From NCBI GenBank assembly GCA_040222015.1, contig JAVJWO010000192.1, positions 1-64,000 of the forward strand: 64,000 nt of DNA, given 5' to 3'. The position numbers and the translations under genes were made by a program. Within the stretch, counting starts at the first letter, position 1; each line of letters begins with the position of its first letter. Below the pieces are notes generated by a model. The model saw only the letters and a list, made by a program, of their open reading frames with translations. It did no database searches and had not been told where the DNA came from. The stretch comes from Coleofasciculus chthonoplastes F2-STO-03 (lineage in GTDB: Bacteria; Cyanobacteriota; Cyanobacteriia; Cyanobacteriales; Coleofasciculaceae). Of the stretch, positions 1-64,000 are shown piece after piece.

Positions 1-372
1 ATTACTTTCATAATTGGTTAAAGTATTTTTCAAAGTCTTTCCATCAATAGCAATCCAATCCGTCCCCTCTTTTTTCCAATAATGTTGCTCGACAAAATCT
101 TCAAATATGGCTTTTATCTCTAGGGTTTCAATGCCGATCATTACTCTTCTTATTGTACTATAAGATGGTAATTTTTCTGGACATATTCCTAGCCATTTTA
201 TTAGGTTTTCTTTTTGGTCATGGCTAAATCTTGCAATCTGCTTATAATTGACATTTCCCGTCATCAGACCCAAAAAAATAATAGATAAAACTACCCATAA
301 TTCGTGCCGTTTGCCTCGCTTGTTGCGAAAATCCTTGACTTTTTTGAATTCTTCAATTATCCTAGCAAGCAT
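1..372 (-). CDS. ISAs1-family transposase, N-terminal part (runs off window)
   Basis: Not in ORF track; my translation from ATG at 372: MLARIIEEFKKVKDFRNKRGKRHELW...LPSYSTIRRV...WIAIDGKTLK, with the DxRxxRGKRH, PSxSTIRR and IAIDGK motifs of ISAs1 transposases. Confidence 0.88.
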   Translation of the reverse strand, partial: MLARIIEEFKKVKDFRNKRGKRHELWVVLSIIFLGLMTGNVNYKQIARFSHDQKENLIKWLGICPEKLPSYSTIRRVMIGIETLEIKAIFEDFVEQHYWKKEGTDWIAIDGKTLKNTLTNYESN

Positions 373-469
373 GATTTTTTTGAAATTGAAAAAAGTGAGC
401 TTTTCTTAATTTTACCGGAAAAAGTTCACTTTTATTTTAAAGATTACCCCGGACTTTGAAAACCCCCTG
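1..469 (-). mobile_element. ISAs1-family insertion sequence (one end in window)
   Basis: Transposase ORF plus CAGGGGGTTTTCAAA on the minus strand starting at 469, resembling ISAs1 CAGGG termini. Confidence 0.7.
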
Positions 470-612
470 CTTCAAAAGGGGGAAGCAAAAGGATGCTTTG
501 CCTTTTTTTTCATGGGGTAAACCATTAGTCGGTTTTAACCGACTTAAGCTATTAGCCAAGAACTTGAGTTTTTGGCTAGTTACTACCAATAATTAAATTA
601 CAAAAATGGCAG

Positions 613-1527
613 CTAGCCTCGTGATTGGCGACGGCGTAAAGCCATACCCGCAAAGGTCAAACCAATGCCAGCAATCCCAGCCAGACCCGAAGGTTCAGGA
701 ACTGACTTAAGGTCTCCTTTGAGTGCGACACCATCATTGCCACACTCTAAGAATAAATGACTGACGAAACTACCTCCATTTCTGGGAAGCAAAGCTCGGT
801 CAAATCTAAAGCCATAAGTGTGAGAGTCATTCGCTTCAAAGTGACTAAAATCGAGTCCAGCATTACTGAGTTGAGTCCCATCTAGTAGATCAATATCGCC
901 CAAAAATCTACCGGATTGAATCACGTTGAGGATTGGAGTATTATTCTTCGTTGGCTTCTGGGCAATGGTGCTGCCATAGAGATAATCGTAGACATCGGCT
1001 TTGTTTGGCAAGTCAGTGCCTTGGGTATTGATTTTGTCAAACTTACTGTGGTTATAGTACTGCTTTAAGCTGCCATACCCATCGTTATCTTGAGTTACGC
1101 TCATTGCCGTGACATTTTGATAAACCCCAGTACGGCTGACTTGAGAATCATTAGTTTCAGCAAAGCGAATTCCAAATAGATCACCATCATTCATCGCTGT
1201 GGTAAAATCTTTTCCAGAAAAATTAAAGAACAAATCACCAAATCCCACATTGTTGTCAACCGCTCCTGTGTCTTTATTTCCTTCTAAGGGTGTGCCACCT
1301 GTTAGAGCCACAAAAATACTATCGGCTGTTTCTTTCATGGCTAATCCTTTGATGTCATACTTAGCACCACCAGAGCCATCACTGAACGAATCAATCCCAT
1401 AGTTCCAGCCGTTATGTAATTGTCCAGCGTTGGCTTGCTGACCCAGCATAGAAATTAAGCTAACTGCAACAACAGCACTGCCGATAAATTTAGAAACTTT
1501 GTTGGTATTCATTGCGTCAACTCTCAT
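613..1527 (-). CDS. PEP-CTERM exosortase-dependent surface protein (XDD3-like)
   Basis: N-terminal signal peptide (..QQANA|G), C-terminal VPEPS + TM helix + RRRQ; ECGNDG before the sorting signal. Confidence 0.88.
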   Translation of the reverse strand: MRVDAMNTNKVSKFIGSAVVAVSLISMLGQQANAGQLHNGWNYGIDSFSDGSGGAKYDIKGLAMKETADSIFVALTGGTPLEGNKDTGAVDNNVGFGDLFFNFSGKDFTTAMNDGDLFGIRFAETNDSQVSRTGVYQNVTAMSVTQDNDGYGSLKQYYNHSKFDKINTQGTDLPNKADVYDYLYGSTIAQKPTKNNTPILNVIQSGRFLGDIDLLDGTQLSNAGLDFSHFEANDSHTYGFRFDRALLPRNGGSFVSHLFLECGNDGVALKGDLKSVPEPSGLAGIAGIGLTFAGMALRRRQSRG

Positions 1528-2022
1528 AAATTACAACTCTTGTACTTATAATTAAAGCAATTTAAGATAAAGCTGTTGTTAAGTCCGCACAGTTTATTGT
1601 GTTGTTTATTTAAAAATGTAAAAATTCATAAATATAAAAAATTAGAAATTTATCAGGATTATTTTTGTAAAAATTTAGATAATAAAGCAGAGTTAATTAA
1701 GGTTAAAATAAACTCTGAATACCAGTTAAAACTAGCGAATGCCTTTGGGAAAAGACGGCACGAGAGGGGGAGGGTTTTGTTCCTTGGAAGCACGGGAAGC
1801 GGGCATGATGTCTGCACTACACCAAATTGAAAGAAATGGGATGCTCATGCACGAGAGTATCCATTACTGTAGCTGACGGGGTTCACGAACGCCGATGCCT
1901 CGTGAAGACTACCGGAATCAGTCCCCCCATCGCTCAAAGAGCTAGAGAGCGTGTTATCTTGACTGAAAGCCAAACGTTTTTTGGAGGCTGGTGACCGCCA
2001 GCGATTTTCACGGCAAACGTGT

Positions 2023-2670
2023 ATGACTTTGAACAAAACGGTAACGGATCAGTCTGCCAAGGGAGGGACTTCAATACCTGTGGACAAACCGAATCAGTCA
2101 ACAGTAGCAGAACAATCGACCCCATCTATATCGCCGAGATCCAAGTTCTGGCAACAAGTCCGAGAAAATCTACAAATTATTGCGATCGCACTCGCCCTAG
2201 CGCTGTTGATTCGAGTCTTTATTGCCGAACCGCGCTACATTCCCTCAAACTCGATGATACCGACATTGACTATCGGCGATCGCGTAGTTGTGGAAAAAAT
2301 CTCTTACCACTTCAAACCCCCAGTCAGTGGGGACATCATTGTCTTTAATCCACCACCTCAACTGCAAATGCAGGGATTTACCGAAGACCAAGCTTTTATT
2401 AAACGAATCATTGCTACACCGGGTCAAATCGTCCAAATTCAAGATGGCAAAGTCTATATTAATGGGGAACCGCTAGACGAAGTTTACATTGCCGAACCCC
2501 CAAACTATCAGATGGCACCCGTGCGCGTTCCGGAAGGTCAGTTATTTGTCATGGGAGATAATCGCAACAACAGCAACGACTCTCACGTTTGGGGATTCTT
2601 GCCTCAACCTAATATTATTGGTCACGCTTGTTTCCGCTTCTGGCCCCCCAGCCGATTCGGTTTAGTTTGA
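2023..2670 (+). CDS. lepB: Signal peptidase I
   Basis: IPSNSMIPTL (catalytic Ser), FIKRII (Lys), MGDNRNNSNDS; start taken at ATG 2023. Confidence 0.95.
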   Translation: MTLNKTVTDQSAKGGTSIPVDKPNQSTVAEQSTPSISPRSKFWQQVRENLQIIAIALALALLIRVFIAEPRYIPSNSMIPTLTIGDRVVVEKISYHFKPPVSGDIIVFNPPPQLQMQGFTEDQAFIKRIIATPGQIVQIQDGKVYINGEPLDEVYIAEPPNYQMAPVRVPEGQLFVMGDNRNNSNDSHVWGFLPQPNIIGHACFRFWPPSRFGLV

Positions 2671-2707
2671 TGTCTGTAACTCCAGTTGGGAATGAGTTAG
2701 AAAATAG

Positions 2708-3265
2708 ATGACAATCGAAATCTACGTCAGTACAGATATTGAATCTGATGGTCCCATTCCTGGACCTCACTCAATGTTGAGCATTGCCTCGGCTGCTTTC
2801 AAAGCAGACAAACAATTAATTGCAACCTTTACAGCCAACCTGGAAACCTTGCCAGGAGCAACAGGTCATCCCAAAACCATGAAATGGTGGTCACAACAAC
2901 CCACCGCCTGGGAAGCCAGCCGAGTTAACCCACAGCCCCCCGAACACGTAATGCGGGACTATCACACTTGGCTAGAAGCATTACCAGGTCAACCGATCTT
3001 TGTTGGCTATCCGGCTGCCTTCGACTTTATGTTTGTCTACTGGTATTTGATTAAGTTTGTCGGCGATAGTCCTTTTAACCATTCGGCACTCGACATCCGA
3101 TCCTATGCGATGGCATTCCTCAAACAAGATTATCGTGAGTCAGGGAAGAAAAATATACCCCCTGAGTGGTTGGAGGAAATGCCCCTGACCCACGTTGCTC
3201 TTGATGATGCAATACAACAGGGTAAGTTATTTTGCAATCTTGTGCAACACAACTTACAACAATAG
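2708..3265 (+). CDS. DEDDh 3'-5' exonuclease (RNase T / RNase AS-like)
   Basis: STDIESDG (ExoI), AAFDFMF (ExoII), THVALDDA (ExoIII). Confidence 0.85.
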
Positions 3266-3278
3266 ACGGTAGTTTACA

Positions 3279-4604
3279 TTAAGAGTGGAGACCCTCAACG
3301 TAAGCTTTAATTGTCGGTAGTGCCATCATCTTTTCGTAGAAGAAATTATTGACAATCTGCATCACCTCTGATCGTGCTGCCTCGACTTGGGGACCCAGTG
3401 GAACCCCTTCTTGCTGACGACTAATGCAGCGGGATAAACGCAGGAGATGGCGGGTAATTTCTAATTCCTCTTCCCCTTCCAAAACCTTAATCACGGACAG
3501 AATCAGTTCATCCGTCTGATCGAGAATATGATCAATATCAAACACCGCACCTTGGTCGATGGCGTCTTTCACCGTTCGCACTAAGGCGTGAACTTGATAC
3601 AGTAATGCGGCGGGTTCATCAAACAGTTCCCGTAGGAAGGCAGCTTCCTCATATTTTCCATTCAGCCGGAAGATGTTGTACAGCCGTTTAGCCGCTTTGC
3701 CATAGTTGGGATTATCCGGCTTAAAATATTTTTTAACTTCCTTTTCCAACTGCGTCACATAATCATCCATGACATCAGTTGAAACCTGCTTCACCAGTTT
3801 GGAAAAGATGGGGGCAGATTCAGCATCGAGGTAAATTTCTTGGAAATAGCCGTCTAGATAGCCGTCTAAGGGAGTGATTGTACCATCGGGAGCTTCCCAG
3901 GTGACATCCAACATATTGCTGGCGTTAGACAATTGACGACGCACCGGATCGGCAATCACCCAGTCTAGCTTACACCAACCCGGATCATCGGCGACCGAAT
4001 CCCAAGTGATGGTCATCGGATTTCCTTGCAAGTCGCTGACTTCAATTTGCTCAGCGACAACCGCATCCGGGGACCAGGAGATAGGTGAGCCTTTGTGATA
4101 GGAGTGTTCATCACGGATCACATCTTGGGGATAGCTACCAAATTTCAGTTCAACTAATTGAAAATTATCACCTGAGCGGCTGTTGATGGTTTTCTCACGC
4201 ATAATTCGGGAGAGAATCTGGCAGGCTTCCGCCCGGGTTGGGGCAATAATATTCACCCGCTCAAAGTAGTCACAGTCCCCTGGGTGAGTTTGAACCTTAG
4301 ATTGAGCCGCTGAACCTGAGAGCGCCAACGCTGTTTCGACAACACCAGGAACATCGTCAAATTCTACAATTCTGCCGATGGTGCGAAAACGCTCTAGATC
4401 TTTGGGGTCAAAATCTAACATACTGACCTTATGACCAAAAACCCCCGTATCTTGATCAACGGTAATATCGCTGTCTCCTGTGGCTTCGGTGATGGAGTTC
4501 ATCCATCGTTCCAATTCTTGTTCCTTGAGTTCAACCCCTAATCGACGGGCAGATTCAATCACGCGGTTACGCGCATCTGCCGTTTGATCTGGTCTTGTTG
4601 TCAT
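3279..4604 (-). CDS. Hypothetical protein with Pol-beta-superfamily nucleotidyltransferase motifs
   Basis: ALSGSAA-x-PGDCDYFE, candidate third acidic residue in CKLDWV, helical C-terminal part; AGGAG precedes ATG 4604. Confidence 0.65.
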   Translation of the reverse strand: MTTRPDQTADARNRVIESARRLGVELKEQELERWMNSITEATGDSDITVDQDTGVFGHKVSMLDFDPKDLERFRTIGRIVEFDDVPGVVETALALSGSAAQSKVQTHPGDCDYFERVNIIAPTRAEACQILSRIMREKTINSRSGDNFQLVELKFGSYPQDVIRDEHSYHKGSPISWSPDAVVAEQIEVSDLQGNPMTITWDSVADDPGWCKLDWVIADPVRRQLSNASNMLDVTWEAPDGTITPLDGYLDGYFQEIYLDAESAPIFSKLVKQVSTDVMDDYVTQLEKEVKKYFKPDNPNYGKAAKRLYNIFRLNGKYEEAAFLRELFDEPAALLYQVHALVRTVKDAIDQGAVFDIDHILDQTDELILSVIKVLEGEEELEITRHLLRLSRCISRQQEGVPLGPQVEAARSEVMQIVNNFFYEKMMALPTIKAYVEGLHS

Positions 4605-4695
4605 GTCGGATCTCCTAAAGATAAATAATTGAGCAAGGATTTGATGGGTCAAGAAACCTCAAACTCTTTGTTGCCTTCTGCTTTTTGCTGTAGTC

Positions 4696-4798
4696 TAAGC
4701 TGTTCGGCATTTAAACCTTAATGTCAATAATGACGAAATTATTGTAGTGCGAGCATCTTCCTCGCTACTAATACCCAATTTAAATGCATGACAGCTTA
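4696..4798. repeat. MITE-like element
   Basis: Imperfect terminal inverted repeats TAAGCTGTtcGGCATTTAAA ... TTTAAATGCATGACAGCTTA. Confidence 0.65.
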
Positions 4799-5086
4799 TC
4801 AACCCAAAAATAGGATTATATCATTTTGTCATAGTTTAACCCCAATGGCTCACACGTTTGATAATTTTATTCCTCAAAACCCTTTTCTAGATGGGTTTCG
4901 AGCATTTTTAGACTACCCCAGAATTTTGACAGAGTGTTGCCAGCCTTTTTCTACGGTCAATCCAGGTTGTATAAACCTTTGGGCAATTGGGGTGAGAGAT
5001 CCGGGGTTATTGCCAAGTTAGGAAAAACAACAAATATTAATCCCTAAAAACGCTCCTAGGAAAACCTATTTTTATTACTTCTTAAC

Positions 5087-5632
5087 ATGAAAAAAATCTT
5101 TTTTATTGCCCTACTTCCTCCTCAAACCATTCAAGGCTCGATTATGGAGATCAAGCAACATTGTGCTGATGTTTATGAGAGTAAAGCTGCCCTCAAATCT
5201 CCACCCCATATTACACTGCAATCCCCTTTTAAATGGGAAGTCGATGATGTACCTATTCTCGAAGAATCCCTGAAAAGTTTTGCTCAAACCCGAATACCTG
5301 TTCCGATCACCCTTCAAGGGTTTGGGGCATTTAAACCTCGCGTTATTTACGTCAATGTTCTGAAAACTCCAGAACTGATCGCGATTCACAAGGATTTAGT
5401 GGCATATCTAGAAAACTCTTTAGGTATCGTTGATGAGCGTTCTAAAAATCGTCCCTTTTCTCCTCATGTCACTGTGGCATTTCGGGATTTGAAACGGCAG
5501 AATTTTCGCAAGGCGTGGATTGAATTTGAGAACCAACCGTTAGAATTTGAGTTTTTGGCATCTCATCTTACTTTGTTACTTCACGATGGTCGGCGATGGA
5601 ATGTGAATGTAGAGTTTCCTTTTTTAACCTGA
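5087..5632 (+). CDS. 2H phosphoesterase (2'-5' RNA ligase family)
   Basis: Two HxT motifs: PPHITL and SPHVTVA. Confidence 0.9.
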   Translation: MKKIFFIALLPPQTIQGSIMEIKQHCADVYESKAALKSPPHITLQSPFKWEVDDVPILEESLKSFAQTRIPVPITLQGFGAFKPRVIYVNVLKTPELIAIHKDLVAYLENSLGIVDERSKNRPFSPHVTVAFRDLKRQNFRKAWIEFENQPLEFEFLASHLTLLLHDGRRWNVNVEFPFLT

Positions 5633-5764
5633 TCATATTATATCTTTAGTAAGGATAAAAAAAGTAGAGACATTGCCAGCAACGTCCCTACTGACGTGGC
5701 ACACCTAAACAAGATGGATTAGCATTGTAGGGGCGCACCGACGTGCATTGGTGTCAACTTAAGC

Positions 5765-5959
5765 TCAAATGCCTGGGGGGGTAGGAGCTACCATACTTGC
5801 AGAGATCCGACCAATTGCTTCCTCAATATCTACAGACTCAACATGATTATGTACCAAGGCATTGTAGGCATCGGCTGGACGCATCGCTGGTTCGGGAAGC
5901 GTCAGATACATATCATGAATAGCTTGTAAGATGGACTTATGGCAGTTGCGATCAACCAA
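5765..5959 (-). pseudogene. Orn/Lys/Arg decarboxylase remnant with large internal deletion
   Basis: VDRNCHKS (PLP major domain) joined directly to LPEPAMRPADAY...GRISASMV.P.PPGI (C-terminal domain). Confidence 0.8.
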
Positions 5960-6056
5960 AGGGATTATCGTTTATCAGCTTACATCGCATTGATATCTAT
6001 CACTTCAGAGCGATCGCAGAATTTTCGATAAAGATTGCTGATGGGGATTCGTGCAA

Positions 6057-7502
6057 TCATACCAATACCAACTTGAAGAGTAGGATCAACGTTAGACTCA
6101 TCACTACCATCACCCCGATTAGATGCTCCAATTGCTCAAGCACACGGGGGAGTTTGAGTACCACTCGTTGAAAAATTAAAAAATATGCCAACCATCCCAT
6201 GGCGATGATTGCTAGGTTTTTGGTGATATTTAACAGGGTGTATCCTTCTAAATACATCCCGCTTGCGGCAATCAGCCCACCGAGCAGTAGTAGGATTGGA
6301 GTCCAGAAACTGGCTCGCACAGGCTTCCCTTTCCCATGGGGCAGAAGGATGAATTTGGCATACACCATCGCGGTTCCAACCGCCCCCAGGTTCATGACAA
6401 TCCATTGCCATTGCCAAGACTGGACATTCTTCAACGTCAAAACCTTCGCGCCAAAGCCGGCGAACAAGGGAAAGCCCGAAATTGAGAGGCTAGCCATAAC
6501 TAGGGCAATCCAGAGTCCGGTATTCATCGGCTGCTCTTTGAGTTCCTTAAAGTTTCGGCTGGGTAAGTTTCCCGCGATCAGGAACAGCGTTGATTTCGCC
6601 AATCCATGGGCTAGGGCAAAAAAGCCACCAACTTCTGGTGCAGCGAGTATCCAGCCTACTTGGGAAATCGTGCTACAGGCTAGGGTGCGCTTGGTATCTT
6701 TTTCAAAGATGGCATATCCGACTCCCAGCAGTGCGGTTCCCACGCCGAAGAGTCGGACAATGGGATCGATCGCCTCCATCATCAAGGCAAAGCGCACCAG
6801 GGGAAACACGCCTGTTTTCACCACAACCCCTGAGAGCAACGCTGACACAGGTGTTTCCGATTCCGAGTGGGTCAACGGTAACCACAATCCCGATACAAAA
6901 ATACCCCCCTTACTCAGAAGTCCCAAAACAATCAGGGCAACTGCCTCGATGGGTGCATTACTCAAACCCTCATAAGCAAAGGAATAATTCGCCTGATACA
7001 CCAACACCGCACCCACCAGATAAAACAGCATGGCTACATTGCCGACAAACATATAGCGTAACGCCACCCAAATCGAACGATTGGTTCGGGAATAGGCAAT
7101 TAACAGAAATGCGGCAATACTAATAACCTCTAGCGAGACGTATAAGCTGATGAAATCGGCACAGATAAACGCGGCATTGACACTGCCATGTAAAATAATC
7201 GTTTGTGTATAGAAGAACGCCGTTTTATTTGTATGCCAACAATAGAGGATAACGGCGGTTGTGACCAAGGCATTGGTCAATATAAAAAAACCACTTAATT
7301 GATCAACAATTAAGGTAACGCCGAAACTATCCAATAATTGCAGGGTTAATGGCGCTTTAGCTACAAATAATAACTGCAACGCATATCCAACCGAAACCAG
7401 GGCGACGCCCAGTGTGAGATATCGGTCAAGTTTGGGGAACAGATAAATGCTGAACCCCACAAACAGCGGTAGTGCAATCCAGGTAAGCGTCAATGTACTC
7501 AT
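6057..7502 (-). CDS. mrpD: Mrp Na+/H+ antiporter subunit D (proton-conducting transporter family)
   Basis: Highly hydrophobic 481 aa; WLPLTHSESETPVSALLSGVVVK and KRTLACSTISQ motifs. Confidence 0.88.
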   Translation of the reverse strand: MSTLTLTWIALPLFVGFSIYLFPKLDRYLTLGVALVSVGYALQLLFVAKAPLTLQLLDSFGVTLIVDQLSGFFILTNALVTTAVILYCWHTNKTAFFYTQTIILHGSVNAAFICADFISLYVSLEVISIAAFLLIAYSRTNRSIWVALRYMFVGNVAMLFYLVGAVLVYQANYSFAYEGLSNAPIEAVALIVLGLLSKGGIFVSGLWLPLTHSESETPVSALLSGVVVKTGVFPLVRFALMMEAIDPIVRLFGVGTALLGVGYAIFEKDTKRTLACSTISQVGWILAAPEVGGFFALAHGLAKSTLFLIAGNLPSRNFKELKEQPMNTGLWIALVMASLSISGFPLFAGFGAKVLTLKNVQSWQWQWIVMNLGAVGTAMVYAKFILLPHGKGKPVRASFWTPILLLLGGLIAASGMYLEGYTLLNITKNLAIIAMGWLAYFLIFQRVVLKLPRVLEQLEHLIGVMVVMSLTLILLFKLVLV

Positions 7503-7624
7503 GGGGTATTGTATTTCTCAACCTCGCTGCTTTCTAAAATCTGATGATGCCGTGCTAGCGTCTTTTTTAAGATGATGCTGAAAAATTCGCCCAGAATAGT
7601 GGCGAATAGGCAGGCTGCTAACAC
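7499..7624 (-). pseudogene. mrpC: mrpC remnant with internal deletion
   Basis: 41 aa VLAACLFATILGEFFSIILKKT|LARHHQILESSEVEKYNTP resembles the fused N- and C-termini of cyanobacterial MrpC; ATGA overlap with mrpD. Confidence 0.7.
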
Positions 7625-7918
7625 GGCTATGCTTTCCGGTGAAAAGGTGCTAAAACATTTATAGCACGTTTTAATAGTGCTATAAAAGGCTGACACTATT
7701 GAAAAGTGTCAATACAGACGATAGACTCATACCACACCAACGGCTTGGTTTGAGCTTGGGAGCGACATGATAAAACATGCAATAGCCAGATTAGAGAACC
7801 GATTCGTGGCAAATCAATACTTAACCTCAGCCCTGAGTCGCCGAATACCGTTGGCGGCGGAAGGACTAAAGGTGTACCACCGGAACCTGTCTACTCTTGA
7901 GATCAGGACACTAAAACC

Positions 7919-9028
7919 GTGACCATTTTGGATGTATCAACACCGTTTCAATTGGTTGGACGGCAAGCGCAATTCCAACGAATTACCCAGGTGTTAGCCC
8001 ATGAGGGCAACCTGTTGATTGTGGGAGTACCGGGAAGTGGACGGCGGACTTTGGTACGACGGGCGGCTCAGGAAGTTGGCGTGAAAATCCTGGAAGTTGA
8101 CTGTATCCGGGTTACTGATGGTCAACGCTTCGTGCAACTGTTGTGCGAGAGTATCAATCAGACGTTTCTCAGTGCAACGGCTCACGCTTTAATGCAAGAG
8201 TGGATTGAACACAAGGCGGTTGAATTATTTGTCCTCAATGATAACGGACGAGGTAGAGCGCAGCTAAAACCTGTTCGGGTAAAGAGTCAAGAGCAGCAAT
8301 GGAAAGCATTTGAGGGATTACTGGAACTCCTACAAGAATTAGCCGAATCTACAGGTGAACGGGTGGTGCTGATTTTGGAAAGCTTCCCCCATATTCGTTC
8401 TTGGGATCGGCATGGGGTGTGGGAAAATTTCTTGAAGCAAGAGATCGAGCGTCAGACTCAGGTGAGTTATGTATTGGTGGCAACGATCGCAGAAATTAGC
8501 ATTCATCCTGATGAACCAGGGAATAGTTTAGAAATCGTGCAGCTTGCTCCCTTAGCGGATGATGTAGTGGCGGCTTGGGCGCAAGAAGTCTTGCATACCC
8601 AAGAGTTGACATTCGATCCGCGATCGCAAGCCTTGGAATTGTTTGTTAATGCGGTGCAGGGACATTTAGGCGATGCTTCCGCACTGGTGCGACGCCTCCA
8701 GTCGGTGCGGGTGGCTGACGGGTTAATTCGCGATCGCCACATCCAGCAGGCAATTCAAGATCTATTATCCGACCTATCCATGGTTTTCGAGTCATTACTG
8801 ATGCTGCTTCCGGCGAATCAGGCGCATCTGTTGGAATCTCTGGCGTTAGATCCGACTGACAAGCCCCAAAGTCGCGATTATATTCACAAACATTACCTAT
8901 CCAGAGGGGGGAGTCTCCAAGGCGCGATCGCGGGATTACAACACAAAGGCTTGATTTATGGCTCCGAGCAAAATTATCGACTGGCTCTACCTCTATTGGC
9001 ATTGTGGCTACGCCAGCGCTTGAGTTAA
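7919..9028 (+). CDS. AAA+/P-loop ATP-binding protein with putative C-terminal winged helix
   Basis: LVGR, GVPGSGRRT (variant Walker A), VVLILESF (Walker B-like). Confidence 0.7.
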   Translation: MTILDVSTPFQLVGRQAQFQRITQVLAHEGNLLIVGVPGSGRRTLVRRAAQEVGVKILEVDCIRVTDGQRFVQLLCESINQTFLSATAHALMQEWIEHKAVELFVLNDNGRGRAQLKPVRVKSQEQQWKAFEGLLELLQELAESTGERVVLILESFPHIRSWDRHGVWENFLKQEIERQTQVSYVLVATIAEISIHPDEPGNSLEIVQLAPLADDVVAAWAQEVLHTQELTFDPRSQALELFVNAVQGHLGDASALVRRLQSVRVADGLIRDRHIQQAIQDLLSDLSMVFESLLMLLPANQAHLLESLALDPTDKPQSRDYIHKHYLSRGGSLQGAIAGLQHKGLIYGSEQNYRLALPLLALWLRQRLS

Positions 9029-9047
9029 TCCTTTTCTGGAGCTAGAT

Positions 9048-9314
9048 CAGGGCACGATACCATCCATCCGCGTCAACTTAAGGTAGAAAGCAATGCTGGC
9101 AAGGTTTTAAGCTGTGTCTATCTACTCCTTGACATTTTCCCCCTCATCCCCTAAACCCTTCTCCCTCCCTGGGGAGAAGGGGAACCGGATTATCTTATCT
9201 TGCTCCCCTCTCCCGTGCAAAAAAAGCGAAGCATCCTTAGTCCTCCTTTGGAGAGGGGCTGGGGGTGAGGGGTTGAGCTTAAGTGAACACGGGTGGATAC
9301 TATCGTGCCCCTAC
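9048..9314. repeat. Nested REP/MITE composite
   Basis: AGGGCACGATA...TATCGTGCCCCTAC arms enclose GTCAACTTAAG...CTTAAGTGAAC, which encloses CCCCTCATCCCC...GGGGGTGAGGGG. Confidence 0.7.
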
Positions 9315-9482
9315 CCAATCAATTATCCCTGCCTTGGGTTGAAACTGTTGCTGCCCGATTGGATAAGAGTTTTAGTCCATTTTAATGGACAGTAGCTCTT
9401 AGCCCGGAGTTTGAACTCCGGGCAGGTGTAGGGACTGAATGCTATATTCAGCGTATCAGCGCCTATCTTTTAAGGTGGGATT

Positions 9483-10001
9483 ATGACTCAAGAACTAATC
9501 GACCTCAGAACTAGCATCGTAGAAGGACGATATACAGATGCTTTGGCGATTGTAGATGAGCTAGAGGGGATGAGTAAACAAGCAATCCTCCGTAACATTG
9601 AATCGTTTCTCGTCAGGTTGTTGCTTCACTTGATTAAAAACCAAATTGAGCAGCGTTTAACTAATTCCTGGGTCGCTTCAATTTCCGATTCTCTTCGACA
9701 AATTCAAAAATTAAATCTCAAAGCGAATAAAACATCTTACTACATTAAACAAGATGAATGGGAGCCTTTTTTAGAAGAGGCAATTGAGGCGGCAATTCGT
9801 CCGGCGAGTGTGGAAGTTATGGAGGGGGCTTATAATTCCTTTCAACTCTCAGAATTGGTGGATAAAACACAGATAATTATCACGGCTCAGAGGTTGCTCG
9901 ATTTAGCCTATAAACATTCGGCAAAAATGTTACTAGCAATTATTGATGATAATTTAGTTCAACTACCCGGTGGAGAAGAATGGAAAGAGGGTAAACAATA
10001 A
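9483..10001 (+). CDS. DUF29 family protein
   Basis: ELEGMSK..IESFLVRLLLHLIK..SWVASI pattern. Confidence 0.8.
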   Translation: MTQELIDLRTSIVEGRYTDALAIVDELEGMSKQAILRNIESFLVRLLLHLIKNQIEQRLTNSWVASISDSLRQIQKLNLKANKTSYYIKQDEWEPFLEEAIEAAIRPASVEVMEGAYNSFQLSELVDKTQIIITAQRLLDLAYKHSAKMLLAIIDDNLVQLPGGEEWKEGKQ

Positions 10002-10048
10002 TAGTTTTACTAAAAAAATAACGCTGTTTCACTTAGTCAATCACACAT

Positions 10049-10411
10049 TTAAGGTTCTTGCATGACTTCTTCAATCGCAGATGCAATTTCTGCAGCCGCC
10101 ACATCTGCTTGATCAGACTTGGCGTAAATGAGTAGTAGCAAGACACATTGCGGCGACACTAACTGATAAATCAAGCGATACCCACCACTTTTGCCGGCGG
10201 GAATATCACTATTCTTTGCCCGCACCTTGAAAACAACATAGTTTGTCCCAGCAATCTGAGCGCCAACAAAATTCCCAGCCTGAAGTTCATCAATTATGGG
10301 TTGAATATCCTTACGAATCTGACGATAACGCTTGGAGAGGGATTTCAGCCGACGCTTAAACTGCAACGTAAATCGAACCTCAACAGCCGAATTTTCAGAC
10401 ATCAATTCCAT
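10049..10411 (-). CDS. RelE/ParE-family type II toxin
   Basis: FKVRAKNSD..GKSGGYRLIY..LLIYAKSDQAD. Confidence 0.88.
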   Translation of the reverse strand: MELMSENSAVEVRFTLQFKRRLKSLSKRYRQIRKDIQPIIDELQAGNFVGAQIAGTNYVVFKVRAKNSDIPAGKSGGYRLIYQLVSPQCVLLLLIYAKSDQADVAAAEIASAIEEVMQEP

Positions 10412-10649
10412 CCCATAATTCAGAGATAGGGAACGTTTGCCCTGCGTTCACATGACGAAGGGAATCCTTCAAATCTGCTAGAATTTGCTCATTAGGTTCT
10501 GCTTCATCAATTTGTCCAAGCTCATTGGCAAAAGCTTGCAAGGATTTCAGAAGCTCTTCCCAAACATTCAGAGGAACTAATACGCCCGTTGTTTCACCAT
10601 GAGCATTGGTGACATATTGCACCAGCTCACGAACCTCCGCAATCGTCAT
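10395..10649 (-). CDS. Putative cognate antitoxin
   Basis: Small acidic ORF overlapping the toxin start, ending GQTFPISELWDGIDV; GAGGA precedes ATG 10649. Confidence 0.75.
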   Translation of the reverse strand: MTIAEVRELVQYVTNAHGETTGVLVPLNVWEELLKSLQAFANELGQIDEAEPNEQILADLKDSLRHVNAGQTFPISELWDGIDV

Positions 10650-10820
10650 TTCACTATCCTCACCGCTACACATAAATGATAGCAATCTGGTTCTCCTGTG
10701 CGGTACAACCAACTGTAGGGGCGCAAGGCTTACCATTCAACTTAAGCTAAAAAACTCCCATACCTAGAGACAGACCCCTCCCTGACTCTCCCCTTGCCAT
10801 GGGGAGGGAATAACGGAACA

Positions 10821-10859
10821 TAACTTGAAAGCCTGTTCTTTGAGTTCTTGTAACGACAT
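10821..10859 (-). pseudogene. N-terminal stub of a small antitoxin-like protein (MSLQELKEQAFKL)
   Basis: GGAG SD, ATG and 13 codons, then the frame runs into a palindromic repeat. Confidence 0.4.
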
Positions 10860-11028
10860 GGGAATGACTCCAGCTTTCTACAGATGCCAGTCATTATATA
10901 GCGATTTCCAGTCTGATGCGGTACTTTGGTAAGGGCGTAAGCCTAGATCCCCTACATTCAGGTGTACGAGTTTTGTTGCTCAATTATCGGCTTTTAAGGG
11001 CGGGTTTTGTTGCTCAATTATCGGTTTT

Positions 11029-11325
11029 TTAGTTAGATTTAGTCCCTAAACCCGCCCCTACAATTGGAGAGATAGAAATGTTTAAGATTGTAATGGATAC
11101 TAAATCGTCTGGGTTGTAGTGAAGGTAAGCCTGGTGGGTTTTGAGAAATTCATCAACTGCCCAACGGGAGGGGAGTTTGAGGAGTTGTCCAACCTGAAAG
11201 TGGGTAATGCGTTCGGTGCGGTAGGTTTCGATGACTAGGAGTTCGAGTAGATGACGCTGCAACTGATCGGGTGTTTCGGTAAGTTGCTCGGTGATTTCAT
11301 CAGGGATATCGATTGTAATTTGCAT
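11029..11325 (-). CDS. UPF0175 family protein, C-terminus replaced by repeat-derived sequence
   Basis: MQITIDIPD..SRWAVDEFLK..YLHY pattern; tail VGAGLG is read from a REP arm. Confidence 0.7.
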   Translation of the reverse strand: MQITIDIPDEITEQLTETPDQLQRHLLELLVIETYRTERITHFQVGQLLKLPSRWAVDEFLKTHQAYLHYNPDDLVSITILNISISPIVGAGLGTKSN

Positions 11326-11520
11326 CGTGACTCTCCTCAATATCTCATGCTAATTCGTTGTAGATTTGCTGTCACTGACTCGGTTTGTCAAACCCACACT
11401 CTCCACTAATCATAACTTTTACCTAACGCCATTGTTAGCCTGTTGGGTTTCGTTCCTCAACCCAACCTACTTGCTTATCTCATGTTAAACCGTTGTAGAT
11501 TTTTATCCTCTACTTTTCCC

Positions 11521-12516
11521 TCAAATCGGCAAATCCCGTCGAGGATTAAACCGTTCTATTTCTAACAATTTCTCATACAGTTCCTTCGCTTGCGGACTTG
11601 GTGTTTTCGGCACGACAATTTGAATTTCAACTAACTGATCACCCCGTTCCCCTTCTCTCGGATACCCCTTATTCGCGAGGCGTAATCGTTGACCGGATTG
11701 CACCCCCGCCGGAATATTCATTTTCACGCGCCCATCCAGAGTCGGTACGTCTACAGGAGTTCCTAAAACGGCTTCGGCTGCTGTCACAGGTAACTGGCAA
11801 ATAATATCTGACCCTCTCAGCTTGAAGAACGGATGGGGCGAAACCGTAATAATTAAAAATAAATCTCCACCAGCGATGCCTTGACTCTTGAGGCGAACTC
11901 GCTGATTTGTGACCATATTTCCGGGTAATTCAACTTCTAAAGATCGACCATCTTCGAGGCGAATTCGCTCAATTCCCCCGGTATAGGCTTTTTCTAACGG
12001 CAATGTTAATCGCGCCTCTACATTTTTCGGCTGAGCGCTAGAATTAACTCGATAAGCAGTTTTCCGGGTGCCAGGACGAAACGAATCTGAGGACTCAACT
12101 CGTCCCCCTGTCCGTTCCGTTCCCATACCAGGACGAGGCGGACGGCGTCCTAGAAGTTGTTCAACAAAGCTGTTAAAATCGCCAAACTCACTATAGTCCA
12201 CTTCTTGGCTAGAAGTACGCCCCCGACCATTACGGGAGAAGGTGGTTTTCACTGGACTGGTTTTCGCCGCCTTACGGGTAAATCCTTTCTTCTTAAAGAA
12301 GTTGCCAACCTGATCATACTGCGATCGCCGACTGGGATCAGACAGAACTTCGTTGGCTTCGTTAATATCCTTAAACCGTTCCTCAGCCTGTTTATCCTCT
12401 GGATTCACATCCGGGTGATATTTACGGGCGAGTCGCCGAAATGCCTTTTTTATCTCATCATTGGATGCATCGGGGGTAACTCCTAAAATCTCGTAATAAT
12501 TCCGAAAGTTTTGCAT
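11521..12516 (-). CDS. dnaJ: DnaJ-class chaperone without zinc finger (DnaJ3/CbpA type)
   Basis: J domain with HPD, DnaJ C-terminal domain, downstream of dnaK. Confidence 0.93.
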
Positions 12517-12524
12517 TGTCGTTA

Positions 12525-12573
12525 GTCATTGGTCATTGGTCATTGGTCATTGGTCATTGGTCATTGGTCATTG
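12525..12573. repeat. STRR heptamer (GTCATTG)x7
   Basis: Seven direct copies. Confidence 0.95.
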
Positions 12574-12599
12574 GTCAAATAGTTCTTGCAATTAAAGAC

Positions 12600-12664
12600 A
12601 GGGCGGGTTTTGCAGCCAAGCTAGGGACAACAATCAATATATTATTCCCTAAACCCGCCCCTAC
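12600..12664. repeat. REP-like palindrome GGGCGGGTTT...AAACCCGCCCCTAC
   Basis: Same arms also near 10998-11060, 18571-18688, 55779-55838 and 56842-56904. Confidence 0.85.
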
Positions 12665-12698
12665 ACACAGACGTGTCATGCTACGCCTGGAATACTAT

Positions 12699-13135
12699 GT
12701 GAACTACCCACACTAACCCTCCGGGTATAGTGTAGGCTTCGCGTCTCATTCGCCGATGCCTCTAGCAAGAAGTTGCCTTTGGTCTTACTCAGCATCTCTG
12801 GCTGGAATCCAGCCTTTATCTCCGAGAGTTGGAGAACCCGCGCAGCCGCCCTGGTTCCCAAGGCAGAAATGTGAGAGCTTGTAGAGTTTTCCGATTTTAC
12901 GGGCAGATCGACATGGACATCTAGATCCAGGGGTTTCTCTGATTCCCTAGTCTCAGCCGAGTACTTTTACCCATACAGGTAGCCTCTTAGTCCGCTAGGT
13001 GGGTCAACGACCAATCTAGATTGTGCCACAAATTGCTTGGTACGTCAGGATAAAATGGGAACAAGTTCCCTCTGAATGGCGATTCATCTCGCCGCTAACC
13101 CTTCGGGTATAGCGGGAGACTTCTCGCCGAACGAG
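12699..13135 (-). mobile_element. Non-autonomous IS200/IS605-family element (437 bp)
   Basis: Shared subterminal hairpin core CTAACCCT(C/T)CGGGTATAG near both ends; left end follows TTTAA, right end ends TTCAC; no TSD; no intact tnpA/tnpB. Confidence 0.8.
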
Positions 13136-15202
13136 TTAAAACCAATCATCATCCTCTTCATCCCAATCATTTTCTAAGGGGGCGGAACGGACATCGCGAC
13201 GGGAATAGGTTTTCTCTATATCGCGATCGCGTCGGCGACTGGATCGACCTGTCCCTACACCATAATTGTATGGGTCACGGGATTCACGGGGTTCACGCCG
13301 TTTGGGTTCCCAATAGGCGTCCTCTTCGTCTTCTCCAGTGAAGACACGACGAATTGAGCCAAAAAAGTCATCATCCTCATCTTCGGCGTAAGCTAACCGT
13401 ACCTCCCGTTTGAGTTCATAGATGGTATCTTGTAAATCCGATTGCGCCCGGTCAATCCCCCGGTCATCATTTTGCGCGATCGCGTCTCGTAGTTCCAGCA
13501 CCAACGCTTCAATCCGCCGCCGATACGCACTGGCAAATTGGGTGCCAAAATCCAGCGTAATTTCTTTGAGTTGACGTTCCGCATCCGTCGCCATGGTTTC
13601 GGCGCGATTGCGCTTTTCTACCCGTTCCCGCCGTTGACGATCCAGTTGGGCATTTTCCTCGGCGTCGCGAATCATCTGTTGCACTTGCGACTCATTTAGG
13701 GTCGATGCGCCTTGGATTGTCACACTTTGCTCCCGCCCCGTAGTTTTATCCAAGGCGGTTACCTGTAAAATCCCATTGGCGTCAATATCAAACGCCACTT
13801 GCACTTGGGGAACACCGCGAGGCGCAGGCGGAATCCCGGTCAGCTTAAATCGTCCCAGGGATTTGTTATCATTTGCCATTTCCCGTTCCCCTTGCAGGAC
13901 ATGAATTTCTACGAGGGTTTGATTATTTTCGCTGGTAGAAAAGATATCGGATCGCCGCACCGGGATAGTCGTATTCCGGGGGATCAACTTTTTCATCACC
14001 CCACCAATGGTTTCCAATCCCATCGATAACGGCGTCACATCCAGCAACAGCACATCCTTGACTTCATTACTCAGGATACCCGCTTGAATTGCCGCCCCAA
14101 CCGCTACCACTTCATCAGGATTCACATTTTGATTCGGTTCTTTGTCAATTAAACTCCGCACCAATTGCAGAACTAAGGGAATGCGAGTCGAACCCCCAAC
14201 CAAAACCACCTCATCAATTTGTACAGGCGTCAATCCCGCATCTTTGAAGGCGCGTTTTAGGGGACGACGCAAACGACTCACTAATTCTCCACACAATCCC
14301 TCAAACTGGGGACGAGTCAGTCGGGTTTCCAGATGCTTAGGTCCCTCAGCGGTGGCGGTGATAAAGGGTAAATTAATCTCCGTCACTCCCACCCCGGAAA
14401 GCTCAATCTTGGCTTTTTCCGCAGCTTCCATCAATCGCTGGAGGGCTTGGCGATCGCGGCGTAAATCCACGCCTTCGGTTTCGAGGAACTGTTCAGCTAG
14501 CCAATCCACAATTTTGCGGTCAAAATCATTTCCCCCCAATTGGGTATCCCCACTGGTGGCTTTAACCTCAAAAACACCATCTCCCACATCTAGAATCGAG
14601 ACATCAAACGTACCACCGCCCAAATCAAAGACTAAAATCGTCTGACTGTTTTCCCGATCCAACCCATACGCCAAGGATGCGGCTGTGGGTTCATTGAGAA
14701 TTCGCAACACCTCCAAACCCGCAATCCGCCCCGCATCTCGCGTCGCCTGCCGTTGGGAATCATTAAAATAGGCGGGAACCGTAATCACCGCCCCCGTCAC
14801 CTCTTCACCCAGATAGCGAGTCGCCTCATCCGCCAACTTCCGCAGTACCATCGCCGAAATCTCTTCCGGGAAAAATTCCTGCTTCAGACGGGGACAGCGA
14901 ATTTTAATCGCGTCTTCTGGATCACGGCGAATCGTATAGGGAACGCGCTTAGACTCAGGATTGAGTTCACTATATCGACGCCCCACAAAGCGTTTAATTC
15001 CATAAAACGTATTTTGGGGATTGAGAACCCCTTGGCGACGTGCCATTTGTCCGACTAAGCGTTCCCCCTCCTTACTAAACGCCACCACAGAAGGGGTTGT
15101 CCGCATACCTTCTGCATTAGCAATGACAACCGGCTTGCCACCCTCCATGACGGCTACCACAGAGTTTGTTGTCCCTAGGTCAATGCCGACTACCTTGCCC
15201 AT
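13136..15202 (-). CDS. dnaK: Molecular chaperone DnaK (DnaK3 type)
   Basis: [17 protein letters not shown]; acidic C-terminal WDEEDDDWF motif of cyanobacterial DnaK3. Confidence 0.97.
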
Positions 15203-15542
15203 GCGTACTTTTGTCTCCTCTCGCTGTTAATGCCAAATCGCTATATACAATAACTTTAGAGATTTTAATGGATACTTGACCAGAGGCAGTGCGATCGCTG
15301 GTCATTTTACCCATTGTATCGTGAGGAAGACGGGGAGCGGAGGGGTTCCAAGGGCAGGGGGAGCAATGTAGAAACTAGGCATGCCTAGTCTGGGAGCAGG
15401 GCAAGATACAAAACCGCAATAAACATTGGGTATCGCTGACGCTCCACCCAACCTACGATAGGTCTATCATAACCAAGGCGCGATCGCGTTGCTTCACTAG
15501 AATTGAGTAATAAATTGCTGTCTCACCTTGCAGGCACTCCAA

Positions 15543-16103
15543 ATGGTACAAGCACTCTCCCAACCCCTAACATTACCAGAGTTTCTGCAACTGCCAGAAA
15601 CCAAACCCGCCAGTGAATATATCAATGGAGAAATCATACAAAAGCCTATGCCCAAGGGACGACATAGCCGCTTGCAAGGAAAATTCTGCGCCACTATCAA
15701 TCAAGTTGCAGAGGAGGCAAAAATCGCCTATGCTTTTCCAGAATTAAGATGTAGTTTTGGTGTACGATCCATCGTTCCAGATGTTGCAGTTTTTCAGTGG
15801 GAACGTATCCCTTTCACGGCTGAAGGTAACGTTCCCGATAACTTTGACCTTCCCCCAGATTGGACTATAGAAATTATTTCCCCCGAACAACGACCCAACA
15901 AAGTGTTGGGAAATATCCTTTATTGTCTAGAATATGGGAGTCGCTTAGGTTGGTTTGTTGACCCAGACGATCTCAGCATTTTGTGCCTACAACCGCAGCA
16001 GCAACCTGTATTATGTCAGGGAGAACAAGCCCTTCCCGTTTTGCCCGATCTAAAATTAACCCTCACCGTCAACCAGGTGTTTGATTGGTTAAAAATGGGG
16101 TAA
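15543..16103 (+). CDS. Uma2 family endonuclease
   Basis: EYINGEIIQKPMP..HS, VPDVAVF, PDWTIEIISP. Confidence 0.92.
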   Translation: MVQALSQPLTLPEFLQLPETKPASEYINGEIIQKPMPKGRHSRLQGKFCATINQVAEEAKIAYAFPELRCSFGVRSIVPDVAVFQWERIPFTAEGNVPDNFDLPPDWTIEIISPEQRPNKVLGNILYCLEYGSRLGWFVDPDDLSILCLQPQQQPVLCQGEQALPVLPDLKLTLTVNQVFDWLKMG

Positions 16104-16282
16104 TCCGTTTTGATTCATAGACGATGGTGATAGCTTTGTAGCGTTGTAGCGTTGTAGCATTGTAGGTTGGGTTGAGGCACGAAACCCAACATTCCATCAT
16201 GCCATAAACTTTGCTATGCCATTGGTGGTGCTCTGTTTAAAGATCTTAAACTAATACCCAAAATGATCCGGCTGTTTATTCC

Positions 16283-16392
16283 CTTAAGATGAATGCCACT
16301 GACTGGTATGTTGGTGGGCAATGCCCACCCTACGGTATATCAAAGGTTTCGGTGATTCCCTAATGCAAATTTTCAGTGCCATTCCCCTTAAG
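16283..16392. repeat. 110-bp MITE-like element (CTTAAG ends, internal GGGCAATGCCCACCCTAC)
   Basis: Related 110-bp copy at 51891-52000 and inverted variant at ~63578-63683. Confidence 0.8.
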
Positions 16393-16439
16393 ATAGATAC
16401 AAGCCAAATCAAGCTGACCCATGGATGGGATCAATAACA

Positions 16440-17063
16440 ATGGTTGCGATCGCAAAAAAAATCCTGACATTCGAGGAATTTCTCAACTGGGATGACGGCT
16501 CCGGTAGGTCATTCGAGCTTTTCCAAGGAGTTGCTATGCCCCTCAGTGAACCCACAGCCAAACATGAAGACGTTGTTGATGGGCTTTGTCGTCTCCTGAA
16601 CAACCACTGCCAAGGCTTGAATCTGCCTTATATTCCCCGTCAGAGCAAACAAGTCCGGTTGAATAACGTCCCCGGTGAAAATGAGTCGAGTCGTAAAGCT
16701 GATATTGTCGTATTCACCAAAGAAGAATGGCAAAGAATGCGTCAAACTTCAGCATCTGCGGCAGCATACATACCACCACCCCTGGTTATTGAAGTTGTTA
16801 GCACTAATTGGCGGGATGATTACCGGATTAAATTAAATGAATACGAAACACTAGGAATTCTGGAATACTGGATCGTTGATTATGCCGGATTGGGAGGAAT
16901 TCAATATATTGGATCTCCTAAACAACCCACTGTAACGATCAATCGTTTAATTGACGATGAATACCAGGCAGTACGATATCAAGGAGACGTGAAAATTATG
17001 TCCCCCCTGTTTCCTCTGTTAGAACTAACAACGCTTCAAATTGTGGCTATGACACAAGAGTAA
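16440..17063 (+). CDS. Uma2 family endonuclease
   Basis: LTFEEFL, LVIEVVS, GILEYWIVD. Confidence 0.92.
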   Translation: MVAIAKKILTFEEFLNWDDGSGRSFELFQGVAMPLSEPTAKHEDVVDGLCRLLNNHCQGLNLPYIPRQSKQVRLNNVPGENESSRKADIVVFTKEEWQRMRQTSASAAAYIPPPLVIEVVSTNWRDDYRIKLNEYETLGILEYWIVDYAGLGGIQYIGSPKQPTVTINRLIDDEYQAVRYQGDVKIMSPLFPLLELTTLQIVAMTQE

Positions 17064-17153
17064 TGAGTGCGAGCGATCACCTTGCCACTGGCGCTAGAGC
17101 GATATAGTTCGTTACCTGAGTTCGATATCAGCAAATTAGCTATAAACCTCTTT

Positions 17154-17222
17154 AGACATCTCCAGAAATGAGATCTTGACCTAGACAGCGTAAGGCTTTC
17201 AGATTCTTTTTTGGAGATGTCT
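17154..17222. repeat. Miniature inverted-repeat element
   Basis: Perfect 11-bp inverted repeat AGACATCTCCA...TGGAGATGTCT. Confidence 0.65.
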
Positions 17223-17279
17223 TTTGAGAAAGACTTACAGAAATTTATACCCCATCCGATAGTTCTCAATTAGCGACAA

Positions 17280-17481
17280 TTATTGCGAATTATCGGCATG
17301 GAAAATCTGGTTTACCGTTAATTCCCACTCTGGGAATGTGGGATACTGAATGCTTCCCTCTCGGTTTTGGCATCTCGACAATCACCCCGCGTCTCAATTC
17401 ATAGCGGTTCTCTGAAATCTGTGGATACCAATCCAGGAATTGATCGATTGAGACTGGTGTTTTATCAATCACTGCAATCAT
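17280..17481 (-). pseudogene. Uma2 remnant with internal deletion and frameshift
   Basis: N-terminal RYELRRGVIVEMPKPRGKHS followed at once, in another frame, by C-terminal IQYPTFPEWELTVNQIF. Confidence 0.8.
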
Positions 17482-17536
17482 GGCGATCGCTTCTCCTTTG
17501 GTTCCATGAGAGTCAACTCAATTACAGTGTAACAGA

Positions 17537-17598
17537 GGGCGACCCGACCAAATTGAGACGACGAACGTTGTTGACTTATACAAGCGGGTCGCCCCTAC
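17537..17598. repeat. REP-like palindrome GGGCGACCCG...CGGGTCGCCCCTAC
   Basis: Second copy at ~51510-51570. Confidence 0.8.
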
Positions 17599-17733
17599 AA
17601 GCGCCGATATTACCAATGATACCAAATCCGTTAGCTACCCCCGTTATAATTTAGTCCGCACAGGCGGACTTTGTTTGTGTAGCAGCGATTTCAATCGCCT
17701 CCTCAAAAGGGGGTTATGAAGGCGGATTGGGTA

Positions 17734-17761
17734 TGACCAATGACCAATGACCAATGACCAA
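17734..17761. repeat. STRR heptamer (TGACCAA)x4
   Basis: Four direct copies; reverse complement of the 12525 unit. Confidence 0.9.
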
Positions 17762-17766
17762 ATAAG

Positions 17767-19371
17767 CTAAATCCAAGAACGGAACCACATTCGCAGTTGA
17801 TGACCCCCAGGAGATAGAGGTAATCCTAAATAAATCGGCAACCAAAAGACAAATGCCAACAGAATTAAACTAATCACCGTTATCGCTGCAATTTGCCACG
17901 ATTCTTGCTCTCGATGTAGCCAACGGTCAATTAGCCAAGCTAACCCTAACCCGGAAAACACAGAAGCTCCCATATAGTGGTATAAAAATGTACAGCGACT
18001 GACCCCAATCCAAGGTAATAACTGAGCCAACCAGTTAAGCCCTAAATAGAGACTAATATAATTCACCGTTGTCGGCGGAAAATATCCATGTATTCCTGAC
18101 CAAAGACGCTGTAGCAACAGCAATAGTAACAATAAAATTGCTGCTGTTGACAGCCACCAAAGGATAGGATTTCCCATCGCATGGACATCATAGATCACCT
18201 GACCATATCCTTTGGGTAACGGTGGGTAAGCCGGGACTTGTTCACGGGTACTCTGGGCAGTTTGGTAAAAGTAAGCCACAGGTCGCAGCATAATCAGCCA
18301 AGTGTACCATTTTGAACAGTAGGGATGAACCTCTGGTCCGCTACCGATTTTTTCGTGAAAGGTCAAAATTCTATAGTGGGCTTCCCAAAATCCGGGTTGG
18401 GGATTCATGATTAGGTGGGGAATCCAAAGCAAGCTATAGGTTAACGCCGGAATTATGGCAAAATTTACTAAGAATTGAATCCCGTTTAATTGAGTTAGAT
18501 TAACTAAGGAAGTTTTAAGTGTTGAGTTTTGAGTGTTGACCCTACGCTTCGCTGGAGGACATGATTTGTCGGGGCGGGTTTCACGACTATCGTCTCTTTT
18601 TGACCTAGATACAAATAAACCCGCCCCAACCCAATCACGACTATCGTCTCGTTTTGATCCTGATACAAATAAACCCGCCCCAACCCAAGGTTTAAATTTT
18701 GAACCCTCTCTTCTCCACTGAAGCAGCAAAGCCATCCCCCACAGGAGATAAAGCCCGAATAAAAACCATAAACCATTCCATTTAATACAAGCAGAGGCGC
18801 CGAAACAAGCACCCGATAATGCCAAAATTATCCAGCGTTTTGACTGAGATTGACTGAGTGCGATTAACAAACATAAATTCCCCAATAATCCTAAAATAAC
18901 CAAATAGACATTATTCAGTGCGTAGCGAGACTCAACTAAAAATAGACCATCCGCCCCGGCTAACAAGGCGGCGATTAACGCATAGCTGCGACGCCGATTA
19001 AGCTGATAGGCAATTCCGGCGACAACTAAGGGGATAAACGAACCCGTGAGCGCATTCAGCCAACGGTAACTCCATGTCGATCGCAATGAACCCGCCAAAC
19101 CATTCATGGACTGCTGATCCCAGGGAAAATGAGAACCCAGCCACATTCCGATCGCGATAATATATTGACTCAAGGGGGGATGGGCATTGAAAAAGTCTGT
19201 TCCGGTTAAGTAATTATTGGCAAATTTGGCATAATATACCTCATCAAATACCAGCGTATTAAATCGACCCAATCCCCAAAATCGGATCAGGGCTGAGGCT
19301 AAAAAAATAGCGATTAATCCAAGACGAAACCAATACTTTGATAACTGATATAATTTATGATTCCCAATCAT
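17767..19371 (-). CDS. PMT-type lipid-carrier-dependent glycosyltransferase (protein O-mannosyltransferase-like)
   Basis: LVFDEVYY, AHPPL, HPYCSKWYTW, FLYHY; multi-TM. Confidence 0.88.
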   Translation of the reverse strand: MIGNHKLYQLSKYWFRLGLIAIFLASALIRFWGLGRFNTLVFDEVYYAKFANNYLTGTDFFNAHPPLSQYIIAIGMWLGSHFPWDQQSMNGLAGSLRSTWSYRWLNALTGSFIPLVVAGIAYQLNRRRSYALIAALLAGADGLFLVESRYALNNVYLVILGLLGNLCLLIALSQSQSKRWIILALSGACFGASACIKWNGLWFLFGLYLLWGMALLLQWRREGSKFKPWVGAGLFVSGSKRDDSRDWVGAGLFVSRSKRDDSRETRPDKSCPPAKRRVNTQNSTLKTSLVNLTQLNGIQFLVNFAIIPALTYSLLWIPHLIMNPQPGFWEAHYRILTFHEKIGSGPEVHPYCSKWYTWLIMLRPVAYFYQTAQSTREQVPAYPPLPKGYGQVIYDVHAMGNPILWWLSTAAILLLLLLLLQRLWSGIHGYFPPTTVNYISLYLGLNWLAQLLPWIGVSRCTFLYHYMGASVFSGLGLAWLIDRWLHREQESWQIAAITVISLILLAFVFWLPIYLGLPLSPGGHQLRMWFRSWI

Positions 19372-19414
19372 ATAATACTAATGGCTAAATCTTAGGGCAT
19401 CTCAGGCAACACTT

Positions 19415-20830
19415 ATGAGTCATCATGATCCAAATCAGGAGCATTCCCATGCTAATCAGTCTGGACAACCAGCGACACAGCCGGGAGTTTTGGCTAAATT
19501 CTTTAAATTTGATCGATACCACACCACAATCCGCATAGAACTATTGGCAGGGTTCACCACCTTTATGACGATGGCTTATATCTTGGTGGTGAATCCGGGA
19601 ATTTTATCCGATGCTATTTTTTTAGAAGCATCAGGAGATTTGTTTAATGAATTGGTCATCGCCACAGCAGTTTCTGCGGCAATTGCTACCCTAGTTATGG
19701 GATTGTGGGCGAATTACCCCCTTGCCCTTGCACCCGGTATGGGACTTAATGCCTTTTTTACCTACTCGGTGGTATTGGGATTAGGCATCGACTGGCGGAT
19801 TGCCCTTTCTGCTATCTTAATCGAAGGGTTGATTTTTATTGCCCTAACGCTGTCAAATGTCCGTCATTTAATTGTCAAAGCGATTCCCGATTGTCTGAAA
19901 CGGGCAACGGCGGCGGGAATTGGCTTATTTATCGCCTATATTGGCTTAAGTGGGGCGGGGATTATCGCCGCTGATGCGGTGACGAAAACGAAGTTAGGAG
20001 ATTTGAGTCAACCTTCGACATTAATTGCGATCGCGGGTATCCTAATTACCTCGGCATTTGTCGCCCGTCGCCTCACCGGGGCGCTGTTATGGGGGATTTT
20101 GGCAACGGCGGTGCTAGCCTGGATTCTGGGTGTGTCTCCGTTACCCCAGGGGATTATTGGTGTTCCTGAGTTACCTGTGGATTTAGTTGGGAGTGCGATC
20201 GCGGGATTGGCTAAAATCAATCAGGTGAATGGCTGGGATTTCCTGGCGGTGGTGTTTGTGTTCATGTTTGTGGATTTATTTGACACCGTTGGTACCCTGA
20301 CTGGGGTGGGGATGCAGGCGGGTTATATTAACGAACAGGGGGAATTGCCCCGGGCGAATCAGGCGTTGATGGCAGATGCAGTAGGAACAACGGTAGGGGC
20401 GGTTTTGGGAACTTCGACGGTGACGACGTATATTGAGTCGGCTGCGGGGATTGCGGAAGGGGGGCGCACGGGATTTACGGCTGTTGTTGTGGCGATTTTG
20501 TTTAGTGGTTCGATCTTTTTTATTCCGTTACTGTCGGGAATTCCGGCTTTTGCTACGACGCCAGCGTTGGTGATTGTGGGGGTGTTGATGGCGGGGAATT
20601 TGCGGGGAATTCATTGGGATGATCCGGCGGAGTCCATTCCTTCATTTTTAACGATTTTAATGATGCCATTGACGTATTCGATCGCGGAAGGGTTGGCGAT
20701 TGGATTGATTACTTACCCTTTAATTAAAGGCTTTCAAGGGAAAGCCCATGAAGTCGCGATCGCGGTGTGGGTTTTGGCGGGGATTTTTGTGCTACGTTTT
20801 ATCGTGATGGCGATGAATATTGGGGGGTAG
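19415..20830 (+). CDS. NCS2 family nucleobase permease (AzgA-like)
   Basis: TTFMTMAYILVVNP, APGMGLNAFF, YIESAAG..GGRTG. Confidence 0.93.
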   Translation: MSHHDPNQEHSHANQSGQPATQPGVLAKFFKFDRYHTTIRIELLAGFTTFMTMAYILVVNPGILSDAIFLEASGDLFNELVIATAVSAAIATLVMGLWANYPLALAPGMGLNAFFTYSVVLGLGIDWRIALSAILIEGLIFIALTLSNVRHLIVKAIPDCLKRATAAGIGLFIAYIGLSGAGIIAADAVTKTKLGDLSQPSTLIAIAGILITSAFVARRLTGALLWGILATAVLAWILGVSPLPQGIIGVPELPVDLVGSAIAGLAKINQVNGWDFLAVVFVFMFVDLFDTVGTLTGVGMQAGYINEQGELPRANQALMADAVGTTVGAVLGTSTVTTYIESAAGIAEGGRTGFTAVVVAILFSGSIFFIPLLSGIPAFATTPALVIVGVLMAGNLRGIHWDDPAESIPSFLTILMMPLTYSIAEGLAIGLITYPLIKGFQGKAHEVAIAVWVLAGIFVLRFIVMAMNIGG

Positions 20831-20911
20831 ATAGAGCTTTACGACTAATCATTATGGTGTTACTAGCCATGCTAGTAGGGTAGGACTAATTTACTAAAAA
20901 CCATAGCTTAG

Positions 20912-21700
20912 TCATTGCTTCTGAGCAATATCGTTTGCTTTTTCGGCTTCTATAAGATGAATTGCCAGTAAAATTTCAGCTAACATTCGCTGGAGAGCAT
21001 AATACCAGCCAGCCCATCCGTCTAGAATTCCTCCCTTCAAAATTAGGCAGTAAAAGAGGATAATAAAAGGAGCAATAATTTTTTTCCGTCGGATGCGATC
21101 ACCAATACTTAGTTCACTAGTCGGTGTTCCTATTAATTTCTGGGCTTCAAGGATCATATACCGATCCTGTGAGTTTATCCATCGGCTCAGCGGTTTACGG
21201 TCATCGTGGTAAATGTAGGATAAAAGTTGACCCGAACGACCATTCAAGTGTAGCTTTTGTGTATGTCCATCATCAAAATAAAATGCTTTTTCTCGTCTGA
21301 ATAGAACTAGGCGAGGCGGAAGCAATGTTCCTCGAAGTGGCTTACCAAAAACACAATATTTGAAACAGGTAAAGTAGCCATCTACTACTGAGTTATCCGC
21401 TAAATTATCGAGTTCCGAAATAAATTCGTCAGTAATTCTATAATCAGCATCTAGGGATAGAACCCAGTCAGTCTTGACTTGCTCTAAACCGTAGTTCCAT
21501 TGATTGGCAAATGTATCAAATTTTCTTTGAAATACCTGGACTTGGGGATAGGTTTTTAACTTTTCCACGGTTTCATCATTGCTGTAACTATCAATGACTA
21601 TAATGATCTCAAATAAATTTAGCTTTGGAATCGTTCTATGGATATTATTTTTTTCATTAAATGTAAGGAGTAAGGGAGTTATATTTTCTATCATTACCAC
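20912..21700 (-). CDS. Glycosyltransferase family 2
   Basis: VIDSYSND, WVLSLDAD. Confidence 0.88.
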   Translation of the reverse strand: MVMIENITPLLLTFNEKNNIHRTIPKLNLFEIIIVIDSYSNDETVEKLKTYPQVQVFQRKFDTFANQWNYGLEQVKTDWVLSLDADYRITDEFISELDNLADNSVVDGYFTCFKYCVFGKPLRGTLLPPRLVLFRREKAFYFDDGHTQKLHLNGRSGQLLSYIYHDDRKPLSRWINSQDRYMILEAQKLIGTPTSELSIGDRIRRKKIIAPFIILFYCLILKGGILDGWAGWYYALQRMLAEILLAIHLIEAEKANDIAQKQ

Positions 21701-21709
21701 TACTTCATT

Positions 21710-22362
21710 TTAGTTTTGGCAATAACATATCATAGATTTCCAAAGATAAGGTAATCTTCCTGCAAATTTAAATCGAATCTCTTTAAAACCTTGTTCCTCT
21801 AGCATTTTCGTCAGGGTAGCAACAGAAAAAAATTTGATATGTCCGCCATCCCACAAAACAGTAAAGTGCTGGTCGAGCTTTCCTAATACTGCAAGAGTCA
21901 GATTTTTGATATAGCCGTGATAAGGTGTAGTTATAATTAGCTGTCCTTTCGGTTTTAGACACTTCTTTGCCGATCTTATTAACTCTTTGGGATAAAGTAA
22001 GTGTTCAATAACTTCACAAGAGATGACGATATCAAATGAACTAGACAATTCTTTATACGGTAAATTGTAAATACTGGCTTGGATGAAATGACAATGAGGA
22101 TAGCTCAGACAAGCAAATTTTATGCCTGAACTCGATTCATCTACTCCAACAACTTCATATCCTTGCTGTGAAATTAGGTGACTGAGACTGCCGTTACCAC
22201 AGCCAAGATCGAGAACACGTAAGGTATCCTGGTTAGGGTTAGGTTGTTTTTGATCGGCAAGGAGTTTTATGAGAGGTTTAATTAAGTAAGTAAGTAAGTA
22301 TGATGATGATCGGGATGACTGTTTTGATAAGGATATTCATAGGCATTCTTCCTTGTCGGCAT
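21710..22362 (-). pseudogene. Class I SAM methyltransferase, frameshifted at an (AAGT)4 tract
   Basis: Downstream frame has RVLDLGCGNG and EVIEHL; ATG 22362 is in frame only with 2 or 5 repeat units. Confidence 0.8.
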
Positions 22363-22380
22363 AACTTTAGACAAACTGTG

Positions 22381-23589
22381 TTAATCAAAATTTGGAAGTG
22401 GCTCTTTATCCAAAATACTTTTATAGACTTCGCTCAGATTTGAGGCAATTGAACCCCAGCTATATTGCTTCAGAATTAGCTGACGAGCACGATCGTGCCG
22501 CTGTTTAGTCTGTTGACAATTGTTTAAGTCTTCTAAACATTTTTGGAGTGACTTCGCAATTGTAGCAGTCTCCAACGCAGTAATACAACCAAGTTGGTAC
22601 TGTTCCACAACAGGAGCCAAAGGTACACCAGGCGTGATCACGATCGCTAAACCTGCGGCGATTGCCTCCAATACGGCTAAACCAAAGCTCTCTGAGTGAG
22701 ACGTGAGTGCGAAGATATCAGAACCTTGCAGCAGTAGTTCTTTCATCTCACCCTGAACGAATCCTACACGATGGGTGCGATCACTGATTCCTGCCGCTAA
22801 TAGCTGAGCCTCGATTTGGCTCTCATAATCCGGAGAACCACTTCCGGCTAAGACAAAGGTAAAACGTTGGTTTTTTATTGCTCCTAATGCTGAAATGAGA
22901 TAATCTAATCCCTTTTTATAGTGCAGGCGGGACATAAACAAAATAATCGGCTCATCAGCAGGAATCTGTAGCCGTTGTCGCAAAAGCTGTCGCGCATCAG
23001 GGATGGGAGTTGGTACAGATACACTGAAGGGTAGGATAAAACTAGGTGGTTTTAGAGCCAAGGGAGCCGCTTCTCGCTGTTCTTGAAGGGTGGTAAACTC
23101 CAAAGCTTGACTGTGATTGAGATTAGCTCGTTCGATGAGAGCTAAATAAATTTGTTTTTTCCAAGCACTTTGCTGTAACGACCAAGTACAAAGCAATCCT
23201 AGAGGACGAACAAGATAAGGAACCTTCTTCAGACGGGCAATTGCCATGGCTGTTGTGCAGGGATAGGAAAACAGAGCATGGATATGCAGGAGGTCATATT
23301 CTGAGATATGCTGCCATAACCAGGTCGTAAGTTGGCTAGAGGCAGCAAATTCTCGCAAGGTAGTAATCGGTGGGGAGAAGCGAGGAAAAAACCTGATGGG
23401 AACTTGTTTATACTCCGTGAGTTGGCAAAGAGGCATATCGAGGAGATCAACTCCATTATCATTGGTTGTGACAACTTCTGCATTAATACCCCTATCTAGT
23501 AATGCCTTGACAATATCGAGTAGGGCTTGACTGGGACCTCCCCGAACTGGACTAACAGAAGGAATAACGTGGAGAACTTTCACTGGCAA
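22381..23589 (-). CDS. Glycosyltransferase family 4
   Basis: GGPS, SRLHYKKG, SESFGLAVLEA. Confidence 0.92.
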   Translation of the reverse strand: MPVKVLHVIPSVSPVRGGPSQALLDIVKALLDRGINAEVVTTNDNGVDLLDMPLCQLTEYKQVPIRFFPRFSPPITTLREFAASSQLTTWLWQHISEYDLLHIHALFSYPCTTAMAIARLKKVPYLVRPLGLLCTWSLQQSAWKKQIYLALIERANLNHSQALEFTTLQEQREAAPLALKPPSFILPFSVSVPTPIPDARQLLRQRLQIPADEPIILFMSRLHYKKGLDYLISALGAIKNQRFTFVLAGSGSPDYESQIEAQLLAAGISDRTHRVGFVQGEMKELLLQGSDIFALTSHSESFGLAVLEAIAAGLAIVITPGVPLAPVVEQYQLGCITALETATIAKSLQKCLEDLNNCQQTKQRHDRARQLILKQYSWGSIASNLSEVYKSILDKEPLPNFD

Positions 23590-24683
23590 ATCCTTAATGT
23601 TTCTTCTATTGCATGATTAAATCTATTAACTCCCTGCGTTAAGGAATGCTGATAGACGCTCATTTGGGCAGCCTGAGAACGCTCTTGCAATTGAGTTGAA
23701 GACAGTAGAGTAGCTTGTCTCATCGCCTGGTAAAGAGCTTCTTTATTATTCGCTGTAATTAGCCATCCATTTTTGTTATTCGCGATCAATTCCAAAGCAG
23801 CACCTGTACGATTTGTACCGATTACAGGTAAACCTGATGCTAAACCCTCAGGTACAACCAAAGCCCAGCCATCATATCGAGACGGTACACAAAGAATATC
23901 TGCGGCTTTGTAAAAATTAGGGAGATCCTCCCAAGACTGAAACCCTAAAAATTGCACTCGCTCTCTGTATCGGGCAAGTTGCTTTTCCAACCAAGAACGT
24001 AGATTTCCTTCACCCATGATAGTTAGCTTGACAAATGGAAATTCATCAGCCAGTTGGCTAAAAGCTGATGCCAATAAATCTACTCCTTTACGGTGGATTA
24101 GGGAACCAGAATACAGAAAGCAGCGAGATTCTTTATTAAAGTAGTTAGTATCTCTAGACAAGCTGAATCGGTTCAAATTAGAAAAATAGGGGATATTAAA
24201 ATACTGACGATAGCTGCCAAATTCTCGGCGATATTGCTCCACTGCCCAATTTCCAATCCCCCAAATTGGCACATTAGATCGGTGGAGGGTGGACAATTTC
24301 CACTTTCTGTAGTGATAACCTAACCAACCCAGTTGGCGATATCCAGTGCGTTCTCCCCAGAAGCACCAAGCTTTTTGGCTATTAGCACGACGTTCAATCA
24401 TTTGTCTACTTGCAGGATGCTGATAATAGTTAAAAATAACTAAATCAGCGGCATTCATTACAGACTCAGCCGTTGCGTAATTTTCGATATCATCATCTAG
24501 TATGATGTAAGAATGGCATAATTCTGGTGCTTGCCAAAAACGAGAAAGTGAATCATTGGATTTTGGATAAATATAAACTATATATAAATCCCAATAGTTT
24601 TTGTCGGCAATACCATTAAATAATTCCACTTGATAAGGTGAGGGAATGTAAGTTACAATAAACAATCGTTGTTTTATTGTCAT
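23580..24683 (-). CDS. Glycosyltransferase family 4
   Basis: GSLIHRKG, PSRYDGWALVVPEG. Confidence 0.9.
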   Translation of the reverse strand: MTIKQRLFIVTYIPSPYQVELFNGIADKNYWDLYIVYIYPKSNDSLSRFWQAPELCHSYIILDDDIENYATAESVMNAADLVIFNYYQHPASRQMIERRANSQKAWCFWGERTGYRQLGWLGYHYRKWKLSTLHRSNVPIWGIGNWAVEQYRREFGSYRQYFNIPYFSNLNRFSLSRDTNYFNKESRCFLYSGSLIHRKGVDLLASAFSQLADEFPFVKLTIMGEGNLRSWLEKQLARYRERVQFLGFQSWEDLPNFYKAADILCVPSRYDGWALVVPEGLASGLPVIGTNRTGAALELIANNKNGWLITANNKEALYQAMRQATLLSSTQLQERSQAAQMSVYQHSLTQGVNRFNHAIEETLRICQ

Positions 24684-24705
24684 TACTTTATTTTTTTGAT
24701 CCAAA

Positions 24706-26127
24706 TTAATGATTGTTTTCTTTTTTGTTTATAGGTAAAATTATCCATGTTATAAACATCCAAGCTAGCAGAGCATAACTCATAAGAACGAGATCAAGCA
24801 TAGATCGCATACCTGCGAATAAAGCCATGGCTGACAAACTGTAAACTAGAGGAGCAGCGGATTCTGAATATCGAATTAGCAATAGGCTAGCAATACTGGC
24901 TAAACGTCCATAAATCCATCCTCCAAACAAAACACCGAGCCAACCTGCACTAAGATACCATTCCCCAATCACCGAGCTTGACAGGGAAACCCCTTTCAAG
25001 CCTACTGCTTTTGTTAAATCAAAACCCGGATCGACTGGCTTACTAGACCAAAGAACCCTAGGAATAGGTCTGACTAAGACAAATATTATTTGTTGATGAT
25101 AAACATACGAATGAGATGCCGGAACAATGTCGATAATTTGACTGAGCCTGAGAAAATTATCATCGACATGAAGATGTTCATACTGTAGCTCTTTGGGCTG
25201 ATTTTTAAATAATTTTTTAAATCCAGTATTTCTATACTCTAACATATACTGCATGGAAAACAGGAGCAAAAAAATACTGAAAGCTAGTACGATTAGATGA
25301 CGGATTTTTAAGTGATGTTGTTCAAGTATCCAACAAATAATAGATGCCCCAAAAATCACTCCAATAATGCGTCGATTACCGCCTTGAGCATAAAAGGCTG
25401 CCATTATTAGGGATAAACCAATTGAGACAATGACTCGATGATCTAACCAACGACTTCTCAACGCCAATAGGATAGTCAGAGTTGGTAATAAATATCCAAA
25501 ATAAGCCATGTGATCTAGGAAGGCATCCCAGCCTCCTAATTGTCCTCTTGTCCAAGGTGCGTTCCAGCGATTTTGACCAAGATAGTAAATCATGACTAAC
25601 GGGTTAAAACCACTCGGATAAGCAAACCTAAAGATACCTAGAGCGAAAAATATTAGGATGAGCCTAAAAATTGTTTTGGGATTCAAGGGGTGTGTCGCTG
25701 CTTTGCTCAAAAGTTTAGGCAATTTTCTTGGACGAGATAAAGCAGCTATCCAAATGCCAATGACAAACAAACCGATAGCGATAAACGCACTTTCTATGGC
25801 TTCTTTGTCTACTTGGACTAAAGCGTAAGCACCTTGGAGTAAATCTAACAACAACCAGTAAACAGGTGCTAAAACCAGTAGATGCTCTGCTCGTAAAGCC
25901 GTCTGGGGATTACGAAGGCTAGCTAGAGTTGGCGCAAGTAAAAGACCTATTGTCATCGCTGTGGCTGATGGCATTAGATTGCCAGCCGGATAGGGATTTT
26001 CAGGGATAAGTAGAAGGGCAACTGCTGTACCAATTGCTGTCCCAGCTATGCCAAGCGTCGGGTATAGAGGGTATTTCTTGGCTAAGAGGGAAGAAACTGG
26101 GATGGTAAAAGGATAATCGACTTGCAT
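24706..26127 (-). CDS. O-antigen polymerase (Wzy)-like membrane protein
   Basis: About 10-11 TM helices, GGNRR, RPIPRVLW..KP loop; start taken at MQVDY because upstream codons lie in a repeat. Confidence 0.65.
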   Translation of the reverse strand: MQVDYPFTIPVSSLLAKKYPLYPTLGIAGTAIGTAVALLLIPENPYPAGNLMPSATAMTIGLLLAPTLASLRNPQTALRAEHLLVLAPVYWLLLDLLQGAYALVQVDKEAIESAFIAIGLFVIGIWIAALSRPRKLPKLLSKAATHPLNPKTIFRLILIFFALGIFRFAYPSGFNPLVMIYYLGQNRWNAPWTRGQLGGWDAFLDHMAYFGYLLPTLTILLALRSRWLDHRVIVSIGLSLIMAAFYAQGGNRRIIGVIFGASIICWILEQHHLKIRHLIVLAFSIFLLLFSMQYMLEYRNTGFKKLFKNQPKELQYEHLHVDDNFLRLSQIIDIVPASHSYVYHQQIIFVLVRPIPRVLWSSKPVDPGFDLTKAVGLKGVSLSSSVIGEWYLSAGWLGVLFGGWIYGRLASIASLLLIRYSESAAPLVYSLSAMALFAGMRSMLDLVLMSYALLAWMFITWIILPINKKENNH

Positions 26128-26290
26128 AGAGATTTCATATAAACGGCAATAGCGTTCGAGTGATATAGTGCTTATCTTGCCTGTGAGATACGCCCATCCG
26201 TCGGGGCGCAAGGCTTGCGCCACAAAAGATATACCGCATCAGACCGGAAATTGCTATAGATAGTTTAACGATAAGAAGAGGTAAATCATT

Positions 26291-27520
26291 TTATCCAATG
26301 GCATGAGCTAGGGATTGGAGATGCTGATGTAACTGTGACAAACTAAACATAGACATATCAGTAGCTTCCCTCGAAAAGGATTGAAGTTGCTGCGGATTAT
26401 ACAAGCAGAATTCCAAGGCTTGGGCGATCGCTTCCCCACTTACTTCCGGTAACATGATCCCGTTTACTTGATCTTTCACAACTTCACCACAAAATCTGGA
26501 TGCAATAATCGGCAGTTTCCAGGCTTGGGCTTCTAGTTGTGTTAAACCAAAACCATCAGAGAGAGTGGGAAACAGGAAAACATCTGCTCGCTTATAGTAG
26601 TGGGCTGTGGCACGGCGGGGAACTGCACCAAGATACCTAATGTGTTTGTTAATTTTAGCTTGTTCATCAATACCTGGAGAACCCACTAACCAAAATTCTA
26701 TCGGCTGGTGGCATAACAAGTCAGCTGCTTTTAGTAGCGCGACGATGCCCTTACGCAAAATTATTTGACCCAAAAATAACACTCGCAGGGGACGTTGAGC
26801 TGAGAAACGTGGGGGATAAACGCGAACAAAATCCAGCGCGGCATCTGGGGGTTCATAGGCAAGTGGAATAATGTCGATTTTTTTAGCCGAGACACCTGCT
26901 TGCTGCAAAGATTGACTCGACCAAGGGGAGTTGACTACAACTCGGTCAGCCAATAAGCATTCTTCTTCCCAGTACGTCCAGTAGTGAGACGGTGCAGATT
27001 GCCAGTTGGGCTGATAGGTCGGATATTTTGCATATTCTGCTTGAACGAATGTTTCCTCAACTAGACCTGGATCGATTTGACCTAAGATAGTGTACCAACC
27101 TCTAATTTTGGCATAGCGAAATAGTTCTAATGCCGCATAACTGTAGGCAAATAGGATAGGACGAGAGTTGAGAGGAAGAGTGATAGTCTTTAGTCGCTGG
27201 ATGGCTTTTTGTTGAAACCAGCTATTACGAGCGATAATGCGTTTCCATTCTGACGTTTTTTGTAGGCGTTGCGCCAGTTCAAAGCGAATCAAAGATCCAG
27301 TGAAAGCTTGAACGGAGGCTTGGGTTAAGTCAGGATGGAAGCGATCGCGTAAATTAGCGAAAAGAGATTGAGGCAGTTGGTTCAGGGGAGATTGAGGTAA
27401 GATCCAGGCATCTGTGATTAGATGGGCAAGTTGTCCAACTTGGTGTAATGCGCGTGGAATCGCGTAGTGTTCGCGAGCTCCTAGTTGACAGCAAATCCAG
27501 CAGGGTAAGTTTTCAGACAT
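26291..27520 (-). CDS. Glycosyltransferase family 4
   Basis: GQIILRKG, PTLSDGFGLTQLEA. Confidence 0.9.
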   Translation of the reverse strand: MSENLPCWICCQLGAREHYAIPRALHQVGQLAHLITDAWILPQSPLNQLPQSLFANLRDRFHPDLTQASVQAFTGSLIRFELAQRLQKTSEWKRIIARNSWFQQKAIQRLKTITLPLNSRPILFAYSYAALELFRYAKIRGWYTILGQIDPGLVEETFVQAEYAKYPTYQPNWQSAPSHYWTYWEEECLLADRVVVNSPWSSQSLQQAGVSAKKIDIIPLAYEPPDAALDFVRVYPPRFSAQRPLRVLFLGQIILRKGIVALLKAADLLCHQPIEFWLVGSPGIDEQAKINKHIRYLGAVPRRATAHYYKRADVFLFPTLSDGFGLTQLEAQAWKLPIIASRFCGEVVKDQVNGIMLPEVSGEAIAQALEFCLYNPQQLQSFSREATDMSMFSLSQLHQHLQSLAHAIG

Positions 27521-27526
27521 TTACTT

Positions 27527-28306
27527 TTAATCATCTATATCATTTGGCTTATGAGCTTCCAGGCAAATGGAAAATTCAGGCCAACGCATCAGCTTTGTCA
27601 ACCTAGAGTCCACCAGGGGAGGTAAAATCCGTAGAGGCAAAATAAACCCCCAGCCTATTAAAGGATGAATTTTTGATAAAGTTCGCATAATAAATGTAAT
27701 TTTTTGGCTTAAAAATCCACTGCAAAAAGATACTGAATCAACAACTAAACCTGATTGTAGACAAAGGCTTATCAAATCTTGTGTGGTATACCCTTTTCGG
27801 ACATGCCATCCAGTCTCAATTTGTAAAAATGGTCCCTTATCCATTGCGGTAATAGGTTTATAGTGATAATTAGGAGTTGTCAAGAAAAGCTTTCCACTTT
27901 TTTTCAAACACCTAGCAATATCTATCATAAGTTTTTGATCATCAATAATATGTTCAATAACCTCAAAACATATTGCTACATCAAAACTAGAAATTAAATC
28001 TTGGCGACAATCGAGTTGACGAACGTCTAATACTTCAAATTTAGCAGAAGTTGTCCTACAGAGTAAAGCCCGCTGACTAGCTACCGATTGATTTCTTTCA
28101 TCCCAACTCAACCCTAGGGCTTCGTACCCTTGTATAGCAGCACCAATGGTGAAAGCACCTGTACCACAGCCTACATCAATGAGTTTTTCAGCAGCAGAAG
28201 TTGGCGGTAATCTTTTCTTTAACCATAACCATCGGTCTAGTACCAGTGTATCTCCATGAATCAAAGTTGCCGGAAAGCCAAATAGTTTAACTAATATAGA
28301 TTTCAT
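27527..28306 (-). CDS. Class I SAM-dependent methyltransferase
   Basis: IDVGCGTG, FEVIEHI, LTTPN. Confidence 0.9.
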   Translation of the reverse strand: MKSILVKLFGFPATLIHGDTLVLDRWLWLKKRLPPTSAAEKLIDVGCGTGAFTIGAAIQGYEALGLSWDERNQSVASQRALLCRTTSAKFEVLDVRQLDCRQDLISSFDVAICFEVIEHIIDDQKLMIDIARCLKKSGKLFLTTPNYHYKPITAMDKGPFLQIETGWHVRKGYTTQDLISLCLQSGLVVDSVSFCSGFLSQKITFIMRTLSKIHPLIGWGFILPLRILPPLVDSRLTKLMRWPEFSICLEAHKPNDIDD

Positions 28307-28458
28307 AAAAATTTTATTCTATGAGGAATAGATAGTAATTTTATAACGGCAAAATCAGTAGCTATAGCTCCATGGAAATTGCTTTAGCTAATCTCTTAAT
28401 ATAGGCTCTAGCTGATGCTCTTTAGGGACAATGTATTTTTGAATTTGAATTAGTTGCT

Positions 28459-29346
28459 TCATTCGGTGTTTGAGCTGATAGCTGATATGGGTAAAGATTC
28501 TAAGTATCTATACAGACGAATAGGTAAAACTTGCCGCTCATGCCAGGTCAATATACCCTGTTGTATTCCAGAAACTAAACCTCTCAAATGAACCAGAGGT
28601 ATTTTAGTTTTTAGAGATAGTTTTATGTAGCTACCACATGCTCTAGCTATTTCTAGGGGAAGTAGAGGTATTGGGGTATGCAAAAAGTGAGACCAGATAC
28701 GATTTTGAGTTCCATAAAAACCCTTGACTCTAGAGTCTTGAACATTAGAATTAGCCCAGTGATAAACCCGACAGGCTGGAAATGCATGAACCTCATAGCC
28801 AGCACTCCAAATTCGCAAACAGAGTTCTGGTTCTTCGCCATAATAAAAAAAATTGCTGTAATATCCACCCATCTCCATAAAAATACTCTTGCGAATTAAT
28901 GCTGCACACGCCATGTAAGATAAGCAAGGATAAGGAGAAGTGTCCTGAATTGGTTTTGGATTGAAGCTATCCACCAAGGGAAAAGATAAAACGGCTACTT
29001 TCGGATTATCATCCATGTATTTAATCGCTAGTTCTGGACCGATTTCATCGACGAAACATGAATCATCATCAAGGCTAAATATATAGTCGAAAGGCGCTGA
29101 ACAATTGCTAATGTTACGGTTGAGAGCTGCTCCATAATTTCTGGGATTGCGAATCAGGCAATAGGCAGAGTTAGAAATACTTTGCCAGTAATCGTCTGAA
29201 ACAGTGTCACTGGCATCATCGTGAACCCAAACTGGGTATTTTGCCCAACTTTCATTCTTTTGTAGGTGAACAAAAAGTTTTTTTAAGTCTTGCTCTCGAT
29301 TTCGGGTTGTAATCACTATTCCTGCTTTTTGATTCACGTCTATCAC
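28459..29346 (-). CDS. Glycosyltransferase family 2
   Basis: HDDAS, SLDDD, YGEEPE. Confidence 0.87.
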   Translation of the reverse strand: MIDVNQKAGIVITTRNREQDLKKLFVHLQKNESWAKYPVWVHDDASDTVSDDYWQSISNSAYCLIRNPRNYGAALNRNISNCSAPFDYIFSLDDDSCFVDEIGPELAIKYMDDNPKVAVLSFPLVDSFNPKPIQDTSPYPCLSYMACAALIRKSIFMEMGGYYSNFFYYGEEPELCLRIWSAGYEVHAFPACRVYHWANSNVQDSRVKGFYGTQNRIWSHFLHTPIPLLPLEIARACGSYIKLSLKTKIPLVHLRGLVSGIQQGILTWHERQVLPIRLYRYLESLPISAISSNTE

Positions 29347-29442
29347 CTAAGTTCATGATTTTTTTCAGCAGCGTGAAGGTATCTACTGTCGATTCTAGTA
29401 AAAGACGATATTGCTTTGACCCTAGTGAGATGTCCAACTGGA

Positions 29443-29537
29443 ATATAGCAGTTCTCAAGTGTTAATTGTACACCCAAATGTCGGGGCGCAAGCCTTACAC
29501 CCTCACATAAGTGCCTCATTCATTTGAGGAATGCTAT
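29443..29537. repeat. TATAGC-ended MITE-like element
   Basis: TATAGCAGTTCTCAA...TTTGAGGAATGCTATA; related ends at ~10897 and ~26165-26258. Confidence 0.6.
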
Positions 29538-29793
29538 ATTTTATTAATTTTTTTATCATGATCTATATGTTATATATATTGATAAACAGGTCTTAGGATG
29601 TTATGATAACACACTAACTTGGTGGACGGGCGAAAAATACTATAAAATCCATTGCCGGAGTGGGTATAGTATAAAACCATTGTCCAGCAACTGTTCGATG
29701 ATATTCTAAATTTCAAACCCGCCCTTACAGTTATGTTAAATTTATACCCTAACCAGCTTGACCTGATTATAGCTTATTACTCTAGCATCAAGA

Positions 29794-30729
29794 ATGTCTC
29801 AAATTCAAGGTCTAATGTCGGATAGGAAGTTAACACTAGGTTGGCAGTCATGGTTATTGCGAAGTTGGGGGAGAACCCTACGTCTGGTTCCCAAAGGTCG
29901 ATATACCCTATTTCATGCTGGGTGGAAAACTTTAGGTTCTCCTGATAGGTTTATTGGCGAGTTACATGGAATCCCCTTTGTTGTAGATACCCTAGACAGG
30001 TACACATCAGTACAAATGTTTTTATGGGGGTGTTATGAACCTGCGGTCACATTAGTTTTTCTTTCGCTCCTTGCTCCTAATGTTTGCGTCATGGATATAG
30101 GTGCAAATAAAGGTTATTTTAGTTTGTTGGCAGCGCAACGAGTAGGTTCACAAGGTCGAGTCTTTTCCTATGAGCCATCACCACGCAATATTGAGGATCT
30201 CGTTGGAACGCAAAAACTATCGAAATACCAGCATTGGCAAATAATTCCACTAGCAATTTCTTCAAGCACCGGCTCTGTAAAGTTTCAGGATTATGGACTT
30301 GAACAAGGTCACTCAGGTTGGGGTACAGTTAGTACATCTGGCTCTTTAAATGTTCGTGCATCAACTGTTGACTCGGAATTAGAACGGTTATCAATCAAGC
30401 AGGTAGATCTGTTAAAAATGGATATCGAAGGACACGAAATTGAAGCCATCAAAGGCATGGTAAATTCTTTATCCCACCACCGAATCCGTCATGTGTTAAT
30501 TGAACTTCACTTAAGTACGTTCTCTCCAGATGACCTAGCTAAATTAATAACCCAGTTTTCGGATTTGGGTTATCGAGGCAGTTATATCCGTGAGGATAAT
30601 GTGTCAATACATCAATGTCTTCGCGCTTTATACCAACAAGATACAGTTGATGCTTCTAAGGTATTACAGCCATTAGAGCCATCGAAAATTGTGGATGACC
30701 GGATTCATGTGCTGTGGTCAGTTAGCTAA
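29794..30729 (+). CDS. FkbM family methyltransferase
   Basis: DIGANKG, YEPSP, KMDIEGHE. Confidence 0.92.
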   Translation: MSQIQGLMSDRKLTLGWQSWLLRSWGRTLRLVPKGRYTLFHAGWKTLGSPDRFIGELHGIPFVVDTLDRYTSVQMFLWGCYEPAVTLVFLSLLAPNVCVMDIGANKGYFSLLAAQRVGSQGRVFSYEPSPRNIEDLVGTQKLSKYQHWQIIPLAISSSTGSVKFQDYGLEQGHSGWGTVSTSGSLNVRASTVDSELERLSIKQVDLLKMDIEGHEIEAIKGMVNSLSHHRIRHVLIELHLSTFSPDDLAKLITQFSDLGYRGSYIREDNVSIHQCLRALYQQDTVDASKVLQPLEPSKIVDDRIHVLWSVS

Positions 30730-30748
30730 TTTATTCATTCGATAATTT

Positions 30749-31681
30749 ATGCCATTCTTCTCAACGATTATTCCCGTGTTTAACCGGGCGAATCTAATTG
30801 AGTTGACCCTTAATTCGGTATTAAACCAAGAGTTTGATGATCAGGAGATCATTGTTGTTGACGACGGTTCGACAGACAATACTCTTGAGGTTTTGGCGGG
30901 TTACGGTGACCATATAAAGGTGCTTAAACAGGAAAACAAGGGACCGGGTGCAGCTCGAAATTTGGGAATTCATCATGCCTGCGGCAAGTATATCACGTTT
31001 TTAGATAGTGACGATCTATGGTTTCCTTGGACACTGTCTACTTACGCGCAGGTAATTCATCAACATCGCTTGCCAGCTTTTATCACTGGAACAGAATCTC
31101 ACCTTTGGAATGAAGATGAAATGTATTCTGTTTGTCCGTTACCTCTTCAGGCAAACTATTTTCCTGATTACTATGCATCAAGTCAGCAACCTTTGTGGAT
31201 TGGTACTTGTGCCGCAGCAATCCGTTCAGACGTTTTACGTGAAGTGGCAGGATTTACGGAAAAACGGATTAATGCTGAAGATTCTGATCTTTGGTTGAAA
31301 CTGGGAATTGCCCCAGGTTTTGTTTATATTCATTCACCACCTGTATTTATTTATCGTCGCCATGGAAATAGTGCTACAGCTAATCGGGATCAAACCTATA
31401 GGGGAAGCTATTATTTAATTAACCAAGAAAGGAACGCTCAATATCCAGGAACAAAGATACGAAAAAGAGAACGGATCAAGATTTTGACTCGCCACCTGAG
31501 ACCAGTGAGTCTAGAATGCTTGCGTCAAGGTGACATGAAAAAAGGAATGAAATTGTATAGAGACACCTTGATCTGGCACATTCAGCTAATGCGTATACGT
31601 TACCTGCTAGCATTACCCCTGATAGCTATCTTTCTCTGGTTTCGATATATGCTCCAACGGCAACTTAACTATAAACTGTAA
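30749..31681 (+). CDS. Glycosyltransferase family 2
   Basis: IIPVFNR, VDDGSTD, FLDSDD. Confidence 0.93.
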   Translation: MPFFSTIIPVFNRANLIELTLNSVLNQEFDDQEIIVVDDGSTDNTLEVLAGYGDHIKVLKQENKGPGAARNLGIHHACGKYITFLDSDDLWFPWTLSTYAQVIHQHRLPAFITGTESHLWNEDEMYSVCPLPLQANYFPDYYASSQQPLWIGTCAAAIRSDVLREVAGFTEKRINAEDSDLWLKLGIAPGFVYIHSPPVFIYRRHGNSATANRDQTYRGSYYLINQERNAQYPGTKIRKRERIKILTRHLRPVSLECLRQGDMKKGMKLYRDTLIWHIQLMRIRYLLALPLIAIFLWFRYMLQRQLNYKL

Positions 31682-31704
31682 TCAGGAAGATCAGAGGAAA
31701 ATTA

Positions 31705-32637
31705 ATGAGATTTCACGCAATCCTTTTAGTGAGAGACGAAGCTGATATTATTCAGCAATCCCTGGAACACACCTTAAGATGGTGTGATGCCGTGTATATT
31801 TATGATACAGGTAGTACAGATGATACCTGGGAGATCATTCAAGATTTGGCTCGACAAGATTGCCGCATCGTACCATTCCAGAAACAACCGACTGTTTTTA
31901 GCAAGGGTCTCAGAGCCTATGTTTTTTCCAAGTTTCGCGATCGCGCCGCAGAAGGTGATTGGTTTATCCGCCTTGATGCCGATGAACTTTACCATATCCC
32001 CCCCCCAGAATTTGTTCGCACCAAATTGGGGAAACATGAAACTTGTGTCTACAATCAAAGCTATGATTTTCGGTTGACCACTAAGGATGTGGCGGATTGG
32101 GAATCGGGACGTGAAACAGTGGCTGATAGACAACGCCCGCTCCAAGAGCGTCGGCGTTTCTTTGTTCCCTTGAAAATTTCCGAACCGCGTATGTTTCGTT
32201 ATCGGGAGACGATGCAGTGGTCACCCGATTGTTCTTTTCCTTATAATGCCGGATATGTGGCACAGGAAAGAATCCCTATTCGCCATTACCCTCACCGAGA
32301 TCCTGTGCAGCTACAACGAAGATGTACTCTTCGTTCAATTATGGCAGCAGCCTCACTCGACCCAGGACGACATTGGCTAACCGATGACTGGCGGCAATTA
32401 GTTGTAGACTGTAACGCGGAAAATTTGCAATACTGGACACCTGAAACACCATTACCTGAATACCAATTTTTTAACCATTTAGCCCCCTTGCCTAAACGAG
32501 GGTTACAGCGATTTGCTCACGCCTTACTGTTACCCATTTTGGATCAGACAAGACCTACATTTCCTAGCAATTATCACCCCGAAAAGATGTCTACTGATAT
32601 TACTCAACGTCTGCTCAAAGCCTTCTCAAAACAATGA
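31705..32637 (+). CDS. Glycosyltransferase family 2-like
   Basis: VRDEAD, DTGSTD, LDADE. Confidence 0.85.
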   Translation: MRFHAILLVRDEADIIQQSLEHTLRWCDAVYIYDTGSTDDTWEIIQDLARQDCRIVPFQKQPTVFSKGLRAYVFSKFRDRAAEGDWFIRLDADELYHIPPPEFVRTKLGKHETCVYNQSYDFRLTTKDVADWESGRETVADRQRPLQERRRFFVPLKISEPRMFRYRETMQWSPDCSFPYNAGYVAQERIPIRHYPHRDPVQLQRRCTLRSIMAAASLDPGRHWLTDDWRQLVVDCNAENLQYWTPETPLPEYQFFNHLAPLPKRGLQRFAHALLLPILDQTRPTFPSNYHPEKMSTDITQRLLKAFSKQ

Positions 32638-32669
32638 CCTGTCTGAGCTGAGGTATTTAAGATTAAGCC

Positions 32670-34808
32670 TTAAACAAGGATAAAGTCTGTATTCGTCAGA
32701 CTGGGAGCGCCGGAAAGTGTTGCAAAATGACCACCTCCACCAAAACCGATGGTGTCCCCATTAGGATTGTAGAACAGTAACCCGTTAGTCGAGTTGTAGA
32801 CAATAATTGCTGTGCTGATAGCAGCAGCAGCATTATCCGTAACTGAAGCAAATTCACCAGCACTTAGTCCGGAACTGGAACCTGTGAGTGCGGCAAAAGT
32901 TGTCTTAGACAACTGAATTGTGTCAGTACCACCCACAAAGTCAGCAATCCCATCGATGCCTGCTTGAGCAAAAGAGCTACCTGATAAGACAAAACTATCT
33001 TGACCATTGCCGCCAATGAGCTGATCATTACCGTTTCCCCCTAGAAGAACGTCATCATTTTCTCCGCCCAGAATTCTGTCACTACCATCTCCACCGATGA
33101 GGGTATCATTGCCATCGCCACCAACAAGACCATCATTCCCTGTACCGCCATCAATGCGATCATTACCTGCTTCACCGTAGAGGGTATCGTTGCTTCCTCG
33201 TCCTTCCAGTCGATTGTTGCCAGCATTACCAATGATGGTATTGCGGAGGTCATTACCGATGCCATTAATGTTATTGGTTCCAGTTAGGGTAAGCTTTTCA
33301 ACATGGTTGGGCAAGAAATAGGTTAAGTGGGAAAATACTAGATCTGTGCCTTCCCCACTGTTTTCCTCAACCCGATCACTGGTATTTCCCAGAATGTATG
33401 TGTCATTACCAGCACCACCCCTGAGAGTATTAACTCCTGAACCTGCATCAAGGCGGTCATTTCCGTTACCGCCTTCTAGTATATCGTTGCCTCCAAAACC
33501 ATAAAGTTCGTCATCGCCATCTAACCCTTGTAAAGTGTTAGAGTTGTTATTACCAATAAGAACATTCCTGAGATTATTGCCCGTGCCATTGATATTGCTT
33601 GCTCCAATCAGTGTCAGATCTTCTAGGTTATTGGGCAAGATATAGGTAGCAGTCGAAAAAACTCTATCGTTACCCTCTCCAACATTTTCAATAATTATAT
33701 CATTAGGACTATCAACAATATACCGATCACTCCCCAATCCACCAATTAAACTATCATCCCCTAAACCTCCGTCAAGTAAATCACCGTTGTCACCACCTTC
33801 TAAGGTATCTGCTCCTGCCAAACCATACAGGTAATCAGCACCACCTAGACCTTGTAAGATGTTGTTGTTACTATTTCCTTCCAGAAAATTACTGAGTGCG
33901 TTGCCTGTGCCGTTAATGGCAAGGCTTCCAGTTAGGATCAGATTCTCTAGGTTAGATCCCAAGATATAGTTAATAGAAGAAAAAACGGCATCAAGACCTT
34001 CCCCAGGATTTTCTTCAACTAGGTCATTGTCACTATCAACTACATAAGTGTCATTCCCTAAACCACCTCTGAGATTGTCATCTCCTGCTCCTCCGTCTAA
34101 GCGATCATCACCCTCACCGCCGTTGAGATTATCATCACCTGCTAATCCTTGTAAAGTATTGTTGCCGTTATTGCCTGTAATGGTGTTGGTGAGGTCATTT
34201 CCTGTACCGTTAGTATGGTTGGTTCCAGTTAAGAGCAATTGTTCTACATTAGCAGCCAGGGTATAGCTAACGGAAGCCTCAATTGTATCGATACCTTCAT
34301 CGAGACGTTCGGAAACTCTATCATTAGGATTATCAACAATGTAGAAGTCATCACCCAGACCCCCCACAAGTCCATCGCTACCTAAACCGCCGTCGAGGGT
34401 ATCATCGCCTCCAAGTCCATAGATCACATCATTGCCTGCCAATCCTTCTAGCAGATTATTTTCACCATTACCTATGATGGTATTTCTGAGGTTATTCCCT
34501 GTGCCGTTAATCGCTGTTCCGGTTAAAGTGAGTTTATCGACATCATTACCCAAAATATAGTCAATGGATGAACGGACTTCATCAACACCCTCTCCTGGAT
34601 TTTCTATAACTTCGTCATCTGGATCATCAACGATGTAAATATCATTACCCAAACCACCCCTCATTTGGTCAGCACCTAAGCCACCATCCAGCACATCGTT
34701 ACCATCCAATCCGCTGAGAATATCGTTCCCAGCTAAACCGAATAATAAATCATTAGCAGTCGTTCCGTCTAAAATGTCTGGCAGATTAGAACCAATTTTT
34801 GTCGCCAT
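32670..34808 (-). CDS. RTX/hemolysin-type calcium-binding repeat protein
   Basis: Many GGxGxDxL nonapeptides in about 4 larger modules. Confidence 0.92.
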
Positions 34809-35023
34809 AATCGTTACCTATTAATATAAATGAACATTCAGTAAATACACTGAGAGAAGTTGCCACCACTAGTTGTCGATCTTGATGGGAGGTTTGTTTA
34901 ATTCTAAAAAACCTAAAAATTATTATCAACCATAATAGATTAGCAATTTTATGGTTTTTTGGCTCAAAATTAATTTATTATTTACATTAATTAAATAATC
35001 TTCATGAAATCAATCCTATTTAT

Positions 35024-36016
35024 TTAATTAATTAAAAATAAGTTAATTTTCTTAAAGGATATAGTTTTCATATTTCTTTTAAACTGAGCTAATCTTTCGG
35101 CAAAAGAAAAGCCAAATAATCTATAAATAAAAATATAATTATTGGATATATTTGGATTAACTATCTCGAAATAATTATATCTTGAAGTTATTTCCTCAAT
35201 AATAACATTTGCCCATTTGGGATTAAACAGCCAAATCAGTCTAGCACACTCAAAACGAGCTTGATTTATAGCATCCTGTCGCAACTGGCTTAGTTCATTT
35301 CTTGCTTCAAGGTATTGCTCAATTTTATCTTTAATTTCTAACCTCCGACGATATGTTTCTGAAGGATCTTTTCGACATACTGTTAACTCACTCCAAGCTC
35401 TGTATACCGCTCCTGGTGTATCAAAATATTTAAAGTGTTTTTCTGCCATCAGTAAACGCAAATACAACTCATTTTCTTGGCAACAGTTTTGGTGTTCATT
35501 CCATCCCCCCACATCTACAATAGCTTCTTTCCGCCAGAGAGAGCCTCCAGTTTGAGGCAGATGCCATCTAGCAAGTAAAATCCAGGGATCATGAGGCGGA
35601 GGTTCAGGAATTTGATCTACCTTTTGCCAAGAATGATTATCCTGATGATATTCTACAATAACTGGGCTGTAAATGACATCTGCATCAGCAACTTCCCCTA
35701 AAAACTGGATCTGTTTTTCCACTTTGTCTGGTAAGAGATAATCATCAGCGTCTAAATACTGTAGCCATTCGCCAGTACTAAGCTCCAAAAGTCTGTTCCT
35801 GGCTGCATTTCCACCACGATTTAAACCCGTCTCCCAACGGATGCGATCACTAAAAGTTTTGATAATCTCTAAACTACCATCAGTTGAACCATCATCAACT
35901 ACAATTACCTCTTTGTGAGGATAGGTTTGATTCAATGCGCTTTCTATTGCCTCGGCAATCCATTGCTCGGCATTATAACAAGGAATTAGAATACTAACTA
36001 TAGGGTGGCTTAACAT
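35024..36016 (-). CDS. Glycosyltransferase family 2
   Basis: IPCYN, VDDGSTD, YLDADD. Confidence 0.93.
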   Translation of the reverse strand: MLSHPIVSILIPCYNAEQWIAEAIESALNQTYPHKEVIVVDDGSTDGSLEIIKTFSDRIRWETGLNRGGNAARNRLLELSTGEWLQYLDADDYLLPDKVEKQIQFLGEVADADVIYSPVIVEYHQDNHSWQKVDQIPEPPPHDPWILLARWHLPQTGGSLWRKEAIVDVGGWNEHQNCCQENELYLRLLMAEKHFKYFDTPGAVYRAWSELTVCRKDPSETYRRRLEIKDKIEQYLEARNELSQLRQDAINQARFECARLIWLFNPKWANVIIEEITSRYNYFEIVNPNISNNYIFIYRLFGFSFAERLAQFKRNMKTISFKKINLFLIN

Positions 36017-36037
36017 ATATTTATAACTCTGAAAGAA

Positions 36038-37512
36038 CTAGATAGATCCAATTATTTTATCCAATAAATTATTCAAAAACAACTTGTCATTAATAATTAA
36101 ATATAGTATTTTCTTATTCTTTTCTTTTTGTTCAACAGAGTTTATTAGAAATAAATTGCACAAATATTTTAACAATTTCTTGTATCTTAGAATACCTGTA
36201 AAATGTAGTGCATGAAATGGAATGTCCAGCAAATCTGACCAGGCTATTTCACAAACATCTTTTGCTATTAATTTTTTTTTTTTTTCTTATAAGAAATTGG
36301 TAGATTTAACATTAATTCAAAAAGCATTCTAGAATTCATGGGATAGAGGCTAAATTTTGAAATTTGATCGCATGAGTACATTACTCTACCCATGCAGCAT
36401 CCCAACCTCTGTTCAATATACATTAAATCAAGAATTGAAAAAATATTCAACTCGGGCAATTCTAAGAGCCAACTACTTAACTCTTGAATAAGAATTGGAT
36501 GAACTTCCTTGTAGTTAAGGCGGATAAGTAGATCTTGAGGATGAATTGATTTAGTCTTATCGTCTTGATCTTGCCAATAAAAAGCTCGTCCTACTTCTCC
36601 AGCAAAACCTGTTAGAAGAACCCGATCTATATAGTTAGGAGGATTGACAACATAGTTTAAGTCAAAAATTTCTGCTAAAGTTTTAGAAATGACAATATCA
36701 GGTTGATTTGTATTGTTATTATAGGATGTACTAAACAAAATACTATCTACTAAATTGCGGGAACAAGCTAATAGCATTCGTGTATCTTTTCCCGATGTTA
36801 AGTTTAAATGCAGTGGATAATGTTTGGCTATCGCATTAATATGATTTGTGATAATCGCAACAATTTGTCTGATTGTATTATTATTATTTTTGAAGTTACT
36901 ACTAACTTGCTGGATATCTTTTTGAGGCCAGTGACGTTTAACGTGCCAGTTTTGTAAATCAATATAATGATTAGGCAAAAGTACTTTTACTTGCTTCAGA
37001 GGCGTTAAACTACAGGGATACCAATTTCCGCTGCTAGCCATCGCCTGTTTTATGATTTTTAGAGTTGATTCATCATGACGAGTAATTTTTTTCTCTAAAA
37101 GATTAGGTGTTGAAGCGATGACTGGACGATCTAAAGAATAAACTGCTGATAAAGAACCAGATGCATCTAAATATAATCTTTTTATTTCATTAGTGAGAAT
37201 GATCACTAAAAATCTACCACCTATTTTATTAAGCATTGACTCAATTAAATCAGTGTTTATTCCTTTAGAGAGTCTGGTATCTAAGTATAAATGCTCGAAA
37301 AGTAAATTACTTTTTTGGGTCTCGATAGGATAGCCTAATATCCAGCCTAAGTGTTGATCATCTTGGTCTAATATAGGTAGCACAGGTAAGGACGGATGAG
37401 ATGAAAGTAGCCAAGAATATTTTTCCTGTATATTCCATCCATCTACAATAAATTCTGCATTTTGAGTTAGGATAAACTGTCCTTTTGAAGAATTAAGATA
37501 ATTATTAATCAT
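36038..37512 (-). pseudogene. Asparagine synthetase-like glycan-modifying protein, frameshifted at an A14 tract
   Basis: LTSGKDTR (PP-loop-like), TGFAGEVGR; continuation LIAKDVCEIAWSDLLDIPF lies in another frame after the homopolymer. Confidence 0.65.
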
Positions 37513-37610
37513 TATTTACCGATCGAAAATTGTTTCACTAAATATCCTTTACAAATATATTTTACCTTAAATAAGTTCATTATTCAAATTCAGAAGTAGG
37601 ATTAGGATGA

Positions 37611-38537
37611 TTACAGATTCCACAACAAGTCATCTTGAACCTTGAAATCCTGAATTTTAGGTAAGTGGGAAGGATCATAAATGTGATACAAAGGAGTTTC
37701 TCCATAAAATGATGCCCAAAGAGAAAAAGTACTCGGTGGACCTATGATATAGTCGCATTTTGATAATAAATATATGTCTTCAATTAAATGTCCAGAACCA
37801 AACACAATATCTTTAGTATTGTTGAATTGTTCTTTTTGCGGCACATCAGAACACACTATAAATAATATTTTTTTTGATTCCAAAACTGAATAAATGCTTT
37901 GTATTATTTCCTTGTAAATTGCTGTTGTATAAAAAAAGCGACCACTGTGCCATCTTTTATAATCACCTTGTCGTATGTGAATTCCTACGATATAGTCATA
38001 TTTTTTATTAAGTTTATTAAGCCAATCTAGAAATTTTGTCACACGTTGCTGGTATATAGGCAAAGGAGAGAAGTATGATCTAATTTTAGCAGCATGCTTT
38101 ATGACATTCGATTCTGCGCGAAAATTCCAACCATTTAATACTCTAATTTTTTTAGATGTAAGTTGATCTAAAAAATCTCTTGATTCAAGGGAAAAACGAT
38201 CTGACCAATCAATGTTAATAAATTCAATATGGTGTTTATAGTAGTCACTAAAAATTCGATATTTATTCATTTTTTGTATTAATTTTCTAATTAAAAAAGC
38301 AGTTCTTCCTCTAAGCATCATCTTTTTAGAAATTGGAAAGTAAACTAACGAGTAAGGATAGCTACATAGTAAATTATTCTTAGTACCTATAAAAAATTCT
38401 GCATAATCATCAAAAGGTATATTAATCACCAAAAGATTATTCTCTATAGCACTAGCAATAACATGAGATGAAACAAGTAGACTATTTCCAAGTTGTCCAA
38501 TTTTAGAGTTAATAACTAGTATAGACCTAGGAAACAT
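37611..38537 (-). CDS. Alpha-1,2-fucosyltransferase-like (GT11)
   Basis: GQLGN, HIRQGDY, STFSLWA. Confidence 0.82.
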   Translation of the reverse strand: MFPRSILVINSKIGQLGNSLLVSSHVIASAIENNLLVINIPFDDYAEFFIGTKNNLLCSYPYSLVYFPISKKMMLRGRTAFLIRKLIQKMNKYRIFSDYYKHHIEFINIDWSDRFSLESRDFLDQLTSKKIRVLNGWNFRAESNVIKHAAKIRSYFSPLPIYQQRVTKFLDWLNKLNKKYDYIVGIHIRQGDYKRWHSGRFFYTTAIYKEIIQSIYSVLESKKILFIVCSDVPQKEQFNNTKDIVFGSGHLIEDIYLLSKCDYIIGPPSTFSLWASFYGETPLYHIYDPSHLPKIQDFKVQDDLLWNL

Positions 38538-38604
38538 GATGTTTATTGGTGCATTAATTAATATAGGGCGAATAAAGTTTAAATTTAAACTTTATTGATA
38601 AGTT

Positions 38605-39076
38605 TTATTGATAAGTTTTTTTAAACCAAAAGCAACCACAACCATAAGTTTGTGTATCTGCAAGTTCGGGGTTGGCATGACGTATTAAACCACCATCGGC
38701 TAACTTGTCAGGTATAAGTGCAAACTCTTTTAAGTTGAGATCTAAAAAATAGTTAATTATTTGATTGTAAGAATAAATTCGGTGGGCATTAAAAATAACT
38801 TTTGGTTCTCCGATAGGTACTACCAATAACAGGGACCCCCCAACTGCTAGTACTCTTTTGAGTTCTGTGATTGCTTTTAAATCTCCATCTGGATCTAGAG
38901 CTTCGCCATACCGTCCCAATCCGATATGTTCAACTACATGCATACAAGAAAGAGACCAAACACTAGCAGTGGCAAATGGCAATGCAAATATATCTGCTGA
39001 TTCTACAGACAGATTGTCTAAATCTAAATTGGGTAATCTATAGTCATAAAAATTGGTAGGTATAAATGCAGAAACT
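38605..39076 (-). pseudogene. DUF268 methyltransferase-like protein, 5'-truncated at ISL3
   Basis: SCMHVVEHIGLGRYG..DPDGD, FNAHRIY; frame is open to the IS end with no N-terminus. Confidence 0.8.
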
Positions 39077-40368
39077 GGTTCTTCGGTACTTATTATGCTA
39101 AACTATCAACTAAATGCCAAAACAATAAAGCTCTTTTTTTAAAGTTATAAAAATTGGTAAATCCAAAACCACAACGTTTTATTACCTTTAATCTATTGTT
39201 AATTCCTTCGACGATGCCCTGGGTCGTTTTTTGCTCAAAATAGCCCACTATTTCCCCAAACCAGTTTTTGATTGTCTGAACTGTTTTGGGAAAAAATTTT
39301 TCAGCTTTTATCAGCCAGTCTCCTAATTTTATCGTCCCTTCTCCTACATTTTTACACTTTTCAAATATCTCCGTAAATTCTTCCTTGAGGGCGTGCATTA
39401 TAGCTAGTTGAGGCGAAGTTTCTTTTATTTGATCTAATTTTTCTTTCTGTTTTTGTTTCAGGTCTTTTTCACTTCTTAGTAAAATATATTTCCCGCCCTT
39501 AAGACTAGAAAAAAGTTTCGATCTTGGTTCTATTCCCAGCTCTAAAGCTGTTCTCTTCTGGTCAATACGTCCTTGATTTAGTTCCTGATGTAACAACTTC
39601 GTTACATGAAATCTATCCGCTGTTATCACCGCTTCTGGACAGAGTTTACGAAAGACACTTTTATACATTTTGTATAAATCCATGCTAACTTCTTCTATCT
39701 GTTCTAAAATTTCTGACCCCCAGGATTTTAACAATTCTTCAATCGCTTTTGATTTTCTCTCTGGAACTAAGCCGATTAATTTGCCTGTGTCTAAATCTAC
39801 TAAAACTACTATAAATTTTCCCTGTCCTTTGACTAAACTAATTTCATCTATTCCTAATCTTTTTAAAGACTTGAGATTAATCGGTAATTTTTTTTGACTA
39901 ATTTGATTAATCATTGATTCGACCTCAGATTCGGTTAAATTATTCCTTTGAGCTACATTGAGCAGATTGCTATTCACAACCTGTTCAGTAATCCATTGTG
40001 CATAGCGATCGGTATATTTTTTTCGTTTTCCCACAAAATTCAATTCCTCACTAAAGGGTTTTTGACAGTGATTACACTTAAATTGTCGGCGGTTAACTTT
40101 TAAAAATATTTCGGTTTCTCCCCAAGGTAAATCCTTAATTAAATGCCAATGATTTTGATGAAGACGATGGCTAGGTTTCTTACAAGTGGGACAAGCTGGC
40201 GTTTTAGATTGGGATTCAACTTCTAATACTAAGGCTTTTTCAAGGTTTTTTTTAGATTTGACTATGACGCCTTGCAAACCAAGAATTTGAGTAAGCTGTC
40301 TCTTCATTTGTCGAGCGTGTTTGTTAAGTTAGTAACTAACAGTTTAGCATAATAAGTCCTGAAGAACC
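39077..40368 (-). mobile_element. ISL3-family insertion sequence
   Basis: 28-bp IRs GGTTCTTC(GGT/AGG)ACTTATTATGCTAAACT with 2 mismatches; flanks show no duplication. Confidence 0.93.
39093..40307 (-). CDS. ISL3 family transposase
   Basis: CPTC/CNHC zinc finger, LGIDEIS, SMDLY, DRFHV, EGINNRLK. Confidence 0.95.
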   Translation of the reverse strand: MKRQLTQILGLQGVIVKSKKNLEKALVLEVESQSKTPACPTCKKPSHRLHQNHWHLIKDLPWGETEIFLKVNRRQFKCNHCQKPFSEELNFVGKRKKYTDRYAQWITEQVVNSNLLNVAQRNNLTESEVESMINQISQKKLPINLKSLKRLGIDEISLVKGQGKFIVVLVDLDTGKLIGLVPERKSKAIEELLKSWGSEILEQIEEVSMDLYKMYKSVFRKLCPEAVITADRFHVTKLLHQELNQGRIDQKRTALELGIEPRSKLFSSLKGGKYILLRSEKDLKQKQKEKLDQIKETSPQLAIMHALKEEFTEIFEKCKNVGEGTIKLGDWLIKAEKFFPKTVQTIKNWFGEIVGYFEQKTTQGIVEGINNRLKVIKRCGFGFTNFYNFKKRALLFWHLVDSLA

Positions 40369-40855
40369 GTTTTTTATCTTCATCAAAGATCAAATCGAGA
40401 AAAGACTTGTATAATTCTCCATTATCCGGCGAAAATAAAAAATTTGATATCAACTTTTCTTTGATTAAAGTCAACTCCTCATCCCAAAATAGTTTTTTGC
40501 CACATGCAGACACATCTGCCTGACAATGTGTTAAAGCTTGAACTTGACATTCTATAGCTTTAGGTAAAAGTATATCATCACTATCGAGAAATTTAATATA
40601 TTGACCTTCCGCTAATTTTAGTCCATGATTACGGGCAGCACATTGACCTTGATTTACTGTGTGTACAGCTTTTATATGGGGATTAATTTTTGAGTAGTTG
40701 TTTATTATATGCCAACTGTTATCAGTTGATCCATCATCGACAATGATAATTTCAAGATTTTGATAAGTCTGTTGAAGACAACCATCGAGAGTTGCGGGTA
40801 AATATTTTTCTCGGTTAAAACAAGGGATTATTAGAGACACTAAAGGTTCATTCAT
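40369..40855 (-). pseudogene. Glycosyltransferase family 2, 3'-truncated by ISL3
   Basis: IPCFNR, VDDGSTD, FLDSDD, then reads into the IS inverted repeat. Confidence 0.85.
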
Positions 40856-40877
40856 GTTACATGTTGTTTATTAAACG

Positions 40878-41846
40878 TTAAGGGAGATAGGATTGTATTT
40901 TTATTTTTCTATTGGCGTATTTGCCAACTTTAGGAATAGCGATAATGTTTGTGTGCCAAGGGTAACTGTAAGTATTAGGATTAAGTAGAGGATATATAAC
41001 TCCATATTCAAATTCAGGAATAGGATTAGGATGACTCCTGTTCACATGATAAATATCAAATAAATCTAATGGAAGAAAATTTAAAATATCTTTTGGCTCA
41101 AAACTCAATCTGGATAGACCTAATTTATATATTTCAATAATAAATAGAGGGAGGGATGTTTTATCGAAGAGCAGATCACCTCCCTTTAATGCTAAAGGTT
41201 CAGCTCCCTCTATATCCATCTTTACAAGAGCAACATCTTGAAATATTTTATGTTTTTCAATCAATTGGTTAATCGTAAAAGCTTTAACTGTCTTTTTTTG
41301 AAAAGCCTCTTTTTCTTTAGGGTTTATTCTTAAAGATTGCTTAACATCTACGCTGCCATCACGGCTCACCATAAAATCGACAAAACCATCTCGCTCAATT
41401 ACACAACCTTGTTCTAAGGTAACTTGTCTTAAATTAAGTAAACGAACTGCCTTGTCCAAGTATTCAGAAGTTTTGGGTGATGCTTCCACAGCAATAATTT
41501 TTCCCTGACGAGAAACTTTATTAGCAAACAGTGCGGAGCAGTAACCTATATTAGCTCCTAGATCTAAACAATTATCATTTTTACATAGCCACGTTCCAGC
41601 AATTTTCAATTCAATATCTTCATACCATTCGTTTTGAAGATATAAATTAACTGAAGTATTGGATTCAGGGATGCAGATGAACTTGAACCCTGCCTTAGCT
41701 TTATATGAAAAATTTTTGCCTTGTTGATAAGTAATTTTGTATTGCTTTAAATTTTTTTGAGTTTGCTTGTAAATAGCACTCCATGGGTTAGAGCTATTTC
41801 TAACTAAATATAAGGCTGACTTTAATTTTTTAGTTATTTTGTACAT
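40878..41846 (-). CDS. FkbM family methyltransferase
   Basis: DLGANIG, KMDIEGAE. Confidence 0.92.
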   Translation of the reverse strand: MYKITKKLKSALYLVRNSSNPWSAIYKQTQKNLKQYKITYQQGKNFSYKAKAGFKFICIPESNTSVNLYLQNEWYEDIELKIAGTWLCKNDNCLDLGANIGYCSALFANKVSRQGKIIAVEASPKTSEYLDKAVRLLNLRQVTLEQGCVIERDGFVDFMVSRDGSVDVKQSLRINPKEKEAFQKKTVKAFTINQLIEKHKIFQDVALVKMDIEGAEPLALKGGDLLFDKTSLPLFIIEIYKLGLSRLSFEPKDILNFLPLDLFDIYHVNRSHPNPIPEFEYGVIYPLLNPNTYSYPWHTNIIAIPKVGKYANRKIKIQSYLP

Positions 41847-41868
41847 TGCTATATACTATATCAATGGT

Positions 41869-42621
41869 TCATATTATGACAGAAAACTCTTTTTTAATTT
41901 GATTGCTCAAAGGTCTTATTCGTCGAAGTTTGCCCAGAAAATATCTGAATCCGTGCCATCTCCTAGTTTGATTATAAGCGCTATCATTATCTCCATGACC
42001 ATAGACATAGATAGCACCGGGAAATGGTAGAGGCATTAAAGGTGTTTCTAAAGCCTCTAACTTTTCTTCAATGATAGTATGACCATTCCGTAAAATAACA
42101 CATTCATCAATCATTCTATTATCTATATTTTGGGGGAATTTAATAAGTTTACTATTAACAATCGCGTTAGTGCCACAGTTAAAGTTATTGTCCCAATATA
42201 TCCACTGACTACCGTACTTATATCGATAGCCTTGCTTAAAAATCCAACCGTTGGCTTCTAGATTGGTGTTAGCATAGTGGGCTAATCTCCTGTTTACCAG
42301 ATCATCCGCATCCATAATCATCACAAAATCGGGACATAATTCTCCTACTCTAATCATTCCCACAGCCAACTTTCTCCATTTATCTTGCATCGTCAGATTG
42401 GTATTTACTTGGGTGGGAGGTGGAAAGCCTACATTAATGATTTCCACTCGCTCATCATAGCTATGTTGTAATTTAGGAGTTTCATGACAAACCACAACAA
42501 TCCTAAAGTCAGGATCAATTTGGTTATAAGCAGAACGGAGTGAGTTTTCAAAAATCCCTGAAACTCGTTCCCAATTTGTGGATATAGCCTTTGATTTGAG
42601 CGCCATTATAAAACATAGCAA
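41869..42621 (-). CDS. Putative GT-A fold glycosyltransferase
   Basis: MIMDADDL DxD motif; position in cluster. Confidence 0.6.
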   Translation of the reverse strand: MLCFIMALKSKAISTNWERVSGIFENSLRSAYNQIDPDFRIVVVCHETPKLQHSYDERVEIINVGFPPPTQVNTNLTMQDKWRKLAVGMIRVGELCPDFVMIMDADDLVNRRLAHYANTNLEANGWIFKQGYRYKYGSQWIYWDNNFNCGTNAIVNSKLIKFPQNIDNRMIDECVILRNGHTIIEEKLEALETPLMPLPFPGAIYVYGHGDNDSAYNQTRRWHGFRYFLGKLRRIRPLSNQIKKEFSVII

Positions 42622-42705
42622 GATTTATCTTCTCCTTTTATCTGATCATTAAAACTCAGTGTCAATTTTTTTTTGCTTTCTAGTGCTCAAGACAGAAAAT
42701 TTTAT

Positions 42706-43809
42706 CTAGCAGCTAAGTGTTGCCTGGTAGAGCTTTGAGGTCTCTAGCCCTATTTTATTCCAATCAAGTCGATCACATGCTTGTTTCACTAACTTACTCA
42801 ATTCTTCAAGATTAACATAAATACTCTTCTTAAGCGCCTGTAGTAGCCCCTGCTCATCATTCGGATCGTACAACAGACTGTCCGCTGCTTCAAGAGTTTC
42901 TTGAATTCCCCCCAGCTTAGGAGCAATAATCGGTTTACTATAGGACATCGCAACAACCAAACTACTAGAAGTCAAGATGCTTTCAAAAGGTAGTACCACA
43001 ATAGTTGCGGCACTGAAAAATAGATGCATTCTGTCATCTTTCACAAACTCCGGATAAACGATAACTCCCTTGACTCCTGTCGTTAGGTGCGTTAGTTTCT
43101 TGCCGTATGCTGCATCTAGAGGTTTTCCTACAATCAGGAGGGTATCCCCTTCCAATATATCCGCCTTTTCAGCCCAAACTTTTAATAACTGTTCTATTCC
43201 TTTATAAGGTCTAAGCATGCCCTGATGGAGATAGATGCGTCCAGTGAGAGGTAACTTAAGTTTATCTCTTGCCAATTTCTCGTCAATCCGGGGACGGTAA
43301 ACATTTCGATAATGTCCAATTGGTATGACCGTAGCTTTGGTAATATCAAATCGATATTCCTGAGCGATCGCCTCTAAGGTTGAGTGATTATGTAAGATGA
43401 TTCGATCCACCAACTGCGCTAAAATACGTCTAGTCCAGAGATCTAATCTAGGAAACTTGGAATCATGGGAAATGCGATTGTGAACAGTCCACACTACCCT
43501 TACCCCAATCCAGCGAGTTATGAGGATATCGATTAAAAACTTAACACTGTAAACAAACTTTACCAGCCATCGATCACCCTTAGTATAGGGGCTGAGCCAG
43601 TGTAAATGCAAAACATCGAAGGGTTGGGGACTAGTTTTAACTGCCCGAAATATAGGGAAAACTCGCCGATAACCCCAGGGAAAATACACCTGCACCCCAT
43701 TTGACTCTAACGATTGAGCTAAGAGCGTCTGGTAAGGATTATCGACCCGATAATCCGGCATCATTAATACTTGAATGGATCTATAGGGGACAGACTTCTC
43801 AGCACTCAC
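42706..43809 (-). CDS. Glycosyltransferase family 4
   Basis: NPYQ, HLHW, LRPYKG, LTSSSL. Confidence 0.88.
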   Translation of the reverse strand: MSAEKSVPYRSIQVLMMPDYRVDNPYQTLLAQSLESNGVQVYFPWGYRRVFPIFRAVKTSPQPFDVLHLHWLSPYTKGDRWLVKFVYSVKFLIDILITRWIGVRVVWTVHNRISHDSKFPRLDLWTRRILAQLVDRIILHNHSTLEAIAQEYRFDITKATVIPIGHYRNVYRPRIDEKLARDKLKLPLTGRIYLHQGMLRPYKGIEQLLKVWAEKADILEGDTLLIVGKPLDAAYGKKLTHLTTGVKGVIVYPEFVKDDRMHLFFSAATIVVLPFESILTSSSLVVAMSYSKPIIAPKLGGIQETLEAADSLLYDPNDEQGLLQALKKSIYVNLEELSKLVKQACDRLDWNKIGLETSKLYQATLSC

Positions 43810-44717
43810 TGACTTAACTCCTTGAGAAATCCAGTTTTTACTAAATCTCTTATGCCTTCACTATACATTAAATGCCGGATTGCTCCAACATAGTGACGGC
43901 AAGGATAACTCTCAATTCCTTTTCCTAAACGAACATCATACTCCTCAGGTAATAATTCAACACCAAACTTTGAACTACATAGAGCAAAGAGGGTTTGCTC
44001 TATGCGCCAGAAATGACCAATTATTCCCGGAAGACTTAGAAATTGCTCAATCCAGCCGAGATTCATCGATTTTTTGTGAATTAGTCCCAAGCCAGAGTTA
44101 AATCTAGGCTGTATGGTAAATCCCATACGTTCTCTTACAACGGCTGAGTCAATGGTATAAGCGCTGGCTATATCTCTATTCACTGAGTTATATGAATAGG
44201 TAGGAGATTCTATCCGCCTCAGCAACTCCGTCGGTTCCTGGAAAAATAATACATCGCTATCTAGCAGTAGCATGCGATCGCTCTCTAGATAAGCCACAAA
44301 GTCAAACACTTTGGGCGACAGGTGATTAGTCTGACGAAACTTCAGACAGCGTGGATAGGATTTGAGTCTTCCTAACATTGCCTCATTCGCTATTTTTCGA
44401 GCAATCAGGCGAGCATCTGGAAAGTGATACTGGAGGGTATGACACTGTTCATCTGTTAGTGTTCCATCATCATGGATGCACAGATTATAGTTCCGACCCG
44501 AGAAATGGTAAAATGACTTTAACACCCAAATTAAGTTTAGCCAATCAGTTGAGGAAGTCAAGACATGGATTTCGCAGGTAGGGTGAGTTGTGTCCATCAC
44601 TGGTGCAGAATCTAAAATTTTGCTTCTCACGGTATCCCTATAGTAGGCTGTGCGAAGACCATGCCTATATTTTTGTCTTATTTTTAGAAATGTAGAACCT
44701 AAAGATAAGTAAAACAT
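43806..44717 (-). CDS. Putative glycosyltransferase (GT8-like)
   Basis: HDDG, LLDSDVLF, FNSGL, EQT. Confidence 0.6.
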   Translation of the reverse strand: MFYLSLGSTFLKIRQKYRHGLRTAYYRDTVRSKILDSAPVMDTTHPTCEIHVLTSSTDWLNLIWVLKSFYHFSGRNYNLCIHDDGTLTDEQCHTLQYHFPDARLIARKIANEAMLGRLKSYPRCLKFRQTNHLSPKVFDFVAYLESDRMLLLDSDVLFFQEPTELLRRIESPTYSYNSVNRDIASAYTIDSAVVRERMGFTIQPRFNSGLGLIHKKSMNLGWIEQFLSLPGIIGHFWRIEQTLFALCSSKFGVELLPEEYDVRLGKGIESYPCRHYVGAIRHLMYSEGIRDLVKTGFLKELSQ

Positions 44718-44733
44718 ATTGTATTATAATATC

Positions 44734-45735
44734 TTATTTTCTAAAAGTATTTTTTATTCTATTGATTTTTCCTATAAACAATTTACGCTTGCTTATTGGA
44801 CTAGCTTGCATAATTTCCTTGATTAACTTAATCATTAACTTAGAACTATTTTCTTGTTGTAGTGCATAGGTTTCTATTTTTCCTAGCACTTCATTTTTAT
44901 TGTTTAAGGTAAAATTTATTTTATCTATTATTTGTTCATATTCAGTTGTTTCTAGACATAATTCTAATAAAGCAATATCAGACAATAATCTATATACTTT
45001 GTCATCGTAATTAATTGCAATAAACGGTTTCCGTAACTGCATAGCAAAAGTAATTGCATGATAGCGACATCCAACCATAATATGACTATGTAATAAAGGT
45101 ATTAAAGAAAATTCTTGAGGTACATTCGTGCAAAAATATTTTTTTAATAAATCAAAATCTCGATCCTTTCCGTAACATAAAGGAAATGGATATACATTCA
45201 AATTATTCATTTTATTTATCCATTTATCTGGTTCAAAAATTTTCCAAGGACAGGGTGTCAAATTCAATGCTATGCTTTCTGTTAAAGTTTTTTTATTGGT
45301 ATGCGAATAAGAAAAATCTGCAATGGGGAAAGACCAACTAATATCTGGATAAACTTCTATTTTAGGATTATTGTCGAGCATTTTTTTGCTTGTAGTATCT
45401 CTAACAAAAAAAAACGATGAACGAGATATTAAACTACATAGATCATAATAAAGTGGCTCGTCTATATGATTAACTCCTATTCCTAAAACACCAATGTGAG
45501 CATGAATTTTTTTTATCCATTTATTAATATTTAACCATATACCAACTCTTTCAAATACCAATCCACCACCACCAATTAAGATCCAGTCAAAAGTATTTAA
45601 GTAATTTATTGGTGGAGGTAAATAGTGAGGCAAAAAGACCACTGTATTTCCCTGAAATATTCTAGTCAAACAATACTGAATTCTATCATCTCCTGCATTA
45701 AGAGAATTATAATATCCAAATATAGCTATTTTCAC
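44734..45735 (-). CDS. Polysaccharide pyruvyl transferase family protein
   Basis: NAGDD, IGGGG, VRD, RYHA, YDDKV. Confidence 0.88.
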   Translation of the reverse strand: MKIAIFGYYNSLNAGDDRIQYCLTRIFQGNTVVFLPHYLPPPINYLNTFDWILIGGGGLVFERVGIWLNINKWIKKIHAHIGVLGIGVNHIDEPLYYDLCSLISRSSFFFVRDTTSKKMLDNNPKIEVYPDISWSFPIADFSYSHTNKKTLTESIALNLTPCPWKIFEPDKWINKMNNLNVYPFPLCYGKDRDFDLLKKYFCTNVPQEFSLIPLLHSHIMVGCRYHAITFAMQLRKPFIAINYDDKVYRLLSDIALLELCLETTEYEQIIDKINFTLNNKNEVLGKIETYALQQENSSKLMIKLIKEIMQASPISKRKLFIGKINRIKNTFRK

Positions 45736-45776
45736 TGTTTATAACTCCATAAAATTTCAACCATAACATCATTGTC

Positions 45777-46859
45777 TTACTTACGGCAAAACCATTTAAG
45801 CAGTCTTCTAATAAAGCTAGGAGCAAATAAAATTTCTGGATAACTGAGAAAAATCATCAAGACTTTAGTCCATCTAACTAACGTTCTATCATGATTGGCA
45901 ACGGATTTTTCAATTTGATGCAATAAGATAGTATGATACAACCATTTCCCCTTAAGAGATAGACGTTTTGTCAAGCCTATTATCTGGTTGTTCCAAATAA
46001 TAGGCTTGACAATATGTAGTAATTCTGTTGCCACTTCTTCTTTATGAGTTGATTTTTGATGCGAGGTAAATCTGAAACAGGATAATTCTTCCTTTATAGT
46101 TCCGACAATACCACCACCATTCAAAATCCTACACCAATAATCGTAATCCATCGCATAAAATAGCTCTTCTCTAAATAATCCCACTTTATCTGTGATTCGC
46201 TTTGTCCAAAAGACTTCTGGTTGAACAAACTGTCGCTGTTTCCACCAAACGTCCCACAGATCTATAATTTCATCAAATCGAGTTATATTGCCAAACTGCT
46301 CACCAATCTTATCCCCCTGTTCATTGACATATCGGCAGCGCCCGTGTATTAAATCAGTCTGTGGAAATTGACACCAGTGTTCAGCTACCTTCCAAAGCGT
46401 ACCTGGCAAGTAGTAATCATCGCTGTTGAGATAAGCCAGAATCTCACCAGTAGCCCGTTCCAATCCTTTATTAATCCCATGAGCTTGTCCTCGATCCGGT
46501 TCGCTAACCCAGTAGGTAATCCACTTATCATACTTCTTGATAATCTCCACTGAATTATCCGTACTGCCACCATCAATAATAATATATTCTAGATTAGGAT
46601 AACATTGAAGTAAGACTGATCGGATAGTCTCTTCTATAAATTGCCCTTGGTTATAACTAGGGGTAATAATACTTATGCTTGGCAATTCCGAGCCATCAGA
46701 CATGCGTTGTGGAAGTCCTTCTGTCTGCTCTGTCCAGGGCCATCTATTCTTATCATACGGGGAAGGAGGTAAGTCCTCTTGGGATATGACGTTATTTAAG
46801 TTTCGCATGTTCCAATATTGAGCATTTACTAGTAAATAACTATATTTGGTAAAAGTCAA
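45777..46859 (-). CDS. Glycosyltransferase family 2
   Basis: TPSYNQG, IDGGSTD, LNSDD; true start may be slightly downstream. Confidence 0.92.
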   Translation of the reverse strand: MTFTKYSYLLVNAQYWNMRNLNNVISQEDLPPSPYDKNRWPWTEQTEGLPQRMSDGSELPSISIITPSYNQGQFIEETIRSVLLQCYPNLEYIIIDGGSTDNSVEIIKKYDKWITYWVSEPDRGQAHGINKGLERATGEILAYLNSDDYYLPGTLWKVAEHWCQFPQTDLIHGRCRYVNEQGDKIGEQFGNITRFDEIIDLWDVWWKQRQFVQPEVFWTKRITDKVGLFREELFYAMDYDYWCRILNGGGIVGTIKEELSCFRFTSHQKSTHKEEVATELLHIVKPIIWNNQIIGLTKRLSLKGKWLYHTILLHQIEKSVANHDRTLVRWTKVLMIFLSYPEILFAPSFIRRLLKWFCRK

Positions 46860-47739
46860 ATTCTTCTACTTTCCAATAACTTTCTGGTAAATCCACCTTT
46901 TCTCTGACTATTCTCTTGCCTTTATAGTTATAAATTTTCCTAATTTTACTCCTAATTTTGGGAATATGATTAAGCCTAAATAATGAACATAGTCTTCGAT
47001 TAACTTGAGGTGACCATAAAAAAAAATCTCGGAGTTGATTTAGAGAGTGTTCTGCTTCATAAATATAATCTTCTACTTGACGACTCCTTTGATTGGCTTG
47101 AATACGAAATCCTCCTAATGGAGAATTTGTAGCATACAATTCTGCATGTAAATAGAATCTTGCCCACAGATCAAAGTCACCAGCTAGTCTATAGTTAGTC
47201 CGAATATGGCTATCAACTTTTTGCCATAACCTTCTCCTCCAAAAGGTTGATTCTTGTTGTATCCAACCCAAGTTATTCTTGTTCTGAGGTATATAACAGC
47301 CATAAAGAAAGGCTTCCCTGGAATACCCTGGCATTTTGTGAAAAGCTTTACAGAAACCATGCCAATCCCAAAGACCTGGAGTAAGAGTAGTTAGCCACTC
47401 AACTTCGGGAAGTTCTTCAAATATACTCGATACAGTTTTTAATGTCCAAGGATAATACAAATCATCACTGTTTAACCATGCCATAATCTCACCAGTAGAA
47501 TGAGCAAATCCTTTGTTAATCGCATCATATTGACCTTGATCAGGCTCACTGCACCAGAAGTGAAGATGGTCTTCGTACTTTCTTATGATTTCTAAGCTGC
47601 CGTCAGTCGAGCCACCATCAATAATAATGTACTCAAGATTAGGATGACTTTGAGATAATACACTCTGAATAGTTGCTTCAAGAAACTGATATTGATTAAA
47701 GGAAGGAGTCACTATAGAAAACTTAGGAAATTTAACCAC
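46840..47739 (-). CDS. Glycosyltransferase family 2
   Basis: TPSFNQ, IDGGSTD, WLNSDD. Confidence 0.92.
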   Translation of the reverse strand: MVKFPKFSIVTPSFNQYQFLEATIQSVLSQSHPNLEYIIIDGGSTDGSLEIIRKYEDHLHFWCSEPDQGQYDAINKGFAHSTGEIMAWLNSDDLYYPWTLKTVSSIFEELPEVEWLTTLTPGLWDWHGFCKAFHKMPGYSREAFLYGCYIPQNKNNLGWIQQESTFWRRRLWQKVDSHIRTNYRLAGDFDLWARFYLHAELYATNSPLGGFRIQANQRSRQVEDYIYEAEHSLNQLRDFFLWSPQVNRRLCSLFRLNHIPKIRSKIRKIYNYKGKRIVREKVDLPESYWKVEEFDFYQI

Positions 47740-47793
47740 TTTTTTATGTAAAACAATTTATAAATTTTAAGGCTTTATCCCAAAGCCAAATAA

Positions 47794-48405
47794 TCACTTA
47801 ACTGCTTCCAAGTTTAAACTAACTGGATATAGCTCGCCATTAATGTTTTTTTCATAAGTAGAAAAATCATCAAAAGTCGTGTATTCACAAGACCCTGGTT
47901 GCCATTCTCTAACAGTTTCAAACCCTGTTTTCAATAAAAGAGCCTCTAAATTTGATTTATTAAATGCTGTATAATGGAAATTATATTTATGATTTTGACC
48001 TCCCATTAGTTGCTCAATAATAGTATTAATATTATTTCCATTTTTTTTATATATATCCAGTAACAGGTCAAAATCGGGAACAGATAAACGTAGAATTCCA
48101 CTTTTTTTCAATACCCTGAACCACTCTACTAATACAGAAGAAACACAATTATATTTGAAATGTTCTAAGCAATGAGACGCATATATTAAATCTACACTAT
48201 TATCGTCAAAAATAGACAAATTTTCTATGGGTCTGATGTAGTGAACATGAGCATCGGGTAAACCATCAATATTAATAAATTTTGGGTGATTTATAGAACC
48301 ACACCCTAAATGTAAATTGATAATTTTCTCCTCTAAATCTGGTAAAGGAGGGCGAATAAAAAATCTCTTTATTTTTGCACCAATGGTTTTGATTTTCTGT
48401 TTCAT
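47794..48405 (-). CDS. Methyltransferase (type 11-like)
   Basis: LHLGCG, SHCLEH, SVPD. Confidence 0.85.
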   Translation of the reverse strand: MKQKIKTIGAKIKRFFIRPPLPDLEEKIINLHLGCGSINHPKFINIDGLPDAHVHYIRPIENLSIFDDNSVDLIYASHCLEHFKYNCVSSVLVEWFRVLKKSGILRLSVPDFDLLLDIYKKNGNNINTIIEQLMGGQNHKYNFHYTAFNKSNLEALLLKTGFETVREWQPGSCEYTTFDDFSTYEKNINGELYPVSLNLEAVK

Positions 48406-48458
48406 GTCAACTCAATTAATAACAAATTGTAACTGGAGAATAATCTTAATAAAGAATA

Positions 48459-49178
48459 TCATAAACTGTATCCCAATTTATGCATAGCATCTCCATGATA
48501 TTTCCAGAACAAATTTTCTAATGGTGGACTCATCTCTTGTTGCCAAGAATTTATCTTTCCTTTCCTAAAAAAATTAGGACTCTTAGTATGAAGTTCTTCA
48601 AATGATGGAATCGAATTATTTTGGGGTGATATATTTCTAGGAAGCTTTAGTGTGGTTACTGCTTTAGTAATTTGTTCAAAGGGATTGTTTAATAAATCTT
48701 CAAATTTAACTAAAAATGTGAGATCTTCTCGATGCATCCATTGGTTTACATTTTGACTCCAGCTTCCATAATCCTGTTCGGGGAAAATGATTAATTTTTT
48801 CAAGATTTCATTATACTCATTCCACCCCAATAGTCTTTTGATTTTTACACGCCAACTATCTTGTCTTAAATTATGCCTAAATGACAAGATAAAATGGGCA
48901 TAGGAAACTAGAGAGTCTCGTCCATCTCTAACTATATAAATAGCTGGATAATTATCAGATGGTAGATGATGAGTTTTTACAAAAAATATCTGTTCTGAAG
49001 CTTTCATTTCTGGGAACCTTAGATGTATATTATTATGTCCCACTATATCCGATACATCCAACTTATTCAATAAGGGATCATTATATATTGAATAGGTTTT
49101 AATTCCATATATCTGCTTAAGCAAAATACGAAAAAATGTGTTTCCCGATCTTGGATATGAAGCCAGCCAAACAATCAT
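48459..49178 (-). CDS. Sulfotransferase domain protein
   Basis: SYPRSGNT (5'-PSB loop), RDGRDSLVS (3'-PB), FFRKG. Confidence 0.9.
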   Translation of the reverse strand: MIVWLASYPRSGNTFFRILLKQIYGIKTYSIYNDPLLNKLDVSDIVGHNNIHLRFPEMKASEQIFFVKTHHLPSDNYPAIYIVRDGRDSLVSYAHFILSFRHNLRQDSWRVKIKRLLGWNEYNEILKKLIIFPEQDYGSWSQNVNQWMHREDLTFLVKFEDLLNNPFEQITKAVTTLKLPRNISPQNNSIPSFEELHTKSPNFFRKGKINSWQQEMSPPLENLFWKYHGDAMHKLGYSL

Positions 49179-49207
49179 TATTTTATGACCATTACCAATA
49201 ATTTAAA

Positions 49208-50494
49208 CTAAGCTTTTAATTCTTCTGTTCTATATGTTAAAGGCAAAGGAACTAATCCGTATAGATGATATTCAAAATATTTACCTGTACCAAACAGTTC
49301 ACAAGCTGGAATTGTTACTACTAAAATATCTTCTAATTTTAACAAATATTCTACTTTAGGTTTCGACAACCAAAGAGTAATTGTATAATCTCCACCTCCC
49401 AGATATTTTTGAATATTGCTACATTCAAAAATGCATTTAGTTGTCTCTTCTAATTCATCAATAACATAATTTGTAAAATAAGGAGGCATTATCGTTGCCG
49501 AAATTCCGCTTAGACTGGATAGGCTTAAACCTACACCAACTTTTTGATAGTATCGTTTAGGTATCACATCAAACTCTATTTTTAGATCCCAACCCTTTTC
49601 CCAATAGTTAGGATTTAAATAATATTTAATATTCGCAATTCCTATTTTATGTTTTTGGCTAAATTTAAATAAATTTCCATGATTTTGATTTTGTAATTCC
49701 CTGTTTTCTTTTATAGTTTTTTGATAGTAGGCTGCTACTTCCTTGGCTAAACCTATTTCTTTTATTTTTCCGCCCTCTAAGAATATTCCCTTTAAACATA
49801 AAGATTCCAATGCTGCCATATTATGACTCACAAATAACACAGTCCGACCTTCTTGTCCCACATCCTCCATCTTACCCAAACACTTCTTCTGAAACTGAGC
49901 ATCTCCTACCGCCAGCACTTCATCTACAATCAAAATCTCCGGTTCCAAATGCGCCGCTACCGCAAACGCCAACCGCACGTACATACCCGATGAATATCGC
50001 TTAACTGGTGTATCTAAGAACTTTTCTACCTCCGCAAATGCTACAATTTCATCAAATTTATGCTTAATCTCCGCCTTGCTCATACCCAGAATCGCGCCAT
50101 TGAGATAAATATTTTCCCGTCCTGTCAATTCTGCATGAAACCCTGTTCCCACTTCCAATAAACTTGCTACCCGCCCTTTAATCCGAATCCTCCCCGTTGT
50201 TGGTTCTGTAATCCGACTTAAAATCTTTAACAGTGTCGATTTTCCCGCGCCGTTACGCCCAATAATCCCAATCCTATCACCCTGCTTCACCTCAAATGAT
50301 ACATCCTTCAGCGCCCAAAACTCCTCATACGCCGGGTTAGCACTCTGTTTTCCCCACGGTTTCAGCAACCGTTGTCCAAGAGACTTCGCCCCATTAGCCA
50401 TCACATCTCGCAGCGCCGTGTAACGTTCCTGCTGCTGGTGACCAATAATATATTTCTTACTGAGATTCTCGACCTGAATCACCGTGTCAGACAT
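49208..50494 (-). CDS. wzt: Polysaccharide ABC exporter ATP-binding subunit
   Basis: GRNGAGKST, YSSGM, DEVLAVGD, C-terminal extension. Confidence 0.93.
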   Translation of the reverse strand: MSDTVIQVENLSKKYIIGHQQQERYTALRDVMANGAKSLGQRLLKPWGKQSANPAYEEFWALKDVSFEVKQGDRIGIIGRNGAGKSTLLKILSRITEPTTGRIRIKGRVASLLEVGTGFHAELTGRENIYLNGAILGMSKAEIKHKFDEIVAFAEVEKFLDTPVKRYSSGMYVRLAFAVAAHLEPEILIVDEVLAVGDAQFQKKCLGKMEDVGQEGRTVLFVSHNMAALESLCLKGIFLEGGKIKEIGLAKEVAAYYQKTIKENRELQNQNHGNLFKFSQKHKIGIANIKYYLNPNYWEKGWDLKIEFDVIPKRYYQKVGVGLSLSSLSGISATIMPPYFTNYVIDELEETTKCIFECSNIQKYLGGGDYTITLWLSKPKVEYLLKLEDILVVTIPACELFGTGKYFEYHLYGLVPLPLTYRTEELKA

Positions 50495-50530
50495 TATCCA
50501 TTACCTAGTTCGCTTATCTACTGAAAATAT

Positions 50531-51352
50531 CTAGATTACATCTGCAAATGTACGTTCTACCTTACGAAAATACCACACCCCACTCGCCAATACTCCAAAA
50601 ACCAATCCCAATGAGAGGAGAAATCCTGGCATGTAAATTCTGGCTTCCCCACCTAAAATTGCCCAACGAAACCCATCGATTACCCCAACCATCGGGTTGA
50701 GTGAATAAACTAATCGCCACTCTTGAGGCACAATTGTACTACTAAATCCCACGGGCGAAATATACAAACCAAACTGGACAATGAACGGGACAATATAGCG
50801 AAAATCCCGATACTTCACATTCAGCGCCGCTAACCATAACCCAGCCCCCATTGATGCCGCAAACGCAATTATAATAAAAAATGGTAGTGTCAAAATTCGC
50901 CAACTGGGTAGGAAATCGTACCACGCCATTAAGCCTATCAAAATTATCCCCGATATCATAAAATCGACAAAGCTGACAATCACGGCACTGGCTGGCACAA
51001 TCAAACGGGGAAAGTAGACCTTGGCAATTAGATTAGCATTACTAATCAAACTATTGCTGCACCCGGAAAGGGCATTGGAAAAAAACTGCCATGGTAACAT
51101 CGCTGCAAACACCAAAATCGGATAGGGAACTCCTTCAGACGGTAACTTGGCTAGTTTACCAAAAACTATCGTAAATACCACCATCGTTAAAAAGGGTCGA
51201 ATTAATGCCCAGGCTATGCCAATGATGGTTTGCTTGTATCGTACTAGGATATCTCGCCATGCCAGAAAGTAGAACAGTTCCCGGTAACGCCACAAGTCTT
51301 TCCAATATTGTTGTTCGGTGTGACCTGCCTCAATTATCAGTTCTTGCGTCAT
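50531..51352 (-). CDS. wzm: Polysaccharide ABC exporter permease
   Basis: RDILVRYKQT, KVYFPR, YRDF, LNPM. Confidence 0.93.
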   Translation of the reverse strand: MTQELIIEAGHTEQQYWKDLWRYRELFYFLAWRDILVRYKQTIIGIAWALIRPFLTMVVFTIVFGKLAKLPSEGVPYPILVFAAMLPWQFFSNALSGCSNSLISNANLIAKVYFPRLIVPASAVIVSFVDFMISGIILIGLMAWYDFLPSWRILTLPFFIIIAFAASMGAGLWLAALNVKYRDFRYIVPFIVQFGLYISPVGFSSTIVPQEWRLVYSLNPMVGVIDGFRWAILGGEARIYMPGFLLSLGLVFGVLASGVWYFRKVERTFADVI

Positions 51353-51650
51353 TGGTCATTTGTTATTTGTCCTTGGGTAGCTTTGCTTCAATCCTTTGAT
51401 TTTAATGATATTTTTTACAAATGCCAATAACCTTAAAGTCCAATTGGAGTGGGCATTGACGGATTTTATGAGCGCACCTTGATCCTTGATGTCAACTTAA
51501 GTTGAGTCCAGGGCGACCCGAGCAAATTGAGTGGACACAGTTTTTGATTTGTGCAAGCGGGTCGCCCCTACAGGAGAATCAAGGGTGATAGGCTGCCCTT
51601 TGTCGTCAACGCCCCGACAACCCCAGATTATCCAGATTTTACAGATATCC

Positions 51651-51854
51651 TCAGTCCAGCTTCAACGCATTGACTGGCACTTCTTCCCAGGAACTGACGG
51701 TTCTCAGACGCGCCACCCAACCTGCTGATTTTTGCTCTTCTGTCAAGTTTTGCTGGAAGGATTCGTGGCAGTCTTTGGCTTGCGCCTCGTCATGACAAGC
51801 GATGCACGAATAAATCAGACCTCCGGGATCAACCTGTTCATTTACCCAAATCAT
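51651..51854 (-). CDS. Small conserved cyanobacterial protein
   Basis: 67 aa MIWVNEQVDP..VPVNALKL; GAGGAG SD upstream. Confidence 0.7.
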   Translation of the reverse strand: MIWVNEQVDPGGLIYSCIACHDEAQAKDCHESFQQNLTEEQKSAGWVARLRTVSSWEEVPVNALKLD

Positions 51855-51890
51855 TGTATTCTCCTCATTCCTGAAACAGTTAATCAAAAT

Positions 51891-52000
51891 CTTAAGTACC
51901 ATGGCACTGACTGGCAGGCTGGTGGGCAATGCCCACCCTACGGTATATCCAGGGTTTGGGCAATCCTAAACTGGTTTATTTTAGTGCCATTTATCTTAAG
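51891..52000. repeat. 110-bp MITE-like element
   Basis: Homologous to 16283-16392. Confidence 0.8.
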
Positions 52001-52102
52001 TCGATCTACTTATTTTGTAAAAGACTGGGATCACTGATAGCAAGAGGAAAAACACAGTTTTTGATATTTCATCAGCCTTTGCTACATACGTTGTAAACAA
52101 AA

Positions 52103-52600
52103 TTAAAGCTTTTTAAAGGTTTGTGTTGCTAGTTGGGGAAGTGCATCACCTGTAACTCGGCAAATGCGCCAGTCGGGTAGCACTGTAGCACCTAGACGCC
52201 GATAAAACGCGATCGCAGGTTCATTCCAGTCTAGTACTGACCACTCTAACCGCCCACAATCCCGTTCTACCGCTAGTTGGGCAACATAGGTTAGCAACGC
52301 CTTCCCGATACCCTGACGCCGAAATTCCGGGCGCACGAATAAATCTTCGATGTAAATGCCCGGTTTGGTTAAAAAGGTGGAATAGTTAGAGAAAAACAGG
52401 GCAAAGCCTACCGTTTGCCCCTCAGACTCTGCCAGAATTGCCTCAATATAAGGTTTAGCCCCAAACAGGTGGTCTTGGAGAGCGTCCACCGTCCCTGTGA
52501 CTAGGTGAGACAGCTTCTCATACTCAGCCAGTGCTTGAATGAGTTCAAACAGCACTGGCACATCTGTTGGGGTAGCTGGTCGTATCTTCAACTGCTTCAT
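52103..52600 (-). CDS. GNAT acetyltransferase (diamine acetyltransferase-like)
   Basis: LAEYE, IEDLFV, RRQGIGK, WSVLDWN. Confidence 0.92.
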   Translation of the reverse strand: MKQLKIRPATPTDVPVLFELIQALAEYEKLSHLVTGTVDALQDHLFGAKPYIEAILAESEGQTVGFALFFSNYSTFLTKPGIYIEDLFVRPEFRRQGIGKALLTYVAQLAVERDCGRLEWSVLDWNEPAIAFYRRLGATVLPDWRICRVTGDALPQLATQTFKKL

Positions 52601-52658
52601 GGTTGGTAGTTGGCACGAAGCGTGCCATCAGCGCTAAAGCGCTTACTACAAACCAATC

Positions 52659-53783
52659 CTAACTTAACCACCCTTTTAGGCGGCGAGCAACTTGAGGGCG
52701 GCGCAGCTTCCGCATGGCTTTACTCTGAATCTGACGTACCCGTTCGCGGGAAAGGTTGAACATGCGGCCCACTTCTTCTAAGGTGTAGGCTTCAGGCGTC
52801 GCCAGCCCATAGCGTAGAGAAATGACATCCTTTTCCCTTTCGGTGAGAACATCACTCAAGACATCGGAAATCTCTTGACGCATCATGGATTCGCTCATTT
52901 GCTGTTCGGGCAAGTGCAAATCGTTGTCTTCCAGTAAATCTACGAGTTCTGTATCTTCGCCTTTACCCACCCGATGGTTGAGAGAGAGCGATCGCCGACG
53001 TAATTGTAACAACTGACGCAAGCTAGTGCAGCTAATGTCTAAGGCTTCTGCGAGTTCGGTTTCATCGGGAGTCCGTTGCAGTTTCTGCTTGAGTTCCCGT
53101 TGCACTTTTTTCAGCTTATTCAGCTTTTCGACAATGTGAATCGGTAAGCGAATGGTACGGGCGTCGTTGGCAATGGTACGGGTAATCGCCTGACGAATCC
53201 ACCAATACGCATAGGTGGAGAATTTGTAACCTTTGGCGGGATCGAACTTCTCCGCCGCCCGATTGAGTCCTAATGCGCCTTCTTGAATTAAATCTAGGAA
53301 AGGAACTCCCCGGTTAAGATAACGCTTGGCGATGGAAACGACTAAGCGTAAGTTGGAACGAATCATTTTACGCTTAGATATTTGTCCTCGGTAGAGGCGA
53401 TTTTCAAATTGACGTTCGGTCAGATCTAAAGCTTGAGCCAGTTCAGCGTTCGTTGGTTTGCGTCCCAACTCCTGGTGTAAGCGTTCAGTCATCTCGCCCA
53501 TTTCTACCAGGAATTGAACCTGAGTGGCTAACTCAATCTCTTCTTCTGGCTTCAGCAAGGGGTAACGCGCCATCTCCTTGAAGAAGGCTCCTACTGTATC
53601 ATCAGAGCTAGTTTTATGGTAGCCAGATTGTCGGGTTTTTCCGGCACGAGTCTCTGTTTTGGAAAATTCGACTTCGACCTGATTTTGGTCATTATCTGAG
53701 ATTTGCTCACTCTGAGGGTGAGAAAAATCCGTATCTTCTGTAAACTGACGAGTAGCAGTTGGGTTCAATTGTGCGATAGTCAT
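52659..53783 (-). CDS. sigE: Group 2 RNA polymerase sigma factor (SigE-like)
   Basis: FFKEMARYPLL, NLRLVVSIAK, KFSTYAYWWIRQ, SRERVRQI; subtype assigned from the region 1.2 signature. Confidence 0.8.
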   Translation of the reverse strand: MTIAQLNPTATRQFTEDTDFSHPQSEQISDNDQNQVEVEFSKTETRAGKTRQSGYHKTSSDDTVGAFFKEMARYPLLKPEEEIELATQVQFLVEMGEMTERLHQELGRKPTNAELAQALDLTERQFENRLYRGQISKRKMIRSNLRLVVSIAKRYLNRGVPFLDLIQEGALGLNRAAEKFDPAKGYKFSTYAYWWIRQAITRTIANDARTIRLPIHIVEKLNKLKKVQRELKQKLQRTPDETELAEALDISCTSLRQLLQLRRRSLSLNHRVGKGEDTELVDLLEDNDLHLPEQQMSESMMRQEISDVLSDVLTEREKDVISLRYGLATPEAYTLEEVGRMFNLSRERVRQIQSKAMRKLRRPQVARRLKGWLS

Positions 53784-54305
53784 AGTTAGGTTTGAAGTAG
53801 GAGTGTTATGAAAGCAAGTGATCGGGTTTTTAGGCAATCCGTCAGTTAGACAGATTGAAATAGAGAGATAGAGCAGATGGACTGAATATAAATGGGTACT
53901 GTCAATGAAAATTTTTCAACACTGGCTGTAGCTACGGGCTGTACAGCTCAACAAACATCAGAGATGATTGGAAAGAGAGTTGCCATTCAAGGCGCACCCC
54001 CATCTCTATATCTTCTCTATGTTTAGGATTAGAAAATACTGATTCTAAGGCTACCAGAAGCAATTTGGCTAGTTGTTGCCCTGATTACAAAATATTGAAC
54101 AGCATAGATGTATGGATTATAGCGGCAAAGTCAATGGGCTATATACAGAATCTCATACAGGTGGCTGTTTTCCTCTCTACCGATCGGGTGAAAATAAGCA
54201 ATAAGCAGAGGGAGCTGGGGGAGCAGAGGGAGATTGAATTGATCATATTGTTATATTTTGATACTTTGCCCTAATGTCACTAACCCGCCCGGTCTCAATT
54301 ATGTA

Positions 54306-54361
54306 TTCCCTGTTCCCTGTTCCCTGTTCCCTGTTCCCTGTTCCCTGTTCCCTGTTCCCTG
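54306..54361. repeat. STRR heptamer (TTCCCTG)x8
   Basis: Eight direct copies just upstream of argD. Confidence 0.95.
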
Positions 54362-54385
54362 AAAAATGACCAATCAAATTAGGAG

Positions 54386-55690
54386 ATGATGTTCGTGACC
54401 AAACCAACTCTCGTCGAGAATCCCGGAATTCCTGCTGAATCAACAGAGGGTGTATCGACTGCATACAATCCCAAGGATTTCGATACTAACGTGATGGGAA
54501 CATATAATCGTTTCCCCATCGCCCTAGAACGGGGTAAGGGTTGTCGAGTTTGGGATACAGCCGGACGTGATTATCTCGATTTTGTAGCTGGGATCGCTAC
54601 CTGTACCTTGGGTCACGCTCATCCGGCTCTGATCGAAACGGTGACGCAGCAAATCAAAACCCTGCACCATGTTTCTAATCTGTACTATATTCCTCCCCAA
54701 GGAGAATTAGCACAGTGGATGGTTGAGCATTCCTGTGCCGATCGCGTCTTTTTCTGTAACTCGGGTGCGGAGGCGAATGAAGGGGCGATTAAATTGGCTC
54801 GGAAATACGCCCACACGGTTCTAGAAATTGAGAAACCTGTAATTTTGACCGCGAATGACAGTTTCCATGGACGCACGCTAGCGACGATTACAGCAACGGG
54901 TCAGCCCAAGTATCAAAAGAATTTTGACCCCTTGGTGCCGGGATTCTATTATGTGCCGTATAACGATATCGGTGCCATGGAAGATGCGATCGGAGAATTG
55001 GATGAAGGGGATCAACGAGTAGCAGCGGTGATGTTGGAACCCCTGCAAGGAGAAGGGGGTGTGCGTCCAGGAGAGTTGGAGTATTTCCTGCGCTTGCGGA
55101 AAATCTGTGATGAGACGGGTATCTTGCTGATTTTAGACGAAGTGCAAGTGGGGATGGGTCGCACAGGTAAGTATTGGGGATATGAGAATTTAGGGATTGA
55201 GCCAGATATTTTTACCAGCGCTAAGGGATTAGCAGGCGGTGTTCCAATTGGTGCGATGCTGTGTAAGCAATTCTGTAATGTGTTTCAACCTGGGGATCAT
55301 GCGAGTACCTTTGGCGGAAATCCTTTGGCTTGTGCGACGGCGTTAACTGTGGCTCAGACGTTGGAACGGGACGATATTTTGCACAATGTTCAAAAACGGG
55401 GCGAACAGTTGCGGACTCGTTTAAGAGCGATCGCGATGAACTATCCTCAGCTAATTACTGAGGTGCGCGGTTGGGGACTGATTAATGGGATGGAGTTGAA
55501 CGCGGATGTGGAACTGACGGCGGTGGATGTGGTGAAAGCGGCGATGGAAAAAGGATTGCTGTTAGTACCCGCAGGTGCCAAAGTGGTGCGCTTTGTCCCT
55601 CCTTTGATTGTCTCGGCTGAAGAAGTGGATGCAGCCGCAACAATCGTTGAACAATCTATAGCCAAGCTAGCTGCTTCCGTCAATAAATAA
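54386..55690 (+). CDS. argD: Acetylornithine aminotransferase
   Basis: NSGAEANE, FHGRT, DEVQVGMGRTG, SAKGLAGG, HASTFGGN. Confidence 0.92.
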   Translation: MMFVTKPTLVENPGIPAESTEGVSTAYNPKDFDTNVMGTYNRFPIALERGKGCRVWDTAGRDYLDFVAGIATCTLGHAHPALIETVTQQIKTLHHVSNLYYIPPQGELAQWMVEHSCADRVFFCNSGAEANEGAIKLARKYAHTVLEIEKPVILTANDSFHGRTLATITATGQPKYQKNFDPLVPGFYYVPYNDIGAMEDAIGELDEGDQRVAAVMLEPLQGEGGVRPGELEYFLRLRKICDETGILLILDEVQVGMGRTGKYWGYENLGIEPDIFTSAKGLAGGVPIGAMLCKQFCNVFQPGDHASTFGGNPLACATALTVAQTLERDDILHNVQKRGEQLRTRLRAIAMNYPQLITEVRGWGLINGMELNADVELTAVDVVKAAMEKGLLLVPAGAKVVRFVPPLIVSAEEVDAAATIVEQSIAKLAASVNK

Positions 55691-55886
55691 GGAGATTCGT
55701 CATTTGTCATACTCGCTTCGCGAGAAGCAAGCTACGTCATTTGTCATTTGTAATTTGTGATAATTGAACGGTTAAGTCGGGGCGGGTTTCGTTATATCAA
55801 GGTGAAAACGAAACGTTAGTGGTAAAACCCGTCCCTACACACTCTTCCTTATCTCCCTCATCTCCCCCAGCTTCCCCCGCTAGCCA

Positions 55887-56816
55887 ATGAAAAAAATCTG
55901 GTCATCGATAAAACCCTACATTCGCTGGGTGATTCTGGGCGGAACGCTGTTTTTTATCGCTAAAGCTTTTAAAGATCATTGGCGAGAAGTTGCGGGAATT
56001 CGCATTGATCCCCAGGGATGGACAATGCTGGCGATCGCACTATTGGTGACGTTACTGGCACATATTTGGTCGGGTTGGGTTTGGACGTGGATTTTACAGG
56101 CGTTTAAGCAACCTATTGAACCGCGTTGGGCGCTACAGGTTTATCTGAAAACGAATGTTGCTAAATATTTACCCGGTAATGTGTGGCATTTCTATGGTCG
56201 AATTGCAGCGGTGAGGGGGGTTGGAGGTTCTGTGGGTGCTGCTAGTATCAGTGTATTACTGGAACCTCTGTTAATGGCAGCTGCGGCGTTAGCGATCGCG
56301 TTATTTAGTGGTGGATTGGGTTGGATCAACACGGCATCCGATAGCCGAATATGGGGGTTACAAATTTTGGGCTTAGTTGTGGTGTTGTTGGGCGTTCATC
56401 CCCGAGTTCTCAATCCTATTGTTCAACGCTTAAGCCGTTCCAAGAAGGTTACAGATACGGAAGAGTTCACTATTGAACGCTATCCCTTATTGCCATTGTT
56501 GGGTGAAATGGGCTTTTTGGGATTTCGGGGAACCGGATTTTTATTTACCTTACTGGCGGTAGGATCAATTACTCCGAGTCAGATTCCGTCGTTACTGAGT
56601 GCCTTTAGTTTCGCCTGGTTACTGGGATTAGTTGTACCTGGCGCACCGGGAGGGTTAGGGGTATTTGAAGCGACTGCGATCGCGCTTTTGGATCAGCAGT
56701 TGCCTGCGGCTTTCATCCTTACAGGGGTTGCCTTATTTCGCCTGGTTAGTATTCTGGCAGAAATCAGCGCCGCTGGACTAGCTATTATCAGCGAACGTTT
56801 GTGGACAAATCCATAG
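55887..56816 (+). CDS. UPF0104 / lysylphosphatidylglycerol synthase TM (flippase-like) protein
   Basis: KYLPG, PGAPGGLGVFE; multi-TM. Confidence 0.8.
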   Translation: MKKIWSSIKPYIRWVILGGTLFFIAKAFKDHWREVAGIRIDPQGWTMLAIALLVTLLAHIWSGWVWTWILQAFKQPIEPRWALQVYLKTNVAKYLPGNVWHFYGRIAAVRGVGGSVGAASISVLLEPLLMAAAALAIALFSGGLGWINTASDSRIWGLQILGLVVVLLGVHPRVLNPIVQRLSRSKKVTDTEEFTIERYPLLPLLGEMGFLGFRGTGFLFTLLAVGSITPSQIPSLLSAFSFAWLLGLVVPGAPGGLGVFEATAIALLDQQLPAAFILTGVALFRLVSILAEISAAGLAIISERLWTNP

Positions 56817-56915
56817 AATGTCGATGGGTTAGCAATCAATTGTAGGGGCGGGTTTTACCAATAACCTTTGGCTTTCAACCGATAACTTGACTAAACCCGC
56901 CCTCCTAGTGTCTCA

Positions 56916-57917
56916 CTAATTCCTACCCACCACCTCCCGCACTCGATAAATTGGTCTCCCTTGGGACTCGTGATAGGTTCGCATTAACACTTCTGCTAAC
57001 AGACCAAAGCTAAATAACTGGACGCCTGCTAATAACAGAACAACAGCTAAAATCAGCAAAGGTCGGTCACCAATCTGCTGTCCAAAACCGAGTTTAAGTA
57101 GGGTTAAATACAGTCCTAATAACAATCCGACACCGAAGGAAAGCAAGCCAAATAGACCAAAGACATGCATGGGGCGAGTGAGGAATTTTTTCATAAAAAA
57201 TACGGTCAATAAATCCATCACCACACGAAAGGTTCGCCCCAATCCATACTTACTTGTACCATAACGACGGGCATGATGTCGCACGGGAATTTCACTAATT
57301 CTGGCTCCCTCAATGTAAGCTAATGCTGGCAGAAATCGATGTAACTCGCCATAGAGATTCATATCCGCCACCAGTTCAGAACGGTAGGCTTTAAGGGAAC
57401 ACCCATAGTCATGTAATTTGACGCCAGTCACTTTCCCAATTAACCAATTGGCAATTTTAGAGGGGAGGAGTCGAGTTAAAGCCGCATCTTGTCGTTCTTT
57501 GCGCCAACCACTGACTAAATCATACCCTTCTTCTATTTTGGCGAGTAAGGCGGGAATATCAGCCGGATCATTTTGTAAATCACCATCTATCATCACAATA
57601 ACGCGAGCTTGAGCATGTTTAAATCCGGCTGACATGGCGGCGGTTTGACCGTAATTTCGGCGGAGAATCACCGCTCTTAAGTCTGAGCGGCTGCGTGCTA
57701 ATTCGAGGAGGAGTTCGGTGGAACCATCCTGAGAACCATCATCGACACAGACAATTTCGTAGGCAAACTGATTGGCACTTAAACTGGTTGCTACAGAGTC
57801 AACCAGGTGGGGTATACTAGCGACTTCATTGTAAATAGGGACAACGACCGATAACGCTAGTGAATTTGATGGGGTGATCGGTTCTTGATAGTCCTTAAAG
57901 GATAATGAATCTGTCAT
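56916..57917 (-). CDS. Polyprenol-phosphate glycosyltransferase (GT2, GtrB/ArnC-like)
   Basis: VDDGS, RNYGQ, DGDLQND, two C-terminal TM helices. Confidence 0.9.
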   Translation of the reverse strand: MTDSLSFKDYQEPITPSNSLALSVVVPIYNEVASIPHLVDSVATSLSANQFAYEIVCVDDGSQDGSTELLLELARSRSDLRAVILRRNYGQTAAMSAGFKHAQARVIVMIDGDLQNDPADIPALLAKIEEGYDLVSGWRKERQDAALTRLLPSKIANWLIGKVTGVKLHDYGCSLKAYRSELVADMNLYGELHRFLPALAYIEGARISEIPVRHHARRYGTSKYGLGRTFRVVMDLLTVFFMKKFLTRPMHVFGLFGLLSFGVGLLLGLYLTLLKLGFGQQIGDRPLLILAVVLLLAGVQLFSFGLLAEVLMRTYHESQGRPIYRVREVVGRN

Positions 57918-57928
57918 ATTTTAATTCC

Positions 57929-59248
57929 TTATTGTCTTGACTCCATCGATTTATACAAGTTTGCACTTATCTTAGAGATAAAGGGCAAAGAAAGTACCGG
58001 GTACAACAGCCATAAGGGAGGCAAATAGCGCAGGCTTTCGCGGAACGCTAAAAAGCCTTTGCGTTTTGAGCCGCTAGGGAGGACAAGATAAAGCAGTTTT
58101 TTATAGTCATCCGGGACAATTTCCGCCATGTTATCACTCTGGGTTGATTGTTGGGTCTGCAAATCCCTGAATGTTAGCCGATTAAACCAATTAAAGTAGG
58201 ATAAAACGGTAATGATAGTGAGACAATGATTATCTGATTTGTTATAAATAATTTCAGGGTTGTGAGTTAAACCATCAAGGCGACGACGTTCAGACACATT
58301 TCCGACTAATTCTGCCCAAGGAATAAAGACTGAATAGCAGGGAATATACTTTAGAAATGGAGCATTTTGAGCAATATATATTCCTGTATGGAAGCAAATC
58401 CCTAGAGGAATATAAAACCAGATTAAACGGGGAAAAACTAGCACAAAGAAAAATGTTGCCTCAAACAGGATTGCCACCCAAGACGATAGCATAGCTAATG
58501 TATGTTGTCTGGCTAACCAAATCCCTAAGGGTCTATCCCAAACCAGCCCATCCTGCCACAAATAATATTGTAATGTATAGCCATTCATCCAATCGAGTCC
58601 TCCTTTAAGCAGCTTACTCATAGCTGAGTCTAGGTAGATAATTGCAAACATCCACTGGATGAGCAATAAGGGCCATCTAGCCAAGTGACTTTTTTCTTGC
58701 TGAATATCAAAAGTATCTACGCTTTTTCTCTGGCAATTTTGTCGAATACGACGCCGCAGATCGTCTAGGGATAAAACTTGACCAGCAGGACTCAAAGCCA
58801 AGATGACAAGCGATATCATGACTAAGGCTTGAGAATGACTATACAAGGCACTGAAGGAGTATATATAAGCTTGAATCAATATATTCCCAATCGCAAATAT
58901 AATTAAATTCAGATTTGTTGACAGTCCAATTAAGCCGAATGTTCCTGTTATTATAGTTAACGCTAAAATTACTAATAGCAACACAACCGGAGGAGGATGA
59001 TTTAGCCCAAATGGTAAGAGTATAATCTTTAAAATGGGTAGCGGATTGTAAAGAAAATCCGGTAATTGAGAATTATTCACTAACTGACTCACTATAGTAC
59101 CATCTCGACCTGGAACTAATAAATAGAAGAGTTGAGAGCCAACAATAATAATTCGACTAATGGCTAGATTAAACAAGGGGGTGAGTTTGAACCAATAGGT
59201 TGTCCACCATTCCCAAGGTACAGTTAGTTTATTAAACATCGGTATCAT
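57929..59248 (-). CDS. HTTM-like membrane protein with degenerate C-terminal DCC (DUF393)-like domain
   Basis: LSLD, YLDSAMSKL..GLDW, ILFE, FHTGI; C-terminal IIYNKSDNHC..GFLAFR..LPPLW. Confidence 0.65.
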   Translation of the reverse strand: MIPMFNKLTVPWEWWTTYWFKLTPLFNLAISRIIIVGSQLFYLLVPGRDGTIVSQLVNNSQLPDFLYNPLPILKIILLPFGLNHPPPVVLLLVILALTIITGTFGLIGLSTNLNLIIFAIGNILIQAYIYSFSALYSHSQALVMISLVILALSPAGQVLSLDDLRRRIRQNCQRKSVDTFDIQQEKSHLARWPLLLIQWMFAIIYLDSAMSKLLKGGLDWMNGYTLQYYLWQDGLVWDRPLGIWLARQHTLAMLSSWVAILFEATFFFVLVFPRLIWFYIPLGICFHTGIYIAQNAPFLKYIPCYSVFIPWAELVGNVSERRRLDGLTHNPEIIYNKSDNHCLTIITVLSYFNWFNRLTFRDLQTQQSTQSDNMAEIVPDDYKKLLYLVLPSGSKRKGFLAFRESLRYLPPLWLLYPVLSLPFISKISANLYKSMESRQ

Positions 59249-59772
59249 TTTTTTCTCAATTCGGCAATTGGGTACTGTTTAACCAGTTGGGCTTCCGCTT
59301 CAATTACCTCGTCTTTGAGTAAGACGAGGGGATAGTTATACAATCGTAAATTGATTATTTTAGTGTGGTAACGACTTTCGTATAACTGGACAAAATTCAT
59401 AATCATTTCTTTTTTTTCTAACCGTAGTGATTCTTTGAGTCCATACATAAAAACCCAGTAATTTATGCCTAAATCTTCTGGCTGAATCAGCACTTCAGTT
59501 GAATCATCTAGAGTGGCATAAATTGAATATTGCTTGATTGTATCTCCTTCATATTTGGCATAGTTGTACATCGGATAACTGACGAAGGGCCAGAGGCTAG
59601 GATCTGGAGGGGGTTTGAGCAGTTTATAAGGATATTGCAGTCGTCTAAACTTGGGCCAAAACCCTCTCAGATGTTTAGCGGTATAGAACTGTAGTCCGAT
59701 GAAAAATAGGATAACGATAGATAGAAGGTGGACAGTGAATTTATATGAATGTGTATGACTTAGTTTTGACAT
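59245..59772 (-). CDS. Hypothetical single-TM protein (WPFxxYPMY motif)
   Basis: One TM helix, LWPFVSYPMY; ATGA overlap with the downstream gene. Confidence 0.65.
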   Translation of the reverse strand: MSKLSHTHSYKFTVHLLSIVILFFIGLQFYTAKHLRGFWPKFRRLQYPYKLLKPPPDPSLWPFVSYPMYNYAKYEGDTIKQYSIYATLDDSTEVLIQPEDLGINYWVFMYGLKESLRLEKKEMIMNFVQLYESRYHTKIINLRLYNYPLVLLKDEVIEAEAQLVKQYPIAELRKK

Positions 59773-59807
59773 GGTAAACCAATTTTTATAATCGTTTGAT
59801 TTAAATG

Positions 59808-61469
59808 CTACTTGACGAGTTTCCACAGTCGTGGGTTTTCTCGACGACGGGGATCAACAAAAACAGGCTCAAGTGTATAATTTTGATTTTGCTCTAACCA
59901 AGATTTTAATTCATCATGAGGTCGGTAAACAAACACATCTTGAAACTGTGCTGGAATTTCCGGCAGAACATTTGGTTGAACGACAAACAAAATTCCTACA
60001 TTTGGCTCAAACTGACGAGTAAGGGGTAAAACTCTCCCCACAGCCCCCCCTTTACCCCAAAGCACATTTGATGGAACGGAATACAATATGAGGGGTTGTT
60101 CAGCTTGGTTAACGATAGTCGCAATAGGGTGAACATGATAATTACCGCCTTTACTCCACCATCCATGGGCTTGAGTAATAATTAGATTAGATAAAATGCC
60201 GAGGGAAATCAAAGTAACAAAAATTACTTGCCATATTTTCTGTTGCCTAACTGACCGGAAATTGGTGGACATTTTGCTTGCAAAAAGGTAAGCAACAGAC
60301 AACTGAAAGCCTAATAAACAAGGGATAACATAACGAGTCACTGTTGACCGTTGACCGCCTTTAATAAGGTCGGGGATGATTAAGGCTGCAGCCATAACTC
60401 CAATCAAGCTGATAATAAAAAACCATACCCGTGCTGGAGTGTTTTTGCAAATAAAATAAATCGAATATCCCCCTAAAACAATCAGCGGCAAAATTAACCA
60501 ATAGATAAGGGATTTATTGTCACTCAATAAATAGCTGCAATCTGGACTGTTTAAAGGTAAACACCATCCTCTATCTAAGTCCACAAAAACACGGCTAACA
60601 CTTAATCCCCAGGATTTAACTAAAGTTAATAGAGGCAATTTTTGGAAAACCCAACCCATTTGCTCTTCTAAGGGAGGTGGCGCCGTTATCGTATTGATTA
60701 TCCAGGGAGAGAAGGCAATAACCCCAGCTAAAGAGGCTAAACTATAAGCAATAACTGTTTTATTAAAGCGAAATCTCTGAGTGACAGCGACATAAAGTCC
60801 ATGAGACGCTGCGACAACAGTAAAAAACCAATGGGTGTAAAATCCTAATGTTAGAGTAATGGCGTAGATACTCCAACTTGTCTTTTTATTCAGGCGCATG
60901 GCTCTTAATAAAGCAGCACTGGATATTAAAATAGCCACTGTCAATAAACTATAAGGACGAACTTCCTGAGCATACAAAATATGGAAAGGTGAAATCGCCA
61001 TCAGCGCCACGGCTACCCAGGCAACAAAGGGTGATTCAAACAGTTCTCGACAGAGCCAATAAATGCCAGGTAAAGCAAATAAGCTAATCAGAACTGAAAA
61101 GCTTCTTAGTGCTGCCACTGAACTGCCAAACCCAAGTGCCCAAACTCTGAGTGCGAGATAGTAAAGTGGAGCATGCTCAGTGTTTCCCGCTAAAACCCGA
61201 ATCGTATCTCCCCAAGTTTTGGTCGGACTCGGACGCTGATACTTGAGCAAATCATCAGAATTAACGACTTCACCGGAAAAGATATCTTGAATAAATTCAG
61301 GTTCCGTATAGCCGAAAATTCGTAAAGATGAGTGGGTTTCATCAAGCCAGTAAACTTTCTGTTCGAGATGAACAAAGCGAAAAAACAGTCCTAAAACCAG
61401 TATCGTGATAATTAATACGTTAAACCATTTTTTCTTCAATTTAAATGTATTATTAATGTAATTTTTCAT
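59808..61469 (-). CDS. GT-C glycosyltransferase (GT39/PMT_2-like)
   Basis: YWLDE, HAPLYY, LRSFS, QEVRPYSL; multi-TM. Confidence 0.88.
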   Translation of the reverse strand: MKNYINNTFKLKKKWFNVLIITILVLGLFFRFVHLEQKVYWLDETHSSLRIFGYTEPEFIQDIFSGEVVNSDDLLKYQRPSPTKTWGDTIRVLAGNTEHAPLYYLALRVWALGFGSSVAALRSFSVLISLFALPGIYWLCRELFESPFVAWVAVALMAISPFHILYAQEVRPYSLLTVAILISSAALLRAMRLNKKTSWSIYAITLTLGFYTHWFFTVVAASHGLYVAVTQRFRFNKTVIAYSLASLAGVIAFSPWIINTITAPPPLEEQMGWVFQKLPLLTLVKSWGLSVSRVFVDLDRGWCLPLNSPDCSYLLSDNKSLIYWLILPLIVLGGYSIYFICKNTPARVWFFIISLIGVMAAALIIPDLIKGGQRSTVTRYVIPCLLGFQLSVAYLFASKMSTNFRSVRQQKIWQVIFVTLISLGILSNLIITQAHGWWSKGGNYHVHPIATIVNQAEQPLILYSVPSNVLWGKGGAVGRVLPLTRQFEPNVGILFVVQPNVLPEIPAQFQDVFVYRPHDELKSWLEQNQNYTLEPVFVDPRRRENPRLWKLVK

Positions 61470-61560
61470 AAAAATAGAGCGCGAATGGCTTCTAAGTTTA
61501 GAGCATGAGATGGTGTAATAAAAACTTTGAGATCTATTCCTCTCTCTTTACAGATTTTAC

Positions 61561-63432
61561 CTACTCTTCTCCCGAACAAGATTGCTGCCACTGATTTTTC
61601 TTCTCTAAATCCTGAGTTTCTCCGGGTGGAACAGTGCGTTCCTCGACAAAATAAATGTCTAAACTTTCTATCCGTTGGTTTCCCTGATGCTGTTCATTCC
61701 AAGTGCGACATAAATATTCAGCATAATAGGGATACAGCTTATTCCCGATCGCGCGATTCAGATTGATGAAGTAGGTTCGCCACTGCATATTGGGATACAG
61801 GGCATTGCGCTGCTTAATCGTTGGCTTATCCCAATTGACAGACCCCCCATTCCGCAAAAGGTCAACCTCGCTACCATCCTTCAGCTTCCCGACAATAACG
61901 TGCCAGCCGTCATCTCTGGGTGGGGCTGGGGCGAAAATACTCCAGGATTGATCTAACCGCAATAGGCTACTAATCCAATCCAAGGAATTCAGTGTCCTCG
62001 ATTTCATCACCCGGTCAATTTTGGCAAGAGTATTGGGATCGAGTGTCTGCTTTAGGGATCGCGCATCGGCTAAACTGCGGAAATTCCAAACGGTAACGTA
62101 AGCAAATAACAGCAAGGTGACGATGTTTAAGACTCTGGAAGACTGGACTTCCACCGGACGAAATTTTAACGGGGCGGTGAATTGACCCGCAACTTTACGG
62201 TTAGAAGCAATAGTCTCATAGAATTTTGTCCCTATCGCCATCAAAGGGCGCCAACGGAGAATATAAGCGAGGGGTTTAAATACCGGAGAAAGACTCACCA
62301 CATAGGCGATTGCTTCCCACTTGAAATGCCTGTTCTCCTGCCAGTCTACCACGACCCAAGAGTTTTTCTCCTGCATATCGGCATAAATTGAGGGGTCATC
62401 CTGCGCCGTTTGTAAGGGGGTTTTGGGTAGGATTAAAAAGGTTCGCAGCAGATATACAACCTTTTTACAGAACCCACAATCGGCATCGTAATAAATCCTT
62501 AATCCTGCCCGTTGGGGGGTATACATTCGCTTAGAAAGGGCATCCCATACCTCAGTTGGGATAAACACCAACCAGACAAATATCCCTAATGCTGGAAACA
62601 AGCCGATATGCAGCGTCAAGCCAAACCCGATATGTAACAAGATAAACGTGATAATCGTGGCGCAGCGAAAAAACGTGGTGCGCCAGGGAATAAATAGAAA
62701 TAGGGGTCCAATCCACTCCAACACTAATGTGGCAAAGGTGGAAAAAACTAACAGGGGCGGGAAGTTCAGCAGGAATTGACCCAGTGGTGCAGCGTACTGG
62801 TCGAAACTTAAGGCATAATAGACGGCTGTGAGTTTGGGAAACCAGATATCGCTGGTTGTTTTAAACGCAGCGGAAAAGGCATAAACGTAATAAATTTGTA
62901 AGGTTAGCGCGAATGTAGCCCCGGTGAGAATCCGCTTGGGTAACGGCTTACTGGATGAATTTAAGGCACTATCCACCGAGTAACACGCCCCTAGGGGTAA
63001 AAACATCATCCAGAACAATAGCGCCCGCAGCATATCATCTGCCGCAAATAATACGGTAGGATTCCGGTTGTGTAGGGAAATCAACAACACCCAAGACGCG
63101 ATCGCAGCCAACCGAGTCCTGTATCCTACAAGTAGGGTGACGGCAATTAACCCCGCCAACAAAAACACAACGCCTTGGATAAAGGGTTGACCCCCCAGTA
63201 GATGTACAGACCAATACCAGGGATTTAGAATCTCATTAATCAACGCTGTACGCGGTAATACCCCAGCATCGCTGTACAGTGTGGTAATATCCTTGGCACG
63301 GATGAGCAAATCGGCAATCAGGATAATCGCGACACCGATACGAAAAACAGCTAGCGATCGCAAATCAAACCCAAACAAGGGTTCAAGTTTACTCACCCAC
63401 TTACTTTTCGGTTTCTGCACACTGGACGCCAT
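61561..63432 (-). CDS. HTTM domain protein with inserted DCC thiol-disulfide domain
   Basis: DLRSLAVFRI, RNP, YSVD, LHIG; YYDADCGFC; DQSWSIFAP; YLCRTWN. Confidence 0.82.
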   Translation of the reverse strand: MASSVQKPKSKWVSKLEPLFGFDLRSLAVFRIGVAIILIADLLIRAKDITTLYSDAGVLPRTALINEILNPWYWSVHLLGGQPFIQGVVFLLAGLIAVTLLVGYRTRLAAIASWVLLISLHNRNPTVLFAADDMLRALLFWMMFLPLGACYSVDSALNSSSKPLPKRILTGATFALTLQIYYVYAFSAAFKTTSDIWFPKLTAVYYALSFDQYAAPLGQFLLNFPPLLVFSTFATLVLEWIGPLFLFIPWRTTFFRCATIITFILLHIGFGLTLHIGLFPALGIFVWLVFIPTEVWDALSKRMYTPQRAGLRIYYDADCGFCKKVVYLLRTFLILPKTPLQTAQDDPSIYADMQEKNSWVVVDWQENRHFKWEAIAYVVSLSPVFKPLAYILRWRPLMAIGTKFYETIASNRKVAGQFTAPLKFRPVEVQSSRVLNIVTLLLFAYVTVWNFRSLADARSLKQTLDPNTLAKIDRVMKSRTLNSLDWISSLLRLDQSWSIFAPAPPRDDGWHVIVGKLKDGSEVDLLRNGGSVNWDKPTIKQRNALYPNMQWRTYFINLNRAIGNKLYPYYAEYLCRTWNEQHQGNQRIESLDIYFVEERTVPPGETQDLEKKNQWQQSCSGEE

Positions 63433-63718
63433 AAACAGTAGACCTCACGGGATTTTAGTAATTGCCTCAAAAAACGATAATTTCCATACTTTGTCGGTGA
63501 CTAGAAATAGACCCAACTCCCGACCGGTTCAATACATAGTTCTCAAACCCTTACATAAGAAACTTGCTTCTCGCTCCCTTAAGTAGAATGGCACGCTCAA
63601 TAAGCAAAGTGATATCACCAAAACCTTTGATATACCGTAGGGTGGGCATTGCCCACCAGCCTCATCTGAGCGTGACATTCCCCAAAAGGTATGAAGAATG
63701 CCCAATGACCAATAACAA

Positions 63719-64000
63719 TTAACGAACCGTTTTTCGTCTCCGTTTCCAGAATAGCTGTGCCAATCGTCGCCTTAAATTAACCAACCATTGACCGACCCAA
63801 TGCTGCAACACTCGCCAGCGATGGCGCAGGGTGGGCAATCGCTGAAGATAGACGAATTGTCTAATAATACCAGCCAAACGACCGCTTATCTTCAGGGCAA
63901 AACTGGAAACCACCGCCTCCCCTTTTCCCAAGGTCAACATTTCGCCTAAATGTAAATAGCGGAACGGCTTTAACCGTTTAAGCCTAACCGCCCGATACAG
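63719..64000 (-). CDS. NAD(P)/FAD-dependent oxidoreductase (NDH-2-like), C-terminal part
   Basis: PFRYLHLGEMLTLG...YLQRLPT..HR; open at the window edge. Confidence 0.75.
   Translation of the reverse strand: MYRAVRLKRLKPFRYLHLGEMLTLGKGEAVVSSFALKISGRLAGIIRQFVYLQRLPTLRHRWRVLQHWVGQWLVNLRRRLAQLFWKRRRKTVR

What the first reader, a model, noticed from the sequence alone, without database searches (positions are those of the whole stretch)
12699..13135. Protein-less IS200/IS605 element inserted at the dnaK3 stop codon; possible stand-alone omega/reRNA guide locus
Seen (minus strand): dnaK ends TGG TTT TAA and the element starts at the next base; both ends carry the hairpin core CTATACCCG(A/G)AGGGTTAG; the right end is ...GGTAGTTCAC; no TSD. 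A short frame ..LVVDPPSGLRGYLYG* stops at 12967, leaving about 268 nt to the right end. Known: IS605 inserts 3' of TTTAA, and TnpB guide RNAs derive from the right end plus flank. Inference: the element kept its RNA scaffold, is co-oriented with the dnaK-dnaJ transcript, and would carry guide ATAGTATTCCAGGCGTAG targeting the empty allele TTTAA|ATAGTATTCC for a TnpB supplied in trans.
Basis: partly seen in the sequence, partly recalled or inferred. Interest (0 to 1): 0.76.

Follow-up and report, generated by a model that had tools for sequence, protein, structure and literature searches.

The report
Gene-less guide-RNA transposon with portable leader
A 437-base gene-less jumping element sits right behind a cyanobacterial chaperone gene and belongs to a widespread family that keeps a TnpB-type guide-RNA scaffold behind a conserved promoter motif and an undescribed folded RNA leader, so it likely borrows its cutting and jumping enzymes from other transposons; the general kind is known, the shared leader is the new part.

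Summary
Observation confirmed. The 437-nt element (12699-13135, minus) follows the dnaK stop, has no target duplication, and is absent at this site in 8 of 8 same-genus genomes. It is a PATE-type IS200/IS605 mini-element. Its last 170 nt form a covarying TnpB-type omegaRNA scaffold; a model built only from gene-less copies matches the 3' ends of four intact TnpB elements in the same genome that share the TTAA target. Corrections: the target motif is TTAA, the short frame is no gene relic, and the predicted RNA is about 314 nt plus guide, from an internal promoter. Gene-less omegaRNA elements are in print and were found before in this scan on other DNA, once with a structured leader. New here: a gene-less lineage in 42 of 401 genomes (at least 12 families) with its own scaffold signature, and a conserved 5' leader domain without Rfam match. 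The leader starts 6 nt after a -10 box and also fronts a second scaffold family with another target (TCAT). Metatranscriptome contigs cover the element (weak hint). TnpB loading, cleavage and leader function are untested; no intact guide-matching empty allele was seen.

The parts
13136..15202 (-). host dnaK (688 aa), intact; its stop codon supplies TAA of the target motif
13136..13139 (-). TTAA target / predicted TAM
   Evidence: empty sites; family left junctions; same motif before four intact TnpB elements
12699..13135 (-). whole gene-less IS200/IS605 mini-element, 437 nt
13087..13135 (-). left end with subterminal DNA hairpin (13087-13119); AAGT at 13119-13122 is the predicted DNA guide for TTAA (pairing rule recalled)
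   Evidence: DNA-guide principle in 10.1101/2023.03.14.532601 section 5
13057..13070 (-). terminator-like hairpin between left end and promoter; consensus match only
   Evidence: 2 found on both strands, shuffles 0.6
13020..13048 (-). predicted sigma-70-type promoter (CTGACG, 17 nt, CACAAT); non-consensus in this copy and below the scanner threshold
   Evidence: TAnnnT exactly 6 nt before the leader in 40 of 53 family copies; one search found 0 promoters
12870..13012 (-). conserved 5' RNA leader: domain 1 (12943-13012; 5' hairpin plus closing helix) and a more variable domain 2 (12870-12942); no Rfam match; function unknown
   Evidence: Rfam
12699..12869 (-). TnpB-type omegaRNA scaffold: stem 1 at 12846-12866, predicted pseudoknot of loop 12854-12857 with 12701-12704, right-end hairpin 12707-12736, end motif TCAC
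   Evidence: architecture as in PMC10097598 passages
12683..12698 (-). predicted 16-nt guide (host flank); no second TTAA-adjacent match in the own genome
   Evidence: guide length from PMC10097598
11521..12516 (-). host dnaJ-type gene downstream, same strand
   Evidence: below curated cut-offs

Best explanation
This is a gene-less IS200/IS605 mini-transposon that inserted after TTAA and carries a conserved RNA leader fused to a TnpB-type guide-RNA scaffold; it is likely moved by a TnpA and likely guarded by a TnpB, both encoded elsewhere in the genome. Shown: ends, empty sites, near-identical gene-less copies at different TTAA sites within single genomes, scaffold covariation and structural homology to TnpB 3' ends, and intact TTAA-flanked TnpB elements plus Y1 transposase genes in the same genome. 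Inferred: an internal promoter makes an RNA of about 314 nt plus flank. A TnpB loads it, possibly trimming the leader as TnpB trims its own mRNA, cuts TTAA-plus-flank empty alleles, and recombination copies the element back. The leader most likely takes the place of the tnpB mRNA as a stabilising and loading handle, which would let a free guide RNA compete with guides made in cis.
For: Empty site in 8 of 8 congeners. Own genome holds TTAA|flank joints for 7 of the 11 congener copies whose right flank aligned from its first base, of 20 tested. Near-identical gene-less copies at separate sites: G095 four, G142 three, G283 two, G030 two. Scaffold: 20 of 44 pairs with two-sided changes, 97.6% of cells paired, 0 of 500 shuffles as high; 16 of 34 pairs including leader and pseudoknot. 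Model R1 matches the 3' ends of 15 of 15 chosen TnpB loci, the four own TTAA elements at 49-57 bits; their RuvC D, E, D motifs are intact by inspection. Minis share left ends with TnpB elements of the same genome (G010, G142). -10 box at a fixed distance. Orthologous copies are more conserved than their flanks in 2 of 4 independent locus comparisons (0/165 vs 8/175, p 0.007; 0/165 vs 7/174, p 0.015). RNA runs X2 and X16 cover the element. Own genome has 17 Y1 TnpA matches, several intact.
Against: No experiment shows loading or cleavage. The scaffold signature differs from the sampled TnpB-coded scaffolds (40 of 42 leader-bearing vs 2 of 18 TnpB rows) and carries a 41-nt insertion, so compatibility with the local TnpB is unproven. 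The genome-wide R1 scan did not list the four TnpB loci (150 of 1376 candidates scored). No intact guide-matching empty allele was seen. This copy's -10 box is non-consensus, its leader folds no better than shuffles on its own (z -0.11), and one RNA contig starts at 13031, upstream of the predicted start. RNA evidence is unstranded, low-depth contigs from runs picked for holding this stretch, both salt-marsh 2020. The tested structure was derived from these sequences, and related sequences inflate covariation counts; the pseudoknot covariation is one pair in four related rows. The other two orthologue comparisons were not significant (8/165 vs 16/174, p 0.14) or uninformative.
Confidence: 0.72

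Rival explanations
1. Passive hitch-hiker: the element is moved by TnpA, but its RNA is no longer loaded by any TnpB; conservation reflects recent spread and DNA-end needs.
For: No cognate TnpB with the same scaffold signature in 85 sites; weak promoter in this copy; 4 of 11 own empty alleles have a changed TTAA but 7 are intact, so nothing shows pressure on targets.
Against: Compensatory changes in internal helices far from the DNA ends; fixed promoter spacing; persistence across at least 12 families; short copies without a left hairpin stay unchanged while flanks diverge.
Confidence: 0.1
2. Decoy or host-kept regulator: the abundant leader-scaffold RNA binds TnpB (or an unidentified nuclease-dead relative) and blunts or redirects it instead of guarding its own site.
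For: Extra 5' RNA can inhibit TnpB cleavage (PMC10278001 passages); immobile-looking short copies sit in leaders of host genes and are conserved between species; 52 vs 31 downstream ORFs are co-oriented (p 0.03).
Against: Guides differ at every site and equal the local flank; copies are patchy and recently mobile; no second target in the own genome for 6 of 6 guides tested. The screen for a lone TnpB partner stopped on a script error after 33 of 59 proteins, so that partner is not excluded.
Confidence: 0.12
3. The leader is a catalytic RNA (self-cleaving or splicing, as in IStrons) or a captured IscB-type omegaRNA that gives the element a second function.
For: About 60 nt of domain 1 are nearly invariant between distant families; short motifs resemble IscB omegaRNA by eye (recalled lead; own HEARO loci printed).
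Against: No Rfam family at E up to 5 or 10 or at gathering score; HEARO model misses this locus among 39 own matches; profile cross-scores no higher than shuffles (best 2.0 vs 4.2 and 1.3 vs 7.3 bits); the leader lies behind an internal promoter and the element ends in C, unlike a group I intron (recalled rule).
Confidence: 0.06

Closest known systems
PATEs, palindrome-associated transposable elements (PMC3119063; passages read)
   Same: No terminal inverted repeats, near-terminal palindromes alike at both ends, no target duplication, too short for a transposase, strain-specific insertions.
   Different: In the passages read, PATEs are described as repeats or deletion derivatives; here the interior is a conserved, covarying, promoter-driven RNA with a leader unrelated to tnpB coding sequence.
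Standalone omegaRNAs and omegaRNA-bearing PATEs of OMEGA systems (PMC10691335 passages; 10.1101/2023.03.14.532601 passages and section 5)
   Same: Mobile, effector-less guide-RNA loci whose guide is the flank and that must be used in trans; those papers call their biological role unknown or propose use in trans.
   Different: The passages read describe no long-lived gene-less lineage with its own scaffold signature and no shared 5' leader placed on two scaffold families with different targets. Supplements were not examined.
ISDra2-type TnpB omegaRNA (PMC10097598 passages) and cyanobacterial IS200_TnpB-like elements (NF038281 397-399 bits, below the 425 cut-off; NF040570 above cut-off)
   Same: Stem 1 with a loop pairing to the 3' end as a pseudoknot, central stem, terminal hairpin, guide from the flank; same TTAA left junction and GTAGTTCAC end as the four own elements.
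   Different: No overlapping ORF; 41-nt two-hairpin insertion; different central-stem sequence; a dedicated leader instead of tnpB mRNA.

Membership tests
PATE / non-autonomous IS200/IS605 | subterminal hairpins at both ends, no terminal inverted repeats | tested here: met
PATE / non-autonomous IS200/IS605 | insertion 3' of a fixed short motif without target duplication | tested here: met
PATE / non-autonomous IS200/IS605 | no transposase or TnpB gene | tested here: met
PATE / non-autonomous IS200/IS605 | mobile as a gene-less unit | tested here: met
   near-identical copies at different TTAA sites in one genome; the mobilising TnpA is not identified
Standalone TnpB omegaRNA | right-end scaffold structurally homologous to TnpB omegaRNA, with pseudoknot | tested here: met
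   pseudoknot covariation rests on one pair
Standalone TnpB omegaRNA | transcribed through the right end into the flank | tested here: inconclusive
   unstranded RNA contigs span the junction in X2 and X16
Standalone TnpB omegaRNA | compatible TnpB in the same genome | tested here: inconclusive
   four intact TTAA-flanked TnpB elements with homologous scaffold, but a different scaffold signature
Standalone TnpB omegaRNA | RNA-guided, TAM-dependent cleavage in trans | not testable with these tools
   needs biochemistry
IscB/HEARO omegaRNA | match to RF02033 or to own IscB omegaRNAs | tested here: not met
IStron (group I intron plus IS605) | group I intron core at the left end | tested here: not met
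   no Rfam intron match

The most novel reading that the evidence does not exclude
The leader is a dedicated, portable RNA domain that turns the guide RNA of different TnpB families into a free-standing, efficiently loaded gene, creating an RNA-only parasite of IS605 transposons that has spread through cyanobacteria by swapping ends and scaffolds and that hijacks whichever local TnpB and TnpA fit.
Probability: 0.35. Interest if true: 0.78.

Novelty: new variant of a known kind. Interest (0 to 1): 0.55.

Why it matters
The role of standalone omegaRNAs is called unknown in PMC10691335. This locus gives a defined test set: the RNA, its predicted start, target and guide, and four candidate TnpB partners from one genome. 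If the leader aids stability or loading in trans, it explains how gene-less guides compete with guides cut from TnpB's own mRNA, and it offers a natural part for expressing guides of compact TnpB editors. If it does nothing measurable, this is a well-resolved example of a known kind.

Tried and rejected
Short frame as a tnpB relic: no similarity. Stop-codon targeting: not enriched. A TnpB-coding parent with the same scaffold: none in 85 sites; L160 has a separate TnpB element upstream and L271 is a mini interrupted by an IS607 element. The TnpB-related element at G000:C136 shares only the last 47 nt. IscB/HEARO origin of the leader: not supported. A first pseudoknot guess (UGAG with UUCA) showed no two-sided change (helix 7) and was replaced by the stem-1-loop pairing. 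Rfam: no relevant match. Viral contigs: 0 hits for two patterns. Plasmids: no full-length match. Off-site guide targets in the own genome: none with fewer than 3 mismatches for 6 guides. Lack of RNA cover on dnaK and dnaJ in X2 and X16, and on most of a 19.9-kb stretch, is noted but cannot rank expression, as the runs were picked with this stretch and table 8 was cut. X17 and X18 showed no long piece on the element in the listed rows. The pair screen was swamped by invariant G and U columns and gave no new helix. Literature searches (listings and abstract starts) returned no description of this cyanobacterial family or leader; subscription papers and supplements were not covered. PMC13565253 passages and a term search in PMC12558985 (no hits) added nothing.

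Full report
Observation. On the minus strand dnaK ends at 13136 and a 437-nt insert runs from 13135 to 12699, followed by a spacer and a dnaJ-type gene. The two ends share an 18-nt core and fold as DNA hairpins. All 8 same-genus genomes searched have the uninterrupted site TTTTAA|AT..; none matches the 16-nt flank fully, as the spacer varies between species. Two RNA runs hold contigs with no mismatch across the right junction, so the filled allele exists in nature.

Family. BLAST, pattern and model searches found many relatives. The diagnostic scaffold pattern occurs in 42 of 401 genomes of the order, in at least 12 families, with 0 control hits. Named records from the collection scan are Coleofasciculus, Moorena, Nostoc, Tolypothrix, Calothrix, Microcoleus and Stenomitos. 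Of 85 distinct sites, none has a TnpB frame running into the scaffold; two have a separate TnpB element within 1.6 kb upstream. Near-identical gene-less copies lie at different TTAA sites in single genomes (G095 four, G142 three, G283 two, G030 two), so the unit moves without its own genes. The target is TTAA, with any base before it (T 37, C 10, G 6, A 6 of 59). The window's genome shows TTAA|flank joints for 7 of 11 cleanly aligned congener copies, of 20 tested. Stop-codon insertion is not enriched.

Scaffold. The last 170 nt form a conserved structure: 20 of 44 named pairs have two-sided changes against 4-10 when partners are slid. Across both subfamilies 16 of 34 pairs do, including a stem-1-loop pairing with the 3' end (GAAC with GUUC in 3 rows, GAAU with GUUC in 1, GAAG-type with CUUC in 16), the pseudoknot position described for ISDra2 (PMC10097598 passages). 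The structure was derived from these sequences and the rows are related, so the counts are generous. Model R1, built from gene-less copies only, matched 15 of 15 chosen TnpB 3' ends. Of 27 further loci from an order-wide scan, 4 had a TnpB domain running into the match, 1 looked coding on a short contig, 1 was a short relic and 21 were gene-less. The own genome has 75 TnpB-domain matches; four intact 417-429-aa elements begin after TTAA and end in GTAGTTCAC and score 49-57 bits. They are the best partners on offer, but their central stem differs: the gene-less signature is in 40 of 42 leader-bearing rows and 2 of 18 TnpB rows, and a rough 87-column tree puts 16 of 18 TnpB rows in a clade of 21 without leader-bearing rows (TnpB sample narrow).

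Leader and promoter. Upstream of the scaffold lies about 143 nt of conserved RNA. A TAnnnT box stands before it in 41 of 53 copies, at exactly 6 nt in 40, against 18% for shuffles over six positions; this copy has CACAAT there and the promoter scanner missed it. The closing helix covaries, but this copy alone folds no better than shuffles. Searching with the leader alone gave 17 metagenome loci: 13 with the scaffold behind it, 3 cut by contig ends, 1 without. Of 27 genome loci, 26 had the scaffold and none a TnpB domain. The leader model hit 11 of 146 genomes of the phylum, all in the same order, and a broader model 21 of 39 in the family (this tally includes the unpublished G044, on which no other claim rests). 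No Rfam family matches and an IscB origin was not supported. The same leader also fronts a second scaffold class ending in GGATGTCAA: G000:C216 and loci of G009, G017, G020, G042, G048 and G066. That scaffold is 83-93% alike in pieces to the 3' end of another TnpB family, follows TCAT in 5 of 5 readable left ends (two are the same site in two genomes), and had no TnpB domain in 9 of 9 loci tested. Left ends are also swapped: minis of G010 and G142 use the left end of TnpB elements of the same genome. Other gene-less lineages use other leaders or none, so this leader is not required for a scaffold to persist.

Expression and selection. RNA runs X2 and X16 have mismatch-free contigs at 12559-12859 and 12881-13031, and at 12657-12950. 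They are unstranded, of depth 2-14, from runs picked with this stretch and possibly one campaign; the piece starting at 13031 begins upstream of the predicted start. This is a weak hint. Orthologous short copies are more conserved than their flanks in 2 of 4 locus comparisons, which fits selection or homing. DNA run X1, identical in the flanks over 465 and 125 nt, lacks the element and also the first 24 nt of the right flank, the whole predicted target. That is what escape from guided cutting would leave, but it is one case in an indel-prone spacer; run X3 has an ordinary diverged empty site.

Mechanism. Shown: ends, target, mobility, scaffold homology, candidate enzymes in trans. Inferred from 10.1101/2023.03.14.532601 (passages and section 5): TnpA excises and inserts the element, and TnpB with the RNA cuts empty alleles so that recombination restores it. 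Inferred from PMC10278001 (passages): TnpB may trim the 5' part, and 5' RNA can modulate activity. My reading is that the leader stands in for the tnpB mRNA as a stabilising and loading handle; this step is a guess.

Novelty. PATEs (PMC3119063) and standalone omegaRNAs (PMC10691335) are known, and this scan reported gene-less omegaRNA elements in at least seven other genomes and structured leaders in two; no look-alike sequence was indexed. Eight literature searches found no account of this family or leader; subscription papers and supplements were not seen. Verdict: a new variant of a known kind, interest 0.55.

Noticed in passing
G000:C216 about 121593-122003 (+), locus L291: Second gene-less mini in the same genome: same leader on a different omegaRNA scaffold ending GGATGTCAA; G009 has 11 low-scoring leader hits, of which five fetched are near-identical copies of this class after TCAT.
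   Followed up: partly
G000:C17:54377-54565 (-); L030: 189-nt copy (scaffold plus 24 nt, no left hairpin) upstream of an apcE-like gene (name by recalled N-terminus); present in 2 of 9 genus genomes with 0 of 165 differences, clean TTAA joint in the other 7.
   Followed up: yes
G000:C124 about 17700-18367 (+), L186: Family copy that carries a small divergent frame of about 45 aa inside the element, resembling a ribbon-helix-helix regulator by eye; similar frames in L078, L096, L181, L301.
   Followed up: partly
run X1, joint 13136 to 12674 (window): Near-identical strain lacks the element and the 24 nt that would be the guide target.
   Followed up: partly
G000 genome-wide: 26 HEARO matches over the Rfam cut-off against 18 IscB-domain matches, so gene-less IscB-type omegaRNAs are probably present too.
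   Followed up: no
L271 / L290 (G307:C302): An IS607 element (serine recombinase plus TnpB) inserted between the left end and the promoter of a family copy.
   Followed up: yes
L037, L087, L139, L144, L146, L280, L273: Other conserved leaders on the same scaffold: one with a GAAAACCAA-loop hairpin, one starting AGAGATGTAG with a GAAC motif; both recur in several families.
   Followed up: no
window 12518-12573 and 12601-12660: Heptamer tandem repeat and a dispersed palindromic repeat with hundreds of genome copies in the dnaK-dnaJ spacer.
   Followed up: no
window 13057-13070 (-): Terminator-like hairpin inside the element, also in L026; could cut dnaK-dnaJ read-through and leave dnaJ under the element's promoter.
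   Followed up: no
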